Source: an uncultured Chloroflexia bacterium
GTDB lineage: Bacteria; Chloroflexota; Limnocylindria; Limnocylindrales; CSP1-4
Direction: 5' to 3'
Length of the DNA stretch: 64,000 nucleotides
Assembly: GCA_963707215.1 (NCBI GenBank)
Contig: CAVPPB010000003.1
Coordinates: 1,472,001 to 1,536,000, forward strand
Shown: one piece after another, positions 1 to 64,000 of the stretch
How positions within the stretch are numbered: the stretch's first letter is position 1
Layout of the letters: each line of letters opens with the position of its first letter
Notes under the pieces: generated by a model
Databases searched by the model: none
Told to the model about the DNA's origin: nothing
Seen by the model: the letters and a program-made list of their open reading frames with translations, nothing else
Program-made: the position numbers and the translations under genes

Positions 1-1564
1 AGCGGGCGATCGTCGCCAGCTCGTCGGCACCCTCGATGTCGATGTAGTCGACGCCCTCCATGTCGAGGACCAGTCCCTTCATCGACGGTCCCATCCTCAC
101 CCCGACGTCGCGGACCAGGTCCCCGAGCCCGTCGGCGTTCACGTAGAAGACCCCGCCGTCGATGCGGAGGATCGCCAGGCCCGGGAAGGTCTCGGCATCC
201 GGATGGTGCCGCAGCTCGTGGAACGTCGGGGTTCCCGGCTTGCGGCCGAGCTCGGGAACGTGCGGCCGCGAGGCGACCAGGACGAGGCCGACCAGCGACA
301 GCACGACGCCGATGATGACGCCCTGGAGGATGCCGAAGGTCATGACCCCCAGGAGGGCCGCCATGGCCGCCAGGAAGTCGAAGCGGCTGACCCTTGCCAG
401 CCGCCGCATCTCGCCGACGTCCATCATGCCCATCACGACGGCCTCGATGATGATCGCGCCGAGGACCGCCTCCGGGAGGTCCGAGAAGAAGGGGGCCAGG
501 GCGATGAGCGTCAGGATGATGAGGCCGGCCTGGATCAGGTTCGAGAGCTGCGACTTGGCCCCGGCCGCGTCGTTGACCGGGCTCTTCGAGAGGCTGCCGT
601 TGACGAAGATGCCCTGGAAGATGCCCGCCGAGATGTTGGAGGCGCCCTGGGCGAGCAGCTCCTGGTTGATCTCGACCCGGTAGCGGTGCTTGCTGGCGTA
701 CTCGCGGACGGCGGCCGTGGTGACCGAGAAGCCGATCAGCAGCAGCCCGAGGGACGTGCCCAGGATGGTCGGCAGGTTCGTGACGTAGAAGTCCGGGTCC
801 GGGAGGCCCGGGGGAGCGAACCCGCGGGGCACGTCGCCGATCAAGGTGACGCCCTGGTCGGCGAGCCCGAGAAGCAAGGTCGCCCCGACGCCGAGGACGA
901 CCGCGACGAGCGCGCCCGGCAGCCGCGGCGAGATCAGCTTCATCCCGAAGGTCAGGATCAGCGCGGCCGCGCCCACGACGACGGTCGCCCCGCTGGCCTC
1001 CGGCAGGCTCGTCAGCCAGGCCCAGAGCTTCTCCCAGGCGTTGGCCCCGGATGACTCGGTGCCGGTGATCTTGAACAACTCCCCCGACGCGACGTTGATG
1101 GCGACCCCGAAGGTGAAGCCCGTCAGCACGCTGGCCGACAGGAAGTCGGAGATCCAGCCCATCCTCAGGAGGTACATGCCGACGAAGAGGACGCCGGTCG
1201 TCAGGACGGTGGCCGCCGCCATCGCGACCGCGTCATCCGAGCCCTGGGTGGCGACCGCCAGGACGCCCGCGCCGAGGACCGCGGCTGTCGAGGAGCTCGG
1301 TCCCTGGGTCACCTGCCGGGACGTGGTGAAGATCGCGAAGGCGATGAGCCCGAAGGCCGCGGCGTAAAGGCCGAACTGGACCGGGACGCCGCTGATCGTC
1401 GCGTAGCCGAGGGACGTGGGCACCATGAGGGCCCAGACCGACAGTCCGGCGATCAGATCACTCCGCAGCCAGGACCGATCGTACTTCGGCAGCCAGTCGA
1501 GGATGGGCAGATAGCGGGCCGGGCCTGACGGGCCCTCGTGCTTGGCCGGGGTCGGCGCGGTCAC
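1..1564 (-). CDS. sulP: SulP/SLC26 family anion transporter with C-terminal STAS domain (3' end runs off window)
   Basis: Manual minus-strand translation: GGAGG RBS then GTG at 1564; LPILDWLPKYDRSWLRSDLIAGLSVWALMVPTSLGYATISGVPVQFGLYA, later NGSLSKSPVNDAAGAKSQ and STAS-like LRIDGGVFYVNA...LVLDMEGVDYID. Not in the ORF track because it has no stop in the window. Confidence 0.92.
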   Translation of the reverse strand, partial: MTAPTPAKHEGPSGPARYLPILDWLPKYDRSWLRSDLIAGLSVWALMVPTSLGYATISGVPVQFGLYAAAFGLIAFAIFTTSRQVTQGPSSSTAAVLGAGVLAVATQGSDDAVAMAAATVLTTGVLFVGMYLLRMGWISDFLSASVLTGFTFGVAINVASGELFKITGTESSGANAWEKLWAWLTSLPEASGATVVVGAAALILTFGMKLISPRLPGALVAVVLGVGATLLLGLADQGVTLIGDVPRGFAPPGLPDPDFYVTNLPTILGTSLGLLLIGFSVTTAAVREYASKHRYRVEINQELLAQGASNISAGIFQGIFVNGSLSKSPVNDAAGAKSQLSNLIQAGLIILTLIALAPFFSDLPEAVLGAIIIEAVVMGMMDVGEMRRLARVSRFDFLAAMAALLGVMTFGILQGVIIGVVLSLVGLVLVASRPHVPELGRKPGTPTFHELRHHPDAETFPGLAILRIDGGVFYVNADGLGDLVRDVGVRMGPSMKGLVLDMEGVDYIDIEGADELATIAR

Positions 1565-1809
1565 GGTCGCTTCCTCCAGACGCCGGCAAGCGGGCGGTCG
1601 CCGATGCGCTGCCCGCCACCATACCCATCCCGGCGGCCCCGGACAGCGGGGCTCTCGCAGGTCGGGCCGGGCGGGAGGTCCCTCGTTCCGAGCGCGACGC
1701 TCGGTCCGCTACGCGAAGAAGCCGGCCTCACGGCCGGCTTCTGGTGTCTGCGATGCAGGCTGATCGGGCCCGCGGGTGGGTCGGCGCGGTCGGTCGCCCG
1801 GCCGAGAGG

Positions 1810-2115
1810 TCAGCCGCCCAGGAGCTTGGCCTTGGCAGCCGCGAACTCCTCGTCGGTGAGGACGCCGGCGGTGTGCAGGTCGCCGAGCTGCTTGAGCTGC
1901 TCCATGTCGATCCCGGCTGCCGGCGCGGCCGGGGCAGGAGCGGGCGCCGCGGCGGCGGCCTGCTGCTCGTAGGCGGCCTGCTGCTGGGCCTGCTGCTCGG
2001 CCGCCTGGTTGGCGTACTTCTGCTGCTGGTGGTGGCTGACGGCCCCGGCGGTGCCGGCGACCACCGCCGTCGTCGCTGCCGCCCGGACGAGAGGTCGTCC
2101 GCGTCGTCGCATCAT
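1810..2115 (-). CDS. SHOCT domain-containing protein
   Basis: C-terminal EQLKQLGDLHTAGVLTDEEFAAAKAKLL; N-terminal RAAATTAVVAGTA; AAGGAG RBS. Confidence 0.9.
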   Translation of the reverse strand: MMRRRGRPLVRAAATTAVVAGTAGAVSHHQQQKYANQAAEQQAQQQAAYEQQAAAAAPAPAPAAPAAGIDMEQLKQLGDLHTAGVLTDEEFAAAKAKLLGG

Positions 2116-2172
2116 GATGGTCTGGTCTCCTTGGCTTGCTCTGGGGGGTCTGGACGATCCGGTCCGGTCGGG

Positions 2173-2601
2173 TCAGCCGGCGGCCTCGAGCTCGGCGCTG
2201 ACCTCCTCGAGGACCTCGGGCGGGATGACGACCCGGTCGACGAGGAAGCCGCCCTTGGCCGCGATCGCCTCCTTGAGGTCGACGGCCCAGCGATGCTCGA
2301 AGAGCATGGCCAGCCCCGCGGTGTCCGGCGGCAGCGAGAGGGCGATCGCCTCGAGGTCCTCCGGCGTGAAGAGGCCCATCCGGCCGTCGAGGAGCGGGGC
2401 GAACGAGGCGAAGCGCGGGTCGTCCTTGGCGTCGAGCTCGAGGATGACCGCGCCGCCGTCGGCCGCTCGCCCGACGAAGACGACGTCGACGAGCCGGATG
2501 ATGCCCTGGTCGACGACCTCACCGAGCTCCCGGGCGATGCTCCCGTCGAACTGGGTGCCCTCGAAGCCGATGACGATGTATTCCAGCGGGCCGAGTGTCA
2601 T
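2173..2601 (-). CDS. DUF6325-like protein, typical partner of SHOCT proteins
   Basis: LGPLEYIVIGFEG...IIRLVDVVFV...LFEHRWA...GGFLV; GGAGG RBS. Confidence 0.85.
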   Translation of the reverse strand: MTLGPLEYIVIGFEGTQFDGSIARELGEVVDQGIIRLVDVVFVGRAADGGAVILELDAKDDPRFASFAPLLDGRMGLFTPEDLEAIALSLPPDTAGLAMLFEHRWAVDLKEAIAAKGGFLVDRVVIPPEVLEEVSAELEAAG

Positions 2602-2791
2602 GGATGGCCTCCTGCCTGTGCAGCCCGTCCCTCGACCAGGGCCCTGCGGCTGCGAGCGTTCATGGTAGCGCCAATCCGGCGCGAATCGATCCGGTGGAGA
2701 TCGGATCCTGCGGCAGACCGGCCCTGGTCAGTACACCCTCCGGGAGCGCGGACGGCATCCCCCGAACTGGATGAGACGGACGGGCGGCGCG

Positions 2792-3457
2792 CTAGGCGTT
2801 CGAGTCGAGGTAGGCCAGCACCGCGAGGACCCGGCGGTGGTCGTTCTCCGAGTCGGGCAGGTCGAGCTTGCCGAAGATGTTGCCGATGTGCTTCTCGGTC
2901 GCACCCTCGGTGATCCCCAGCTTCTCGGCGATGCCGATGTTGGTCCGCCCCTCGGCCATCGCCCCCAGGACCTCGCGCTCCCTCGGCGTCAGCCCGTGGA
3001 GCGGGTCGTCGGACCGGCGCGACACCATGAGCTGGGCCACGACCTCCGGATCGAGCGCAGTCCCTCCGGCGGCGACCCGTCGGAGCGCGTCCATGAAGTC
3101 CCGGATGTCGGCGACCCGGTCCTTGAGCAGGTAGCCCACGCCACCGGCGCCGTCGGCCAGGAGCTCGCTGGCGTACTGCCGCTCGACGTACTGGCTCAGG
3201 ACGAGGACAGGCGTCCCGGCGACCCGGCGGCGCGCCTCGATGGCCGCCCGGAGTCCCTCGTCCCGCTGGGTCGGCGGCATCCGGACGTCGACGACCGAGA
3301 CGTCGGGCTGGTGCTGTTCCACGGCCGCGACCAGGGCCGGCCCATCGCCCACGGCGGCCACGACGGTCGAGCCCGAGTCCTCGACGAGCCGGACGAGACC
3401 CTCGCGCAGGAGCACGGAGTCCTCGGCGATGACCACCCGGAGCTGCTGCCCGTCCAC
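2792..3457 (-). CDS. NarL/LuxR family response regulator
   Basis: Receiver (VIAEDSVLLREG, DVRMPP, GYLLKD) plus LuxR HTH (LTPREREVL..MAEGRTN); probable GTG start at 3457. Confidence 0.95.
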   Translation of the reverse strand: MDGQQLRVVIAEDSVLLREGLVRLVEDSGSTVVAAVGDGPALVAAVEQHQPDVSVVDVRMPPTQRDEGLRAAIEARRRVAGTPVLVLSQYVERQYASELLADGAGGVGYLLKDRVADIRDFMDALRRVAAGGTALDPEVVAQLMVSRRSDDPLHGLTPREREVLGAMAEGRTNIGIAEKLGITEGATEKHIGNIFGKLDLPDSENDHRRVLAVLAYLDSNA

Positions 3458-3498
3458 GCACCGATGATGCACCGCCCGGGCCGGCTCGGGTAGCCCGG

Positions 3499-3538
3499 GG
3501 TGGGGATAGCCCTACCCGCCGCTGGTGGTGGCCCCACC
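3499..3538. promoter_or_regulatory. Tandem imperfect palindromes, putative NarL-type regulator operator
   Basis: GGTGGGG-ATAG-CCCTACC (3499-3516) and GCTGGTG-GTGG-CCCCACC (3521-3538), 22 bp apart, between the divergent regulator and membrane-protein genes. Confidence 0.5.
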
Positions 3539-3688
3539 CGAAAGACGCCCGCTGGCCGGCTGGGATGGGAGCCCTCTCGGCGATAGCGTCGAGGTCGACA
3601 ACGAAACCCGTCCATGGATCGAGCCCAGGCGGCCCAGACCGGCCGCGACCGATCCGGCCGACGGAAGCCAGTCCGAAAGGGGACATCG

Positions 3689-4621
3689 ATGAAGCGCCTC
3701 TCGATCGCCTTGTCCGCGGTCGTCCTCCTCCTCCTGATGTTCGCGCCGGCCGCCCTCGCGGCCGACCGCTTCGAGTTCCGCGACGAGGTCCTCGTGGCCG
3801 TCGACGGGGACGTCGAGATCGCCTCGGGCGACCGCGTCGAAACGCTGGTCGTCGTCTCGGGTGACGCTACGGTCAGCGGCGAGGTCGAGACGATCGTCGT
3901 GGCCGGAGGCAGCGCCACGCTCGTCGGCGCCACCGCCCGGACCCTGGTCGTCTGGGACGGCGCCGCCGACCTGGGCGCCGGGACGACAATCCTCGGCGAC
4001 GTCCACACCTTCGATGGGACGGTGACCCAGCAGGAGGGAGCCGTCATCCAGGGATCGGTCAGCGGGTTCGAGGACGAGCTCGCGGCCTTCGCGATCCTCA
4101 TGATCCCGGCCTTCATCCTGCTCTTCTTCGGCATCGGGCTCGTGGCGATCGTCGCGGCGCTCGCCGTGGCCGCCTTCGCCGCCCGGCAGATCCGCGAGGT
4201 CGAGGAGCTCATCTCCCGGCAGCCCGGCCAGACGCTGGTGGCGGGCATCGCCGGCACCATCCTCCTGCCGCTCGCCGCGGTCCTCCTGATGGTGACGATC
4301 GTCGGCCTGCCCGTCGGCCTGATGCTCCTCCTGATCGTCCTTCCGACGGCGGCGTTCCTCGGCTGGCTGGTGGCCGCCATCTGGATCGGCGACTGGCTGG
4401 TCGCCCGGATGCGGGGCAGCCGCGAGCCGGAGCGACCGTACCTGGCCGCGGTCCTTGGCGTCCTCGTCCTGGCCGTCGCGGGCCTGCTCCCGTTCGTCAG
4501 CGCCATCGCGACCCTGTTCGGCTTCGGCGGGCTCCTGCTGGCGGCCTGGCGGACCCTCCGCCGTGACCGCTCCCCGGTCGGTGGGATCGACGCCGCCCAG
4601 CCCGTCCCCAGCGCGAGCTAG
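3689..4621 (+). CDS. Secreted/membrane protein with bactofilin-like (polymer-forming) beta-repeat domain and multi-TM C-terminus
   Basis: Signal peptide MKRLSIALSAVVLLLLMFAPAALA; repeats VVVSGDATVSG/IVVAGGSATLVG/LVVWDGAADLG; about 5 TM helices; AAAGGGG RBS. Confidence 0.75.
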   Translation: MKRLSIALSAVVLLLLMFAPAALAADRFEFRDEVLVAVDGDVEIASGDRVETLVVVSGDATVSGEVETIVVAGGSATLVGATARTLVVWDGAADLGAGTTILGDVHTFDGTVTQQEGAVIQGSVSGFEDELAAFAILMIPAFILLFFGIGLVAIVAALAVAAFAARQIREVEELISRQPGQTLVAGIAGTILLPLAAVLLMVTIVGLPVGLMLLLIVLPTAAFLGWLVAAIWIGDWLVARMRGSREPERPYLAAVLGVLVLAVAGLLPFVSAIATLFGFGGLLLAAWRTLRRDRSPVGGIDAAQPVPSAS

Positions 4622-4774
4622 GGACGTCGGACCGATGCCGAAGCGCATCGACCTCGAGCCCCGCCGCCCCGGCCGTGGCCGGTCCGGGACGATCCAGCTG
4701 CCGAAGACGGACCCTCGCGGGTCCGTCTTCCGGCCGTCCCCGCCTCGCCCGGCCGGGATGGTACGGTCGACGCG

Positions 4775-6136
4775 ATGAGCGGCAACGCGACCGATCCCGG
4801 CACCGCCGTGCCGGCCGAGGGTCGGCCGAACCTCGTCCGGGCGTTCCTGATGTCGCCGCTCGACCCGCGGAGCTGGCGGGCGACGCTGGCGATCGGCCTC
4901 GGCCTGTTCGTCGCCATCCTGGCCATCAGCGTCGTCGGGATGCTCTTCTCGGCGGGCGGCTCGCTGCTGGTCTGGCTCATCGGCGTCCCGATCCTCGGTC
5001 TCGGCATCGAGGCGAGCCGCGTCTTCGCCCGGGTCGAGCGACGTCGGATGCGGCTCGTCGACCCTCGCCCGCTGGTCCCCCACCCGTACCGCCCGCTCGA
5101 CTGGAGCCCCAGCCGCCCGTACGGCCCCTGGTTGCGCGCCTGGGTCGAGGCCCAGTTCCTGGACCCGAGTCGCTGGCTCGACGTCGTCTACGTCCTGGTC
5201 CTCCTCCCGCTGGCGGTCCTGGAGTTCCTCGTCTCGTTCGGCCTCTGGGTCGTGGCGATCACGCTCGTCGCATCGCCGCTCATCGTGGCCAGCCTGGAGC
5301 CGGCGGTGGGCGACGAGGTCGCCGCCTGGATCCCGGGACCGGCCGATCCCGGCGTGGCCGTGGCGGTGGTCGTCGGGCTGCTCCTCGTCCCGGTGGCCGC
5401 CTGGACCTCGCGGGGCCTGATGGTCCTCCACCGAGCGGTGGCGGAAGGGTTGCTGTGCACGAGCCCGACCGAGGCCCTCCGCCGGGACGTGGCCCGCCTC
5501 CGGGGCAGCCGCTCGGCGGCCCTGGAGCTCGAGGCGAGCGAGCTCCGGCGCATCGAGCGCGACCTGCACGACGGCGCCCAGCAGCGCCTGGTGGCCCTGG
5601 CGATCGACCTGGGCCTGGCCGAGGAGCGGGTCGAGTCCGATCCGGCATCGGCCCGGCAGCTCATCGCCAGCGCCCGGGAGCAGGCCCGCCAGGCCCTGTC
5701 CGAGCTGCGCGACATCGTCCGCGGGACGGCACCGACGATCCTCCTGGACCGCGGGCTGGAAGCGGCCGTGGCCGCGGTGGCAGCCGGCTGCCCGGTCCCG
5801 ACGACCCTCGACAGCACGCTGCCGCCGGGCGAGCGCCTGCCCGCGGCCGTCGAGCGGGCGGCCTACTTCGTGGTGGCGGAGGCGCTGACCAACGTGGCCA
5901 AGCACAGCTCGGCCACCCGCTGCGTCGTCCGGCTATCCCGCGGATCCGATCGACTCATCGTGGCCATCGAGGACGACGGGAAGGGCGGCGCGACGGCCGC
6001 GCCGGGGGGCGGACTGGCCGGCCTGCGCGACCGAGCCGAGGCGCTCGACGGCTCGCTCTCGCTCAGCAGCCCGGCAGGCGGCCCGACCGTCGTCCGGGTC
6101 GAGCTCCCGCTCGGCGGCGGCCAGGGTCTCGCCTAG
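4775..6136 (+). CDS. Sensor histidine kinase (HisKA_3) with membrane sensor domain
   Basis: ELRRIERDLHDGAQQRL, AYFVVAEALTNVAKHS, EDDGKGG, GGGLAGLRDR. Confidence 0.95.
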   Translation: MSGNATDPGTAVPAEGRPNLVRAFLMSPLDPRSWRATLAIGLGLFVAILAISVVGMLFSAGGSLLVWLIGVPILGLGIEASRVFARVERRRMRLVDPRPLVPHPYRPLDWSPSRPYGPWLRAWVEAQFLDPSRWLDVVYVLVLLPLAVLEFLVSFGLWVVAITLVASPLIVASLEPAVGDEVAAWIPGPADPGVAVAVVVGLLLVPVAAWTSRGLMVLHRAVAEGLLCTSPTEALRRDVARLRGSRSAALELEASELRRIERDLHDGAQQRLVALAIDLGLAEERVESDPASARQLIASAREQARQALSELRDIVRGTAPTILLDRGLEAAVAAVAAGCPVPTTLDSTLPPGERLPAAVERAAYFVVAEALTNVAKHSSATRCVVRLSRGSDRLIVAIEDDGKGGATAAPGGGLAGLRDRAEALDGSLSLSSPAGGPTVVRVELPLGGGQGLA

Positions 6137-6492
6137 CCGGCAGCCTCGGCGACCACGCCCCCTGGGCCCTCGACCAGGAGCGGTGCACCGCGCTCGGCCC
6201 GGAGGCGATTCGCGTACTCCAGGCTGCCCTTCTCCCCGGGGGCCACGTCGCCGCGGGCCGGGACGACCCGACCGTAGTAGTCGCGGTGGGCGGCCGGCCC
6301 CAGGACGCAGGTGCCGTCCTCCAGGGCGGCCACGATGGCCTGCCCCAGGGCGCCTTCCCAGCGCCATCCCTCGCCCGTGTCGATCAGGTTCTGGAGGAAC
6401 GCCACCGGGTACTCGTTGAGGCCGTCGCGCTCGGCCTGCCGCTCCAGCTCGGCCTCGATCGCGCGGTCCGCCTGGGTCTCCGGTTCGGTCAT
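6133..6492 (-). CDS. Hypothetical protein
   Basis: GAAAGG RBS before ATG 6492; coding-like GC3; LQNLIDTGEGWRWEGALG...HRDYYGRVVP. Confidence 0.7.
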   Translation of the reverse strand: MTEPETQADRAIEAELERQAERDGLNEYPVAFLQNLIDTGEGWRWEGALGQAIVAALEDGTCVLGPAAHRDYYGRVVPARGDVAPGEKGSLEYANRLRAERGAPLLVEGPGGVVAEAAG

Positions 6493-7026
6493 CGTGGTCG
6501 TCCTTTCGTCGCGGTTCATCGCGATCCATGCGCGGCGCATGGTCGCGGGCGGCGACCGTCGGTGGATCGCGGGACGCTCGCCATCGATTGTAGGGCGGCC
6601 GCAGACATCGCTGGAACCGCGCCGGCGCCGGGCCGCTGGATGAAACCTTCCTCGGCGTCCGCGCCTCAGAGATGGTGAGGTCGGCGCAACACGCGAGCCC
6701 GCAGGGGCGATCCGACCGACATGGCGGGCTGACCCCCCAGCCCGCCGGGCACCCGGCCGCCGGGGGTGGTGTCGTGCGCGCGCATCGCCCCCGGCCGAGC
6801 CGGCCGAGCCGGCGAGCGACGATCCACCTGACGGCGTGGATCACCCCGTCTGGCCGGGCCACGCGTGACCCCCGGCCCTAGGACGTGACCGACCGATGCG
6901 GACGATGGGTACACGTGCGTCCCAGACGACCTGACACCGGGGCCGGGACGCGAGCCGGCAGTCCGTCCGGGGGCCGGCGCGGCTGCAGCAGGCGTGATCG
7001 AGCCTCGATCGACCGGAGGGATCGAG

Positions 7027-8294
7027 ATGGTCAGACCACGCATCGTGCTCGGCTTGGTCGGCGCGACCGGCCTGCTGCTGTTGATCGTCGGGGTGGCGGC
7101 AGCGAACGGCCCGACGCTCACCCCGAGCGAGCAACTCGGGAAGAGCATCTTCTTCGACGAGGACCTGTCGATCAACCAGAACCAGTCCTGCGCGACCTGC
7201 CACGACCCCGAGTGGGGCTGGACCGGCCCGGACTCGGCCATCAACGCCCACGGCTCCGTCTACGAGGGCTCGATCCCCGGCCGGTTCGGGGACCGCAAGC
7301 CGCCCAGCAGCGGCTACGCCACCGTCAGCCCGATCCTCCACCTGGACAAGGGCACCTGGACCGGCGGCAACTTCTGGGACGGCCGGGCCACCGGCGAGAA
7401 GCTCGGCAACCCGGCCGCCGACCAGGCCCAGGGACCGTTCCTCAACCCGATGGAGCAGGCGCTGCCCGACTCCGCCTGCGTGGTCTACCGCGTCTGCACC
7501 GCGACCTACCCGGTCGTCCTTCGAGGACGTCTGGGGGGCGGGGTCGTGCGACGATCGCCTGGCCGGCCGACGTCGAGACGACCTGCGCGACCGAGGGGAC
7601 GACGGTCGCCCTGTCGATCGCCGACCGGGCCAAGTCCGACATGGCGTACGACAGCATCGCCCTGTCGATCGCGGCCTTCGAGGGCTCGGTCGAGAGCAAC
7701 GCCTACTCCTCGAAGTACGACCTCACCTTCGCCGGGGGCGCCCAGCTCAGCAAGCAAGAGCGAACCGGGTTCGCCCTCTTCCAGGGCAAGGGCGGCTGCC
7801 GAGCCTGCCATCCGGCGACCGGCCCGGGAGCCCTGTTCACCGACTTCACCTTCGACAACCTCGGCATCCCCCAGAACCCGGAGAACCCGGCCGGGGTCGG
7901 CTCCCGGACCTTCGTCGACCCGGGCCTCGGCGGGTTCCTGATGAACGCCGGCTACGGCGAGGAGGTCTACGAGGCCGAGTGGGGCAAGCACAAGGTGCCG
8001 ACGCTCCGCAACGTCGACCTGCGCCCGAACGCGGCCGACGTGAAGGCCTACGGCCACAACGGCTACTTCAAGAGCCTCGAGGGGATCGTCCACTTCTACA
8101 ACACCCGCGACGTCAAGGACGCCTGCCCCGGCGCCTACACCGAGGCCGAGGCGCTCGCGGCGGACTGCTGGCCGGCGCCCGAGGTGGCCGAGAACGTCAA
8201 CACCGACGAGCTCGGCGATCTGGGCCTGAGCCCGGACGAGGAGGCGGCGATCGTCGCGTTCCTGCGGGCGCTGTCGGACGGCTGGATGCCGTAG
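7027..8294 (+). pseudogene. Di-haem cytochrome c peroxidase/MauG family, broken by two +1 insertions (possibly sequencing error)
   Basis: LGKSIFFDEDLS, CATCH, FWDGRA, QAQGPFLNPMEQ in one frame; CRACH, KVPTLRNV, YGHNGYF in another; removing bases at about 7516 and 7550 restores YPVSFEDVWGAGSC.IAWP. Confidence 0.85.
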
Positions 8295-8322
8295 CAGGCG
8301 TCGACGCCGATCCTTCGGCGAG

Positions 8323-8340
8323 GCCCGGCGTGAGCCGGGC
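8323..8340 (+). terminator. Possible hairpin terminator
   Basis: GCCCGGC-GTGA-GCCGGGC just after the peroxidase stop; no U-tract. Confidence 0.35.
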
Positions 8341-8447
8341 CCCGCCGTGCCCGGGATCGTTCTGCTCATGAGCGTGGCGGCCTGACTGGACGGGCCGGAT
8401 AGGCTGTGCTCCTGCGCGGCCGAGGGCCGCCCGACGCTGGAGGGATC

Positions 8448-8840
8448 ATGTCCGCCGCTGCGAACCTGCGAGCCCTGGACGGCTACCTCGTCAGGCACGA
8501 CGAGAGCTTCCTCGCCGAGGACGCTGTGTTCACGGATATGTCGACCGGCCAGGCGTCCACCGGCCGGGCCGAGATCGCCGGGATGATCGACTGGTTCTAC
8601 CACGTCGCCTTCGACGCCCACGCCGAGTCGACCGCCGTCTTCGCCGACGACGACCACGGCACGTTCGAGGGGCTCGTGGTCGGTCGGCACGTCAGCGAGT
8701 TCGCTGGCGTCCCCGGCACCGGCCGCGATATCCGGGTGCCGATCTGCGTGACGTACGACTTCAAGGACGGCCGGATCACAGCCGGGCGGATCTACTTCGC
8801 GGTACCGGCGTTCCTCGCGCAGGTCGGGGCGCTCGGCTAG
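8448..8840 (+). CDS. SnoaL-like ester cyclase / NTF2 family protein
   Basis: GRHVSEFAGVPGTGRDIRVPICVTYDFKDGRITAGRIY; GGAGGG RBS. Confidence 0.85.
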   Translation: MSAAANLRALDGYLVRHDESFLAEDAVFTDMSTGQASTGRAEIAGMIDWFYHVAFDAHAESTAVFADDDHGTFEGLVVGRHVSEFAGVPGTGRDIRVPICVTYDFKDGRITAGRIYFAVPAFLAQVGALG

Positions 8841-8882
8841 ATCGAGGGCGACGAGGCCGCCGAATGGACGGCTGAGCGCGGT

Positions 8883-9194
8883 CTACTCGGCCAGGACGTC
8901 CTCGTCGATGAAGAGGCGGACCCGGCTTCGATTGTGGGCCATGGAATCGGCCGCCACCGCCTTGCCGATCTCGGTCGCGTAGGCGGCCTCGAAATCGGCC
9001 TGCGAGTCGAACCACAGTTCCGAGATCCCGTCGATCCCGGACTCCTCGGCACCGGCCACGACGACGTTGGCGACCATCCGTCGCAGGCCGGGCAGGGTGA
9101 CCGCCAGCGGGGCATGTTCCTCGCGCCACCAGCGGGCGAACTCGGCGCGGCTCATGTCCTCACGGCGGGACAGCAGGATCATCGCTTTGAACAT
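8883..9194 (-). CDS. EthD family protein
   Basis: RREDMSRAEFARWWREEHAPL..LPGLRR; DGISELWFDS. Confidence 0.9.
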   Translation of the reverse strand: MFKAMILLSRREDMSRAEFARWWREEHAPLAVTLPGLRRMVANVVVAGAEESGIDGISELWFDSQADFEAAYATEIGKAVAADSMAHNRSRVRLFIDEDVLAE

Positions 9195-9203
9195 CGGTCC
9201 CTC

Positions 9204-9764
9204 CTAACCGGGCTTGCGGACGCGGGCGTTGGGCCGACCGCCCGCGCTGAGCGCCAGGGCGATGACGAGCTCGTCCGGGCGCGGGGCGTCCGGGATGGCG
9301 ACGTCGATCGCGTCCATGTCGTCGAAGACCCAGCGGTCGTCCTTGTTGCCGATCGGCATCGTGATGGCCGCGCCGGGACCGGCCACCTTCTTGGTCCCCG
9401 GGATGATGTCGGCGCCGCCACCCAGCGCGGCCCGGACCGGCGCCCCGAAGCGGGGATGGAGGACGGCGGCGGTGTGCTCGCGGTCGCCGTCGATCCCGAC
9501 GATGGCCCCTTTCCCATAGCCGCGGACCTCGGCCGGCGTCAGCCCCACCGAGGCCAGCACGGCCAAGGCCCGCTCGACGAGGATCGCCGCAGCCTCGGCG
9601 CCGAGCGCCTCGAGCACCTCGAGGTCGGCCACGTCGCCGCGGCCGGCCAGGGGGTTCCTGACGGCCAGGGCGGCCGTGGCGACGGTGGTCGGCGGGTCGA
9701 CGGCCGCCCCGGCCTCGATCAGCGTCTGCTGGACGCTCGCTACCACGACCCGCACGCTATCCAT
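9204..9764 (-). CDS. Amino acid synthesis family protein (DUF1185)
   Basis: AVRNPLAG, YGKGAIVGIDGDREH, DAPRPDELVIALA..GGRPNARV. Confidence 0.85.
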   Translation of the reverse strand: MDSVRVVVASVQQTLIEAGAAVDPPTTVATAALAVRNPLAGRGDVADLEVLEALGAEAAAILVERALAVLASVGLTPAEVRGYGKGAIVGIDGDREHTAAVLHPRFGAPVRAALGGGADIIPGTKKVAGPGAAITMPIGNKDDRWVFDDMDAIDVAIPDAPRPDELVIALALSAGGRPNARVRKPG

Positions 9765-10031
9765 CGTCTCGGTCCTCCCGTCTCGTCCGGTTCGGACCGA
9801 GTGTGCCCCACCGACCGACCTTCCGCCGGGCGACGGGCGCGCCGAGTCGCGACCGCCCCACGCTACGCTGCGCGCCACCAGGTGATCGACCTGGCCCTGT
9901 CCATCATGGACGACAGTCTGGCGGCGGCCCGGGAGACCGTGGGCTGACGGGCAGACCCCCGGCCTTGGCCCCGCACGGAAGCCTGGTCGCCTTCGTCGGG
10001 CACCAGGCCACCGCGCGTGCCGACCAGCAGG

Positions 10032-12218
10032 TCAGGCGGCCGGCACCTCGTCACTCGCCGGGCGCTCCGGCATCGGCAGCGGCTCGGCCGAGCCATCCTT
10101 GCCGAAGCGCAGGTCGAGGTGTCGCTCGGCCCAGCGGCGGATCTGGCGGTAGACCGCCGGGGCCCCGACGATCTCCTCATCGAGCTGCCAGTCGGACGGG
10201 TGGAGCAGGAGCCCCTTCGTCTGCGCGCCACCGAGCCCGCCGTGGGATCCGATGAGCTCTTCGAACGCCGCGACCTCCTCGAACTCGGGGTCGAACAGGC
10301 TGATGACCGAGACGTCCGGCGTGTGGTCCATCCCGTCGAGACGGATGAAGGCCTCGCGGGCCCGACCGCCGTACTGGGCCACCGGGTCGGTGCCCTCGAC
10401 CCGGCCCTCGTCGAGGTAGTTGATGCCGTCCCGCCCGACGACGATCCCACCGTGCGCCTCGGAGCGGATCAGCAGAGCACCGATCCCCGGATGCGCCGCG
10501 AGGCCGTCGACGAGACCCGGGTAGCGATCCGCCAGCTGCTCCACGGTCACCCGGCCGGGCATCCGCGGGAAGTAGATGAGGCCCAGGTTGCCCGAGGCCA
10601 TCGCGATGAGCTCGGGGCGATCCTCGACCGCCTCGTGCTCGGTCCGCTTCGCTCCGGCCTCCTCCTCGCCGGCCGGACCCAGCTCGACGACGCCGTCGCT
10701 GGTCTGCGATCGCAGCGCCGTCCGGGCCAGGCCGCCGGTGACACCCTTGGTCCTCGTCAGCTCGGAGAGGAAGGCGTTGGTCTGCCCCCACTCCTCGACC
10801 CGTTCCGCGTCCTCCTGCAGCTCGGCTCCAGCGCCCATCAGCTGCTGGACCGTGTCGCCCAGCGTCTGGCCGTAGCGCTGCAGGAAGGTCGCACCAAGGG
10901 TCTGGCCGTGATCCGAGACGACCACGAAGCGGTACGGCCGGGGAGCGCGGTGGGCGGCTTTCTCGAGCGTGGCGATGGCCCGGTCGACGCCGTCGAGCGC
11001 GTCGAGCGACTCAGGTCGCTCGGGACCGCTGTGGTGGGCGATCTCGTCGTAGTCGGTGTAGTCGACGTAGATGACCGGCGTTCCCCGGAACATCTCCTCC
11101 GTCACGAGCGACGTCGCAAGGTCACGGAGGGCGACGTTGGTCGCCGCCCGGGCCACCGGGTACGGCATGTTCCGATGCATCGTCGGGACGATCCCGGCGC
11201 GCCGCTGGCGCGAAGCCTGGACGTACTCCTTGATGACCTCGACGACGAACCGCACCAGGGTCGAGAGGTAGTTGTACGGGCTGGCGAAGAAGCTGTAGAA
11301 GGTCCGGCTCTGGCCCAGGCCCTGCGACTTGTCCTTGATCGTCGCCATCGTGATGTACGAGCGGACCGCGTCACCGGCGAAGAGGTTGCCCACGCTGGCG
11401 CCATCGTTGGAGAGCAGTCCCTCGCCATTCGAGATCCGGGTCGTGACCACCGCGGCATCCTCGGGATGGTTCGCGACCATGGTCCGTCCCGATGCCTTCT
11501 CGTACCAGCGGAAGGCCGGGATGCCGTCGTTGTTGCCGTGGAGGATGCCGGCCTGGCTGGCCGGCGTCGTCGGCGGGAGGAGCGCCTCCCAGCCGTTGAG
11601 GGCATAGCGACCGGAGCGGACCCACTTCGAGAGGTGGGGCACGCGACCCGCCCGGACCTGGCGGACGAGGATCGGCTGGGGCAGGCCGTCGACCTGGATC
11701 ACGACGAGGCCGGGCCGATCGGTCCGGATGGCGTCGGGCTGTTTCGCCGCCAGTTGCTGGACGAGCATCGAGAAGTACGAGTCGTCGCTGGTGATCGAGA
11801 AGAGCGCCGTCAGCGCCGTGGTCACGAACGCATACATGAGCGAGGCGACGAGCGCCGGGATCCAGCCGGTCACGACGAGGCCGGCGACGAAGTTCGGGAG
11901 GATCGCGAACGAGACGACCTGGAAGACGAGGGTCGCGACGGCCACGGCGACGACCGAGATGCTGGCGAAGATCCCGATGAACAGCGGCCGGACCGCGACG
12001 TTGAGGATCCCCAGGACCAGTGCGGCGAGGAGCGCCGTGACGAACGGACGTGCTCCAGGCTCGAGGTCGACGCCGGGCGTCAGGAAGACCGCTCCCCCGA
12101 ACGACAGGACGCTGACGATCAGCGTGGCGACGATCCGCCGGACCCGCGAGCCGCCACTGGGCCGCCACTCGCGCATGACCTGGATCTGCAGCCGGTAGAA
12201 GTCGATGATGCGGCGCAT
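10032..12218 (-). CDS. Phage-holin-like (4-TM) membrane domain fused to alkaline-phosphatase-superfamily phosphodiesterase
   Basis: N-terminal ALVLGILNVAVRP TM block; VIQVDGL, TTPASQAGILHG, DYDEIAHHSGP, VVSDHGQ, GSHGGLGG. Confidence 0.85.
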   Translation of the reverse strand: MRRIIDFYRLQIQVMREWRPSGGSRVRRIVATLIVSVLSFGGAVFLTPGVDLEPGARPFVTALLAALVLGILNVAVRPLFIGIFASISVVAVAVATLVFQVVSFAILPNFVAGLVVTGWIPALVASLMYAFVTTALTALFSITSDDSYFSMLVQQLAAKQPDAIRTDRPGLVVIQVDGLPQPILVRQVRAGRVPHLSKWVRSGRYALNGWEALLPPTTPASQAGILHGNNDGIPAFRWYEKASGRTMVANHPEDAAVVTTRISNGEGLLSNDGASVGNLFAGDAVRSYITMATIKDKSQGLGQSRTFYSFFASPYNYLSTLVRFVVEVIKEYVQASRQRRAGIVPTMHRNMPYPVARAATNVALRDLATSLVTEEMFRGTPVIYVDYTDYDEIAHHSGPERPESLDALDGVDRAIATLEKAAHRAPRPYRFVVVSDHGQTLGATFLQRYGQTLGDTVQQLMGAGAELQEDAERVEEWGQTNAFLSELTRTKGVTGGLARTALRSQTSDGVVELGPAGEEEAGAKRTEHEAVEDRPELIAMASGNLGLIYFPRMPGRVTVEQLADRYPGLVDGLAAHPGIGALLIRSEAHGGIVVGRDGINYLDEGRVEGTDPVAQYGGRAREAFIRLDGMDHTPDVSVISLFDPEFEEVAAFEELIGSHGGLGGAQTKGLLLHPSDWQLDEEIVGAPAVYRQIRRWAERHLDLRFGKDGSAEPLPMPERPASDEVPAA

Positions 12219-12321
12219 CAGGTCTCCCTCGTGCCCATTCCCGGCGAGTCAGGCCGGACCGCGGGTCGGCCGCGATGATGACACAGGGCAGGCCCCTGGG
12301 ACCGCTTCGGGGTCGCCTCGA

Positions 12322-14346
12322 TCAGCCCCGGCCGATCCGCGTGACGACATCGATGATCTCATCGCCGTAGCGATCGATCCGCGACGGACCCATGCCCTTG
12401 ACACGCCGGAGCGCCGGGAGCGACATCGGGCGGGCCTCGGAGATGGCCTCCAGCGTCTCGTCGTGGGCGATCACGTAGGCGGGCACGCCATCGGCTCGGG
12501 ACCGCTCGAGACGCCAGGCCCGGAGGGCCGCCATCAGCGGGTCGTCGTGGGCGTCCGCCTGTCGCCCGCGAGGCCGCAGCGGAGGTCCGGCGTGCTCGAC
12601 GATCCGCCCCCGCTCGGCGATGCCGCGCTCACTGCGCGAGCGTGCCGGGCCACGGAGGTCTCGGACGAAGCGGCTCTCCTTGCGCCGGACCTCCTTGCCG
12701 CCGGCCCCGGCCCGGTGCTCGGCCCACGACAGGGCGAGGTGGATCCGGGCCCGGGTCAGCCCGACGTAGAGGAGACGACGCTCCTCCGCCAGGGCAGCCT
12801 CGTCCTCGAAGGCATGACGGATCGGCAGGCTTCCCTCCTCCAGCACGGGCAACGCCACCGCGTCCCACTCGAGCCCCTTGGCCCGGTGGTAGGTCAGCAG
12901 GTTCACCCCGCCGCTCGCTCCGGTCCGCTCCCGATCGGCACGGCGCTCCAGGTCGGCCAACGCGGCGGCGACGTCGGCATCCGGGGCACCCGCCACGAGC
13001 TCCGCGAGCATCGTCGCCAACGTCTCGAGGGCGGCGGCCCGATCACGGGCTTCCTCCCCGACCGGCTCGACGCCGGGCTCCCAGCCGAGCTCGTCCATCC
13101 AGCGACGGCGAGCGGCGTCGAGGAGCGCAGACCCCCGCAGGACCGGGTCGAGGCGACGGATCGAGGCGATCGCCGTCTTGACGTCCCGACGAGCGAAGAA
13201 CCGGGTGCCGCGCACCTGGTAGCCGACCCCTGCCCGGGCGAGCGCTTCCTCGACGGGCTCCAGCTGGGCGTTCGTCCGCACCAGGACGGCGATCTCGCTG
13301 GGTGAGGTCCCGTGCCTGATGAGGTCGCCGGCCCAGGTGGCGAGCTGCTCGAGCTCCTGATCGCCGTCGGGGAAGCGCCGCATCGTCGGCGCCGGGCCGG
13401 GCGGTCGGGTGGCGCTGAGCCGCTTCGAGCGACCGGTCCGGTCGATCAGCCGGTTGGCGAGCTCGAGCACCTGGGGGCTCGAGCGGTAGTTCTCGGTGAG
13501 CTCCACCACCCGGGCACCGGGATACCGCGTCGAGAACCCGGAGAGGAACTCCGGGGTGGCACCGGTGAACGAGTAGATGGTCTGGTCCTCGTCGCCGACG
13601 ACGCAGATGTCGTCGCGATCGCCCAGCCACAGCTCGAGGAGCTGCTGCTGGAGCGGGCTGGTGTCCTGGTACTCGTCCACGCTGAACCAGGACTTGCGGG
13701 CGTGGATCAGCGACCGGGCTTGCTCGTCGGTCTCGAGCAGCTCGACGGTCAGGGTCAGCATGTCGTCGAAATCGATCCGGCCGGCCCGCGCCTTGGCCGC
13801 CTCGTAGCCGGCGTAGAGGCGGGTGAAGAGCTCGACCGGGATCGGCGGCGTGCGGGTACCGGCCTCCCCAGCGTACCGCTGCGGGGAGATGCGGCGGCTC
13901 TTGGCCCACTCGATCTCGTCCGCCAGGTCCTTGGCCGGCGTGAAGCGATAGCCGCCCGGAAGCTCGCGTGCGAGCCGACCGACGATCGGGATCTTCGAAT
14001 CAAGCACGTCGGGCATCGGCTCCCCGGCGTGCCGGGACGGCCAGAAGTGACGGAGCTGGCTGAGCGCCTGGGCATGGAAGGTCCGGGCCGTGACGTCCTC
14101 GAGGCCCAGGGAGCGAAGCCGCTCCAGCATCTCGGTCGCGGCCTTGTCCGTGAAGGTGACGAGAAGGACGCGATCGGCAGGGACCGCTCCGGTGGCGACC
14201 GCGTACGCCGTGCGATGGCTGATCACCCGGGTCTTGCCGGTGCCGGCCCCGGCCATGACGGCCAGCGGCCCGGTCGTGATGGCGGCGGCCTCGCGCTGCG
14301 CCTCGTTGAGGTCGGCGAGGAGGTCGACGGCGGCGACGCCGGACAT
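12322..14346 (-). CDS. uvrD2: ATP-dependent DNA helicase UvrD2 with C-terminal HRDC
   Basis: AGAGTGKT, VDEYQD, GDEDQTIY, NYRS, TYHRAKGLEW, EERRLLYVGLTRA; HRDC ALRAWRLERSRADGVPAYVI. Confidence 0.93.
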   Translation of the reverse strand: MSGVAAVDLLADLNEAQREAAAITTGPLAVMAGAGTGKTRVISHRTAYAVATGAVPADRVLLVTFTDKAATEMLERLRSLGLEDVTARTFHAQALSQLRHFWPSRHAGEPMPDVLDSKIPIVGRLARELPGGYRFTPAKDLADEIEWAKSRRISPQRYAGEAGTRTPPIPVELFTRLYAGYEAAKARAGRIDFDDMLTLTVELLETDEQARSLIHARKSWFSVDEYQDTSPLQQQLLELWLGDRDDICVVGDEDQTIYSFTGATPEFLSGFSTRYPGARVVELTENYRSSPQVLELANRLIDRTGRSKRLSATRPPGPAPTMRRFPDGDQELEQLATWAGDLIRHGTSPSEIAVLVRTNAQLEPVEEALARAGVGYQVRGTRFFARRDVKTAIASIRRLDPVLRGSALLDAARRRWMDELGWEPGVEPVGEEARDRAAALETLATMLAELVAGAPDADVAAALADLERRADRERTGASGGVNLLTYHRAKGLEWDAVALPVLEEGSLPIRHAFEDEAALAEERRLLYVGLTRARIHLALSWAEHRAGAGGKEVRRKESRFVRDLRGPARSRSERGIAERGRIVEHAGPPLRPRGRQADAHDDPLMAALRAWRLERSRADGVPAYVIAHDETLEAISEARPMSLPALRRVKGMGPSRIDRYGDEIIDVVTRIGRG

Positions 14347-14484
14347 CGAGATGGCCACTCCTTGGGATCGCCTCCGCGGGCCCATGCGACCCGCTCGTCG
14401 TGACGGTCGGGCGGTCGACGCGGGCCCGTCGCGGGGACACGTACAGACTACGCCTATCGGCGGCCGGACCGAAGCCCGGGCTCT

Positions 14485-15540
14485 TCAGCCGAAGGCCCGA
14501 CCCGCCTCCAGGAACGCGGCCACATTCACCCAGGGGATGTCCGGCTCGTCGATGTCGTAGGCCGGGCAGAGGACCAGACCGGCCCGCCCGAGCGATCCGA
14601 TCCGCATCCGGACCTCGTCGCCGATCTCCTCCGGGGTGGCGAACGAGAACGTGGTCTGGCGCCCGACGGTCCCCCAGAGCGCGAGTCTGGACCCGAACCG
14701 TCGCCGGATCCGGAGCGCGTCCATGTGCTCCGGCTGGAGCGGGTTGATGGCCGCCACCCCGAGCTCGACGAGGTCGTCGAGGATCGGCTCGAAGTGACCG
14801 TCGCTGTGGTAGACGACGCGGACCTCGGGCTCGATCGCCCGGGCCGCGGCGATGATCGCTGCCAGTCGCGGCCGGAAGAACTCCCGCCAGGTCGCCGGCC
14901 CCATCATCATCCCGCCCGGCATCCCGACGTCGTCGTCGAGGGCCAGGACGTCGACGCCGGCGAGGGCGAGCGTCTCCGCGTTCCGGCAGGCCAGGTCGGT
15001 CAGGCGGTCGAGCAGGTAGTGGGCCATGTCCTTGCGACGGACGAGGTCGGTCAGGAAGTTCTCGAGGCCGCGGAGCCGCCAGGCCGCCTCGAACAGCTCG
15101 CCCCCCAGGTGCGGCGTGTTGCCGCCGGCGGCAAGACCGAGGCGATGGAGATCCGCGACCTGGCGGGCGAGCTCGTCGACGGCTCGGGGGCCGCGGACGT
15201 CCGGGAAGGGGAAGGCCTCGAGGTCGGCCAGGCTGGTCGCCCGCTCCAGCGGGTTGCCGTCCCCCGGCACCTCCGGCCGGTAGGCCCAGCTGGCGTAGCG
15301 GGCCACCTGCGCCGGCGTTCCGATGCGGGCATTGCCGGCGTACGGCAGGGCCCGCCGCCGGAGCTCCTCCTCCTCGACCGAGACCGGGAAGTCGATGAAG
15401 AGGACGTCGACCAGGTCGTCGTGCCAGGCCCCGTCGGGTGCCAGGGACGGCCCGTCGACCGCGTAGAAGGCCAGGGCGAGCGGCACGCGATCGGGCTCGT
15501 CGCCATCGAGCGCGGCGAGGACCCGGTCCCGACCCGTCAT
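14485..15540 (-). CDS. Uroporphyrinogen decarboxylase / MtaA-CmuA family protein
   Basis: MTGRDRVLAAL.G.EPDRVP, FEAAWRLRGLENFL, DDVG, YHSDG, INPLQPE. Confidence 0.85.
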   Translation of the reverse strand: MTGRDRVLAALDGDEPDRVPLALAFYAVDGPSLAPDGAWHDDLVDVLFIDFPVSVEEEELRRRALPYAGNARIGTPAQVARYASWAYRPEVPGDGNPLERATSLADLEAFPFPDVRGPRAVDELARQVADLHRLGLAAGGNTPHLGGELFEAAWRLRGLENFLTDLVRRKDMAHYLLDRLTDLACRNAETLALAGVDVLALDDDVGMPGGMMMGPATWREFFRPRLAAIIAAARAIEPEVRVVYHSDGHFEPILDDLVELGVAAINPLQPEHMDALRIRRRFGSRLALWGTVGRQTTFSFATPEEIGDEVRMRIGSLGRAGLVLCPAYDIDEPDIPWVNVAAFLEAGRAFG

Positions 15541-15713
15541 CCGGCGCTACCAGCATCACGACGTGCCATCAGGATCGAGGATGCCGGCCTGCCCCGACGG
15601 TGTGAACGGCCGAACGTCATCGGCAGATCGCGTGGGCGTCCACGACGGCCAGCTCGCGATGGCCGCGCGGCCGACTCCCTCGCCGGGTCGATGTGCGCCG
15701 CTACTATCGGGCG

Positions 15714-17177
15714 GTGAGCCAGATCGACCGGAGGAGGGGCTCGGCGCCGACCGGCGTCCCGGGTGACGCCGCCGATCCGGACCACGTCCTCCGGCTGGCG
15801 ATGCGGGTCGGCGTCGCGATGCTGACCAGCGGCGCCCAGACCGACGAGGTCGAGGCGGCCATCGTCGCGACGACCGCAGGACTCGGGCTCCCGGGAGTCC
15901 AGGCTTCGGTGGCCTACTCCACGATCTCGATCTCCTACTACGCATCCAGGGGCACCCCGCCGGCGACCCTCCTCCACCTCGTGCGGGAGCGCCGCACGGA
16001 TTTCGGCCTCCTGGCCGGGCTATCCGAGCTGGTGGATCGGATCCACGACGGCGAGCTGTCGGTGGCGCAGGCCGAGGCGCGGCTGGTGAAGCTCCAGACG
16101 CAGCCGCCCAAGTACGGCCGGGCGGTGACCTTCGTCGCCCCGGCGCTGTCCGCCGGTGGGGCGACGCTCGCCTTCGGAGGCGATGCCCAGGAGGTCGTCG
16201 CGACCATCGCCATCGCGCTGGCGGTCCAGGCCGTCGTCGTCCCGATCGGCCACTCCTCGATCCAGCCCTTCTTCCGGACCCTGATCGTCGCGGCCTCGGC
16301 GACGCTCCTGGTCGCTCTGGTCGCCGGGCTCGCCCCGGCGATCTCCGGTGGGCTGGTCCTGACCGGCAGCCTGCTCCGGTTCCTGCCCGGCTATGCCCTC
16401 CTGGCCGGCTTCCGGGACCTGCTCGACCAGTCGGTCCTCTCGGGCATGGCCCGCGTGGCCGAGGCGGTCCTCATCGCGGCAGCCATCGGCGGCGGGGTGG
16501 GCATCGCCCTGATCGTCGCGGCGGGCTTCGGCGTCGAGCTCTCGCTGATCACCATCGGCCAACAGTCGTTCGGCTGGCTGGTCTCGATCGGCGCGGTCGC
16601 GGTCCTGGTCGGGGGGTTCGCCGTCGGCAACGGCGTCCCGCCCCTCGCGGTGGCCCAGTCGGCGGCCATCGGAGCGGTCGGCTGGGTGCTGTACCGGGCG
16701 GGCGCCGCTCCGTACGGGCCGCTCGACCCCAGCATCGTCGTCGTCATCTCGTCGGTCACGATCGGCATCCTGGGACGGCTGGCGGTCGGTCGGTCGGCCG
16801 CCCCGACCGCCCTCTGGGTGGTGCCGGCGATCCTGCCCCTGCTCCCGGGACTGCCGCTGGTCCAGGCGATGCTGGCGGCCAGCGACGAAGCGCGCCTCGC
16901 GGGCCTGGTCGGAGCTGCCACCACGGCCTTCCTCATCGGCACGGGCGTCGCCACCGGTGACCTGGCTGTGGTCGGCTTCCGGAGGTTCCGCGACGGACTC
17001 GTCGCTCCTGCTGTCGGCGCGGTGGCCGAGGGCGTCGACACGTTGGTGATCCAGCCGGCGGCCCGGGTCGCCCGGCCGGTCAGCCGCGCGGTCCTGGGGA
17101 CCCAACGCCACGGGGGCACCGCCTCGGGTGATGACGCGGGCGACCCCGGCGCATCGCCCACCTCGGGCCCGGACTAG
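15714..17177 (+). CDS. thrE: Threonine/serine exporter (ThrE family)
   Basis: LAMRVGVAMLTSGAQTDEVE, FLPGYAL..GFRDL, VPAILPLLPGL; about 10 TM helices. Confidence 0.85.
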   Translation: MSQIDRRRGSAPTGVPGDAADPDHVLRLAMRVGVAMLTSGAQTDEVEAAIVATTAGLGLPGVQASVAYSTISISYYASRGTPPATLLHLVRERRTDFGLLAGLSELVDRIHDGELSVAQAEARLVKLQTQPPKYGRAVTFVAPALSAGGATLAFGGDAQEVVATIAIALAVQAVVVPIGHSSIQPFFRTLIVAASATLLVALVAGLAPAISGGLVLTGSLLRFLPGYALLAGFRDLLDQSVLSGMARVAEAVLIAAAIGGGVGIALIVAAGFGVELSLITIGQQSFGWLVSIGAVAVLVGGFAVGNGVPPLAVAQSAAIGAVGWVLYRAGAAPYGPLDPSIVVVISSVTIGILGRLAVGRSAAPTALWVVPAILPLLPGLPLVQAMLAASDEARLAGLVGAATTAFLIGTGVATGDLAVVGFRRFRDGLVAPAVGAVAEGVDTLVIQPAARVARPVSRAVLGTQRHGGTASGDDAGDPGASPTSGPD

Positions 17178-18070
17178 GTCGAGGCGTCCGCGAGCGCGAT
17201 CTCCGCCAGGACCAGCGTCCCAGCCGGGCCAGCCATGTCACCCAGGCCCGCCGGAACGAGGTAACCGGCCGGGTCGTGCTCCGGCAGCCCAGGATAGCCG
17301 GCCAGCTGCTCCCGGAGAAAGGTCCTGGCCCTGTCCAGCAGCCCCGGCATCGTGGCGAGTCCACCGCCGACCACCACCCGCTCCGGGGCGAGCGCATAGG
17401 TCAACGAACGAACGCCGGCGGCCAGGTAGAACGCGGCCAGCTCGGCAGCCCGCTCCCGCTCGACGCCTTCCAGGTCCTCGGCCCGGCGACCGAACCTGGT
17501 CGCGATGGCCGGACCGCTGCCCATGCCCTCGAGGCAATCGCCGTGGAAGGGACAGGCCCCTGGGAAGTCGTCGCCCTCGTAGCGCGGCACCGCGACGTGG
17601 CCCATCTCCGGGTGCCCCATCCCATGGACGATCCGTCCATCGACGACCGCCCCGCCGCCGACCCCGGTACCCATCGTGAGGTAGACGAACGACCGAAGGC
17701 CACGTGCGGCGCCCCAGCGTCCCTCGCCGAGGGCCGCGGCGTTGACGTCGGTGTCGAAGCCGACCGGCAGGCCAAGGGCCGCACGCAGGGGGCCGACCAG
17801 GTCGACGCCGCTCCAGCCGGGCTTCGGGGTGGTCATGATCGACCCATACGCGGGGTGATCCGGGCGAAGCTCGAGTGGCCCGAAGGACCCGATGCCGATC
17901 GCCCGGACCGGGAGCCCGGCGTCGACCGCTCGGCGAAAGAAGGCGATGGCTGACGGGATGGTCTCGGACGGATCAGCCACGTCGATGCGCTCGGTCGCAA
18001 CGACGTCGTCCGGCATCGTCCCGACCAGGCAGATGAACTTGGTACCGCCGGCTTCGAGCCCACCCAGCAT
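17174..18070 (-). CDS. ROK family sugar kinase (fructokinase-like)
   Basis: GGLEAGGTKF, TTPKPGWS, DTDVNAAALGE, HPEMGH, CPFHGDCLEG. Confidence 0.92.
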   Translation of the reverse strand: MLGGLEAGGTKFICLVGTMPDDVVATERIDVADPSETIPSAIAFFRRAVDAGLPVRAIGIGSFGPLELRPDHPAYGSIMTTPKPGWSGVDLVGPLRAALGLPVGFDTDVNAAALGEGRWGAARGLRSFVYLTMGTGVGGGAVVDGRIVHGMGHPEMGHVAVPRYEGDDFPGACPFHGDCLEGMGSGPAIATRFGRRAEDLEGVERERAAELAAFYLAAGVRSLTYALAPERVVVGGGLATMPGLLDRARTFLREQLAGYPGLPEHDPAGYLVPAGLGDMAGPAGTLVLAEIALADAST

Positions 18071-18280
18071 CCCGAGCGATCCTCCCTCGTGCACAAGCGG
18101 ACCCGGCGTCGCACGCCGAGCAGGTCCCGCAGCTCCATGGTGCCCGAGCCGACGCACGCCTGGCCAGGGACCCGTCACCGCCGGGCCGGACTGACATGCC
18201 GAAGGACCGGGCGATGGCGCCCGGTCCCTCGGATCGGCGGGTTCGGTCCGCCTGGTGTCAGCGGCCCGGGTGCGCCAGGA

Positions 18281-19375
18281 TCACCGGTCCCGCGGGCTCG
18301 TCGCCAGGCGTCGCGTGACCGCGAGGAGGGCGACGAGGGTCGCCCCCAGCACGAGGATCGCCGGCAGGACGGATGCCCCGCCCGGGGATGGCTCGAGCGC
18401 CGTCGACGTCGGCGGCGGGGTGATCCCGCCGGCAGTCCCGGTCGGGGTCGGCGTCGCCGGGGGCGGCGTCGGGGTGGGCGTGGGTGCGGGCGCGGCGACG
18501 ATCGTCACGTCGAGGGTGGCCGCACACTCGGTGCCGACGGCGGTCCCGGTCACGACCCAGTCGCCGATCTCCGAAGTCTCGGCCGTCCAGGTCCACCACG
18601 ACTCGCCGAACGCGTCGGCGACGTCGTCCTCGACCTGGGGGTCACCTCCGACGGGAGCGAACGAGACGACCATGTCGCCGAACGGCGGGAAGTCCCAGAA
18701 CAGGAGATCGAAGGACTCACCGACCTCGATCTCGAGCGGCGGTGTGAGCTCGCTCTCGCCCATGTAGGCCGTCAGCTCGCAGGTGGGCTGACCGGCGGCC
18801 ACGTAGGTGACGAAGGCGAAGTCGAAGTCGGGGGCCTCGATCCAGTCCGCCTGGCCATACACGAACTCCCAGGCCTGGCCACCTGCATAGCCGGTCGCCT
18901 CACCATAGCCCCACCACCAGGACGGTTCCGCCGTGCCGGCGCTCGACCCGGATGGGATCACGATCGCGATCTCGTCGCTCGAGGCAACGGCCGGCATCGA
19001 CGGGAAATCGAAGAGGACCCAGTCCGCCTCGGTCGGCACGTCCGCTGCCGGGACGGGCGCACTGCTGGCGAGGAGTGCGCCGGTGGGCGTGCCGGCATGG
19101 ATCTCGATCACCAGCGGCTGGGTCGTTGCCGGCGATCGCTCGATCGGCAGGTGGATCGCGACGAGCTGGCCGGTGGTGCCGACCGTGAGCGTCTGGGCGA
19201 GGGCATTGTGGCAGTCCCCCGGAAGCTCCGGCTGGATGCACGCCAGCCCGTCGTACTGGTCCTGGACTTGGTCCTCGAGGACCTCCGCGGAGACCGGGCC
19301 GACCCCCAGGGCGGCCAGGAGTCCGATCGACGCCGTCACGGCGATGATCCGCCGAAGCGCGCTAGCCCGTAGCAC
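18281..19375 (-). CDS. Secreted surface protein with Pro/Thr linker and C-terminal sorting-signal-like anchor
   Basis: GGAGG RBS, GTG 19375, signal peptide ending VSA; acidic beta-rich domains; PTPTPTPP linker; TPPPTST + TM helix + RR tail. Confidence 0.75.
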   Translation of the reverse strand: MLRASALRRIIAVTASIGLLAALGVGPVSAEVLEDQVQDQYDGLACIQPELPGDCHNALAQTLTVGTTGQLVAIHLPIERSPATTQPLVIEIHAGTPTGALLASSAPVPAADVPTEADWVLFDFPSMPAVASSDEIAIVIPSGSSAGTAEPSWWWGYGEATGYAGGQAWEFVYGQADWIEAPDFDFAFVTYVAAGQPTCELTAYMGESELTPPLEIEVGESFDLLFWDFPPFGDMVVSFAPVGGDPQVEDDVADAFGESWWTWTAETSEIGDWVVTGTAVGTECAATLDVTIVAAPAPTPTPTPPPATPTPTGTAGGITPPPTSTALEPSPGGASVLPAILVLGATLVALLAVTRRLATSPRDR

Positions 19376-19595
19376 CGGTAGCCTCCACGGGACGCCTCCG
19401 GGTCGCTCCCTCCTCGTCTGCGCGACGCCGCCGAGCGCGACCCTGGCTCGCGGCATCGTCGTCCGTGGCAGTCCCGACGTCACGGTCGACCCTGCACCTG
19501 TTCGTGACGCCGCTCGCCGAGATGTGTTGCACCTGCGACCAGGACGTCGCCTCGATGCGCCATCCGATCGCACCGGGCATGGCCGGGCGCAGTGC

Positions 19596-20456
19596 TCAGA
19601 ACCCCAGCTCGGCCCGGTAGGCCAGGGCCATGGCCTGGTAGCCCTCGGTGTTGGCGTGGAAGTCCTTGCCCCCGGTGGTGCAGGTCCAGGTCCAGTCGCA
19701 GATGCGGGCGACGTTCAGGGGCACGAGCTCCGGGTAGGGCGGCATCGGGACCTGGGTCGCGAAATCCGTCGTGGAGAAGACGCCCTGGATGTCCGCCACC
19801 GGGATGCCGTGGGAGGCGTAGATCCCCTCGACCATCGCGTTGATCGGGACGATCGCCCCGAACACGGACAGCTGAGCCAGCGCCCGGGCCTCCGGCGTCC
19901 CTTCCAGCCAGTACACGAGGAATGGGTCATAGATAGTCCCGCCGACGATCGGCACGTCCGGCCCGGCAGCCTCACGGAGGCTCGCGAGGATGCCCGGCAG
20001 GTTGGCCGCGATCCTCGTCGCTCCAGGCTCGATGCATTCGAGCCCGGTCTGGCAGGGGAAGTCATTCCAGCCCAGGTCGATCGTGATGAACGCGACGAAC
20101 CTCTGGTGAGCGTGGAGGAAGGCAAGCGCCTCGTCCAGCTGCGAGCCGTGCGGATAGTCGCAGATGCCGCCCGTCACGAAGGTCTCGGTGGACTCGCCGG
20201 GACAGCCGAGCTTGACGTGGCGCAGCTTCGGGAACTCGACGCGGGCCATCGCGAACAGCTGGTCCGGATAACCCTGAGCGGTCCGGTACAGGTCGTCGGG
20301 GTCGCCGATCGGCTGCTGCCCGGCCGCCAGTGAATCGCCCAGCGAGAGGTAGTACTGCATGGCATGGTCTCCGCTCGCGCCCGGGGCGGCCGCGGAGGGT
20401 CCCGCCACGCCGATGGTAAGTGCGAGCGCAGCCACGACGGCGAACATCCGGCGCAC
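19596..20456 (-). CDS. Secreted SGNH/GDSL hydrolase
   Basis: Signal peptide; YLSLGDSLAAG, LGCPGEST, DLGWND, DFHANTEGY. Confidence 0.9.
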   Translation of the reverse strand: MRRMFAVVAALALTIGVAGPSAAAPGASGDHAMQYYLSLGDSLAAGQQPIGDPDDLYRTAQGYPDQLFAMARVEFPKLRHVKLGCPGESTETFVTGGICDYPHGSQLDEALAFLHAHQRFVAFITIDLGWNDFPCQTGLECIEPGATRIAANLPGILASLREAAGPDVPIVGGTIYDPFLVYWLEGTPEARALAQLSVFGAIVPINAMVEGIYASHGIPVADIQGVFSTTDFATQVPMPPYPELVPLNVARICDWTWTCTTGGKDFHANTEGYQAMALAYRAELGF

Positions 20457-20583
20457 CGCTCTGCTCCTGCCGTGCTGGGCACCGCCGTGGCGCCCGTCCG
20501 GGAGATGCGACGCGGTGGGAGTCCGGTCGTTGCAGCCGCAGCAGCGCCCGGCCCGAGCCGGCGCGGTCGAGTAGTCTCGGCCC

Positions 20584-21906
20584 GTGGTCATCCCGATCGC
20601 TGGGCCGCCTCGCCGGGTCGTGCGGGCGAACCGCTCGGCGGACCGGCTGATCGCCCTCGGCGCCATCGCCGTCGCGGTGGCCTCGCTCATCGCCGCCCTG
20701 GCCTCGACGCTCCTGCCCCCCGAGGTCCGGCGCGGGGCGTGGCTGCCGCTCCACCTGGCGATGGCGGGCGCCGCGACGACGGCGATCGCCGGGGTCATGC
20801 CCTTCTTCTCGGCGGCACTGGCGGCAGCACCCCCGGCGTCGGCGACCCTCAGGTCGGTGGCCGTCGTGGCCGTCGTGGCGGGTGGATGGGCGGCGGCGAT
20901 CGGCGTGGTCGGGGCGTCGTCCGGTCTCGCGGTCATCGGCAGCATGACGTACGTCGCCGGGGTGAGCCTGACCGGCGTCGCAGTGATCGGGCCACTCCGC
21001 CATGGGCTGGGGCCCAGCCGGGGCCTCGTCACCGTGGGCTACGTCGGGGCGCTCTGCTCGGTGGCCATCGGAGCGAGCCTCGCGATCGTCTACCTTGCCG
21101 GCTGGCCCCCGCTGCTCGAGGCCTGGGCACGGGCGCGGCCGGCCCACGCCTGGCTGAACGTCTTCGGCTTCGTTTCGCTGGCGATCGCGACGACCCTGCT
21201 CCACTTCCTCCCGACCGTCATGGGAGCGCGGATCGTGCGACGCCGGAGCGCCGTGGTGGCGGTGGTCGGCATCGCCGGTGGCACCGCGCTCGTGGCCGCG
21301 GGCAGCCTGATCTCCCCGGACGCCCCCGAGGCCGCGGACGCGATGGCGCGCATCGGTGCCGTCGTGGCCCTGACCGGGTCGCTCGGCCTGGCCGTCTACG
21401 CTGGGCGGACCTGGCAGGCCCGTGCCCGCTGGACGTCGGACGCCGGGTGGCATCGCGTCGCGATGGGCGGCCTGGTCTCGGCCATCGCGTGGTTCCTGGT
21501 CGGCGTGGCGATCGGCGCCGGTCGGATCCTCGTCCACGGGGCCGACCCGGCCGGCTGGGCCTTCGAGGCGGTGGCAGGACCGCTCATGGTCGGCTGGGTC
21601 GGCCTCGCCATCGTCGCGTCAGCCACCCACCTGGTCCCGGCCGTCGGGCCCGGCAGCCCGGTGGCCCACGCACACCAGCGGGCGATCCTCGGCCGAGCCG
21701 GCACGACGCGGCTCGTCGCGATCGATCTCGGGGTCGCGGCCCTGGCGATCGGCCTGCCGACCCACGCGGTACCGCTGGTCGCGGTGGGGACGCTGCTGGT
21801 GGCGCTCGGGCTCGGCCTGACCGCGGTCCTGATGGCGACGGCGATCGCCGTCGGGCTGTCCCGGGAGGCGGTCCCCGGGACCGGACGGCCTAGGCGGCCT
21901 GGGTGA
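20584..21906 (+). CDS. Multi-pass membrane protein with intramembrane His (NnrS / haem-copper-oxidase-like fold suspected)
   Basis: About 12 TM; repeated WLPLHLAMAG...MPFF and AHAWLNVFGF...LLHFLPTV units. Confidence 0.65.
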   Translation: MVIPIAGPPRRVVRANRSADRLIALGAIAVAVASLIAALASTLLPPEVRRGAWLPLHLAMAGAATTAIAGVMPFFSAALAAAPPASATLRSVAVVAVVAGGWAAAIGVVGASSGLAVIGSMTYVAGVSLTGVAVIGPLRHGLGPSRGLVTVGYVGALCSVAIGASLAIVYLAGWPPLLEAWARARPAHAWLNVFGFVSLAIATTLLHFLPTVMGARIVRRRSAVVAVVGIAGGTALVAAGSLISPDAPEAADAMARIGAVVALTGSLGLAVYAGRTWQARARWTSDAGWHRVAMGGLVSAIAWFLVGVAIGAGRILVHGADPAGWAFEAVAGPLMVGWVGLAIVASATHLVPAVGPGSPVAHAHQRAILGRAGTTRLVAIDLGVAALAIGLPTHAVPLVAVGTLLVALGLGLTAVLMATAIAVGLSREAVPGTGRPRRPG

Positions 21907-24236
21907 CCAGCTCCGCGACCGTATCTTCGCCGAGCGAGTAGTAGAGCTCCTCCTCCTGGGCCATGTGGAGCCGCAGGATCGCGTCCAGACCGTAGAGCGC
22001 CCGCCGGAGGTCGGTCCGGTCGTCCGGGGTGGGCCCCTCGACCGGCAGCTCGGCGACCAGGCCGTCGTAGAGCCGGATGAGATGGAAGATCTCAGTGTGG
22101 GTGCGATGGAGCGCGGCGGTGGCGTCGTCGCTGCCCAGGGCGGCCGCGAGCGTCGGATAGACCGCCCGGTCCTCGGCGATCTCGTGGGGCACGAGCGTGT
22201 CGACGAGGAACTCCCGGATGGACATGAGCTCGCCCATCGCGTCGGACGCGGGCATGGTGTCGAGCCGGTCGGCGATCCCGCGCAGCCGGGCGATCCCGGG
22301 GGCGAGCTCGCGATGCTCGGCCGTGAGGCGCTTGCGTGTCTCGTCCCAGCCGGCGATCCGGATCGGCCGCTCCACCCCGCCTCTCAGGGCCCGAAGCGCG
22401 TTGAGGATCACCACCACGTCGATGGCCTCCTGCAGCAGGGCACCGGCGACGACGGGCAGGAATCCGAAGGCGGCCAGGAGCATCGCCGCGAGCGACATCC
22501 CCATCCCCGCGACGACGCTCTGGATCGCGATCCGGCGGGAGTGCCGAGCGATCCGCACCGCCTCGGCGAGGCGGTCGAGACGATCCACGGTGATGACCAG
22601 GTCGGCGGCCTCCGATGATGCCGTCGCCCCGCGGGCGCCCATGGCAACGCCAACGTCGGCCGCCGCCAGGGCAGGGGCGTCGTTGATCCCGTCGCCGACC
22701 ATGACGAGGGGGCCGTCGGCGAGGTCGCGCTCGGCTACCACAGCGTCGACCTTGTCGGCCGGGGTCCGGTCGGCCAGGACCCCGTCGAGCCCGATGGCCG
22801 CCCCCACGAGCTCGGCGACCGAGTGGTGGTCGCCGGTCACCATGAGGATCCGCGAGAAGCCCGCCTTGCGCAGCGACCGGACCGCTCGCGGCGTCTCGGG
22901 ACGGACCGGGTCGTCCATGACGAGGGCCCCGGCGAGCTGGCCATCGACCCGGACGAAGACATTGGTGGCGCCTTCAAGGGTGGCCCGCCGGCGGAGCTCG
23001 CGGGCCCAGGCTGGCAGCGGCCCTCCGGCAGCGGCGAAGCCGGCCGAGCCGACGGCGACCTCCCGTCCGTCGACACGCCCGGTGACCCCGGCGCCGGGCA
23101 GCTCGGTGACGGCCTCAGGGACCGGCAGGATCAGCCCTCGCTCTCGGGCCGCGTGGACGATGGCCGCGCCGAGCACATGGGGAGACGCTTGCTCGAGGCC
23201 CGCCGCCAGGCGCAGGATCTCGCCCGGGTCACCGTCGGCCGCCTCGATCGTCGCGACGTGCGGGCGACCGGCGGTCAACGTACCGGTCTTGTCGAACAGG
23301 AGGACCCTGGCTCGACCCAGGGTCTCGAGCGGGCCACCGCCCTTGACGATGATCCCCCGGCGCGCGGCTCGTCGAGATGCCGGCGACGATCGCGATCGGC
23401 GCGGCGAGCAGCAGCGGGCACGGGGTCGCGACGACGAGGACCGCGAGCGCCCTGATCGGGTCTCCCGAGATGAGCCAGGCGAGGCCGGCGACCGCCAGGG
23501 CCAGGGGCACGAAGAGGATCGCGTAGCGATCGGCCAGGCGGACGAACGGCGCCTTGGAGCGTCCTGCCTCCTCGACGAGGCGGACGATGCCCGCGTAGGT
23601 GCTCTCCTCGGCCGTCGCGATGACCTGGAGGTCGAACGGGCTGCCTGCGTTGACGACGCCGCTGCTGACCGTGTCGCCTTCCTCACGGGTCACCAGGCGG
23701 CTCTCACCGGTCAGGGCGGCCTCATCGAGGATCGCGGGGGCACCCCGGACGACGCCGTCCACCGGCACGACCTCGCCAGGGCGGACCAGCAGGCGATCGC
23801 CGGGCACGACCGCGCCGATCGGCACGGTCGCCAGTCCTTCGTCGACATAGCGGTGGACGTCCTGGGGGGCCCGACCCAGGAGGGCGGACAGCTCGCGCTG
23901 GGCACGTCCCTCCGCATACGTCTCCAGGGCCTGGCCCGTCGCGAGCATGACGCCGATGACGGCTGCCGCGAATGCCTCGCCGAGGGCCAGGGCGCCGCCG
24001 ATGGCCAGGATGGCGATGACGTCCACGCCGGCCTTGCCGCCGATGAGGTCCCGGACGATCGAGATGGTCAGGTCGGCACCGACGACGACCGCGGGGAGGG
24101 CCCAGGCCCAGAACGCCAGGTCCTCGCGGCCGACCCACGTGAGGACGAGGCCGACGACGAGACCGACGACGGTCAGGACGAGCAGGCCGACCTGACGTAG
24201 CCACGAGGTCGCGGTGGCGATGGCGCCGGTGCTCAC
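21890..24236 (-). pseudogene. Heavy-metal P1B-5-type ATPase with C-terminal hemerythrin domain, one +1 frameshift at about 23372 (possibly sequencing error)
   Basis: LTGES, TPCPLLLA, DKTGTLT, HVL, TGD, GDGINDAPALA, QEAIDV; tail EHREL..HEIAED..H..HMAQEEE; deleting T23372 gives AGISRAARRGIIVKGG. Confidence 0.88.
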
Positions 24237-24368
24237 CCGAAGAGGGTAGGCCAAGGCCGCCGTCGGCGATGGCTGCCGCTCGGCACGGCTGGGTGTGCCG
24301 AGCGGCCCGGGCCGTGCATCGGGCGACCGCCGGACCTCAGTCCGGACGTTCCGTGGGGCGGTCTCTTT

Positions 24369-24399
24369 ATTGGACTGTCTCCAATCTGGTTGCTACCAT
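24369..24399 (+). promoter_or_regulatory. dps-fur promoter with palindromic Fur-family operator
   Basis: ATTGGA-CTGTC-TCCAAT (24369-24385) overlapping -35 TTGGAC; TGn-extended -10 TACCAT at 24394-24399. Confidence 0.7.
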
Positions 24400-24437
24400 C
24401 GGCCGGACCACAGCGACCGATATCTCCGGAGGACACC

Positions 24438-24899
24438 ATGACGACCATGACCCAGCCCGCTCCGAGCGAGACCATCACGTCCGCGCTCCAGGACAGTCTC
24501 GTCGAGCTCATCGACCTGTCGCTGCAGGCGAAGCAGTACCACTGGAACGTCGTCGGGCCGCAGTTCCGAGCGGTCCATCTGCAGCTCGACGAGATCACCG
24601 ATGCGGTCCGCCTGGCATCCGACGACGTGGCCGAGAGACTGTCCGCCCTCGGCGTGCCGCCGGACGGGCGCGTCTCGACGGTAGCCGACACGACCCCGAT
24701 CCCGGCGGTGGGGGCCGGTTGGCAGCGTGACGGGGACACCGTCGAGCAGATGGCCGAGCGGCTGACGACCGTCGCCGGCGAGCTGCGTCGACGAGCGATC
24801 GAGATCGGCGATAGCGACCTGATGTCACAGGGCATCCTCGTCGAGATCGGGACGGCCCTGGAGAAGCAGGCCTGGATGCTGCGCGCCCAGGTCGCATGA
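24438..24899 (+). CDS. dps: Dps DNA-protection ferritin-like protein
   Basis: KQYHWNVVGPQFRAVHLQLDE, DDVAERL, LEKQAWML. Confidence 0.95.
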   Translation: MTTMTQPAPSETITSALQDSLVELIDLSLQAKQYHWNVVGPQFRAVHLQLDEITDAVRLASDDVAERLSALGVPPDGRVSTVADTTPIPAVGAGWQRDGDTVEQMAERLTTVAGELRRRAIEIGDSDLMSQGILVEIGTALEKQAWMLRAQVA

Positions 24900-25336
24900 C
24901 CGTCGACCCGGCGGCCCGCCTGCGCGGTGCCGGCCTGCGGGTGACCCTGCAACGGATCGGGATCCTGGAGGCGATGGCCGAGATCGGGGGCCATCCGACC
25001 GCGGACCAGATCCGCCAGGCCCTGGCCGACGACGGGCGGGCGGTGCCCCGGGCCAGCCTCTACCACGCGCTCGGCACGTTGTCGGCCGCCGGGGTCCTGA
25101 TCGTCGCCGATGCGGGGCCGGGCACGGCCCGCTACGAGCTGGCCAACGAGTGGCACCACCATCTCGTCTGTCGGGCCTGTGGGTCCATCAGCGACGTCCC
25201 CTGTGCCCAGGGCTCGGCGCCGTGCCTGGAGCCGGACCTGGACGGGGTCCGGGTGGACGAAGCACAGGTCATCTTCCGCGGTCTCTGCGCGTCGTGCGCA
25301 GCGTCGAACGGGATCAGATCGAGCCGATCCGCCTGA
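24896..25336 (+). CDS. Fur family regulator (FurA/PerR-like)
   Basis: LRGAGLRVTLQR, HPTADQI, HHHLVCRACG, GLCASC; ATGA overlap with dps. Confidence 0.92.
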   Translation: MTVDPAARLRGAGLRVTLQRIGILEAMAEIGGHPTADQIRQALADDGRAVPRASLYHALGTLSAAGVLIVADAGPGTARYELANEWHHHLVCRACGSISDVPCAQGSAPCLEPDLDGVRVDEAQVIFRGLCASCAASNGIRSSRSA

Positions 25337-26162
25337 TCAGGGGCCGACCTCCATCGGCCGGGCGGGCGGGCGCGTTGACCTCGTCCCGCCAGGCCAGCCA
25401 GGCCGCACCGCGCTGGACTCCCCAGTCCGGGCCGTTGAAGCCGAGGGTGAACTGGCTGAAGCCCATGGCGACGTAGGTCGGAGCATCCTCGTCGAGGAAC
25501 CGCTCAAGGTCGTCCGGCTCGACGCCCACCGCCCACTCGATCTCGCTCGGATCGCGACCGATCTCGGCGCACCAGCCCCGCAGCGCCTCCACGGCGGGCT
25601 CCAGTTCGTCCGGCCGATCCGGGAACGCCGCGTGCCAGGCGTCGGCATGGCGGGCCACCAGCCGGAGCGTCCTTCGGAGCCCCGTGCCGGCGATGAGGAG
25701 CGGCATCTTGCGCATCGGCGGCGGTTCCAGGGCGGACAAGCGGTCCTCGATGACCGGCAGGGCGTCGCCCAGCGAAGCAAGCCTCGAGCCGAACGTCCCG
25801 AACTCATAGCCATAGGCCTCGTAGTCGCGACGGAACCAACCCGCACCGACGCCCAGGATCGCCCTCCCGGCGCTCACGTGGTCGACGGTCCGCGCGACGT
25901 CCGCGAGCAGGTTCGGGTTGCGGTAGCTGTTGCAGGCGACGAGAGGCCCGAGCTCGATGCGATGCGTCGCCTCGGCCCAGGCAGCGAGCAGGGACCAGCA
26001 CTCGAAGTGGGGTCCGTCCGGTTCTCCGTAGAGCGGGAAGAAGTGGTCCCAGGTGTAGACGATGTCGTAGCCGAGTCGCTCGGCCTCGACGGCTGCGTCG
26101 CGGATGTCTCGATACGTGCCGTGCTGGGGGTGAAGCTGGGCGGCGATGCGGATGGGACGCAC
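25314..26162 (-). CDS. LLM class F420-dependent oxidoreductase
   Basis: WDHFFPLYG, ECWSLLAAWA, LVACNSYRNPNLLAD, GVGAGWF. Confidence 0.92.
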   Translation of the reverse strand: MRPIRIAAQLHPQHGTYRDIRDAAVEAERLGYDIVYTWDHFFPLYGEPDGPHFECWSLLAAWAEATHRIELGPLVACNSYRNPNLLADVARTVDHVSAGRAILGVGAGWFRRDYEAYGYEFGTFGSRLASLGDALPVIEDRLSALEPPPMRKMPLLIAGTGLRRTLRLVARHADAWHAAFPDRPDELEPAVEALRGWCAEIGRDPSEIEWAVGVEPDDLERFLDEDAPTYVAMGFSQFTLGFNGPDWGVQRGAAWLAWRDEVNAPARPADGGRPLIRRIGSI

Positions 26163-26190
26163 GGGTCGACTCCTCGGGCGGTGTCGGCAT

Positions 26191-26221
26191 ATCGTGAACC
26201 TTCCTTCTGCAGGAAGGTCAA
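26191..26221 (-). promoter_or_regulatory. MerR-type promoter (19-bp spacer with dyad) for the LLM oxidoreductase
   Basis: Minus strand TTGACC-N19-CACGAT; dyad ACCTTCCT-N5-AGGAAGGT at 26198-26218. Confidence 0.85.
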
Positions 26222-26237
26222 GGGGTATCCTCGGGGG

Positions 26238-27095
26238 ATGTTCCGGATCAGCGCCTTCGCCCGACTCGCTGGCGTATCGGCCAGGATGCTCCGGGCCTGG
26301 GACGAGCTCGGGCTGTTCAGGCCGGTCTGGGTGGATCGCTCGAACGGCTATCGCTACTACTCGCCGGCGCAGCTGCCCGAGCTTCGACGGATCCTTGCCC
26401 TACGCGACGTCGGTGTGCCACTTGCCGAGCTGACCGAGCTCGTCAGCGGCGGCGCGGACCTGCGAGCCATCCTGGAGCGCCGTCGGTCCGAGCTCGAGCG
26501 TGAGCGGCTCGAGATCGAGCGTCGACTCCGAGCGCTCGAGATCTCCGTGGAGACCATCCCGGCCGACGTCACCGACCCGGCGGCTTCCCGGATCGACGGG
26601 ATCGGGGCAGCTGACCGGCTCCGACCTGCCTGGGACGTGGTCGTCCGTCCGGTCGCCGCCGAGCGAGTCGCGACGTACACGCTGGGACCGATGGCCCTTG
26701 ACCTGGGACCGGCCTTCTACGAGCTGGAGGCATACGTCCGAGACGCGGGGCGTCGCGCCCCGCGCCCGCCCGGGTCCATCGTCGGATCCGATGGTCACGA
26801 CCGGACGATCTTCGTGCCGGTGACCGGACCGATCGAGCCGCGTGATCCGATCGGCTGGCGCACGCTGCCGGCCTGCCGTGCAGCATCGGTCATCCACCGG
26901 GGCAGCTACGAGGGACTCGCCGAGGCGCAGGGTGCGCTGGTGCGCTGGGTCGGTGCGGCGTCCCTGTCACCCGCGGGCGCGATCCGGATCCTCTACCTGC
27001 AGTTCGGTGCCGAGCCCGAGCTCCGAGTCCCGCCCGGCTATGTCGTCGAGCGAGCCGACGACTTCGTGACCGAGGTGCAGCTCCCCCTGGCGTGA
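26238..27095 (+). CDS. MerR family regulator with GyrI-like effector domain (BmrR-like)
   Basis: MFRISAFARLAGVSARMLRAWDELGLFRP..NGYRYYS; ASVIHRGSYEGL; VTEVQLPL. Confidence 0.92.
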   Translation: MFRISAFARLAGVSARMLRAWDELGLFRPVWVDRSNGYRYYSPAQLPELRRILALRDVGVPLAELTELVSGGADLRAILERRRSELERERLEIERRLRALEISVETIPADVTDPAASRIDGIGAADRLRPAWDVVVRPVAAERVATYTLGPMALDLGPAFYELEAYVRDAGRRAPRPPGSIVGSDGHDRTIFVPVTGPIEPRDPIGWRTLPACRAASVIHRGSYEGLAEAQGALVRWVGAASLSPAGAIRILYLQFGAEPELRVPPGYVVERADDFVTEVQLPLA

Positions 27096-27182
27096 AGGGC
27101 CGTGTCATCGGCTGATCCCGGGTACGGGGGTCAGGGCGCGTGGCAGGGGCGCCTCGCTGGGAGGCGTCGCGCCCGCCAGTGA

Positions 27183-29117
27183 TCAGCCGGTGCAGACCGT
27201 CATGGGAGCGGTGGCAGCGACGACCGCCGGACCACCCAGAAGGACGACCTTGCTCGGTCCGAGGCGGGCGAGCTCGGCCGCGACGACCGGCGGCAGGCAG
27301 TCCTTCCGGGTCAGCAGGAGTGGGCTCTCGGCGCGGGCCGCCGCAGGGACCCCGGCGAGGGCATCGGGGAAGTTCGTGCCGGTGGCCAGGAAGACGGTGG
27401 TGGCGCCGGCCTCGAAGACCGACGCGCTGATGTCGGCGCTCGTGGCGTAGCGGTCGGCGCCCCACCAGCGGCTGACCGGGACGGCGGGGTAGGCGGCCCC
27501 TAGCTCGGCCACGACCGCGGGACCGAGGACCCCGGGGCCGCCGAGGAGGACGAACTCGGTCGGGGTGAGCGTCGCAAGGGCGGCCATCGTCGGGACGGGC
27601 ACATCGCTCGCGGTCGCCAGGACGATCGGCGCCTCGATCGCCGCCGCGGCGGCGCCCCCGGAGAGCGCGTCAGGGAAGTCCCTCCCCGTGGCGACGAAGA
27701 CCCGCCCGACGTAGCCGGTGAAGCGGTCCTCCACGACCGCGGCCGCGGTGGCATAGCGATCGGGACCCGCGAGCCTCGTGACCGAGCCAGTCGTGTACGG
27801 CCTGAGCGCGGTCAGGACGGACCCTGAGACGGCGGCGGGGCCGCCGAGGACCCGGATCTTCGCGGGCCGCAGGCGGCTCAGCTCGGCCGCCACGACAGCC
27901 GGGATCGCGTCGCGGGTGACCAGCAGGACCGGGCCGCCCTCCGCCGCTGCCGCCGGGCCCCCGGCGAGGGCATCCGGGAAGTCCTGCCCGGTGGCGACGT
28001 AGGCGACCGGGACCGGCGGGCTCGGGAAGGTCGCCGCGCTGATCGCCGCCGCAGTGGCGTAGCGGTCGGGACCCGAGAGGCGGGCGACGGTCGGCGGAGC
28101 CGTCCCGGTCGCGACGAGGTGATCGATCGCGCCGCCGTCGGGGACCGCCGCGTTCGCGAGGTCGATGACCGCCTGGGTCGCCCCGTCGAACCTGGGGCCG
28201 TACAGCCTCGGATCGCCGGGGATCCGGTACGAGCTGACCGACCCCACCGACCCGGAGCCGTCTGCCGGATCCGACGAGCCAAGGAGCCACGGCCCGCCGG
28301 ATGCGCCCGGCGTCATGTCGCATGGCGTCCCCCAGCCACCGACCAGGGCCGACAGCTCGACCATGCCCGTGCAGCGGACCAGCCGATCGCCGTCGAACGG
28401 CGCGGCTGCCGGGTAGCCGAAGACGTCGACCGGGTCGCCGGCCGGCACGGTCCCGATCCGCACGGGGTAGGCGCCGAGCGAGTCGAGCTGGCCACCGCCG
28501 TGGAGCCCCTGGCCGACCACGGCCACCGCGTAGTCGTGCTGGGCCGCGGCGACGCTCAACCCGTCCTCGGCCGCGTAGGCAGCGTGGATGACCAGTGCAC
28601 CGGCCACCCAGCAGTCGCGGGCGACCGTGGCGCAGTCGTACGTGGGGGCAGCATCCCAGTCGGGCACGAAGATCCAGTCCGACGCCCAGACGTGGTCCTC
28701 GTTGTCGTAGGCGCAGTGCGCAGCCGTGAGGACGAGCGAGCGACCCGGGTCGCCATCGTCCTGGATGACCGACCCTGAGCAGACGAAGTCGTCTCCGCCG
28801 ACGGTCAGGAAGATCTTCCCGGACCGTGCCGCGATGGCGCCGCCGCCGTCCCAGGGTGCGCTCACGGGGTCCAGGCCCAAGGCAGGCGCTGCTGGATCGC
28901 TCTCCGCCCGGGACACGCCCGCCGGTGGGATCGATCCGACCAGGGTCACGTCGAGCGGAGTCGCCGACCGCATACGCTCCTCGGTCCAGTGGGTCAGCGC
29001 CCGTACCCGCGAGGCCTCGGATCGGTCCGCGGCCAGTGTCGGAGCCGGCCACGGAGCGACAGCCGCGGCGACGAGCAGCACCGCCAGGAACACGGGGCGG
29101 ACGGGCGAGTGGCGCAT
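27183..29117 (-). CDS. Secreted trypsin-like serine protease with three cell-wall-binding-2 (CWB2) repeats
   Basis: Signal peptide; TAAHC, HDYAV, PGASGGPW triad; 3x RLxGxDRYAT...ATGxxFPDAL. Confidence 0.9.
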   Translation of the reverse strand: MRHSPVRPVFLAVLLVAAAVAPWPAPTLAADRSEASRVRALTHWTEERMRSATPLDVTLVGSIPPAGVSRAESDPAAPALGLDPVSAPWDGGGAIAARSGKIFLTVGGDDFVCSGSVIQDDGDPGRSLVLTAAHCAYDNEDHVWASDWIFVPDWDAAPTYDCATVARDCWVAGALVIHAAYAAEDGLSVAAAQHDYAVAVVGQGLHGGGQLDSLGAYPVRIGTVPAGDPVDVFGYPAAAPFDGDRLVRCTGMVELSALVGGWGTPCDMTPGASGGPWLLGSSDPADGSGSVGSVSSYRIPGDPRLYGPRFDGATQAVIDLANAAVPDGGAIDHLVATGTAPPTVARLSGPDRYATAAAISAATFPSPPVPVAYVATGQDFPDALAGGPAAAAEGGPVLLVTRDAIPAVVAAELSRLRPAKIRVLGGPAAVSGSVLTALRPYTTGSVTRLAGPDRYATAAAVVEDRFTGYVGRVFVATGRDFPDALSGGAAAAAIEAPIVLATASDVPVPTMAALATLTPTEFVLLGGPGVLGPAVVAELGAAYPAVPVSRWWGADRYATSADISASVFEAGATTVFLATGTNFPDALAGVPAAARAESPLLLTRKDCLPPVVAAELARLGPSKVVLLGGPAVVAATAPMTVCTG

Positions 29118-29233
29118 CGACGGACCTCCGTCGTAGAGACGGGCGGGGCGAGCGGTCGTTGCCCTCGCCGCGCGATGGTACGCCCTGGACGTCGGGATGG
29201 AGCCCGGGCCACGACCCGCGTCGCTGCGGGGTC

Positions 29234-29971
29234 TCAGCCTCGGCGCTGGAGGGTCAGGTAGGCGATCCCGAGGCCGCCGGCGCACCAGGCTGCGAGCAGC
29301 GCCCAGGCCCCGATGGACATCGGGAAGGTCGAGGCGGCGACGGTGCCCCGGATGACCTCGCCCATGGCCTGGACGGGCAGCAGGGCGTGGACGGCCTGGA
29401 GCCAGTCGGGCAGGCGCTCGGGCGGGAAGTTGAGGGGCGAGAACATCAGGACGAAGACGACCAGCACCTGGGTCAGGAGCATGGCGATCGTCGGCGGCAG
29501 CACCGAGGCCATCGCATAGCCGACCGACGCTGACGTCAGCGCCACCAGGAGGAACGCCGGCACGACCAGCGGGCTGACGTCGAGGTCGAGCCCGAAGCGG
29601 ACGACCCCGATGCCGAGGGCAAAGACGACGCCGGGCAGCACGATGGCCATCCAGACCGTCAGGTCGGCGAAGAGGTAGACGAGGCGGGGTACGGGCAGGG
29701 CACGCATGTACTCGAGGGTCCCGGCCGTCTTGGCCTGGGCGACGACCTGTGGCACCGCCACGAGCCCCATCGTGATGAGCGTGATCGCCGGCGCTCCGGT
29801 CGCCAGGAAGAGCACGGTGACCGGATCGATCTCCGGGAAGAGCAGCGGATAGCCGATCACGATCCCCAGCGCGAAGAGCGACTGGACCACCATCGCCAGC
29901 GGCAGGAAGCCCTTGAGGCGAAGCGCCTGCCAGCGGACCAGGAGGGTGTAGCTACGCAGCGAGGACATCAT
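29234..29971 (-). CDS. ABC-2 type exporter permease
   Basis: 6 TM; GTLEYMRALPV, FSPLNFPPERLPDWLQ. Confidence 0.9.
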   Translation of the reverse strand: MMSSLRSYTLLVRWQALRLKGFLPLAMVVQSLFALGIVIGYPLLFPEIDPVTVLFLATGAPAITLITMGLVAVPQVVAQAKTAGTLEYMRALPVPRLVYLFADLTVWMAIVLPGVVFALGIGVVRFGLDLDVSPLVVPAFLLVALTSASVGYAMASVLPPTIAMLLTQVLVVFVLMFSPLNFPPERLPDWLQAVHALLPVQAMGEVIRGTVAASTFPMSIGAWALLAAWCAGGLGIAYLTLQRRG

Positions 29972-30926
29972 CGGTCTCCCCATCGGCGAGCGCGTCGGCA
30001 CGCCCAACGAGCTCGATGTACACGTCTTCGAGCGTGGCAGGGGCCAGCGAGTACTCCTCCGCGACACCCTCGCGACGCAGCTCGTCGGCCCAATCGACCG
30101 CCTCGCCGGCGCTGGCTGCCGGGACCGTGGCGAGCGCCCGCGAGCCGTTCGGGACGTAGCGGCGGATGAAGGGGGCCGGCAGCGGGGCGACGGCACCCGG
30201 CTCAAGGACGAGCTCCAGCCGGAGATCGTCGGCGATCCCGCTCTTGAGCTCCGCCGGGGTCCCCTGGGCGATCACCCGCCCGCGGTCGAGGATGGCCAGG
30301 CGATCGACCGACCGCTCGGCCTCGACGACGTTGTGGGTCACCAGGAGCACGGCCGCTCCCTCGTCGGCCAGCATCCGGACCTGCTCCCAGAGGAGCCGGC
30401 GACGGACCGGGTCGACGTCGTTGGTCGGCTCGTCGAGGATGACGATCCGGCCGGGGACCACGGCCGCCATGGCGAAGGAGACGAGCCGCTTCACGCCGCC
30501 CGACAGGCGCTCCCCGCCCGTCCGGCGCCACTCGCCCAGCGAGAGATCGTCGATGAACCGGTCGCGGCGCGCTCGCACCTCCGTCGGGTCGCCACCGCGG
30601 AGGCGTCCGATGAGCTCGATCGCCTGGTCCGGTGTGAGCCCGTCGATCGGCAGCTGGACCTGAGGCTGGAGCGAGCAGGCTCGGCGAGCCGCTGCCGGGT
30701 CGCCGACCGCATCCATGCCTTCGATCCGGATCGTGCCCGCATCCGGACGGAGCAGGCCGACGATCTGGTTGACCAGCGTGGTCTTGCCGGCGCCGTTGTG
30801 GCCGAGCAGGCCGAAGACCTGGCCGGCGTCGATCGCCAGGTCGATCCCGTCGTTCGCCCGCACGGCGGCACCCCGCCGGGACCGCGGGCGGTAGGTCTTC
30901 GTCAGTCCCTCGATCTCGAGCAGCAT
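29952..30926 (-). CDS. ABC exporter ATP-binding protein
   Basis: GHNGAGKTT, LSGG, ILDEPTNDVD, VTHN. Confidence 0.95.
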   Translation of the reverse strand: MLLEIEGLTKTYRPRSRRGAAVRANDGIDLAIDAGQVFGLLGHNGAGKTTLVNQIVGLLRPDAGTIRIEGMDAVGDPAAARRACSLQPQVQLPIDGLTPDQAIELIGRLRGGDPTEVRARRDRFIDDLSLGEWRRTGGERLSGGVKRLVSFAMAAVVPGRIVILDEPTNDVDPVRRRLLWEQVRMLADEGAAVLLVTHNVVEAERSVDRLAILDRGRVIAQGTPAELKSGIADDLRLELVLEPGAVAPLPAPFIRRYVPNGSRALATVPAASAGEAVDWADELRREGVAEEYSLAPATLEDVYIELVGRADALADGETDDVLAA

Positions 30927-30973
30927 CTCGACTTCCCTTCGGCTGGCGATCCGATCGTCGGTCGCCGATCTCA

Positions 30974-31043
30974 GATACCTACCAGTATCGCTATACCGAT
31001 GAGCATGTCAATACTGCAAAGGACGTAGATACCGTGTGGTATC
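30974..31043. promoter_or_regulatory. Two TetR operator palindromes in the divergent promoter
   Basis: GATAC-CTACCA-GTATC (30974-30989) and GATACC-GTGT-GGTATC (31028-31043) in an AT-richer spacer. Confidence 0.75.
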
Positions 31044-31051
31044 ATTGCCGC

Positions 31052-31927
31052 ATGAGCGGCAGTCAAGACGATCCTGTCGAGCGGGCCAGGCGCTCGGGCG
31101 CCGAGATCCGCGCCAGCGTCCGCCTGACGACCGAGGCAGCGCGCGAGACGGCTCGCGCCGGCCGAGAGAGCGGCGCGCTCTCCCGCGAGATCGCGGCGAC
31201 GACCAAGGAGGCCATCCGCCAAGCCGTCGCCGAGGCCCGTGCGGCCCTCAAGGACTCGAGCCTGGAGATCCGCGTGGAGCGCCTCTCGCGCGAGGAGAGC
31301 CGGCAGCGGACGCGGGAGCTGCTACTCGACGCGGCAGCCGAGGTGTTCAGCCGGCTGGGCTACCACGGCGCGTCGCTCGAGGCCGTCGCCGAGGCTGCCG
31401 GCTTCACCAAGGGCGCCGTCTACTCCAACTTCGCCACCAAGGGCGAGCTCTTCGCGGCGCTGCTCCGCAGGTCATCGGAGCAGCGGGTCGAGGGACAGAT
31501 CGAGGCGCTCGGAGCGCTCTCCCTCGCCCAGCTCGCCGACCTCTCCGGCCCGATGCTCCAGAAGCAAGCCCGGGAACAGTCGACCTGGGACATCCTCCAG
31601 ATCGAGTTCTGGCTGGCCGCCATGCGCGATCCGACGCTCAAGCAGCTGATGTGCGAGGGCAGTGACGAACTCTACGAGCGCATGGGCGAGACCGTCTCGA
31701 AGAAGCTCGCGGAAGAGGGCGCAGGATCCCAGTTCAGCGGGGCCGAACTCGCCCGCCTCGTCAACGCGCTGGGCACCGGCCTCCTCGTCCAGGTCTACCT
31801 GGACCCTGAATCGGTGGACCCGGCGCTCTTCGGGCGAGGCATCCGGGCCCTGGCCGGCCTGCCGCCCGTCGGGGACAGCGGGCCGGCGGACGGAGCGTCC
31901 CGGCAGACCGACGCCCCTCAGGAGTAG
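31052..31927 (+). CDS. TetR/AcrR family regulator with N-terminal helical extension
   Basis: TRELLLDAAAEVFSRLGYHGASLEAVAEAAGFTKGAVYSNFATK preceded by about 70 aa Ala/Arg/Glu-rich helix. Confidence 0.92.
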   Translation: MSGSQDDPVERARRSGAEIRASVRLTTEAARETARAGRESGALSREIAATTKEAIRQAVAEARAALKDSSLEIRVERLSREESRQRTRELLLDAAAEVFSRLGYHGASLEAVAEAAGFTKGAVYSNFATKGELFAALLRRSSEQRVEGQIEALGALSLAQLADLSGPMLQKQAREQSTWDILQIEFWLAAMRDPTLKQLMCEGSDELYERMGETVSKKLAEEGAGSQFSGAELARLVNALGTGLLVQVYLDPESVDPALFGRGIRALAGLPPVGDSGPADGASRQTDAPQE

Positions 31928-32463
31928 CGCTCGCGGCGGACGAGCTCGTCGAGCGGGCGACGCGCCTCACCCGGCTTCGATTTCGGGGCCGCACCGGCCT
32001 CGGTCGCATAACCGATGGAGACCATCGTCCGGACGACGCGATCCCTGGGGACACCGAGCAGCTCGCCGATCGGGCCCTGAGCATCGTCACGGGCCCGGGC
32101 GATCCCCGTCGACAGGCCATGAGCGGCTGCGGCGATCATGATCCGCTCCGCGACGCGGCCCTCGTCGAAATTGTCGCTCTCGACCCCCCGTGGCTCCATG
32201 GCCACGCAGACGACGACCGGGGCGACACCGATGTGCGGGGTGTTCGTGGCGATCTCGGCCATCCGGCGCCGGGTCGCCGCGTCGGTCACGACGACGAATG
32301 TCCAGGGTTGTCGGTTGCTCACACTGCCGGTCCAGCGGGCAACGTCCAGGATGTCCCGCAGGGCATCCTCGGGGACCGGGTCGGGCCGGTAGTCGCGTGT
32401 CTGGCGGACGCGCTTGACGAGTCTGGTGGCGGTGGATGGATCGAGGGTGTTCGAGTCGGTCAT
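31918..32463 (-). CDS. Nitroreductase family protein
   Basis: RQTRDYRPDPV, ARWTGSVSNRQPWTFVVV, AAAHGL. Confidence 0.9.
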   Translation of the reverse strand: MTDSNTLDPSTATRLVKRVRQTRDYRPDPVPEDALRDILDVARWTGSVSNRQPWTFVVVTDAATRRRMAEIATNTPHIGVAPVVVCVAMEPRGVESDNFDEGRVAERIMIAAAAHGLSTGIARARDDAQGPIGELLGVPRDRVVRTMVSIGYATEAGAAPKSKPGEARRPLDELVRRERYS

Positions 32464-32539
32464 GCCCCGAGTCTAGCGGCGAGCGCCCGATCCGAGGGAC
32501 CGGCTACCCTGTCGTCCACGAGCACGACGAGGAGCGCAC

Positions 32540-34060
32540 ATGGCAGACCAGGACCCGGCCGTGACCGAGGAACGGCCGACCAGCAAGCCCGACGAGGCCA
32601 AGGCGACGCCGGCGCCGACAGTGCCTCCCCCGGTGGATGACCTCGTCGAACGATCGCACAGCCTCTCGATCGGCCGCCGCCGGAAGCTCGAATACACCTC
32701 GCGAGCCGGCCGGGTCGTCCTCCGGGAGGAGGTCACCGAGGATGGCAAAGCACAGGGTCATAAGCCGAAGGCGACCGTCTTCCTGACGTCGTACACGCTC
32801 GACGGAGCCGTCCCGCGCGAACGGCCGGTGGTCTTCGCCTTCAACGGCGGGCCTGGGTCGTCGAGCGTCTGGCTCCACCTGGGGCTGCTGGGACCCCGCC
32901 GGGTCGTCGCCGGTGATGCCGGGGCACTGGTGCCGCCCCCGTACGACCTCGTCGACAACGTCGAGACGCTGCTTGCCCATGCCGACCTCGTATTCATCGA
33001 CCCGGTCGCCACCGGCTACTCCCGGGCGCTGGACGGGGAGAAGGCCCACGAGTACTCGGGCTTCGGCCGCGACCTCGAGTCGGTCGGCGAGGTCATCCGG
33101 CTCTGGACGTCCCGGAACGGCCGCTGGATGTCGCCCAAGTTCCTCGCCGGCGAGTCCTACGGGACGCTCCGGGCGGCCGGCCTGGCCGCCCACCTCCAGG
33201 AGCGTCACGGGATGTATGTCAACGGGATCATCCTGGTCTCGGCGGTCCTCGACCTGAGCAGCATCGACGTCGCCGAGGGCAACGAGCGGCCCTACGCCCT
33301 GTTCCTGCCGAGCTACGCGGCGATCGCCAACTACCACGGCAAGCACGGCGACCGCCCACTCGAGGACGTCCTGGCGGAGGCGACCGCCTACGCCGCCGGC
33401 GAGTACCCCCGCCTGCTCGCTCTCGGCAACCGGATCACCCCGGCGGAACGGCGTCGGGCGGTCCGCAGGATCGCCGACCTGACCGGCCTGTCGCGCGACT
33501 ATGTCGATCGCGTCGATCTGCGCATCGAGCACATCCGCTTCTTCACCGAGCTGCTCCGCGACCAGGGTCGCTCGGTCGGACGGCTCGATGGCCGGTTCCT
33601 GGGCTGGGAGCCCGACGGCGGCCGGGAGCACTTCTCGGCCGATCCCTCGATGTCGGCGATCATGGGTCCCTACACCGCCGCCTTCAACCACTACGTCCGC
33701 TCCGAGTTGGGCTACGAGAACGACCTGCCCTACGAGATCCTCGCGATGAAGGCGCACGAGGCCTGGTCGTACAAGGAGTTCGAGGGCAAGCCGATCGCGG
33801 TCATCGAGCGGCTCGGCGAGGCGATGCGGGCCAACCCGCACCTCCGGGTCCACGTCGCCTCGGGCTGGTACGACGGGGCGACCCCGTACTTCGCCACCGA
33901 GGAAGTCATGGCCCACGTGCCGATCCCGGCCGAGCTCCGCCCCAACATCGAGTACGCCTACTACCCGGCCGGCCACATGATGTACGTCCATGAGCCCTCG
34001 AGGCTCCGGCAGTCGCGCGACCTGGCCGAGTTCGTGGAGCGCGCCTCGCGCACCGACTAG
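32540..34060 (+). CDS. Serine carboxypeptidase, family S10
   Basis: FNGGPGSSS, FIDPVATGYS, GESYG, GWYDGATP, AGHMMY. Confidence 0.93.
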   Translation: MADQDPAVTEERPTSKPDEAKATPAPTVPPPVDDLVERSHSLSIGRRRKLEYTSRAGRVVLREEVTEDGKAQGHKPKATVFLTSYTLDGAVPRERPVVFAFNGGPGSSSVWLHLGLLGPRRVVAGDAGALVPPPYDLVDNVETLLAHADLVFIDPVATGYSRALDGEKAHEYSGFGRDLESVGEVIRLWTSRNGRWMSPKFLAGESYGTLRAAGLAAHLQERHGMYVNGIILVSAVLDLSSIDVAEGNERPYALFLPSYAAIANYHGKHGDRPLEDVLAEATAYAAGEYPRLLALGNRITPAERRRAVRRIADLTGLSRDYVDRVDLRIEHIRFFTELLRDQGRSVGRLDGRFLGWEPDGGREHFSADPSMSAIMGPYTAAFNHYVRSELGYENDLPYEILAMKAHEAWSYKEFEGKPIAVIERLGEAMRANPHLRVHVASGWYDGATPYFATEEVMAHVPIPAELRPNIEYAYYPAGHMMYVHEPSRLRQSRDLAEFVERASRTD

Positions 34061-34068
34061 GCACGATC

Positions 34069-34755
34069 GTGAACGCTCCGCGGGACGACGACGCGTCGGC
34101 AGCCGGACCGAGTCCGCCCGCGTCGCGCCGGGCCTCGCTCGTCCGGGTCGCCGGGGCCCTCCTGTTCGCCGCCGGCGGCATCACGATCATGGGCATCATC
34201 ACGGCCGAGGCGATCTTCCCCGGCAGCTACGCGACCGGGGCCAACGAGATCAGCGAGCTCGGGGGTCGAGGCGGCCGGGACGGGCCCGTCAGCTCGGCGA
34301 CCCTCTTCAACGGCGCTCTCGTCACGGCCGGGCTGTGCACCCTCGGGGCGGCCCTGGCGCTCTGGCGAGCCTCGACCGGCAGATCGCTGCCGGCGCTGCT
34401 GGCGATCCTCGCATCGGGGCTGTTCGGGGTCGGGCTGCTCCCCGGTGGCACCGGCTGGACCCACCAGGCCGCCGCCCTCGTGGTGTTCGTCGCCGGCGGG
34501 AGCGCCGCCCTGGCATCGGGGCGCGTGGCACGGCCGCCGTTCACCTACGTGGCGTTCGCGATCGGTGCGGCCTCGCTCATCGTGCTCCTCGTCTACCTGG
34601 TGGTCCGCAACGACGCGCCGCTGCCGGGCCTCGGCGTCGGCGGGCTGGAGCGCTGGATCGCCTATCCGCTCCTCGTATGGTGCGTCGGCTTCGGTGGATA
34701 CCTGATGGCGACCCACGACGTCGACCGGAGAAGCCCGGGCAGCGATCCGGGCTAG
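34069..34755 (+). CDS. DUF998 family membrane protein
   Basis: AEAIFPGSY....ISELG, GVGLLP, H, GGLERWIAYP. Confidence 0.8.
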   Translation: MNAPRDDDASAAGPSPPASRRASLVRVAGALLFAAGGITIMGIITAEAIFPGSYATGANEISELGGRGGRDGPVSSATLFNGALVTAGLCTLGAALALWRASTGRSLPALLAILASGLFGVGLLPGGTGWTHQAAALVVFVAGGSAALASGRVARPPFTYVAFAIGAASLIVLLVYLVVRNDAPLPGLGVGGLERWIAYPLLVWCVGFGGYLMATHDVDRRSPGSDPG

Positions 34756-34794
34756 GGCTGGCGGCGGCCTCGCAGCCGTCGCCGACCGCTCGCC

Positions 34795-35535
34795 TCAGTC
34801 GGGATCGACAAGGGCGATCCGGATCCGCTTGTTGATGCGGCCCTTGGATTCGTAGCCGGTGACCCGGATCGCCCCGACCTCGTTCGTGTTCGTGACGTGC
34901 GTTCCACCGTCCGCCTGGAGGTCGAGCCCGACGATCTCGATGGTCCTGATCTGCTCGATCCCAGGCGGCAGGAGGTTGACCTTCGTCCGGATCAGGTCGG
35001 GGATCGCGAAGGCCTCCTCGCGCGGCAGGACGTCGACCCGGACCAGCCGGCCCGATGCCAGCTCGGCGTTGACCGCCGTCTCGATCGAGTCGACGAGGTC
35101 GGCGCTCATCCGCTCGAACTCGAAGTCCATCCGGCCGGCACCCGGTTCCATGTTGCCGCCGGTCACGAGGGCGCCGTGGTCGCGCCAGACCACCCCGCAC
35201 AGCGCATGGAGCGCGGTGTGGGTCCGCATGAGCGAGTAGCGACGAGCCCACTCGAGCTCGGCGACGAGCCGATCACCGGGAGCCGGTGGCTCGACACCGG
35301 GCTCGAGCTCGTGGACGGTCTCGCCGCCGACCTTGCGCGCAGCCCGGACGGTCCATCGGCGGCCATCCGAAGCCCGCAGGAGCAGACCGCGGTCCGACGG
35401 CTGGCCTCCGCCGCCAGGGTAGAAGACCGTCCGGTCGAGGACGACCAGTGACGCCTCGTCCGAATCGTCGACCGTGCCGACGTTCGCCTCGACGGCCCGG
35501 AGGTAGGCATCCTGGTAGCACAGGTTGACGTTCAC
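34795..35535 (-). CDS. alaX: Alanyl-tRNA editing protein AlaX
   Basis: TVFYPGGGGQPSD, MRTHTALH, DLQADGGTHV. Confidence 0.92.
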   Translation of the reverse strand: MNVNLCYQDAYLRAVEANVGTVDDSDEASLVVLDRTVFYPGGGGQPSDRGLLLRASDGRRWTVRAARKVGGETVHELEPGVEPPAPGDRLVAELEWARRYSLMRTHTALHALCGVVWRDHGALVTGGNMEPGAGRMDFEFERMSADLVDSIETAVNAELASGRLVRVDVLPREEAFAIPDLIRTKVNLLPPGIEQIRTIEIVGLDLQADGGTHVTNTNEVGAIRVTGYESKGRINKRIRIALVDPD

Positions 35536-35586
35536 CTGAGGCCTCCGACTGCGGGCGGCGGCGCGGTCGAGGGCCGCCGCGGGCGC

Positions 35587-36069
35587 CTACCGGACGATGA
35601 GCTCCCCGACCATGTTCGGGTGCACGGTGCAGATGAACACGTACGTGCCCGCTGGCAGGGCAGGCACGTCGTACACCCGTGTCTCGACACCGTTGAAGAT
35701 CTCGCCCATCCAGAGCGACATGCTCATCGCGTCGCGGATCTCGACGTTGTGCGGCACGCCGGCGTCGTTGTTGGTGAAGCGGATCTGGAACGGCGTGTCG
35801 GCGGGAGCCTCCAGGGTGTCCGTATCGAAGGCGATGTTCTGGGCGCTGATATCAAGGACGACACCGCCGGCGCCTCCGGTGCCTTCCGACGGAGCCGCGG
35901 AGGCGCCAGCCGACGGTTCGGAGGTCGGTTCGACCGACGCGTCGGCCGACGGGACCGGCGTCGGGGACGGGGCCGGTGCGTAGGTCCAGCCGGGCGAGGT
36001 ACTGCCGGCGCAGGCGGCTACTGCCAGGGCGACAAGGGCCAACAGGACGAGAGATCGGATGGAGCGCAT
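35587..36069 (-). CDS. Cupredoxin (blue copper) lipoprotein
   Basis: Lipobox VAAC; PHNV and CTVHPNM type-1 Cu ligands. Confidence 0.9.
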   Translation of the reverse strand: MRSIRSLVLLALVALAVAACAGSTSPGWTYAPAPSPTPVPSADASVEPTSEPSAGASAAPSEGTGGAGGVVLDISAQNIAFDTDTLEAPADTPFQIRFTNNDAGVPHNVEIRDAMSMSLWMGEIFNGVETRVYDVPALPAGTYVFICTVHPNMVGELIVR

Positions 36070-36217
36070 CGAGGCGTGGGTCTCCGTGCGGATGGGTGGC
36101 GGGCGACAGCCGTCGGCCGAGGACGCGGTGGGGTGAGCCCCGAATCTACCGCCGAACGGCGGAGGACGTGGAGACGGCCCTCCCGGGTGCTGCGAGGAGG
36201 TCGCCGGCGCCGGTCGA

Positions 36218-39200
36218 TCAGCGGGAGACGGTGAGCCCCAGGCGGATGGCGACGGTCGCCGCCTCGACCCGGCCGGAGACGCCGAGTTTGGCGAGGATGT
36301 TGCCGACGTGCACGCCGACGGTCTTCTGGCTGATGAAGAGCCGATCGCCGATCTCGCGGTTGGTCCGACCCTCGGCCAGGAGCGCGAGCACCTCCCGCTC
36401 GCGGGGGCTCAGCCCGAAGGTATCCGCGGGTGCCGCCGCCCCATCCGCCAGCAGCGTCCTGGTGACCGAGGCGCCGACGCTCTCCGCCGCCGTAGCGGCG
36501 ACCACTGGCCCCGGGCCGACCGGCACCGCGATCGGCTCCGCGGCCACGGCCACCGAACCGACCGGAGCCGCCAGCAACGACTCGACCGTGTCGGCCAGCG
36601 ACTCGGGCAACCGGATGAGGGCTCGACCGGCAAGGTCGCGCAGCTCGCGCAGGAGAGGGAGCGCGCCGAGCTCGCTGGCGATCGTCGTCGCTTCGACCAG
36701 CGCCCCCCGGGCGGCGGGCCGGGCGACCCGGGCGTCGTCGCTCGCGACCAGCGCGGCCTCGGCCTGCCGCCAGCGGGCCTTGGCGGCCTGGTACCGGTCG
36801 CCGATCGCCTCGAGGGCCATCGCCACGGAGGCCCAGGCGCTCGGATCGTCGCGCCCGTCGATCCTGGCGTGGTAGGCCCGCGCGACCATGAGCCGGGCGT
36901 CGGCCTCCCGCCGCGAGCCCAGGCTCGGGTCCACGCCGGCGATCGCCACTGCCTCGGCCGCCTCGCGGAGGACCCGGCCGGCGGTGGTGCGGGCCTCGGC
37001 GATCGTGGCCAGGTCGCGTCGGCGACGGGCATCGGCGACGTCGGCCGCGGCGACTTCGAGGACCGTGGCAGCCAGGCGGGCGATCAGTGCCCAGTCCTCC
37101 GTACCGCGCGCACGCTCCCAGCCGAGGGATGCGGCCCTCCGAGCGTCGACGACATCGTCGCGCCAGAGCGCGAACGACGCGGCCGCCTGGTAGACGGGTG
37201 GCGCGTACTGCGGATCGGGGACCGTCTCGAGGTCGACCAGGAGCTGGCCGAGCAGGCGGTCGGCGACCTCGCCGGCCGTCGATTCGACCTCGATCGTAGC
37301 CAGGTTGATGGCGGCATTCGCCCAGCCGAACCCGGCCGGGTTCCACTCCAGCGAGGATCGGGCCAGGGCGCGAGCCTCGTCCCAGCGACCGAGCAGGAAG
37401 AGGGTGTCGGCCGCGTTCCCGCGGAGCCAGTTGCCGTAGACCGCCTCCTGGCCGACCTCGCGGGCGGCGGCGATCCCCTCCATCGCGACATCCACGGCGG
37501 CTTCGCGCTCACCCATGAGATCGAGGACGGTCGAGTGGTTGGCGTAGGCGCGGAACACCTCATCGAGGCGACCCGATCGGCGAGCCGTCTCGCGGGCCTC
37601 CTCAAGATGGCGGATGCCACGCTCGGGGTCCTCACCCCAGCCCTCCGAGACGCCGAGCGTCGTCAGCGCATGGGCGGACTCGCCGAGGGCGGCGTCGCCG
37701 ACGGCACGGGAGACCTCGAGCGCCTCGTTGGCCAGCACGATGGCCTCCTCGAAGTGGCCCACGAGCATGCGGATCTGAGCCAGTGCCGCCAGGATCCTGG
37801 CGCGTTCGCGACCGGCATCGGGGGGGACCATACGGACGGCTCGGCGAAGTGTCTCCTCCGCTCCATCGCGATCGCCCGCGGTCCATCGGTAGCGCCCCAG
37901 ACGGGCGAGGAGCTTGGCCAGGGCCAGCCGATCCTGGGCTTCGTCAAGCCCTGCCGCGGCCGCCTCCCCGAAGGCCACCGCACGGTCGGCCCCGCCGGCG
38001 GCGAAGGCGGCTCGACCGGCCCGGGCCAGCAGGTCCGAGAGCGAGGCCTCGTCATAGGCCTCGCCTCCGGGCACTGTCAACTCAAGGGCGGCCTCAAGGA
38101 ACGCCAGAGCCTGGTCCGGGGCGTCCAGGGCCTCGGCGGCCGCCGCGGCCGCGACCGCCGCGGGACGTGCCTCGTCCGGGCGGCCGGCCGCGATCCAGTG
38201 GTGCACCGCGATCGCCGGGCGATCCACCGCGGCCTGAGCGAGGGCCGCGTGGAGCCGCGGGCGCTGGTGCGGCAGGAGGTCACCTTCGATGGCGCGGGCG
38301 ACCAGCTCGTGTCGGATGGCGAACCAGGGACCTGGATCGGTCGATCCCAGCGGCGCCGGTCGCTCGACGATGATGCCGTGGTCCAGACCCTCGGCGAGTC
38401 CGGCCGACAGGTCCGGATCCAGCGGTCCCTCGGCCGACCGGGGGGCGGTCGTGGAGCGGGGCGGCGGCCGGTGCCGGCCAGCCTCGAACACCTCGGCCAC
38501 GACCGCGATCTCCGTCCCCGAGACGGGCCGCCCGGCCGGCGCCACGAACCGCAGGAGGCGTCGGCATTCGGGGGACCGGTCGGCCAGGCGAGCCCGGACC
38601 AGGTCTTCCAGCGAGCCGGTGAGCGATGCTCCGGACAGCTCGCGGCGGGCTGCCAGGAGCTCCTCGGCGACGAGCGGGCTGCCAGCCGAGCGCTCCGCGA
38701 CCAGCAGCAACACTGTGGCGCTGGGTCGCTCGCCCTCGATCCCGGTGATGAGCTGGGCCAGCTCGTCACGGTCGAGCGGACCCAGGTGCAGGGTGGCAGG
38801 CGGGCGTGGCGAGCTCTGCATCGCCGCCATGGTCGAGTGGACCGGGTGGTCGCGGTGGAGCGCGTCAGGCTGATAGCTGGCGATGACCGCGATCCGCTGG
38901 CCACGAGAGACCCGCGAGATGAACTCGGCGAACGACCGGGTGGCCGGGTCGGCCCGATGGAGGTCGTCGAGCATCAGGACCACCGGCGATGATTCGGCCA
39001 GGCGGGTCATGATGCCGAAGAGGCCCTCGAGGAGCCGCGACTGGCGGCGCTCGAGGTCCGAGACGAGCGGACGATCGGGCAGCAGGCCGAGCTCGGTGAG
39101 GCGCCGGCCCAGGATCGGCAGGAGTCGGACGAGCTCGCCGCCGTTGGGTCCGACGACGTCGGCCAGGTCACGGTCCGACAAGCGAAGCAGATGCGGCTCG

Positions 39201-39457
39201 AGCCCGGCGACGAGCGGCCCATAGGCCCGCCCGTCAGCAGCCGCATCGGCCTGGCAGCGGACGACCGTGACCGGCTCGCCCTCGAGGGAGAGCCGGCGCG
39301 TGGCTTCCTCGAGGAAGCGGGAGGCCCCGAGCCCGGCATCGGCCGCGATCAGGAGCGTCGTGGGCTCACCCCCCGCCGCGGCCTCGACGACCGCGGCGAG
39401 CCGGGCGAACTCGGCCGCCCGCCCCACGAACCGCGCACTGGCGTACGGCCCGGTCAT
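36218..39457 (-). CDS. LAL/MalT-type AAA-TPR-LuxR transcriptional regulator
   Basis: FVGRAAE, Walker B LDDLHRAD, TPR-like helices, GLSPREREVLALLAEGRTNREIG; probable leaderless ATG 39457. Confidence 0.92.
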   Translation of the reverse strand: MTGPYASARFVGRAAEFARLAAVVEAAAGGEPTTLLIAADAGLGASRFLEEATRRLSLEGEPVTVVRCQADAAADGRAYGPLVAGLEPHLLRLSDRDLADVVGPNGGELVRLLPILGRRLTELGLLPDRPLVSDLERRQSRLLEGLFGIMTRLAESSPVVLMLDDLHRADPATRSFAEFISRVSRGQRIAVIASYQPDALHRDHPVHSTMAAMQSSPRPPATLHLGPLDRDELAQLITGIEGERPSATVLLLVAERSAGSPLVAEELLAARRELSGASLTGSLEDLVRARLADRSPECRRLLRFVAPAGRPVSGTEIAVVAEVFEAGRHRPPPRSTTAPRSAEGPLDPDLSAGLAEGLDHGIIVERPAPLGSTDPGPWFAIRHELVARAIEGDLLPHQRPRLHAALAQAAVDRPAIAVHHWIAAGRPDEARPAAVAAAAAAEALDAPDQALAFLEAALELTVPGGEAYDEASLSDLLARAGRAAFAAGGADRAVAFGEAAAAGLDEAQDRLALAKLLARLGRYRWTAGDRDGAEETLRRAVRMVPPDAGRERARILAALAQIRMLVGHFEEAIVLANEALEVSRAVGDAALGESAHALTTLGVSEGWGEDPERGIRHLEEARETARRSGRLDEVFRAYANHSTVLDLMGEREAAVDVAMEGIAAAREVGQEAVYGNWLRGNAADTLFLLGRWDEARALARSSLEWNPAGFGWANAAINLATIEVESTAGEVADRLLGQLLVDLETVPDPQYAPPVYQAAASFALWRDDVVDARRAASLGWERARGTEDWALIARLAATVLEVAAADVADARRRRDLATIAEARTTAGRVLREAAEAVAIAGVDPSLGSRREADARLMVARAYHARIDGRDDPSAWASVAMALEAIGDRYQAAKARWRQAEAALVASDDARVARPAARGALVEATTIASELGALPLLRELRDLAGRALIRLPESLADTVESLLAAPVGSVAVAAEPIAVPVGPGPVVAATAAESVGASVTRTLLADGAAAPADTFGLSPREREVLALLAEGRTNREIGDRLFISQKTVGVHVGNILAKLGVSGRVEAATVAIRLGLTVSR

Positions 39458-39605
39458 GGCGGCCATTCTACGGGCGCGGTCCGAGCGCTGGTCGGGCCGG
39501 TGGCCACGGAGTCCCCTGCTGACTGCGGGGACGCACCGGCTTCTCGCCGGGCCGACACGGGACGTCGGCGTCGCATCCGCCGTCCAGGGCGGCTAGGCTG
39601 GCCGG

Positions 39606-40538
39606 GTGCAGGAGCGCCGGCCGCCCCATCCCGCGAACGAGCTCAACGAGCTGAGCGGCGAGGAGTGGCTCTACTTCACCAAGTCGGTCTGGTCGACGGC
39701 CTACCCCTCCGAGCTCGGCCACGCGCTCCGGAAGGCCCATGGGGCGAACAAGCCGCCCCGCCTGATGGCCCGCCTGATCGAGTTCTTCACCCGCTCCGGG
39801 GAGCTGGTCCTCGACCCGTTCGCCGGCGTCGGCGGGACGCTGCTGGGGGCGGCGATCGCGCGCGGTCCACGCCGAGCGCTGGGGCTCGAGCTGGACCCTC
39901 GCTGGGCGGCCGTGTACGAGACCGTGCTCGCCGCCGCCCAGGCCGAGCGGGATGGCGCTGGGCCCCTGCTGGCGGATCTCGGGGCGCAGGATCCCGGCGG
40001 CCCGCGGAGCTTCGACCCGTCAGGCCTCGAGCTCAGGGTCGGAGATGCCGTCGAGTTCCTCGCCGAGCTGCCGGACGACGCCGTCGACTTCGTGGCGACC
40101 GATCCGCCGTACAACATCCAGCTGCCGCTGACGATGGCCGGCGGTCCTCTTGCCGAGCGTCACGCGAACCGCCGGACCGACTACGCGATGATCGGCGACG
40201 ACCCGGCCGACCTGGCCAACAGCCCGGACTACGGGACGTACCTCGACCGGATGGAGGGCGTCCTGCGAGAGCTGCACCGGGTCCTGCGGCCTGGCCGCTA
40301 CGCGACCGTCATCGTCCGCGACGCCTACCAGGGTGGTCGCTACCTGTTCACGGCGGCAGACCTCGCGGCCCGGGCGAGCGACGTCGGGTTCGTGCCGAAG
40401 GGGGACCTGGTCTGGTACCAGGCCGGCACCCGGCTCCGCCCGTACGGCTATCCGCGGAGCTTCGTGCCGAACATCGCCCACCAGCACATCCTGGTGCTCC
40501 GCCGGGAAGGTCAGGCGCGGGCCCGGGCGGCCCGGTAG
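39606..40538 (+). CDS. Orphan SAM-dependent amino-methyltransferase (N4C/N6A DNA MTase-like, permuted)
   Basis: HGANKPPRL, VLDPFAGVGGT (motif I), TDPPY (motif IV), RVLRPG. Confidence 0.85.
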   Translation: MQERRPPHPANELNELSGEEWLYFTKSVWSTAYPSELGHALRKAHGANKPPRLMARLIEFFTRSGELVLDPFAGVGGTLLGAAIARGPRRALGLELDPRWAAVYETVLAAAQAERDGAGPLLADLGAQDPGGPRSFDPSGLELRVGDAVEFLAELPDDAVDFVATDPPYNIQLPLTMAGGPLAERHANRRTDYAMIGDDPADLANSPDYGTYLDRMEGVLRELHRVLRPGRYATVIVRDAYQGGRYLFTAADLAARASDVGFVPKGDLVWYQAGTRLRPYGYPRSFVPNIAHQHILVLRREGQARARAAR

Positions 40539-42097
40539 GCGGCGATCACGTCGTCGTCGATGCGCTCGTCATCGAGGTTCCCGGCCGCCGCGTCGGTCGT
40601 GGGCTGCCGGTAGGTCCAGGTCGGCATCGGGCGGGCGGCCGTGAGACGGGCGGCCAGGCCCGGTTCCAGCAGCTCCTCGTCACTCCGCCGGTCCGACCGG
40701 ACATCCTGGTCGCCCTCGACGTCCACCGCGGAGCCGAGCACCATCCGGTGGACCCAGCCTCGATTCCCGTCCGGGCAGAGGACGAGCCAGTAGCTGCCCG
40801 AGCTCTCGCAGAGGGCGACCTCGTCGCCCTCGTCGAGCAGGCCGATCTCGCGGGCCGTGAACTCGTCGGGCGAGTCAAGCAGGCGGACCACCCGATAGCG
40901 GATCCGGCGCCGCTCCAGGTCGTCGTCGAGGGGTACGGCCGCGCTGTCGAAGGTCAGACGAGGGGCCGGCTCGGGCTCGGGAGCGCGCGCGGGATCGTGT
41001 TTGCGGGCCTGAAGAAGGGACGGCCGGCGCCAGCGGGGGATCAGTGCCTCCGGATCCGTCCCGGGCGCTGCCGGTCCCTGTCCGGGCCACGCGGCGACGG
41101 CCATCGCACCGGATGCCAGCGCGGCGTCGGCGGACGCGGCGGCGGACCGCCCGCCCGACGGATCGTCCTCGTCGTCGTCGCGCCGGCGGCCGAAGAGGAG
41201 GAAGGCGGTGACCATCGCCGCACCGCCGATGGTCGAGATGACCACGGAGGTGAATGGATCGGCGACCAGCAAGTCGGGCGGCAACCCTGGGAGCGCCCCC
41301 CGACCGGGGGCGACGGCAGGTCCCGGGACGCGGCGGGTCGGGATGGGCCGCGGGTCACCGGCGGTCGCGGCACTCGGGGGCATCCACCAGCCAGGATCGA
41401 TTGCACCGACAGAGCCGCCCGGGGCCAGGCCTGGATCGCGGGACTCCCCGAAGCGATCCGCGGGCGGGGTCGGGGCCTCGAGAGTCGGTCCGACGAGTGC
41501 CGTGGGAGCGTTGGTGGGCTCCGGCTGAGGTGGGGCGGGGGCGTCGATCGCGGACCCGCCGCCGGCGTCCGGGGGGCTGAACACAGCCGGCGGCGGAGGC
41601 GCCGGGGTCGCGGGCGGCGGCGGCTTCGTCGTACCGCCGCCCGAGCCACTGTCGCCGGGCGTCGGCGCCGGAGCCGGGGGCGGCGTGACGGTCATCCAGC
41701 CATCGTCGAGCTCGCCGACGGCGCCCTCCGGATCGACCGCCACGTAGTGGACGTCGAGCTTGCCGGCCGGCGGGGAGGCTACGGCCATGTAGATGACGCC
41801 CTTGCGGACGTTCCCGTCGGCGCCGGCCGGGGCCATCGCGTAGCTCACCGGACCGACCCGGACCACGACCGACACGGGATCGAGGCCACCGCGATGGCGG
41901 TACTCGATCCGGAACGTCACGGGTTCGCCGGCCGCCGACGACCGATCCGAGACCGATGGCTGCGAGAGCCGGATCGGGCTCGGGGCGGCGCCCAGCGAGG
42001 GTCCGACCGCGACGAGGACCAGGACCAGCGCCGCCGACCATGCGACGGCCAGGCCCCGGACCCCACCCGGGGCCGGGGGGCGATGGATGAGACCCAT
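40511..42097 (-). CDS. Membrane-anchored Pro-rich protein with C-terminal SH3-like domain
   Basis: Signal peptide, beta domain, Pro linker, TM+RRR, then IGLLDEGDEV...YWLVLCPDGNRGWVH. Confidence 0.7.
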   Translation of the reverse strand: MGLIHRPPAPGGVRGLAVAWSAALVLVLVAVGPSLGAAPSPIRLSQPSVSDRSSAAGEPVTFRIEYRHRGGLDPVSVVVRVGPVSYAMAPAGADGNVRKGVIYMAVASPPAGKLDVHYVAVDPEGAVGELDDGWMTVTPPPAPAPTPGDSGSGGGTTKPPPPATPAPPPPAVFSPPDAGGGSAIDAPAPPQPEPTNAPTALVGPTLEAPTPPADRFGESRDPGLAPGGSVGAIDPGWWMPPSAATAGDPRPIPTRRVPGPAVAPGRGALPGLPPDLLVADPFTSVVISTIGGAAMVTAFLLFGRRRDDDEDDPSGGRSAAASADAALASGAMAVAAWPGQGPAAPGTDPEALIPRWRRPSLLQARKHDPARAPEPEPAPRLTFDSAAVPLDDDLERRRIRYRVVRLLDSPDEFTAREIGLLDEGDEVALCESSGSYWLVLCPDGNRGWVHRMVLGSAVDVEGDQDVRSDRRSDEELLEPGLAARLTAARPMPTWTYRQPTTDAAAGNLDDERIDDDVIAAYRAARARA

Positions 42098-42340
42098 CGG
42101 ATGATGCCTCCGCGCCGAGCGATAGGTGCTCGACACGGACCGAGGATGGGCGGCGGGTGGCGGGTGGGCAATGGTACGGGGGTCCCGCCCGGCCGGGGCC
42201 ATCGGGCAAGCGCCCCGAGCGGATGGGTGCGGTCAGCATCGGTCCGGGGCGGAGCCGTGGCGTCCGGGCGTCGAACGGATGCCAGGGCTGGTCCGATTCG
42301 GCTATCCCGGGAGCCGGGGGCGGCGCCCGATGATGCCGTC

Positions 42341-43102
42341 ATGCCGGTCCTCGTCGCGTCCCGCGACCGCTCCGTCGCGCGCTCATTCGCGAGCGCGTTC
42401 GTTGGTCTGACGGTCGGCACGATCCTCCTTGGGGGAGGGATCCTGCTCGGCTACCTGCTGCTGACCGCCGGGATCGTGGAGCGGTTCGCCGTGCCGCCGC
42501 GGCCGAGCCCCGTGGAGATGGCCGCCGGCGTGCTCGCCTGGACCTTCGCGCTCGTGGTACCGGCCGGGTTCGCGGTGATCGGGGCCCTCCGGCTCCTCGA
42601 CACGATCGGCGTCAGCAGGCACCGACCGCGGATCCGCCCGGCGGCCCGCGTAGCCCATGCGATGCCCGACGATCACCTTGTCGCATCGCGTGTCCGCCTG
42701 CCGGATGGCCGGCTGGTGCCGGAGCTGATCGTGGGTCCGTTCGGGGTCGTGGTCGTCGGCGAGCTGCCGCCGGCGGGCGCATCACGCCACAGCGGCGGGC
42801 GCTGGGAGGTCCGGGTCGAGCGCGGGCGCTGGGTCCCGATCGAGAACCCGCTCGACCGGACCAGCCGTGACGCCGAGCGGGTCCGCCGATGGCTCGGCTC
42901 GGACGACAGCGATCACGTGGTCCGCGTCCATGCCGTGCTGATCGATCCAGACCGACGGGTCGAGCGGACGCCGACCTGCGCCGTCACGACGGCCCAGGAG
43001 CTGCCGGCCTGGCTGGCGTCGCTGCCGGCCCAGCGCTCGTTCGTGGCGGATCGCCAGGCCCGGGTGGCGGATACGGTGCGCGCTTCCCTCGACGGAGGCT
43101 GA
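42341..43102 (+). CDS. Two-TM membrane protein with NERD-like domain
   Basis: ELIVGPFGVVVV, GRWE, ENPLDR..RDAERVRRWL; 3' part of a long shadow ORF. Confidence 0.65.
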   Translation: MPVLVASRDRSVARSFASAFVGLTVGTILLGGGILLGYLLLTAGIVERFAVPPRPSPVEMAAGVLAWTFALVVPAGFAVIGALRLLDTIGVSRHRPRIRPAARVAHAMPDDHLVASRVRLPDGRLVPELIVGPFGVVVVGELPPAGASRHSGGRWEVRVERGRWVPIENPLDRTSRDAERVRRWLGSDDSDHVVRVHAVLIDPDRRVERTPTCAVTTAQELPAWLASLPAQRSFVADRQARVADTVRASLDGG

Positions 43103-43116
43103 GGCCGGGCCGAGGC

Positions 43117-43192
43117 TGGTAGGGGAGCCAGGATTCGAACCTGGGACCGCCCGGATATAAGCCGGGTGCTCTAACCGCTGAGCTACTCCCCC
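43117..43192 (-). tRNA. tRNA-Ile with anticodon TAT (UAU)
   Basis: GGGGGAG TA GCTC AGCGGTTA GAGC A CCCGG CTTATAT CCGGG CGGTC CCAGG TTCGAAT CCTGG CTCCCCT A CCA; full 76-nt cloverleaf with encoded CCA. Confidence 0.95.
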
Positions 43193-43250
43193 ATCGGACG
43201 CCTGGCAGGGCCAAGCCCAGGGCATCGTACCCCCGGATGCCAGCGCAGCT

Positions 43251-44060
43251 CTACCCGAGCGAGCGCATCGGCGGAAGGCGGCGACCACCCAGGACCCGGA
43301 CGGAGACGAGCACGACCATCGCGGCGACGATCAGGACGGCGGCGGCCGCGACCGCCGCGTCGAGACTGCCAGCGAACTCGGCGTAGACGAGCAGGGGCAG
43401 CGTCTGGGTGAGTCCCGGCAGGCTGCCGGCCAGCAGGATGGTCGCCCCGAACTCGCCGAGCGCACGGGCCCAGGCGGTCACGAGGGCCGCCGCCAGGGCC
43501 GATGACGTCAGTGGCAGGTCGATCCGGCGAAGGGTCTCGAGTTCACCCGCACCATCGACACGGGCCGCATCCTCGATGTCGCGGTCGACGCCGGCCAGCG
43601 CGGCGCGGGCGGCCCGGACGAAGATCGGGCCGGCGACGAAGACCTGGGCGACGACGACGGCCGCGGTCGTGAACGGGATGACGATCCCGAGGTCCGCCAG
43701 CAGCGTGCCGAGCGCCCCCTGGCTGCCGAGGACCAGCAGGAGGGCCAGACCGGCGACGACCGGGGGCAGGACGACCGGCAGGTCGACGATCGTCTCCACG
43801 AGGATCGCGCCCGGGATCCGGCGACGTGCCAGCAGGAAGGCCAGCGGCACACCCAGGAGGACGACGACGACGATGGACACGGCGGTCGTGGCCAGGCTCA
43901 GCCCAAGGGCGACGAGGACGTCGGAGCGGACGGCCACGTCGGCCAGGAAGCCGCCGAGGACCGCCCGGCCGAGCAGGGCCACGATCGGCAAGGCCAGGAA
44001 GGTCAGGAGGAGGCCGGCCGGGATGGCCAGGGCGAGCTCGGTCGGGATCGAGCGCCGCAT
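43251..44060 (-). CDS. modB: Molybdate ABC transporter permease
   Basis: DLPVVLPPVVAGLALL, EDAARVDGA, WARALGEFGAT, TQTLPL. Confidence 0.93.
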   Translation of the reverse strand: MRRSIPTELALAIPAGLLLTFLALPIVALLGRAVLGGFLADVAVRSDVLVALGLSLATTAVSIVVVVLLGVPLAFLLARRRIPGAILVETIVDLPVVLPPVVAGLALLLVLGSQGALGTLLADLGIVIPFTTAAVVVAQVFVAGPIFVRAARAALAGVDRDIEDAARVDGAGELETLRRIDLPLTSSALAAALVTAWARALGEFGATILLAGSLPGLTQTLPLLVYAEFAGSLDAAVAAAAVLIVAAMVVLVSVRVLGGRRLPPMRSLG

Positions 44061-44917
44061 CAGCCCGGCCCGCCGAAGCCGAACCCGGCGATGATCGTTC
44101 GTGCCTCCTCGCTCGCCAGCCAGTCGACGAAGTCGGCCGTGAGTTCCGGGTCGGCGGCACGGGCGAGCGCGACGGCCACATACGTGGCGACGACGGAGGC
44201 TGTATCGGGCAGCGGGACCTCGCGCACGGCCGGGCGGTCACGGAGGTCCGTGGAGTAGACGAAGCCCGCGTCCCCCTCGCCCAGCTCGAGCTTGGTGACC
44301 ACCGCCCGGACGTTCGCCTCTTCGCTCACGACGTTGGCAGCCACACGGGCCGCGAAGTCCGCCGGGGCGCCCGGGAGCGCGGCCAGCCGGCCGACGACCT
44401 CGGACCCGTAGCGAGCGATCGGGACCGCCGGGGCTGCTGCCACGATCCGGACGCCATCGTCGGCGAGGTCCCAGGGATCGGCGACGGACGACCCCCGGGA
44501 CGGGACCGCGAGGACCACCCGAGCGGTCGCGAAGTCGCGCGCGGCGGTCGCCGTCAGCCCGGCAGCCGCGAGCGGCTCGACCTCGGCAGGACTGGCAGGG
44601 GCGAAGATATCGGCCGGCGCGCCCTGCTCGATCTGGACCCGCAGCGTCGACGAGGCGTCCGACGCCACCACGACCGTGACCCCCGGGTGACCGGCTTCGT
44701 ACTCGGTGGCCAGCGCCGCGACGAGGTCACGGAGCGACGACGCCGCGAAGACCGTCAGTCGGGGACCGGCCAGGCCATCGGAACAGCCGGCGAGGGTGAC
44801 CGCCGCTGCCAGCACGACCGCGGCGACCATCGGGCGTGACCTGTCGGATCGGCCCCGATCCGGCCGGCCCGGGTCGCTGGCACCCCTGGCCGGCCGCCGC
44901 GGGGGCGGCCAGGTCAT
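44060..44917 (-). CDS. modA: Molybdate ABC transporter substrate-binding lipoprotein (start may be 44830)
   Basis: LAGC lipobox, VFAASSL, ASSTLRVQIEQGAPADIF, VPIARY, NVRAVV, GFVYSTD. Confidence 0.92.
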   Translation of the reverse strand: MTWPPPRRPARGASDPGRPDRGRSDRSRPMVAAVVLAAAVTLAGCSDGLAGPRLTVFAASSLRDLVAALATEYEAGHPGVTVVVASDASSTLRVQIEQGAPADIFAPASPAEVEPLAAAGLTATAARDFATARVVLAVPSRGSSVADPWDLADDGVRIVAAAPAVPIARYGSEVVGRLAALPGAPADFAARVAANVVSEEANVRAVVTKLELGEGDAGFVYSTDLRDRPAVREVPLPDTASVVATYVAVALARAADPELTADFVDWLASEEARTIIAGFGFGGPG

Positions 44918-45336
44918 CTGGGGACCTCGACGATGACCTGGGTCGCCTTGACGACGCAGACCGCCTCGTCGCCGATGGAGAGGTCCAACTCGTCCACGGC
45001 CTCGGCGGTCATGAGGCTCAGCAGCCGATGGGGTCCGGCCAGCACCTCGACCGTGGCGGCCACGCCGTCCCGCTCGATGCGGGTGACGATGCCGGCGAAG
45101 CGATTGCGCGCCGATTGGGCCACGATCGGCCGATCGGCTGTGGTCCGGCGACGCTCAGCCAGGAGCCGGCTCACCTCGCTGATCGGCACCAGCCGCTGCC
45201 CTCCGGCACTCCGGGTCGTCTGCAGCCGACCCTCCTCGGTCCAGCGGCGGAGGGTATCGACCCCGACGCCGAGCAGCTCGGCGGCCTGGCCGATGCGGAT
45301 CGTCCGGGAGTGGGCCGCTTGCCCATCCGGTTTCAT
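44914..45336 (-). CDS. MerR-like HTH + TOBE/molbindin molybdate regulator
   Basis: IGQAAELLGVGVDTLRRW, SARNRFAG, VVKATQV. Confidence 0.9.
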   Translation of the reverse strand: MKPDGQAAHSRTIRIGQAAELLGVGVDTLRRWTEEGRLQTTRSAGGQRLVPISEVSRLLAERRRTTADRPIVAQSARNRFAGIVTRIERDGVAATVEVLAGPHRLLSLMTAEAVDELDLSIGDEAVCVVKATQVIVEVPR

Positions 45337-45380
45337 AGCTAGACATCATCACAACCTGAGTGAGAATTGTCTAGATATGA
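45333..45380. promoter_or_regulatory. Inverted repeat over the mod operon promoter/start
   Basis: TCATAGCTAGACA (45333-45345) / TGTCTAGATATGA (45368-45380), 12 of 13 complementary, AT-rich island. Confidence 0.6.
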
Positions 45381-45414
45381 CGTTCCTTTGGGGCGGGAAA
45401 CGCCACCTGCCCGG

Positions 45415-45450
45415 CGCCGACCACGCCGACCGCGCCGACCACGCCGAGCG
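45415..45450. repeat. Four tandem 9-bp repeats
   Basis: CGCCGACCA CGCCGACCG CGCCGACCA CGCCGAGCG. Confidence 0.55.
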
Positions 45451-45451
45451 G

Positions 45452-45745
45452 TCAGCGAGGATCGATCCTGCGGGCGAGGGCTCTGAGGCTGAACGGTCGC
45501 GGCTCGAGCGGGCGGGACCCATCCGGGTCGCTCTGGGCCAGGCCGTCGCGCTCGGCCTCGGCGGGCCCCGACGCTTCGGCGGGCGACGAACCCGTCGACC
45601 CTTCCTCCTCGAGGCCCCGGAAGGCTTCGAGCGGCAGGTCATCCGGGTCGAGGGGTCGCTCCTGGACCTCGATCGGGCGCGGAGGGCGCGCGTAGGCAGG
45701 GGCTCCGTAGAGCTTGGGCAGCGCGACGTACTGCTGCTCGTCCAT
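45452..45745 (-). CDS. Hypothetical protein
   Basis: MDEQQYVALPKLYGAPAYARPP..RPLDPDDLPLE; coding-like GC3. Confidence 0.7.
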   Translation of the reverse strand: MDEQQYVALPKLYGAPAYARPPRPIEVQERPLDPDDLPLEAFRGLEEEGSTGSSPAEASGPAEAERDGLAQSDPDGSRPLEPRPFSLRALARRIDPR

Positions 45746-45902
45746 CGGCCTCGTCGTTGAGTCTGATCGAGTCGGCACGGCGCCGGGACCCGTCGGGAGA
45801 CTACCGCGGACCGGACCATCGGGTCACCCCCCGGTGGCGCGGAGCGGTGGCCTCAGGTGGGCTCCGAGCCGGTCCTTGTGGTGCGCCAACGCACCATGTG
45901 GG

Positions 45903-46331
45903 TCACGAGCCGACCAGGATCGGCTTCAGCACCTGGGTCACCAGGACGAGGACGAGGTAGGCGATGGGGATGGCCGCGAAGAGCCCCAGGGCGGCGCTCC
46001 AGATCGTGCGGCGCGGTCGCCGGTCCGTCGCCGCGCCACTCGGCTGGGGCACGACCAGGTAGGTGACGAGGCTCCCGATAGCGAGGACCAGCACCACGTA
46101 GGCAGCGACGGCCAGGCTCCGCAGGTCGCCACCAGGGAGGGCGGCCCCGCGGCTCAGCGCGACGTCGTACACGAGGAGGGCGATCCCCAGGATCGAGGCG
46201 ACGACGAGGCTCGCGGCGACCGCCCGCACCACCGGCCTGGGAGCACCCCGGAACTGCCGCCAGCGGACCTCCAGCCAGGAGCGCTGGCGGATCGGCCGTC
46301 GCTCGACGTCAGATGATGGGCGTCCGCTCAC
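45903..46331 (-). CDS. Three-TM hypothetical membrane protein
   Basis: GTG overlaps upstream stop; RSWLEVRWRQFR then three hydrophobic helices. Confidence 0.75.
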   Translation of the reverse strand: MSGRPSSDVERRPIRQRSWLEVRWRQFRGAPRPVVRAVAASLVVASILGIALLVYDVALSRGAALPGGDLRSLAVAAYVVLVLAIGSLVTYLVVPQPSGAATDRRPRRTIWSAALGLFAAIPIAYLVLVLVTQVLKPILVGS

Positions 46332-47569
46332 GGCCGCCGAAGGTCGACGATCTCGAGGTCGCGTCGCGGCGGGATGTCCTCGGGGGTGTGGCTCGCGATC
46401 AGCTCGACGGTGGCCAGCGTCCTCTCCAGCTCGTCGGCCGAGTTCCAGGCACCCACGCTGAACCGGACCGCGTCGAGAGCGGGGATCGTCCGGCAGACGA
46501 CGAAGCCCCGGGCGGCAAGCTCGTCCATGACCGCGTGGGCGGTCCAGCCTGCGACACGGAAGCTCACCAGCGTCGCCATCTGCGCCCTCGGCGTCAGCAG
46601 CTCGACACCCGGGATGGAGGCCAGCCGGTCGGCTACGCCACGGGCCAGGGGCAGGGCTCGTCCGTGGACCCAATCCCAGCCCACGTACATCGCCAGCCAC
46701 CCGGCGGCCCGAGCCAGGCCGGCGACGGCCGGCTTGTACCAGTTGGCGGCGTCGTAGCGTCGAGCGGTCGGCCAGGGATCCGCGGTGCCACGCGCGTCGA
46801 GCCGCTCGAACGTGGACCAGCCGCCGAACGCCGGCAGTCGGTCCGTCCGAAGGTCTGGCGAGACCCACAGACCGGCGACGCCGTCGGGGCCCAGCAGCCA
46901 CTTCTGGCCGGGGAACGCGTAGAGGTCCGCACCGAGCGAGGGGGCGTCGAGCGGCATCGCTCCGGCCGCCTGGGCGCCGTCGACGACCATGATCGCCCCT
47001 CGCTCATGGGCCAGCTCGGCGATGCGAGCGACGGGGAGGACGGCCCCGGTCGACCAGGCGACGTGCGAGACGGAGACCACCCGGGTCCGCCCGTCGATCG
47101 CGTCGGCCAGCGCGGCCAGGGTCCGCCCGTCGTCGCCGCCGTCGCCGACGTCCGCGAAGACCGCTTCGACACCTCGGTCGCGGAGCGCGTACACCGGGCC
47201 GAGAGCCCCGGCGTGCTCGAGCGTGGTGGTGACGACGCGATCGCCGGGTCCGGCCCAGGCTGCCCAGCTCGCGAGGCTCATGCCGTGGGAGGTCGAGGTC
47301 GTCAGGGCGATGTCGTCGACATCGGCCGTCAGGACGGTCGCGAGGGCGGCCCTTGCCTCGTCGAGGCGCTGCATGACGAGCTCGAAGAAGGCGGGGTGCG
47401 CTCGCCCGGTCCGCAGCTCCCACTCGGCGAGCTCGGCCATCGCCGCGGCCACCTCGGATGGCAGCGGGCCGGCCGTGCCGGCGTTCAGGTAGACACCGGC
47501 AGCGACCGCCGGCAGGGCGTCACGGAACGCGCGCAGCCGCTCGTCGTCCGCGGGGAACGGTGGGATCAC
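46328..47569 (-). CDS. Class V PLP enzyme (C-DES-like cysteine/cystine lyase)
   Basis: YLNAGTAGP, EHAG, SHV, VDGAQ, FPGQKWLLGP; no SufS/IscS Cys loop recognisable. Confidence 0.88.
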   Translation of the reverse strand: MIPPFPADDERLRAFRDALPAVAAGVYLNAGTAGPLPSEVAAAMAELAEWELRTGRAHPAFFELVMQRLDEARAALATVLTADVDDIALTTSTSHGMSLASWAAWAGPGDRVVTTTLEHAGALGPVYALRDRGVEAVFADVGDGGDDGRTLAALADAIDGRTRVVSVSHVAWSTGAVLPVARIAELAHERGAIMVVDGAQAAGAMPLDAPSLGADLYAFPGQKWLLGPDGVAGLWVSPDLRTDRLPAFGGWSTFERLDARGTADPWPTARRYDAANWYKPAVAGLARAAGWLAMYVGWDWVHGRALPLARGVADRLASIPGVELLTPRAQMATLVSFRVAGWTAHAVMDELAARGFVVCRTIPALDAVRFSVGAWNSADELERTLATVELIASHTPEDIPPRRDLEIVDLRRP

Positions 47570-47650
47570 GGCCCGTATGATACCGAGCATGCCGACGCCA
47601 CCCCCCGGGCTCCGCGCCACCGGTCCAGCCGACCTGCCGACGGTCGGTCG

Positions 47651-48493
47651 GTGAGCAGCTGGGCGCGGCCGGAGATCCTCGCCTCGACGGACTGGCTGGC
47701 CGACCAGCTCGAGCGCCCGGACGTCCAGGTGCTCGACGTTCGCTGGCGTCCCGACGGGACCGGCGACCAGGTGCACGCAGGGGGCCACGTCCCGGGCGCG
47801 ATCCACCTCGACTGGGCCACCGCCCTGGCCGAGTCGACCGATGAGACGGGCATCCTCCGGCTCGCAGGCCCGGAGCTCGTGGCGGGGGCGCTGAGCCAGG
47901 CCGGGATCGGCGATGGCGCGAGCGTGGTCGTCTACGACGACACTGCCAGCCTCTTCGCCGCACGGACCTGGTGGAGCCTGCGCGCCTACGGGCTCGACTC
48001 GTGCCGGATCCTCGACGGGGGGTTCGCCGCCTGGTCGTCCGAGGAGCGCCCGGTGTCACGCGCACGGGTCCAGCCGGAGCCGACCATCTTCACGCCACGG
48101 GCCCAATCGCGACTGCGCCTGACGACCGCCGACGTCCGTTCTCTCCTCGGCTCAGCCGAGGCGACCATCGTCGATGCCCGGTCGCCGAGCGAGCATCGCG
48201 GGCTCGAGGGGGACAGCCGACGGCTCGGTCGGATCCCCGGGTCGCACAGCGTCCCGGCGGCGGCCACGACGCGGCCCGGTGACCAGCGCTTCCGCGATGC
48301 CGACGGATTGCGGGCGCTGCTACGGGGAGCGGACGTGGGGCGCGACCGCCGGTTCGTCTGCTACGACGCTGCCGGCATCGGCGCGGCCAAGGTCGCCTTC
48401 GTCCTCATGCTCCTCGGGTACGACGACGTGGCGGTCTACGACGGGGGGTGGGCCGAGTGGGGCGACCGGCTGGACCTGCCGGTCGAGCGCTGA
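47651..48493 (+). CDS. Tandem-domain rhodanese/sulfurtransferase-like protein (catalytic Cys position is Asp)
   Basis: STDWLA, GHVPGA, VVYDD, LDGGF, DARS, GRIPG, FVCYDAAGIGA, YDGGWAEW. Confidence 0.88.
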   Translation: MSSWARPEILASTDWLADQLERPDVQVLDVRWRPDGTGDQVHAGGHVPGAIHLDWATALAESTDETGILRLAGPELVAGALSQAGIGDGASVVVYDDTASLFAARTWWSLRAYGLDSCRILDGGFAAWSSEERPVSRARVQPEPTIFTPRAQSRLRLTTADVRSLLGSAEATIVDARSPSEHRGLEGDSRRLGRIPGSHSVPAAATTRPGDQRFRDADGLRALLRGADVGRDRRFVCYDAAGIGAAKVAFVLMLLGYDDVAVYDGGWAEWGDRLDLPVER

Positions 48494-48526
48494 GGTCCAA
48501 GCGATCCCCGAAGGATCGCCGGTCGA

Positions 48527-49165
48527 TCAGGATCCGGCGTCGTCGCCCGGGCGGGCGGCTCGAGCCGGGTCGCTCCCGGGCTCGTCGTCGCCCGGACCGT
48601 CGGCGGCCCGGCCGCCGGGCGCGTTCTGGGCGCCCTCGTCGAGACCCGCCCACGGATCGACCTCGGTGTGCGGCGCCAGGATGTGCGCTCGCTCGCGATT
48701 GACCGAGACGACCGTCACGGTCGTCCGCGGCTCGCCGACCCGCTCCGACCAGTAGGTCGCGTCGGTGATCGGGATGAACCGCTCGGTGAGCTCCAGCAGG
48801 GCATCGCGCAGGTTGCGCTCCGGCAGAAGGTGGATCCGACCGGTCACCCGGAACGGCGGCACGGTGACGAGGGCTCGCTCCTGGACCTTGGGGGTCCGCA
48901 GCTCGGGTGTCGCCTCGACAGGGACGTCGGACACGGCGAAGAGGACAGCCGAGAGGTTGACCTGGGCGAAGTCGGCCCGGTCGATCTCCCCGCGACCGCC
49001 GAACTCCTCGAAGACCGCCCCCTCCACGACGAGGAAGTCATCCTCGGCCCGGTTCAGCACGTCGGTGATCCGGTGCTGGCGGGTCCGGACGTGCCCGCGG
49101 ATCACGAAGGTGTCCGTATAGAGCGTCAGCGGGGCGGATTGCTCGGCGGCCATGTCCATGTACAT
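48527..49165 (-). CDS. Conserved hypothetical protein with internal duplication (DUF6812-like)
   Basis: VIRGHV..RITDVLN..FLVV repeated as RVTGRIH..LRDAL..FIPITDA. Confidence 0.7.
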   Translation of the reverse strand: MYMDMAAEQSAPLTLYTDTFVIRGHVRTRQHRITDVLNRAEDDFLVVEGAVFEEFGGRGEIDRADFAQVNLSAVLFAVSDVPVEATPELRTPKVQERALVTVPPFRVTGRIHLLPERNLRDALLELTERFIPITDATYWSERVGEPRTTVTVVSVNRERAHILAPHTEVDPWAGLDEGAQNAPGGRAADGPGDDEPGSDPARAARPGDDAGS

Positions 49166-49283
49166 GCTCCGAGGATAGCGGCCAAGCGGCCGCCGGTCAC
49201 CGCTCCGGACCTCCCGCCACCGCCCGATCCCGGGGACCGACGGCCCGGCGGCCGACGGCCAGGCGCCACGACGCGCCCCGGGT

Positions 49284-50978
49284 TCAGCGCCGGGCGGAAG
49301 CGGTGACGAGATGCTCGGCGCCCGCCTGGAGGCCCTCGTGGACGGTCGCCACCGTGGCCAGGGTGTCGATCTCGGCAGGGGTCTTGTCGGGCCGCAGCCG
49401 AGCGATCCGGGGAAAGCGCAGCGCATAGCCGCTGCGATGGCGTCGCGACCGCATGATCACGTCGAAGGCCACCTCGACGACGACGGTCGGCTCGACGACC
49501 CGGTAGCGCCCGTGCCGGGAGACCGTGTGCTCCTCGAACCAGCGCGTCATCTCGGCCAGCTCCGCGTCGCTGAGCCCGCTGTAGGCCTTGCCGATCGTGA
49601 CCAGCCCCCCGGTGGCCTCGTCGCGGACGGCGAAGGTGTAGTCGGACAGGACCCCGTGCCGCTTGCCGTGCCCGACCTCGACGCCGACGACGACACAGTC
49701 GATGGTCGCCAGGGCCCTCTTGAGCTTCAACCAGCCCTGGCCTCGTCGCCCCGGGGTGTAGCGGCTCCCGGGATCCTTCACCATCAGGCCCTCGTTACGG
49801 CGTTCACGGGCTGCCGCGAAGGCTGCCTCGAGTCCCTCGACCCCCGAGACGCGCCCGAGGTACGAGAGGGCGAACCGGCCGCTCTCGTCGGCAAGCGGAA
49901 GGACGAGCACCTCCAGCCGGGCCCGCCGCTCGCGAAGCGGGAGATCCAGCAGTGGCTCGGCCTGGCCGTCTCGCGGCCCCAGGGCCAGGAGATCCCAGGC
50001 CACGAAGATGACCGGCACCCGCTCACGGATGGCGGCCGACGGCGCCTTGCGGCCGAGTCGAGCCTGGAGCGCGAGGAACGGCAGGACGGTGCCGTCTCGG
50101 TAGGCCAGGAGCTCGCCGTCGAGGACCCCGTCCCAGGGCAGGTCGCTGGCGTCGTCGGCCACCTCGGGGAACTGGCCGGTGACGTCGTGGAGGTCCCTCG
50201 AGTAGAGCGCGACCCGGTCACCGGCCCGGTGGAGCTGAGCCCGGATGCCGTCGTACTTGTCCTCGACCCAGACCTCCTCGCCGAGACGCGCGACGATGGC
50301 CGCCGCGTCCTCGGCCGGCGACGCGAGCATCGGTTTGAGCGGGCGGAAGAGCGTCAGCCGGGCAGCGTGGAGACGGTCCTCCCGGGCCAGGGCGGCGGTG
50401 CGGCCGACCTCGCCGGACAGCTGGGTGGCCCGCTTGACGGCATCGAGCGGGCGATCGAAGGCCCGGGCGATGGCCGCCTCGAGCAGGCCCTCTCGAAGGC
50501 CGATGCGAAGGTCGCCGCCGAGGATCATGACCACGCCCCGGGCGGTCGTCGGATCGCATCTGGAAAGCAGCCCGGCCAGGAGGTCGACCTTGGGAGCCGC
50601 GCCGGACGCCTGCTCGACCACCGACAGGGCGCGGTCCACCTCGACCAACGTCGGCGAGACCGCGGGATCCGGATCGTGACCGACTCCGACCAGGAGGTCC
50701 TCGGCGGCCAGGCCGACGTCCGAGTAGCGATCGTAGGCCTCGCGGAGCGCCTCGGGCGGGCGGGCGGCAACCGCGCTGATCGCCGCCGCCAGGCCGGCCC
50801 AGCCGAGCCCGATCGAGCGCGGGTCGCTCTCGGCGAACGGGCGCCCCGAGAAGTAGGTACAGGCGATCGGCAGCTCGAGCTCGTCGAGCTCGCGAAGGTA
50901 GGCGGCCAGGATCGCTGTCTTCTCCGAGGTGCGGGTCGTCGCGGCTACCTGCCCGGCGACCTCGGTCCAGCGTCGCAT
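49284..50978 (-). CDS. ligB: ATP-dependent DNA ligase
   Basis: EDKYDGIRAQ, LDGEL, EGLMVK, WLKLK, ALRFPRI.RLRPDK. Confidence 0.95.
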   Translation of the reverse strand: MRRWTEVAGQVAATTRTSEKTAILAAYLRELDELELPIACTYFSGRPFAESDPRSIGLGWAGLAAAISAVAARPPEALREAYDRYSDVGLAAEDLLVGVGHDPDPAVSPTLVEVDRALSVVEQASGAAPKVDLLAGLLSRCDPTTARGVVMILGGDLRIGLREGLLEAAIARAFDRPLDAVKRATQLSGEVGRTAALAREDRLHAARLTLFRPLKPMLASPAEDAAAIVARLGEEVWVEDKYDGIRAQLHRAGDRVALYSRDLHDVTGQFPEVADDASDLPWDGVLDGELLAYRDGTVLPFLALQARLGRKAPSAAIRERVPVIFVAWDLLALGPRDGQAEPLLDLPLRERRARLEVLVLPLADESGRFALSYLGRVSGVEGLEAAFAAARERRNEGLMVKDPGSRYTPGRRGQGWLKLKRALATIDCVVVGVEVGHGKRHGVLSDYTFAVRDEATGGLVTIGKAYSGLSDAELAEMTRWFEEHTVSRHGRYRVVEPTVVVEVAFDVIMRSRRHRSGYALRFPRIARLRPDKTPAEIDTLATVATVHEGLQAGAEHLVTASARR

Positions 50979-51008
50979 CGTGGCGGGGATGGTATACGCT
51001 CCCGGGGC

Positions 51009-51755
51009 ATGCTCCCGCGCGGCTGGCTTCCCGATCAGCTCGTCGGCCGGACGGTCGTTCTCCGGCCCCACGCGCCGGAGAACCTCGCCGCCTTCCGACG
51101 CTGGTACGCGGACCCCGAGATCTCACGCCTGACCCGCTACCAGGACGGTCCGATGCGGCGGGACGAGATCGACCGCTTCTTCCAGGTGCGCGCCGTCGGC
51201 ACGCAGTCGCTGGCGATGGCGATCCACCTCCGGGGCAGCGGCCGGCTCATCGGCTCGTGCGCCTTCAGTGCCCTCGACCCCGACAACGGCGCGGCGATGT
51301 TCCACATCACGATCGGGGAGAAGGACTGCTGGGGCAGGGGCCACGGCACCGAGGCGACCGAGCTGATGCTCGACCATGCTTTCGGAACGCTGGAGCTCCA
51401 TCGCGTCGCCCTGGCGGTCTTCGCCTTCAACGAGCGGGCGATCCGCTCGTACCGCAGGGTCGGCTTCGTGATCGAGGGTCGATCACGCCAGGCCATCTTC
51501 CGGGACGGACGGTTCTGGGACGAGCTCCACATGAGCGTGCTGTCGGACGAGTGGCGGACCCGGCGCGACCGCTCGACCGGCGCCGTCCCGACCGAGGCGA
51601 GCACCGGTTCCGCGGTGACCGCCGGAGCGGCGGCGGGCGGCGACGGCGTGAGCTCCGGTGCCCCGCAAGCGGCCGTCCCAAGCCCCCAGGCCGGCGCCGC
51701 CCAGGACGACGAGGGCCCGGACCGCGGCGTCCTTGGGCGGCTGGGGTTGCGCTGA
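51009..51755 (+). CDS. GNAT N-acetyltransferase (RimJ/RimL-like)
   Basis: IGEKDCWGRGHGTEA, LHRVAL.VFAFNERAIRSYRRVGF.EG. Confidence 0.9.
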   Translation: MLPRGWLPDQLVGRTVVLRPHAPENLAAFRRWYADPEISRLTRYQDGPMRRDEIDRFFQVRAVGTQSLAMAIHLRGSGRLIGSCAFSALDPDNGAAMFHITIGEKDCWGRGHGTEATELMLDHAFGTLELHRVALAVFAFNERAIRSYRRVGFVIEGRSRQAIFRDGRFWDELHMSVLSDEWRTRRDRSTGAVPTEASTGSAVTAGAAAGGDGVSSGAPQAAVPSPQAGAAQDDEGPDRGVLGRLGLR

Positions 51756-51757
51756 CC

Positions 51758-52036
51758 ATGCCTGCCGGCGGACCGGAGGCGGAGGCCGCTCGGGCCGCCT
51801 TCCGCGAGCGGATCTCGGCCCCTGGCCACGCCGTCCAGAATGCCCGACTCGCCGTCGACGGCCTCGAGGCCGCCTTCGCCGCCGGCGTGCTCGAGCGGAC
51901 CGCGACCCTCGGGCTGATGCTCGGCGACCTTGAGCGGGCGCTCGAGCAGGACGAGGGGCAGCGACTCGGCGGCAAGAGCGCCGAGGCGGCCCGCTTCATC
52001 CTCCGGGCCATCGACCGGGAGCTCGATCGGACCTGA
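51758..52036 (+). CDS. Small helical hypothetical protein
   Basis: ATG 2 nt after the GNAT stop; coding-like; LGGKSAEAARFILRAI. Confidence 0.7.
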   Translation: MPAGGPEAEAARAAFRERISAPGHAVQNARLAVDGLEAAFAAGVLERTATLGLMLGDLERALEQDEGQRLGGKSAEAARFILRAIDRELDRT

Positions 52037-52062
52037 CGACCGCAGATGGGGCCGACCCGAGC

Positions 52063-52102
52063 CGACAGGCACCTCCCGGAAGACTCACAGGAAACTGTAA
52101 GG
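52063..52102 (+). promoter_or_regulatory. 11-bp phased direct repeats (OmpR-type box) upstream of the response regulator
   Basis: CGACAGG 52063, TCCCGGA 52074, TCACAGG 52085, TGTAAGG 52096. Confidence 0.6.
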
Positions 52103-52171
52103 TTCGGGCGCTGGAATGAGGACCGGCGGACCCATCTCGAACGACCGAACGGTCCGCCCGGAGGTGCATAC

Positions 52172-52885
52172 ATGGTGGGAGCCCCGGCGACCCCGCTGGC
52201 CCACGTCCTCGTCGTCGACGACGAGCCATCGATCACCGATCTGCTCGGGACGGCGCTCCGCTATATGGGCTACCGCGTCACCACGGCCCGCAATGGCTTC
52301 GAGGCGCTGGAGGCAGCCGGCACGGTCTCGCCCGACGTCATGGTCCTCGACGTCATGCTCCCCGACCTCGATGGCTTCGAGGTCTGCCGGAGGCTGCGCG
52401 AGGCGCACGACTTCGTCCCGGTCATCTTCCTGACCGCCCGCGACGCGCAGGACGACCGGGTCACCGGGTTCGTCCGAGGTGGGGACGACTACGTGACCAA
52501 GCCCTTCTCCCTGGAGGAGCTGACGCTGCGGATCGGCGCCCTCCTCCGGCGGACCCGGGCCGGCGACGACGGGGCGACGTCGCGGCTTCGCTACCGCGAC
52601 CTGGAGATGGACGAGGACCGCCACCAGGTCTGGCGGGCGGGCGAGGAGGTCCAGCTCTCGCCGACCGAGTTCCGGCTCCTCCGCTACCTCCTCCTGAACC
52701 CGGAGCGGGTCCTCTCGAAGCAGCAGATCCTCGACCACGTCTGGCAGTACGACTTCAACGGCGAGGAGAACGTCGTCGAGACCTACGTCAGCTACCTCCG
52801 CAAGAAGATCGACCGAGTCGAGCCGAAGCTGCTCCAGACCGTCCGCGGCTTCGGCTACACCATCCGGGCCAGCGACGGGCGATGA
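52172..52885 (+). CDS. OmpR/PhoB family response regulator
   Basis: VVDDEP, LDVMLPD, DDYVTKPF, LSPTEF, VETYVSYLRKK, TVRGFGY. Confidence 0.96.
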   Translation: MVGAPATPLAHVLVVDDEPSITDLLGTALRYMGYRVTTARNGFEALEAAGTVSPDVMVLDVMLPDLDGFEVCRRLREAHDFVPVIFLTARDAQDDRVTGFVRGGDDYVTKPFSLEELTLRIGALLRRTRAGDDGATSRLRYRDLEMDEDRHQVWRAGEEVQLSPTEFRLLRYLLLNPERVLSKQQILDHVWQYDFNGEENVVETYVSYLRKKIDRVEPKLLQTVRGFGYTIRASDGR

Positions 52886-54387
52886 CCCTCCGGGCGCGGC
52901 TCCTGCTCACCGTCGCGGGGCTCCTGGCGGTCGCCCTCGTCGTGACCGGGTTGCTGATCGCCGGGCTGACCCGGGCCAGCCTGGTGGCCCAGGTCGACGA
53001 CCAGCTGCGCCGGACCGCGACCGGCGGGCGGCTCGAGCGGATCCTCGAGCTCGACCCCGGCGACCAGCTCCTGGGCCGGTCGAGCGCCTGGCTCATCCTC
53101 GGCCCCGGCGGGGCGATCCTCGCCTCGGCGCCGTCCGGACCCGCCACGGCGCCCGACCCGCTGCCCGAGGTCCCCGCCGACGCGACCGGCCCGGCGAGCC
53201 TGCCCCCCGGGACGATCGTGGACGCGTCGTCCAGGGATGGTTCGGTCGACTATCGGATGCTCGTCGCACGCGGACCGCGAGACACCACGCTGCTGCTGGC
53301 CTCGCCACTGTCCGACGTCCAGGCGGCCACGGCCGCCCTCGTCCGCAACCTCTTCCTCGTCGGGCTGCTGGTCCTGGCCGTCGGACTGGCCATCGGTTGG
53401 GTGCTCATCCGTCGAGACCTGCGACCCCTCGACACGATCGCCGCGACCGCTTCGAGGATCGCCGGCGGCGACCTGTCCCAGCGGGTCGACGCGGCCGACC
53501 CGAGGACCGAAGTGGGGCAGGTAGGCGTAGCCTTCAACACGATGCTCGACGCGATCGAGACAGCCTTCGGTGAGCAGCAGGCTGCCCTCGAGGCGAAGGA
53601 GCGCAGCGAGGCGAAGCTGCGCCGTTTCGTGGCTGACGCCTCGCACGAACTGCGGACGCCGCTCACCACGGTCCGCGGCTACGCCGAGCTGTACGGCGCC
53701 GGCGGCCTGGAGGACCGCGACGAGCTCGATCGGGCGATGCGCCGGATCGACACCGAGAGTCGCCGGATGGCCGCGTTGACCGAGGATCTCCTGCTCCTGG
53801 CCCGCCTCGACCAGGGGCGCCCGCTGGCCCTCGAGCCGGTCGACCTGAGCCGCCTGGCGAGCGAGGCGGTGACCGACCTCGCAGCCACGGACCCGGACCG
53901 GCCGACCACGGCCTCGATCGAGGCTGGGGTCTCCGTCCTGGGCGACGAGGATCGATTGCGTCAGGTCATCGGCAACCTGCTGGTGAACGTGCGGGTCCAC
54001 ACGCCGCCTCGGACGCCGGTCGAGGTCGAGCTCCGGTCGACCGACGGCGTCTCGACCCTGGCGATCGTGGACCATGGACCGGGCATCGAAGACGTCCACG
54101 CAGGACGGATCTTCGACCGCTTCTTCCGGGCCGACCCGGCGCGCTCCCGGGACAAGGGCGGCAGTGGGCTGGGGCTGGCGATCGCGTCGTCGGTGCTGGC
54201 GGTCCAGGGCGGCACCATCACCCACCGGCCGACACCCGGCGGAGGCGCCACCTTCGAGGTGACCCTGCCGGTGGCAGCTCCCGCCCCGGCGCATCGCTCG
54301 GAGCCGGATCCGGCATCGGCCGAGGCGGGCTCGGCCCAGCGGCGCGATGCCGGTGACGAGCCGACCCACGACGTCGAGCCAGCCTGA
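52882..54387 (+). CDS. HAMP sensor histidine kinase
   Basis: Two TM, HAMP, FVADASHELRTPL, NLLVN, DHGPG, GSGLGLAI. Confidence 0.96.
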   Translation: MTLRARLLLTVAGLLAVALVVTGLLIAGLTRASLVAQVDDQLRRTATGGRLERILELDPGDQLLGRSSAWLILGPGGAILASAPSGPATAPDPLPEVPADATGPASLPPGTIVDASSRDGSVDYRMLVARGPRDTTLLLASPLSDVQAATAALVRNLFLVGLLVLAVGLAIGWVLIRRDLRPLDTIAATASRIAGGDLSQRVDAADPRTEVGQVGVAFNTMLDAIETAFGEQQAALEAKERSEAKLRRFVADASHELRTPLTTVRGYAELYGAGGLEDRDELDRAMRRIDTESRRMAALTEDLLLLARLDQGRPLALEPVDLSRLASEAVTDLAATDPDRPTTASIEAGVSVLGDEDRLRQVIGNLLVNVRVHTPPRTPVEVELRSTDGVSTLAIVDHGPGIEDVHAGRIFDRFFRADPARSRDKGGSGLGLAIASSVLAVQGGTITHRPTPGGGATFEVTLPVAAPAPAHRSEPDPASAEAGSAQRRDAGDEPTHDVEPA

Positions 54388-54448
54388 TCCGGCCCGGGAC
54401 CGCTGTGGCTGGGACGGCCCGGCGGCGACCCCAGGGCGACCGGCGAGT

Positions 54449-54489
54449 TCCCAGCCCGGTCCCAGCCGAGGCTCCGCCCGATCCCAGCC
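54449..54489 (+). promoter_or_regulatory. 11-bp phased TCCCAGCC repeats
   Basis: TCCCAGCC at 54449, 54460 and 54482. Confidence 0.65.
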
Positions 54490-54583
54490 CCGGGTCCTAC
54501 GGTCAGGGCCAGGTCGCACCCCGAAGGTGCGACCGAGGATCGTGCCGACGGACGGCGCGACCGGCTCACGACAAGGAGAACAG

Positions 54584-55069
54584 ATGCGCAAGACCATCGT
54601 CGTCATCGGGGCCGCGGCCCTGATGCTCGTAGGTGCCTCGACCGTCCTGGCGGCCCCGGCCGCGACGAACGGCCTCGGGGTGGTCACCGCCACGATCGGC
54701 GGTGCCGGTGACGTCCTCTCCGACGTGCTCGACGAGCTCGTCGGGGCAGGGACGATCGACCAGACCCAGGCCGACGCGATCGAGCAGGCGGTCGAGGACA
54801 AGCGGGCCGAGCTGCAGGCCGAGCGCCAGGCCCTCCGCGAGCAGATGGAGGCCTTCCTCGAGGACGGCGTGCTGTCCGCCGAGGAGCTCGCCCAGCTGCC
54901 CGCCGACCATCCCCTCCGGAACCTCGATCAGTTCCTCGAGGACGGCCAGCTGACGACCGAGGAGCTCCAGCAGCTCCGGGGCGTCGGCGGCTTCGGCCAC
55001 CGCGGCCATGGCCACGGCCCGATGCCCGAGTCGGACGACTCCGACAGCTCGAGCGGCACGGAGTCCTGA
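54584..55069 (+). CDS. Secreted acidic helical protein with His/Gly-rich tail (paralog 1)
   Basis: Signal peptide; LDELVGAGTIDQTQADAI; EDGVLSAEEL, DHPLR, EDGQLTTEEL; GHRGHGHG. Confidence 0.8.
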   Translation: MRKTIVVIGAAALMLVGASTVLAAPAATNGLGVVTATIGGAGDVLSDVLDELVGAGTIDQTQADAIEQAVEDKRAELQAERQALREQMEAFLEDGVLSAEELAQLPADHPLRNLDQFLEDGQLTTEELQQLRGVGGFGHRGHGHGPMPESDDSDSSSGTES

Positions 55070-55099
55070 CCCCCTGCCACGTCCCCTCCTCCTCTCTCG

Positions 55100-55135
55100 C
55101 CCGGACGCCGGCGGTCACTCCCGCCGGCGTCCGGG
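55100..55135 (+). terminator. Strong hairpin after paralog 1
   Basis: CCCGGACGCCGGCGG-TCACTC-CCGCCGGCGTCCGGG. Confidence 0.65.
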
Positions 55136-55160
55136 TTCCCGCCACGGGTGGTTCGGTCAC

Positions 55161-55201
55161 TCCCAGCCGATTCACAGGCGGACCCCGGGTGGATCACAGG
55201 A
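55161..55201 (+). promoter_or_regulatory. 11-bp phased TC(C/A)CAG repeats
   Basis: TCCCAGC 55161, TCACAGG 55172, CCCCGGG 55183, TCACAGG 55194. Confidence 0.65.
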
Positions 55202-55289
55202 CGTCCCGCTAGCGTGCCGCGATGGGCAGGTGCGAGCCTGCTCGTCGCGCGAGCCATCCGATCTCGGCGCGCCACATGGAGGAGTCTCG

Positions 55290-55838
55290 ATGCGGAGAGC
55301 CGTCGTCATCGTCGCCGTCGCAGCCATCGTCCTGGTCGGGGCCGCCACGGTCCTCGCCGCGCCGGCCGGCCCGGGTGGTCGCTCGATCGTCGTCGCCGCT
55401 TTCGACGGGGTCGGCTCGATCCTCTCCGATGCCCTCGACGAGCTGGTCGCCGACGAGACCATCACCCAGGAGCAGGCCGACGCGGTGCAGGAGCGGGTGA
55501 AGGAGAAGGCCGAGGAGCGCCGCGACGCCTGGCAGGCCGAGCGCGAGCAGCGACGAGCGGACATGGAGGCGCAGCGCGAGGCCTGGAAGGAGGCCCTCGA
55601 GGACGGCAGGATCTCCAGGGAGGAGCTCGACGCGCTCGTGCCCGAGGATCACCCGCTCCGCCAGCTCGACGAGTTCCTTGACGACGGCGAGCTCTCGGCC
55701 GACGAGCTCGAGGCGCTCCGCGGCTTCCGGCTCTTCGGCCCGCTCGGGGGTCGCGGCGGCTTCCATGGCCACGGGCTCCACGACCATGGCTCGCCGGAAG
55801 CGCCACCCAGTCCCAGCCCGAGCGGCACGGACTCCTGA
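55290..55838 (+). CDS. Secreted acidic helical protein with His/Gly-rich tail (paralog 2)
   Basis: Signal peptide; LDELVADETITQEQADAV; EDGRISREEL, DHPLR, DDGELSADEL; FHGHGLHDHG. Confidence 0.8.
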   Translation: MRRAVVIVAVAAIVLVGAATVLAAPAGPGGRSIVVAAFDGVGSILSDALDELVADETITQEQADAVQERVKEKAEERRDAWQAEREQRRADMEAQREAWKEALEDGRISREELDALVPEDHPLRQLDEFLDDGELSADELEALRGFRLFGPLGGRGGFHGHGLHDHGSPEAPPSPSPSGTDS

Positions 55839-55866
55839 GGGACGACAGCGACCCTCGCTCATAGCC

Positions 55867-55895
55867 CGACGCCGGCGGATGGCCCGCCGGCGTCG
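55867..55895. terminator. Hairpin between convergent genes
   Basis: CGACGCCGGCGG-ATGGC-CCGCCGGCGTCG; same stem core as the 55100 hairpin. Confidence 0.6.
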
Positions 55896-55934
55896 TCGTG
55901 TCGGGTGGGGTCGGCGGCCGGCCGCCGACCGGGA

Positions 55935-56369
55935 TCAGGCCGGCGCCTCGGTCGCGTCGCGGCCGTCGAAGCCGTCGACGAGCGCTCGGTCGCCGAGCGG
56001 CTCGCTCAGCTCGATCTCGATCGGGAACTCGGGATTGCCCTGGCAGTCCTGGTCGCCCTCGCGCCGGCCGACCTCGAAGGTGATGACGACCTCGGCCTCG
56101 CCGTACTCGATCACCGGCGGCAGGACACGACCCTCGGGCGACTGGCCGCTGGCGCAGTCGCGCTCCCTCAGCACGGCCCTGATGACGGTCGAGGAGGGAT
56201 CGAGGGGCAGGGCGTCCGGGTCGACCCACCACTGGGCCGGGCCGGCCTCGGCCGGGGCGCTCGGTGTAGGCGACGCCGACGGCTGCGGGGACGGCGTGGC
56301 GCCGCCGGTGGTGCAGGCGGCGACGAGGAGCGCCAGCAGGGCGGTCGCCGCGAGGGCTGGCCGGGACAT
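55935..56369 (-). CDS. Hypothetical lipoprotein
   Basis: Lipobox VAAC; ERDCASG...DCQGNP..ELSEPLGDRALVDG; GGAGG RBS. Confidence 0.8.
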   Translation of the reverse strand: MSRPALAATALLALLVAACTTGGATPSPQPSASPTPSAPAEAGPAQWWVDPDALPLDPSSTVIRAVLRERDCASGQSPEGRVLPPVIEYGEAEVVITFEVGRREGDQDCQGNPEFPIEIELSEPLGDRALVDGFDGRDATEAPA

Positions 56370-56482
56370 GACAGGACCTCCGGATGGGGCGGCGAGTGGC
56401 CGAGGTGCTCGGGCCCGACCCCGCCCTGACGCGGGCGCCCCGTGGCCGGTTCCCCGGTCTGCTTCGGGACCTCGCCGCCCGT

Positions 56483-56511
56483 TCCCATGGATCCCACAGC
56501 CTCCTCCAAGG
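56483..56511 (+). promoter_or_regulatory. 11-bp phased repeats upstream of htrA
   Basis: TCCCATG 56483, CCACAGC 56494, TCCAAGG 56505. Confidence 0.55.
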
Positions 56512-56562
56512 CGGTCGACCGAGATTCGGGGCGTCGAGCACGCACGACCCCCTGGAGACGCC

Positions 56563-57858
56563 ATGAGCTGGCAAACCCCGGAACGACCCGAGCACCGGCG
56601 GTCTCGTCCCCGACGAGCGGCCCCCCGAGCCTGGACGACCCCCGACCCGAGTGCCTCGCGGTGGTTGGCAGCACCCTCCCAGCCTCCCGCACCGATCGCC
56701 GCCGCGGTCCCGGACCCGAGCCCGGCCGATGATCGGCGCCGGCACGGGCGCCGCACGCGGGAGGCCCTGCTCGTCGCGGTCGGCGCGCTGGCTGTCGTCG
56801 GCGTCCTCGCCATGGGCATCCTCGTAGGCCCGGCCGAACCGGGCAGCGCCGGGGCCGCGTCCTCCGGCGCCGATGCCACGCCGGCGGCCACGGCCACCAC
56901 GAGCCAGGCGACCATGAACCAGCAGCCCGAGGTGGTCCTCGCCGCCGACGTCGACGCCGCCTCGGTCGCCGACCGGGTCATCCCGTCGGTCGTCTACGTC
57001 GAGGTGCTCGCTTCCGGGCGTGACGGTGCGGCCGCGCCGATCGCCTCCGGCAGCGGGGTCATCCTCGACACCGCCGGGCACATCGCGACCAACCGCCACG
57101 TCGTGGCGGCCGGGACCACGTACCGGGTCGTGCTGTATGACGGGCGGACCTACGACGCCACCCTGGTCGGGGTGGACGAGGCGACCGACCTGGCGGTCCT
57201 CGACATCGGCGCCGACGACCTCATCCCGATCACGCTCGGCTCCTCCGATACCCTCGAGGTCGGCGACCCGGCCGTCGCGGTCGGCAGCCCGCTCGGACTC
57301 CAGGGCGGTCCGTCGCTGACGGTCGGCGTCGTCTCCGCCTTCGGTCGGGAGGTCACGACCGACACGAGCACCCTGTACGGGATGCTCCAGACCGATGCCG
57401 CCATCACCGAGGGCTCGAGCGGCGGCGCGCTGGTCGACGAGGCGGGCCGGCTGATCGGCATCACGACGGCCGTCGGCGTCAGCAGCGTCGGGGTCGAGGG
57501 CATCGGCTTCGCCACCCCGGTCGAGATCGTCGACCGGGTCGCCGACGAGCTGGTCTCCGACGGCACGGCGAGCCGACCGGGCCTCGGGATCACCGGCCAG
57601 ACGGCCTACCGCCAGCTCGCCGACGGTGGAGAGCAGCCGGTCGGCGTCGAGATCCTCGCGATCCGGGCCGGCTCGGCGGCATCCGATGCCGGCCTCGCCG
57701 TGGGAGACGTCATCTCGAAGGTCGGCGACACGCCGATCGACACGATGGACGAGCTGGTCGCGGCGCTGCGGCGTCACTCGGCCGGCGACGAGGTCTCCCT
57801 GGCGATCGACGGAAGCGGGGCCATCCGGACGGCGTCGGTCGTGCTCCAGGACCTCTAG
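56563..57858 (+). CDS. htrA: Membrane-anchored HtrA/DegP serine protease with PDZ
   Basis: TM; GSGVI, TNRHVV, TDLAVL, QTDAAITEGSSGGAL; PDZ LGI...GDVI. Confidence 0.93.
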   Translation: MSWQTPERPEHRRSRPRRAAPRAWTTPDPSASRWLAAPSQPPAPIAAAVPDPSPADDRRRHGRRTREALLVAVGALAVVGVLAMGILVGPAEPGSAGAASSGADATPAATATTSQATMNQQPEVVLAADVDAASVADRVIPSVVYVEVLASGRDGAAAPIASGSGVILDTAGHIATNRHVVAAGTTYRVVLYDGRTYDATLVGVDEATDLAVLDIGADDLIPITLGSSDTLEVGDPAVAVGSPLGLQGGPSLTVGVVSAFGREVTTDTSTLYGMLQTDAAITEGSSGGALVDEAGRLIGITTAVGVSSVGVEGIGFATPVEIVDRVADELVSDGTASRPGLGITGQTAYRQLADGGEQPVGVEILAIRAGSAASDAGLAVGDVISKVGDTPIDTMDELVAALRRHSAGDEVSLAIDGSGAIRTASVVLQDL

Positions 57859-57977
57859 GCGTCCGCCGTGGCGGGCGACCGGGCTTGACCGGGGCGGGGG
57901 TCGCGGGTGCACCATCCCGTCAACGAGCGTCGTCGCCCGCTCCGGGCGCGGCCGGCCGACGAACGAAGGAGCGCCCG

Positions 57978-58454
57978 ATGGCCACCCCGACCCGCCCACC
58001 CGAGCTCGACGACGCGACCCGGCGGGCACTGGCCGTCGGCCTCTACAACCGGGCCATGGACCTGCTCCAGGTGCCGGACCGGACCCCCGACCAGGACGAC
58101 GATCTCATCCACACCGCGCACGCCTCGCGCCACCACTGGGGCGAGGTAGGGACGCCGCTGAACCTGGCCCGCGGGGAGTGGCTCTGCGGCCGGGTGTACG
58201 CGACGCTCGGGCGCGGCGAGCCGGCCGTCTGGCACGCCCGACGTTGCCTCGAGCTCCTCGAGGGCCCGGCCGCCGCGGACCGCGAGGACTGGGACCTGCC
58301 CGCCGCCTGCGAGGGGATGGCCCGGGCCCTGTCCGCGGCCGGCGACACGGATGGTCGCGATGCCTGGGAGGCACGTGCGCGGGAGGCGCTCGCGGACATC
58401 GTCGACGCCGAGGACCGCGAGGTCATCGAGCAGGACCTGCGCACCATCCCATGA
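57978..58454 (+). CDS. Conserved hypothetical helical (TPR-like) protein
   Basis: AHASRHHW..VG...NLARGEW..RVY; AAGGAG RBS. Confidence 0.8.
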   Translation: MATPTRPPELDDATRRALAVGLYNRAMDLLQVPDRTPDQDDDLIHTAHASRHHWGEVGTPLNLARGEWLCGRVYATLGRGEPAVWHARRCLELLEGPAAADREDWDLPAACEGMARALSAAGDTDGRDAWEARAREALADIVDAEDREVIEQDLRTIP

Positions 58455-58527
58455 GCCACCTCGTCGTGGCGCCCTCGCCGACCGGGGCGGTGCCGGTGTC
58501 GGAAGCAGCCGTCGGGGGACGTCGCAG

Positions 58528-59421
58528 GTGAAGGTCGGCGTCATGCTCCCGGTCGGCGCCACCGACGGACCCGGTGGCCGGGTCTCGACATGGGACGACG
58601 TCCGCGGGATCGCCCAGGCTGCCGAGCGGGAGGGGCTCGACTCGGTCTGGTTGGCCGACCACTTCTTCTACCGCGACCCGGACGGGAACGTCACCGGGAT
58701 GCACGAGGCCTGGACCCTGCTGGCGGCCGTCGCCGCCGTGACGCCCCGGGTCGAGATCGGGCCCCTCGTCCTCTGCTCGTCGTTCCGGGATCCGGGCCTG
58801 GTGGCCCAGATGGCGGCCACGGCCGATCTCGTCAGCGGGGGCCGCCTGGTCCTGGGCCTGGGCTCGGGCTGGCACGATCCCGAGTACGAGGCGTTCGGGC
58901 TGCCGACCGATTGGCGCGTCAGCCGCTTCGCCGAGGCCCTGGAGATCGTCGCTCGCCTGCTGCGTAGCGAGCGGGTCACCTTCGAGGGCCGCTTCTACCG
59001 CGTCCACGAGGCCGAGCTCGTGCCGCCGCCGGAGCGACGGATCCCGATCCTGGTCGCGGCCTTCGGACCGCGGATGCTGGGCCTGACGGCTCGCTGGGCC
59101 GACGCCTGGAACACGGCCTGGTACGGCGAGCCGGACGACGAGCTCCGGGCGGCGCTGGGAGCCCTGGACGATGCGCTCCTTGCGGCCGGCCGCGACCCCG
59201 CCACCATGACCCGGACCGTGGGGATCACCGTCCGTGACTCGGGGCAGCCGCCGATCGCCGAGCCGGAGGAGGCGGCCCTGACCGGCTCGGTCGACGAGCT
59301 GGCCGCGGCACTCCAGGCCTACGCGGCGCTCGGGGTCGACCATGTCATCGCTGGCCTGGAGCCGATCGCCGAGCGGTCGGTCGAGCGCCTCGCCGAGGCC
59401 GTCCGGCGGTCCCGTCCCTGA
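58528..59421 (+). CDS. LLM class flavin/F420-dependent oxidoreductase
   Basis: DSVWLADHF, EAWTLLAAVA, FRDPGL, GLGSGWH. Confidence 0.92.
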   Translation: MKVGVMLPVGATDGPGGRVSTWDDVRGIAQAAEREGLDSVWLADHFFYRDPDGNVTGMHEAWTLLAAVAAVTPRVEIGPLVLCSSFRDPGLVAQMAATADLVSGGRLVLGLGSGWHDPEYEAFGLPTDWRVSRFAEALEIVARLLRSERVTFEGRFYRVHEAELVPPPERRIPILVAAFGPRMLGLTARWADAWNTAWYGEPDDELRAALGALDDALLAAGRDPATMTRTVGITVRDSGQPPIAEPEEAALTGSVDELAAALQAYAALGVDHVIAGLEPIAERSVERLAEAVRRSRP

Positions 59422-59528
59422 CGGCCGGCTGGCCCGTCGCGTACCGTTGACGGCACGTCCCGGGCGGTGCGAGCGCACCGCGTCGGGACGTCGTCATCCC
59501 GACACCGTGACCCGAGGAGGACCCACCG

Positions 59529-60476
59529 ATGGCCGACCTCAAGCTGGGGATCAACCTCTGGAGCCAGTGCGCATCGTGGGACGAGATGCTCGAGACGGCG
59601 CAGCGCTGCGAGGCCCTTGGCTACGAGCACGTGTGGACCTGGGACCACCTCTACGCGATCGTGGGCGATCCCTACCAGCCGATCTTCGAGGGCTGGTCGG
59701 TCCTGGCCGCATGGGCCATGGCGACCGAGCGGATCCGCATCGGCCTGATGGTGGGAGCCAACACCTTCCGCAACCCGGGCCTGGTAGCCAAGACCGTCGC
59801 GACCCTCGACCACATCAGCCACGGCCGGGCGATCCTCGGCATCGGCGGCGCCTGGTTCGACCTCGAGCACGAGGCCCACGGCATCGAGTTCGGAGCCAGC
59901 CCGGGCCGCCGCCTGGACTGGCTCGACGAGTCAGTCGCGGCGATTCGGACCCTCCTCGACGGCGGGACGGTCACCTCGCCGTCGGACGGGCACTACGCGT
60001 TCCGGGAGCTGCGCCATGTGCCGCCGCCGGTCCAGGAGCACCTCCCGATCATGATCGGCGGCAGCGGCCGCAGGAAGACGCTCCGGACAGTAGCCCGCTA
60101 CGCCGACATGTGGAACGGCTTCGCTGACACGCCGGAGGAGGCTCGCGAGGTCGTCGGCGTCTTCGAGGGGCACTGCGCCGACGAGGGTCGGGATCCCGCG
60201 TCCGTCCATCGGACGAGCAACCTGTGGATGGTCATCCGGGATTCGGAGCAGGAGGCCCGGCGCGTCTGGGAGCACCAGATGCGTCACAACCGCGAGAGCG
60301 AGGAGATCGAGCCCGATCGCCCCATCGTGGGCTCGCCCGAGCAGGTCGCCGAGCGCGTCCGCGCCTATGTCGAGGCCGGCTTCGAGGGCGCCATCGTCGA
60401 GCTGCCGGCCCCCTACGACACCGAGACCATGGAGCGCCTCATCGGCCAGGTGAAGCCGCTCGTCGACCGGGGCTGA
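59529..60476 (+). CDS. LLM class F420-dependent oxidoreductase
   Basis: WTWDHL, ANTFRNPGL, GIGGAWF, IMIGGSG..KTLR.VA. Confidence 0.92.
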   Translation: MADLKLGINLWSQCASWDEMLETAQRCEALGYEHVWTWDHLYAIVGDPYQPIFEGWSVLAAWAMATERIRIGLMVGANTFRNPGLVAKTVATLDHISHGRAILGIGGAWFDLEHEAHGIEFGASPGRRLDWLDESVAAIRTLLDGGTVTSPSDGHYAFRELRHVPPPVQEHLPIMIGGSGRRKTLRTVARYADMWNGFADTPEEAREVVGVFEGHCADEGRDPASVHRTSNLWMVIRDSEQEARRVWEHQMRHNRESEEIEPDRPIVGSPEQVAERVRAYVEAGFEGAIVELPAPYDTETMERLIGQVKPLVDRG

Positions 60477-60480
60477 CGAG

Positions 60481-60924
60481 GTGGCCGGACGCCGGATCGC
60501 CTACCCGACCGACCGCCTGATGGCGGTGGTCGACGACCCGTCCGCCGGCCGGTCCGCTGCGGAGCGGCTGGTGGCCGCCGGCCTGGTCGAGCCCGGCGCC
60601 GTCGAGGTCCTGCTCGGGCCGGAGGACGCGGCACGGATCGACGGGCTGGGCCGGAGCGGCGGGATCCTGGCCAGGGCGATCCGGCTGGTCCAGTTCACGA
60701 CGATGGACCAGATGCCCGACCTGTACCTGTACGAGGCGGCGGTCCGGGACAGCCGGGCCGTCATCGCCGTGCGGGTCCGCGACCGGGCCCGGATGCTGGC
60801 GGTCCGCGATCGGCTCGGGGCAGACGGGGCCCACTTCATGAACTTCTACGGCCGCTTCGCGACGGAGGAGCTGACCCGCTGGCGGGGACCCGAACTGGCG
60901 ATCCCGGAGACGCTCCGGCGCTAG
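60481..60924 (+). CDS. Hypothetical protein
   Basis: YPTDRLMAVVD...GAHFMNFYGR; coding-like GC3, in operon. Confidence 0.75.
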   Translation: MAGRRIAYPTDRLMAVVDDPSAGRSAAERLVAAGLVEPGAVEVLLGPEDAARIDGLGRSGGILARAIRLVQFTTMDQMPDLYLYEAAVRDSRAVIAVRVRDRARMLAVRDRLGADGAHFMNFYGRFATEELTRWRGPELAIPETLRR

Positions 60925-60986
60925 CCCGGGTGGCGGCCGGCGGCGGGCATCGGCTATGGTCGCCGGACCACCGAGGAGCCCGCCGG

Positions 60987-62171
60987 ATGTCCGTCCAGAC
61001 CGTCGCCAACGGCCGTGCTGCTGCGACCGTCGAGTTCGAGCACGTCACCAAGCGCTACGACTCGGCCGCGGCGGCAGCTGGTGCCCCGGCCGCGGTCGAG
61101 GACCTCTCGCTCCGGGTGCCGGCCGGCCGGATCTGCGTCCTGGTGGGTCCGTCGGGCTGCGGCAAGACGACCTCCCTGAAGATGGTCAACCGGCTCATCG
61201 ACCCGACCGGCGGCCGGATCCTCATCGACGGCGAGGACGCCGCCTCGCGCGACATCACCGAGCTGCGGCGGAGCATCGGCTACGTCATCCAGCAGGTGGG
61301 CCTCTTCCCGCACCAGACGATCGAGGAGAACGTGGCCACCGTGCCGCGGCTCCTCGGCTGGCCCACGGGGCGGCGGCGCGAGCGGGCAGCGGAGCTCCTG
61401 GCCCTGGTCGGCCTGGACCCCGGCGCCTACGCCCGTCGCTACCCGGCCCAGTTGTCGGGCGGCGAGCGGCAGCGGGTCGGCGTCGCCCGGGCGCTGGCGG
61501 CCGACCCGCCGATCATGCTGATGGACGAGCCCTTCGGCGCGGTCGACCCGATCGTCCGGACCCGCCTCCAGGACGAGCTCCTGCGCCTCCAGGAGGACCT
61601 CGCCAAGACCATCCTCTTCGTGACCCACGACGTCGACGAAGCGATCAAGATGGGCGACCTGGTCGCCGTCCTGCAGGTGGGCGGCCACCTGGCCCAGTTC
61701 GGCCCGCCGGCCGAGATCCTGGCCCACCCGGCGAACGAGTTCGTGGCCCGCTTCGTCGGCGCCGATCGGGGGCTCAAGCGGCTCTCGCTGGCCCGGGTCG
61801 GCGAGGTCACCCTGCGAACCCCCGTGACCGCCCGACCGGGTGACGAGGCCGAGCCGGCCAGGGCCCGCATCCAGGCGGACCCCTTTCCCTACCTCCTGCT
61901 GGTCGACGCACAGGATCGGCCGATCGGCTGGCTGGATCAGGATGAGATCCCCTGGTCCGGCCAGCTCGACGCGTCGCAGGCGATCCCGATGTCGCCGCTG
62001 CTCGATCGACGGATGACGCTCAAGGATGCCCTCTCGATCCTCCTCGACGCGAGCGTCCAGGCCGGCATCGTCGTCGACCGGACCGGAGCGACCCGGGGCC
62101 TCCTGACCGTCGACGACATCGCCGAGCGGCTCCGAACCCCGGTCGAGCCGGCCGAGGGCTCGGCGACGTGA
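60987..62171 (+). CDS. Osmoprotectant (OpuC/ProU-like) ABC transporter ATP-binding protein with CBS domains
   Basis: GPSGCGKTT, IGYVIQQVGLFPH, LSGG, MDEPFGAVDP, VTHD. Confidence 0.95.
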   Translation: MSVQTVANGRAAATVEFEHVTKRYDSAAAAAGAPAAVEDLSLRVPAGRICVLVGPSGCGKTTSLKMVNRLIDPTGGRILIDGEDAASRDITELRRSIGYVIQQVGLFPHQTIEENVATVPRLLGWPTGRRRERAAELLALVGLDPGAYARRYPAQLSGGERQRVGVARALAADPPIMLMDEPFGAVDPIVRTRLQDELLRLQEDLAKTILFVTHDVDEAIKMGDLVAVLQVGGHLAQFGPPAEILAHPANEFVARFVGADRGLKRLSLARVGEVTLRTPVTARPGDEAEPARARIQADPFPYLLLVDAQDRPIGWLDQDEIPWSGQLDASQAIPMSPLLDRRMTLKDALSILLDASVQAGIVVDRTGATRGLLTVDDIAERLRTPVEPAEGSAT

Positions 62172-62806
62172 ACTGGGCATGGATCCCGGCGAACGCAGCA
62201 GCGCTGGTCGAGGCGACCGTCGACCACGTCGTCCTCACGGCCCTCGCCGTCGGCGTCGGCCTCGCCATCGCCATGGTCCTCGCCCTCGTCATCCACCGCG
62301 ATCGCCGGGCCTACGGTCCAGTGACGGCCGTGACCGGGCTCCTCTACACCATCCCGAGCCTGGCCCTCTTCGCCTTCCTGGTCCCGATCACCGGCCTGTC
62401 GCTGCTCACCGCCGAGATCGGCCTGGTGAGCTACACCCTCCTCATCCTCGTGCGCAACATCGTCGCCGGTCTCGATTCGGTGCCGCCGGACGTCTGCGAG
62501 ACGGCGGACGGGATGGGCTACACCTGGGGTGGCCGGCTGTGGCGCGTCGAGCTCCCGGTCGCCGTCCCCCTCATCATCGCCGGGCTGCGCATCGCCACGG
62601 TCACGACGATCGGCCTGGTGATGGTGACGGCGCTTATCGGCGAGGGCGGACTGGGGCAGGTCATGCTCCGCGGCTTCAACTTCCGGAACTGGACCGCCGT
62701 GTACGCGGGCGCCGCGATCACCCTGGCCCTCGCGATCGCCGCCGACCTGATGCTGGTCGGGCTCGGACGCCTCGCCACGCCGTGGGCCGCGGCGAGCCGG
62801 CGCTGA
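62168..62806 (+). CDS. Osmoprotectant ABC transporter permease
   Basis: YTIPSLALF, GMG, VELPVA.P.IIAGLR, GGLG. Confidence 0.93.
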   Translation: MNWAWIPANAAALVEATVDHVVLTALAVGVGLAIAMVLALVIHRDRRAYGPVTAVTGLLYTIPSLALFAFLVPITGLSLLTAEIGLVSYTLLILVRNIVAGLDSVPPDVCETADGMGYTWGGRLWRVELPVAVPLIIAGLRIATVTTIGLVMVTALIGEGGLGQVMLRGFNFRNWTAVYAGAAITLALAIAADLMLVGLGRLATPWAAASRR

Positions 62807-62816
62807 GGCGGCCCCG

Positions 62817-63593
62817 ATGATCGAGCTCCTGGCCGAGGTCGTCGCCTGGTTCGACGACCCCGCCAGCTGGACCGGTCCCAACGGCATCCCGGCACGGACC
62901 CTGGAGCACGTCCTGCTGTCGGGCCTCTGCGTCGTGACCGCGATCGCGGTGGCGGTCCCCGTGGGCCTGACGATCGGGCACACGGGCCGAGGCGCCCTGC
63001 TGGCGGTGACGATCGCCAACATCGGCCGCGGCCTGCCCTCGTACGCCCTCCTGCTCATGCTCTTCCCGTTCTTCGGCATCGGCTTCTCGACCGCCTTCCC
63101 GGCGCTCCTGCTGCTGACCATCCCGCCGATCCTCACCAACACGTACGTCGGCGTGCGGGATGTCGACCGGGATGTCGTGGAGGCCGGCCGTGGGATGGGG
63201 ATGACCGAGCTGGCGCTCCTCAGGCAGGTCGAGCTGCCGCTGGCGCTGCCGGTGATCATCGCCGGGGTCCGGACCGCCGCGGTCCAGGTGGTCGCCACGG
63301 CGACGCTGGCCGCGCTCGTCGGAGGTGGCGGCCTGGGCCGCTTCATCGTCGATGGGTTCGCCCTCCAGGACGACGGGCAGCTCGTCGGCGGGGCCATCCT
63401 GGTCGCCGCGTTGGCGATCCTGACCGAATGGTCCCTGGGCATGGTCGAACGACGGGTCGTCCCACCCGGCGTGCGAGGCCCCGGGATCGCGGAGCCGCCG
63501 GCCTTCGAGTACGTCGCCCCGCCTCCTGCCGAGCGGCGCGTGGCGTCCCTGGAGGTCGTCGCGCGGCCGTCGAGCCTGGTCCGACCCGGCTGA
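62817..63593 (+). CDS. Osmoprotectant ABC transporter permease
   Basis: IGHTGRG, IPPILTNTY, EAGRGMGM, GGGGLG. Confidence 0.93.
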   Translation: MIELLAEVVAWFDDPASWTGPNGIPARTLEHVLLSGLCVVTAIAVAVPVGLTIGHTGRGALLAVTIANIGRGLPSYALLLMLFPFFGIGFSTAFPALLLLTIPPILTNTYVGVRDVDRDVVEAGRGMGMTELALLRQVELPLALPVIIAGVRTAAVQVVATATLAALVGGGGLGRFIVDGFALQDDGQLVGGAILVAALAILTEWSLGMVERRVVPPGVRGPGIAEPPAFEYVAPPPAERRVASLEVVARPSSLVRPG

Positions 63594-63701
63594 GCGCCGT
63601 CCAACGGGCCGGACGCCTTCGGCGTCTGGGGCTACCATCGACCGCGCGACCCGGCGCGCCGTTGACCGACGGCGCCGGGATCCGATGACCAAGGAGGACC
63701 C

Positions 63702-63812
63702 ATGCGGTATCACCGCAGCGTGGCTCTCGGGGCGAGGCGGCCGCTCGGCGGCGTCCCGGGTGGGGGCCACTACCTCGACAGCGCGACGCGTCCGGCGAGG
63801 TGGACCCGATGA
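63702..63812 (+). other. 36-codon small ORF, possible remnant of the substrate-binding protein gene
   Basis: AAGGAGG RBS then MRYHRSVALGA..., stop overlaps next ATG (ATGA). Confidence 0.45.
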
Positions 63813-64000
63813 CCGAGCAGCAGGGCGGCGGGCAGTCCCCGGCGACCGGCCCGGATCCGACCCCGACACCAACACCGGAACCGGCGACCCCGGGGGCCGC
63901 CTCTACCCCGGCATCCACGCCGGCCGAGCCGTCGGGCGGCAGCGCGACGCCACCACCGCCGGCCGCGCCCGTCCAGGGCAGCACCGGCCCCAGCGGCGGC
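63809..64000 (+). CDS. Pro-rich N-terminus of a protein running off the window
   Basis: GAGGTGG RBS, MTEQQGGGQSPATGPDPTP..., open to the end. Confidence 0.55.
   Translation, partial: MTEQQGGGQSPATGPDPTPTPTPEPATPGAASTPASTPAEPSGGSATPPPPAAPVQGSTGPSGG

Follow-up and report, generated by a model that had tools for sequence, protein, structure and literature searches.

The 76-nt gene at positions 43117–43192 (minus strand) of the window, by which we mean the whole 64-kb stretch of DNA analyzed here, very probably encodes the only AUA-reading tRNA of the cell, namely, an isoleucine tRNA with a DNA-encoded UAU anticodon that has replaced the lost tilS gene and tRNA-Ile2(CAU). With UAU encoded directly, the tRNA can do without lysidine formation by TilS. 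Judged by gene content, the comparison of genomes shows that tilS and the lysidine-dependent tRNA-Ile2(CAU) were both lost in the common ancestor of the window's order, and that this ancestor kept tRNA(UAU) under purifying selection. An earlier note on this DNA had proposed TilS-independent decoding of AUA, and this proposal is supported by our data: tilS and a second elongator-type CAU tRNA are missing from the genome, TilS is also absent from all 80 distinct genomes of the order and from the syntenic locus, and the same UAU tRNA is carried by relatives.

The tRNA-Ile(UAU) gene and its genomic context

ARAGORN identifies one tRNA in the 64-kb window, tRNA-Ile with the anticodon tat at position 34, and the Rfam tRNA family RF00005 matches it with 72.8 bits (gathering score 29, E 5.4e-14). 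The cloverleaf is formed by G1-U72 and six more acceptor pairs, the D-stem GCUC/GAGC, and an anticodon stem of five pairs, and it ends in A73 and an encoded CCA. The anticodon UAU occupies positions 43157–43159 (minus strand; ATA on the plus strand) within the loop C32-U33-U34-A35-U36-A37-U38. The cloverleaf, the anticodon, G1-U72, A73, and the CCA had all been described correctly in the earlier note, to which we add the strand. The assignment to Ile is based on the anticodon and on codon positions. The single-sequence fold of the tRNA is unremarkable (z -1.73, with 10 of 200 shuffles folding equally well), and hence it is not the fold energy but the comparison with 42 distinct orthologues with covarying stems that identifies this tRNA as real and selected.

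An upstream -10 element, TACGAT, had also been suggested. The hexamer is indeed present at positions 43224–43229 (minus strand), 31 nt before the 5' end of the mature tRNA, but its interpretation as a promoter element is unsupported, as the consensus promoter scan yields no promoter-like site in the interval 42900–43500.

Upstream of the tRNA, on the same strand, lie the gene of an ABC transporter permease (43251–44060; Pfam BPD_transp_1, 58.5 bits) and, in the same transporter operon, the gene of a solute-binding protein (44060–44917, minus strand; Pfam SBP_bac_11, 157.5 bits). The convergent neighbour on the other side (42341–43102, plus strand; GC3 0.88–0.90) encodes a protein of about 253 aa that contains hydrophobic segments and matches no Pfam family, and the last ~200 aa of its product adjoin the tRNA in 18 of the 54 related loci. 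According to the Pfam matches of the neighbours, there is no integrase, phage or transposase gene near tRNA(UAU), nor is there a candidate modification enzyme among the adjoining genes, and the GC content is even across the region (0.71–0.78). Given the even GC content, a transporter operon and a membrane protein as neighbours, and the downstream neighbour common to a third of the loci, the earlier suggestion of a resident gene holds.

Contigs from four metagenome runs that span 42500–43800 are 88–99% alike and cover the tRNA, each run matching a small share of the stretch; among the differences listed for these contigs, none is at 43157–43159, with 92 further differences outside the list.

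Two other frames in this part of the window deserve a comment. The 1303-aa open reading frame 39191–43102 (plus strand), at the end of which the convergent neighbour is located, is mostly a high-GC artefact with an arginine-rich translation and GC3 below GC1, coding-like GC3 being confined to the last ~253 codons (42341–43102). Positions 36218–39466 (minus strand) encode a large LuxR-family regulator of 1082 aa with an AAA_16 ATPase domain, TPR repeats, and a GerE DNA-binding domain.

TilS and CAU tRNAs in the window genome

The genome that contains the window (G000) is a five-contig assembly of 3.26 Mb with 71–72% GC and 84.8% completeness, the window being situated on contig C3. Its relatives with IleRS identity of 71–89% are metagenome-assembled genomes (MAGs) labelled Candidatus Limnocylindrales, Chloroflexota or Chloroflexia.

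TilS was not found in this genome, the best score with the TIGR02432 model being 20.5 bits at the cut-off of 93.6. The open reading frame behind this score is not TilS but a WbuX-type N-acetyl sugar amidotransferase (218.4 bits, cut-off 203.2). The PP-loop family PF01171 has no matches in the genome, compared with matches in 14 out of 14 control genomes; as the genome, 84.8% complete, has no PF01171 PP-loop protein at all, it also has no TtcA-type enzyme. A tblastn search of the genome with TilS open reading frames of the sister families (E <= 1e-3) gave no match to the TilS domain; one match of 80 bits comes from an SSB-like stretch at the front of the open frame of the query and not from the TilS domain. 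Since the assembly is incomplete, absence from this one genome is no proof, and the argument rests on relatives and synteny.

ARAGORN makes 52 tRNA calls in the whole genome, including one Ile(GAU), one Ile(UAU), and only two CAU tRNAs. The first of the latter is the initiator, marked by C1xA72 and by three G-C pairs at the base of the anticodon stem, and the second is an elongator, leaving no second elongator-type CAU tRNA that could serve as Ile2. TiaS, the archaeal counterpart of TilS, was not found either, as PF08489 has no match in the genome and matches all four archaeal controls. As for U34-modifying enzymes, MnmA is present, MnmG was not found, and MnmE has no match over the cut-off in this 84.8% complete genome.

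Five ARAGORN calls, four of 90–96 nt without CCA, which are counted among the 52, and one with a two-base anticodon (C1:820929, C2:362031, C3:561327, C3:1387657, C1:225137), are probably false positives, since all other tRNAs of the genome encode CCA. The genome also contains tRNA-SeC (C3:1213406–1213504) and tmRNA (C4:94015–94389).

The syntenic tilS locus

In the sister families f3 and f4, the gene order is tRNA(CAU), tilS, and a conserved gene of no Pfam family (loci L124–L129), and in f3 the initiator tRNA lies about 600 bp further on. In the window genome, the tRNA(CAU) (C3:240901–240975) and the conserved gene (C3:239410–240474, plus strand; GC3 0.95; 82% identity over 216 aa) are 426 bp apart, without tilS, and TilS queries produce only noise between them (best E 0.03). 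As both flanking genes are present at this short distance, the absence of tilS is a deletion in assembled DNA rather than an assembly gap.

The tRNA(CAU) adjacent to tilS was considered as a candidate for tRNA-Ile2 and rejected: the retained tRNA(CAU) of the window genome, its sole elongator CAU tRNA, coincides letter-for-letter with the tRNA beside tilS in f4, where the latter is multi-copy. This identity and the multiple copies lead us to read it as the Met elongator. The likelier candidate for the lost tRNA-Ile2 is a single-copy CAU tRNA with the GGGCCC or CGGCCC acceptor. In E. coli, the determinants recognized by TilS are C4-G69 and C5-G68, and the assignment is based on these.

Distribution in the order and the class

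The window's order comprises family f1, to which the window belongs, and family f2 with genomes of about 1.1 Mb; families f3, f4, and f5 belong to the same class. We considered 151 genomes of the class, accepting TilS matches at E <= 1e-6 and searching for the UAU tRNA with a pattern composed of the D-arm and the CTTATA anticodon loop, whose reversed version, used as a control, has no matches in the class sample. TilS is found in none of 44 f1 and six f2 genomes, and the UAU pattern is present in 39 and five of them, respectively, in addition to the window genome. The sister families demonstrate the opposite: TilS is present in 45 out of 49 genomes in f3, 47 out of 50 in f4, and in the only f5 genome, and the UAU pattern is found in none of them. 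Overall, this gives TilS in 0/50 and the UAU tRNA in 44/50 genomes of the order vs. 93/100 and 0/100 in the sister families. The counts for f3 and f4 include unpublished genomes (G136, G142, G099, G122, G153, G127, G118), all of them on the TilS-positive side, and the contrast is independent of them.

The absence of TilS from the order is also seen with the curated cut-off, exceeded in none of the 41 genomes of the order sample, and in the larger set of 80 distinct genomes (63 from f1, the window genome, and 16 from f2), many of which are 90–97% complete and none of which has TilS over the cut-off. The UAU pattern is present in 43 out of 49 order genomes with at least 90% completeness in the class sample. 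It was not found in five f1 genomes and one f2 genome; at the level of genera, each of the 13 f1 genera in the sample has orthologues of the UAU tRNA, as does the f2 genus. A BLAST search with the tRNA itself under-counts the f2 orthologues (4/16 vs. 5/6 by the pattern).

The CAU tRNAs behave accordingly. The respective pattern detects exactly one elongator-type tRNA in 42 out of 45 f1 genomes, the other three having identical duplicates, and two or more matches in 88 out of 100 genomes of f3, f4, and f5; the pattern misses the Met tRNA of f2 altogether (0/6).

Conservation of the tRNA

The alignment of orthologues consists of 42 distinct sequences from f1 and f2. Positions C32, U33, U34, A35, U36, and A37 are invariant in all of them, position 38 is either U or C, and A73 and CCA are invariant as well. 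The acceptor stem in the window's order is GGGGG-rich, and it begins with a G-U pair (1-72) in 36 sequences and with G-C in the other six. The cloverleaf is retained throughout, with 98.9% of cells paired and compensatory changes in 11 out of 21 pairs; double changes are observed in all five pairs of the anticodon stem and in four out of five pairs of the T-stem. The covariation score is reached by none of 500 shuffles, and sliding the partners lowers the pairing to 39–56%. Taken together, the covarying stems and the invariant anticodon loop indicate that this is a working tRNA under purifying selection with the anticodon held fixed.

The combination C32/U38 is seen in only one of 51 tRNAs of the window genome, although a pyrimidine at position 38 occurs in others. 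The 32-38 pair tunes ribosome binding, and given this role, the conserved context of C32 and a pyrimidine at 38 is a candidate for limiting the misreading of AUG. With respect to its origin, the tRNA is only 58–74% identical to the CAU tRNAs of the sister families, Ile(GAU), and the Met elongator, a range that singles out no parent.

IleRS of the window genome and its relatives

One IleRS of the window genome exceeds the TIGR00392 cut-off (630 bits), other matches being far below it. According to Pfam, this protein has the DUF5915 C-terminus and lacks the zinc-finger C-terminus of type-1 enzymes, and it is far more similar to the type-2 (eukaryote-like) structures 8c8w (595 bits) and 1ile (555 bits) than to the type-1 structure 1ffy (204 bits). 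By these features, it is classified as type 2 ("eukaryote-like"). The type-2 enzyme is present in 150 of the 151 class genomes, those of TilS-positive families among them, and also in several TilS-positive control species; hence, type-2 IleRS alone cannot explain the loss of TilS.

Comparison of 21 TilS-less and 20 TilS-positive IleRS sequences reveals six fully separating columns, one of which, in the C-terminal domain, contains R or K (residue 974 in G000) in the TilS-less sequences vs. V, T, G, S or A in the TilS-positive ones. None of the six is common to f27 or f56, the two other TilS-less families discussed below, so R/K974 is a lead only, and the separating columns may reflect shared ancestry alone.

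Usage and meaning of AUA

AUA is extremely rare: in a crude set of 2001 long open reading frames with a GC3 signal, a filter that is biased against AT-ending codons, it accounts for 147 of 794,819 codons (0.185 per 1000) and occurs in 139 genes. In IleRS genes, the usage of AUA shows no clear difference between TilS-less and TilS-positive families (15 per 14,000 codons in f1, 7 per 9,000 in f3, and 0 per 10,000 in f4).

Alignments agree on the meaning of the codon. The well-occupied columns of an alignment of 75 IleRS genes contain eight AUA codons, six of them in Ile, Leu or Val columns (three of these Ile-majority), and the remaining two in variable columns, with none in a Met column. AUA codons of relatives aligned to proteins of the window genome correspond to Ile (9), Val (4), Leu (3), Ala (2), Asp (1), and Cys (1), and never to Met (n = 20); if only the order loci are considered, the numbers are nine for Ile, three for Val, two for Leu, three for others, and again zero for Met (n = 17). 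The profile of AUA resembles those of ATT and ATC, not that of ATG, which is aligned to Met in 1828 out of 2306 cases. These samples are small (n = 8, 20, 17), with three to four AUA codons at non-aliphatic positions in each by our tally, but they agree in suggesting that AUA means isoleucine.

In several genomes (loci L044–L123, alignment column 219), an ATA triplet is kept just upstream of the IleRS start within the stop-to-stop frame; it is probably a piece of a non-coding upstream element rather than a codon.

Proposed mechanism and alternative explanations

In the reading we prefer, the single type-2 IleRS of the genome would charge tRNA(UAU), and U34 would pair with the A of AUA. Misreading of AUG would be tolerable via competition with tRNA-Met; the very low use of AUA would allow for a low tRNA level, which would limit such misreading, and the unusual, conserved combination of C32 and a pyrimidine at 38 in the loop could limit it as well.

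One alternative is quite possible, although we would not expect it to hold, namely, that the tRNA and the loss of TilS are as described, but U34 is enzymatically modified (to pseudouridine or otherwise) so that it reads AUA and not AUG, in which case the novelty would lie in the modifying enzyme. Eukaryotic tRNA-Ile(UAU) carries pseudouridine at U34, and the IleRS considered here is of the eukaryote-like type. Moreover, unmodified U34 can read G by general wobble rules (PMC13752280), and it has been suggested that bacteria with the eukaryote-like IleRS might recognize modified UAU (Taniguchi et al., 2013; PMC3575796). Yet UAU of Mycoplasma mobile is unmodified and nonetheless specific (PMC3575796). 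Nor does the genome offer an obvious enzyme: of the pathway by which bacteria usually modify U34, MnmG was not found and MnmE has no match above the cut-off, and no candidate gene adjoins the tRNA. MnmA is present, but its substrates have U35, which tRNA(UAU) lacks. Our best guess is that U34 is either unmodified or modified by something other than MnmE/MnmG.

The remaining alternatives would deprive the tRNA of its proposed role. The genes tilS and tRNA-Ile2(CAU) might reside in the unassembled 15% of the MAG, making the UAU tRNA an extra one, as in Lactobacillus with both; the completeness of 84.8% leaves room for this, and coexistence does occur, as 10 of 355 TilS-positive Chloroflexota genomes have the UAU-pattern tRNA, but given no TilS over the cut-off in the 80 distinct genomes of the order, the syntenic locus assembled without tilS, and the single elongator-type CAU tRNA in 42 of the 45 f1 genomes, we consider it very improbable. 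To a similar extent we doubt that AUA has been reassigned (for instance to Met, which it encodes in some mitochondria) or has in effect no assignment, with the tRNA carrying another amino acid. The extreme rarity of the codon is a setting in which reassignment can happen; still, AUA aligns with Ile, Val, and Leu, and never with Met, in the manner of ATT and ATC rather than ATG, the discriminator A73 fits Ile, and MetRS depends on C34. It is hardly credible that the tRNA is a recent horizontal or mobile-element acquisition, or a decaying copy without a role. tRNA genes commonly serve as cargo and integration sites of mobile elements, and the synteny around this gene is only partial, being seen in 18 of 54 loci; but integrase and phage genes do not flank it, GC is even, and the orthologues spread over all 13 f1 genera and the f2 genus have compensatory stem changes and an invariant anticodon loop. 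Thus, the replacement of tilS and tRNA-Ile2(CAU) by tRNA(UAU) remains the preferred reading.

Comparison with known systems

The canonical lysidine system, composed of TilS and tRNA-Ile2(CAU), does the same job of reading AUA as Ile and is still used by the sister families, but both its components are missing in the window genome. The archaeal agmatidine system differs as well, since TiaS was not found.

Bacteria that read AUA with an encoded UAU anticodon have been described previously. Bifidobacterium and Neorickettsia have a TAT tRNA gene, no tilS, and a eukaryote-like IleRS, which was proposed to charge the UAU tRNA (Taniguchi et al., 2013; PMC3575796). The window genome is similar to them in the encoded TAT, the absence of tilS, type-2 IleRS as the only IleRS, and its DUF5915 C-terminus, and from the genes alone, it would be assigned to this subtype. 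It differs in the phylum, Chloroflexota, and in the genomes of 3 Mb with 72% GC, and here a whole order is affected, together with two more families whose UAU tRNAs look separate; the organisms of the window's order are taken to be free-living. In M. mobile, IleRS is type 1 with a Trp-to-Arg change, U34 was found to be unmodified by mass spectrometry, and the ribosome discriminates AUA from AUG (PMC3575796). The window genome shares with M. mobile the UAU anticodon for AUA without lysidine and the absence of tilS, but its IleRS is type 2 and not the type-1 enzyme with Arg that defines the M. mobile system, and hence the Trp-to-Arg residue is not applicable here. A mixed state has been reported for Lactobacillus casei and L. 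plantarum, where tilS is found together with a tRNA-Ile(TAT) gene (PMC3575796); it is resembled by the ten TilS-positive Chloroflexota genomes with the UAU-pattern tRNA, e.g., G521. The window genome, having no tilS, represents the end state rather than a mixed state of the L. casei type.

Genes of TAT tRNA-Ile were counted in nine species from three clades in 2013 (PMC3575796) and in 19 species in 2014 (PMC4013482), and tRNA-Ile(UAU) was still referred to as "rare cases" in October 2026 (PMC13752280). Our full-text literature search retrieved no paper joining tilS or lysidine with Chloroflexi, Chloroflexota or Limnocylindria, its scope being article texts; the supplements of PMC3575796, with the species list and a mention of 371 metagenomic TAT tDNAs, might bear on this. 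Thus, the class of mechanism is known from M. mobile, Bifidobacterium, and Neorickettsia, and Chloroflexota are new lineages for it.

These lineages are of interest in several respects. An entire order of Chloroflexota from soil and fresh water, represented mainly by environmental MAGs, has lost TilS, as have two more families, and the TilS-positive close sister families, along with repeated, apparently independent replacements in one phylum, provide a natural before-and-after comparison. With it, one can ask how the tRNA, IleRS, and ribosome change when an anticodon with U34 is to avoid AUG, whether type-2 IleRS permits the loss of TilS, and whether this loss is made possible by the extreme rarity of AUA. 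The usual description of TilS is that of a conserved, essential enzyme found in nearly all bacteria; the observed losses bear on annotation and on proposals of TilS as a universal drug target.

TilS replacement in other families of Chloroflexota

Among 401 Chloroflexota genomes, TilS is present in 355 and the UAU pattern, in 48; as these genomes are related to one another, the counts do not represent independent events. The UAU pattern is found in 38 of the 46 TilS-negative genomes (22 from f1, four from f2, seven out of seven from f27, four out of four from f56, and G294) and in 10 of the 355 TilS-positive ones; the f56 count includes the unpublished genome G485, without which it is three out of three.

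The UAU tRNAs of f27 and f56 are unlike those of the window's order: their acceptor, GGGCCC or CGGCCC, resembles that of the CAU tRNA presumed to be Ile2 in other families, and position 38 is A; IleRS is type 2 in both families (five out of five genomes examined). The TilS-positive genome G521 (locus L179, 1341–1566) has a tRNA(CAU) with the GGGCCC acceptor and, 75 nt behind it, a tRNA(UAU) whose anticodon stem is identical. This tandem may represent a duplicate-and-mutate intermediate that precedes the loss of TilS.

We read these data as pointing to at least three separate replacements of TilS in the phylum, with the most remodelled tRNA in the window's order; how the events followed one another is our reconstruction. 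A more specific scenario seems to us rather doubtful, and we offer it tentatively: at least three replacements of TilS by an encoded UAU tRNA (in the window's order, f27, and f56) may all have occurred on the background of type-2 IleRS, the tRNA of f27 and f56 being a C34-to-U copy of Ile2(CAU), and the remodelled tRNA of the window's order (the GGGGG-rich acceptor, G1-U72, C32/pyrimidine 38), combined with a basic residue at IleRS position 974, might constitute a structural solution for reading AUA and not AUG that is unlike that of M. mobile.

The G1-U72 pair recurs in UAU tRNAs of separate lineages, being observed in 36 out of 42 sequences from the window's order, five out of five from f27 (L238–L242), and the G521 copy (L179). 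CAU tRNAs with similar acceptors have G1-C72, and the UAU tRNAs of f56, C1-G72.
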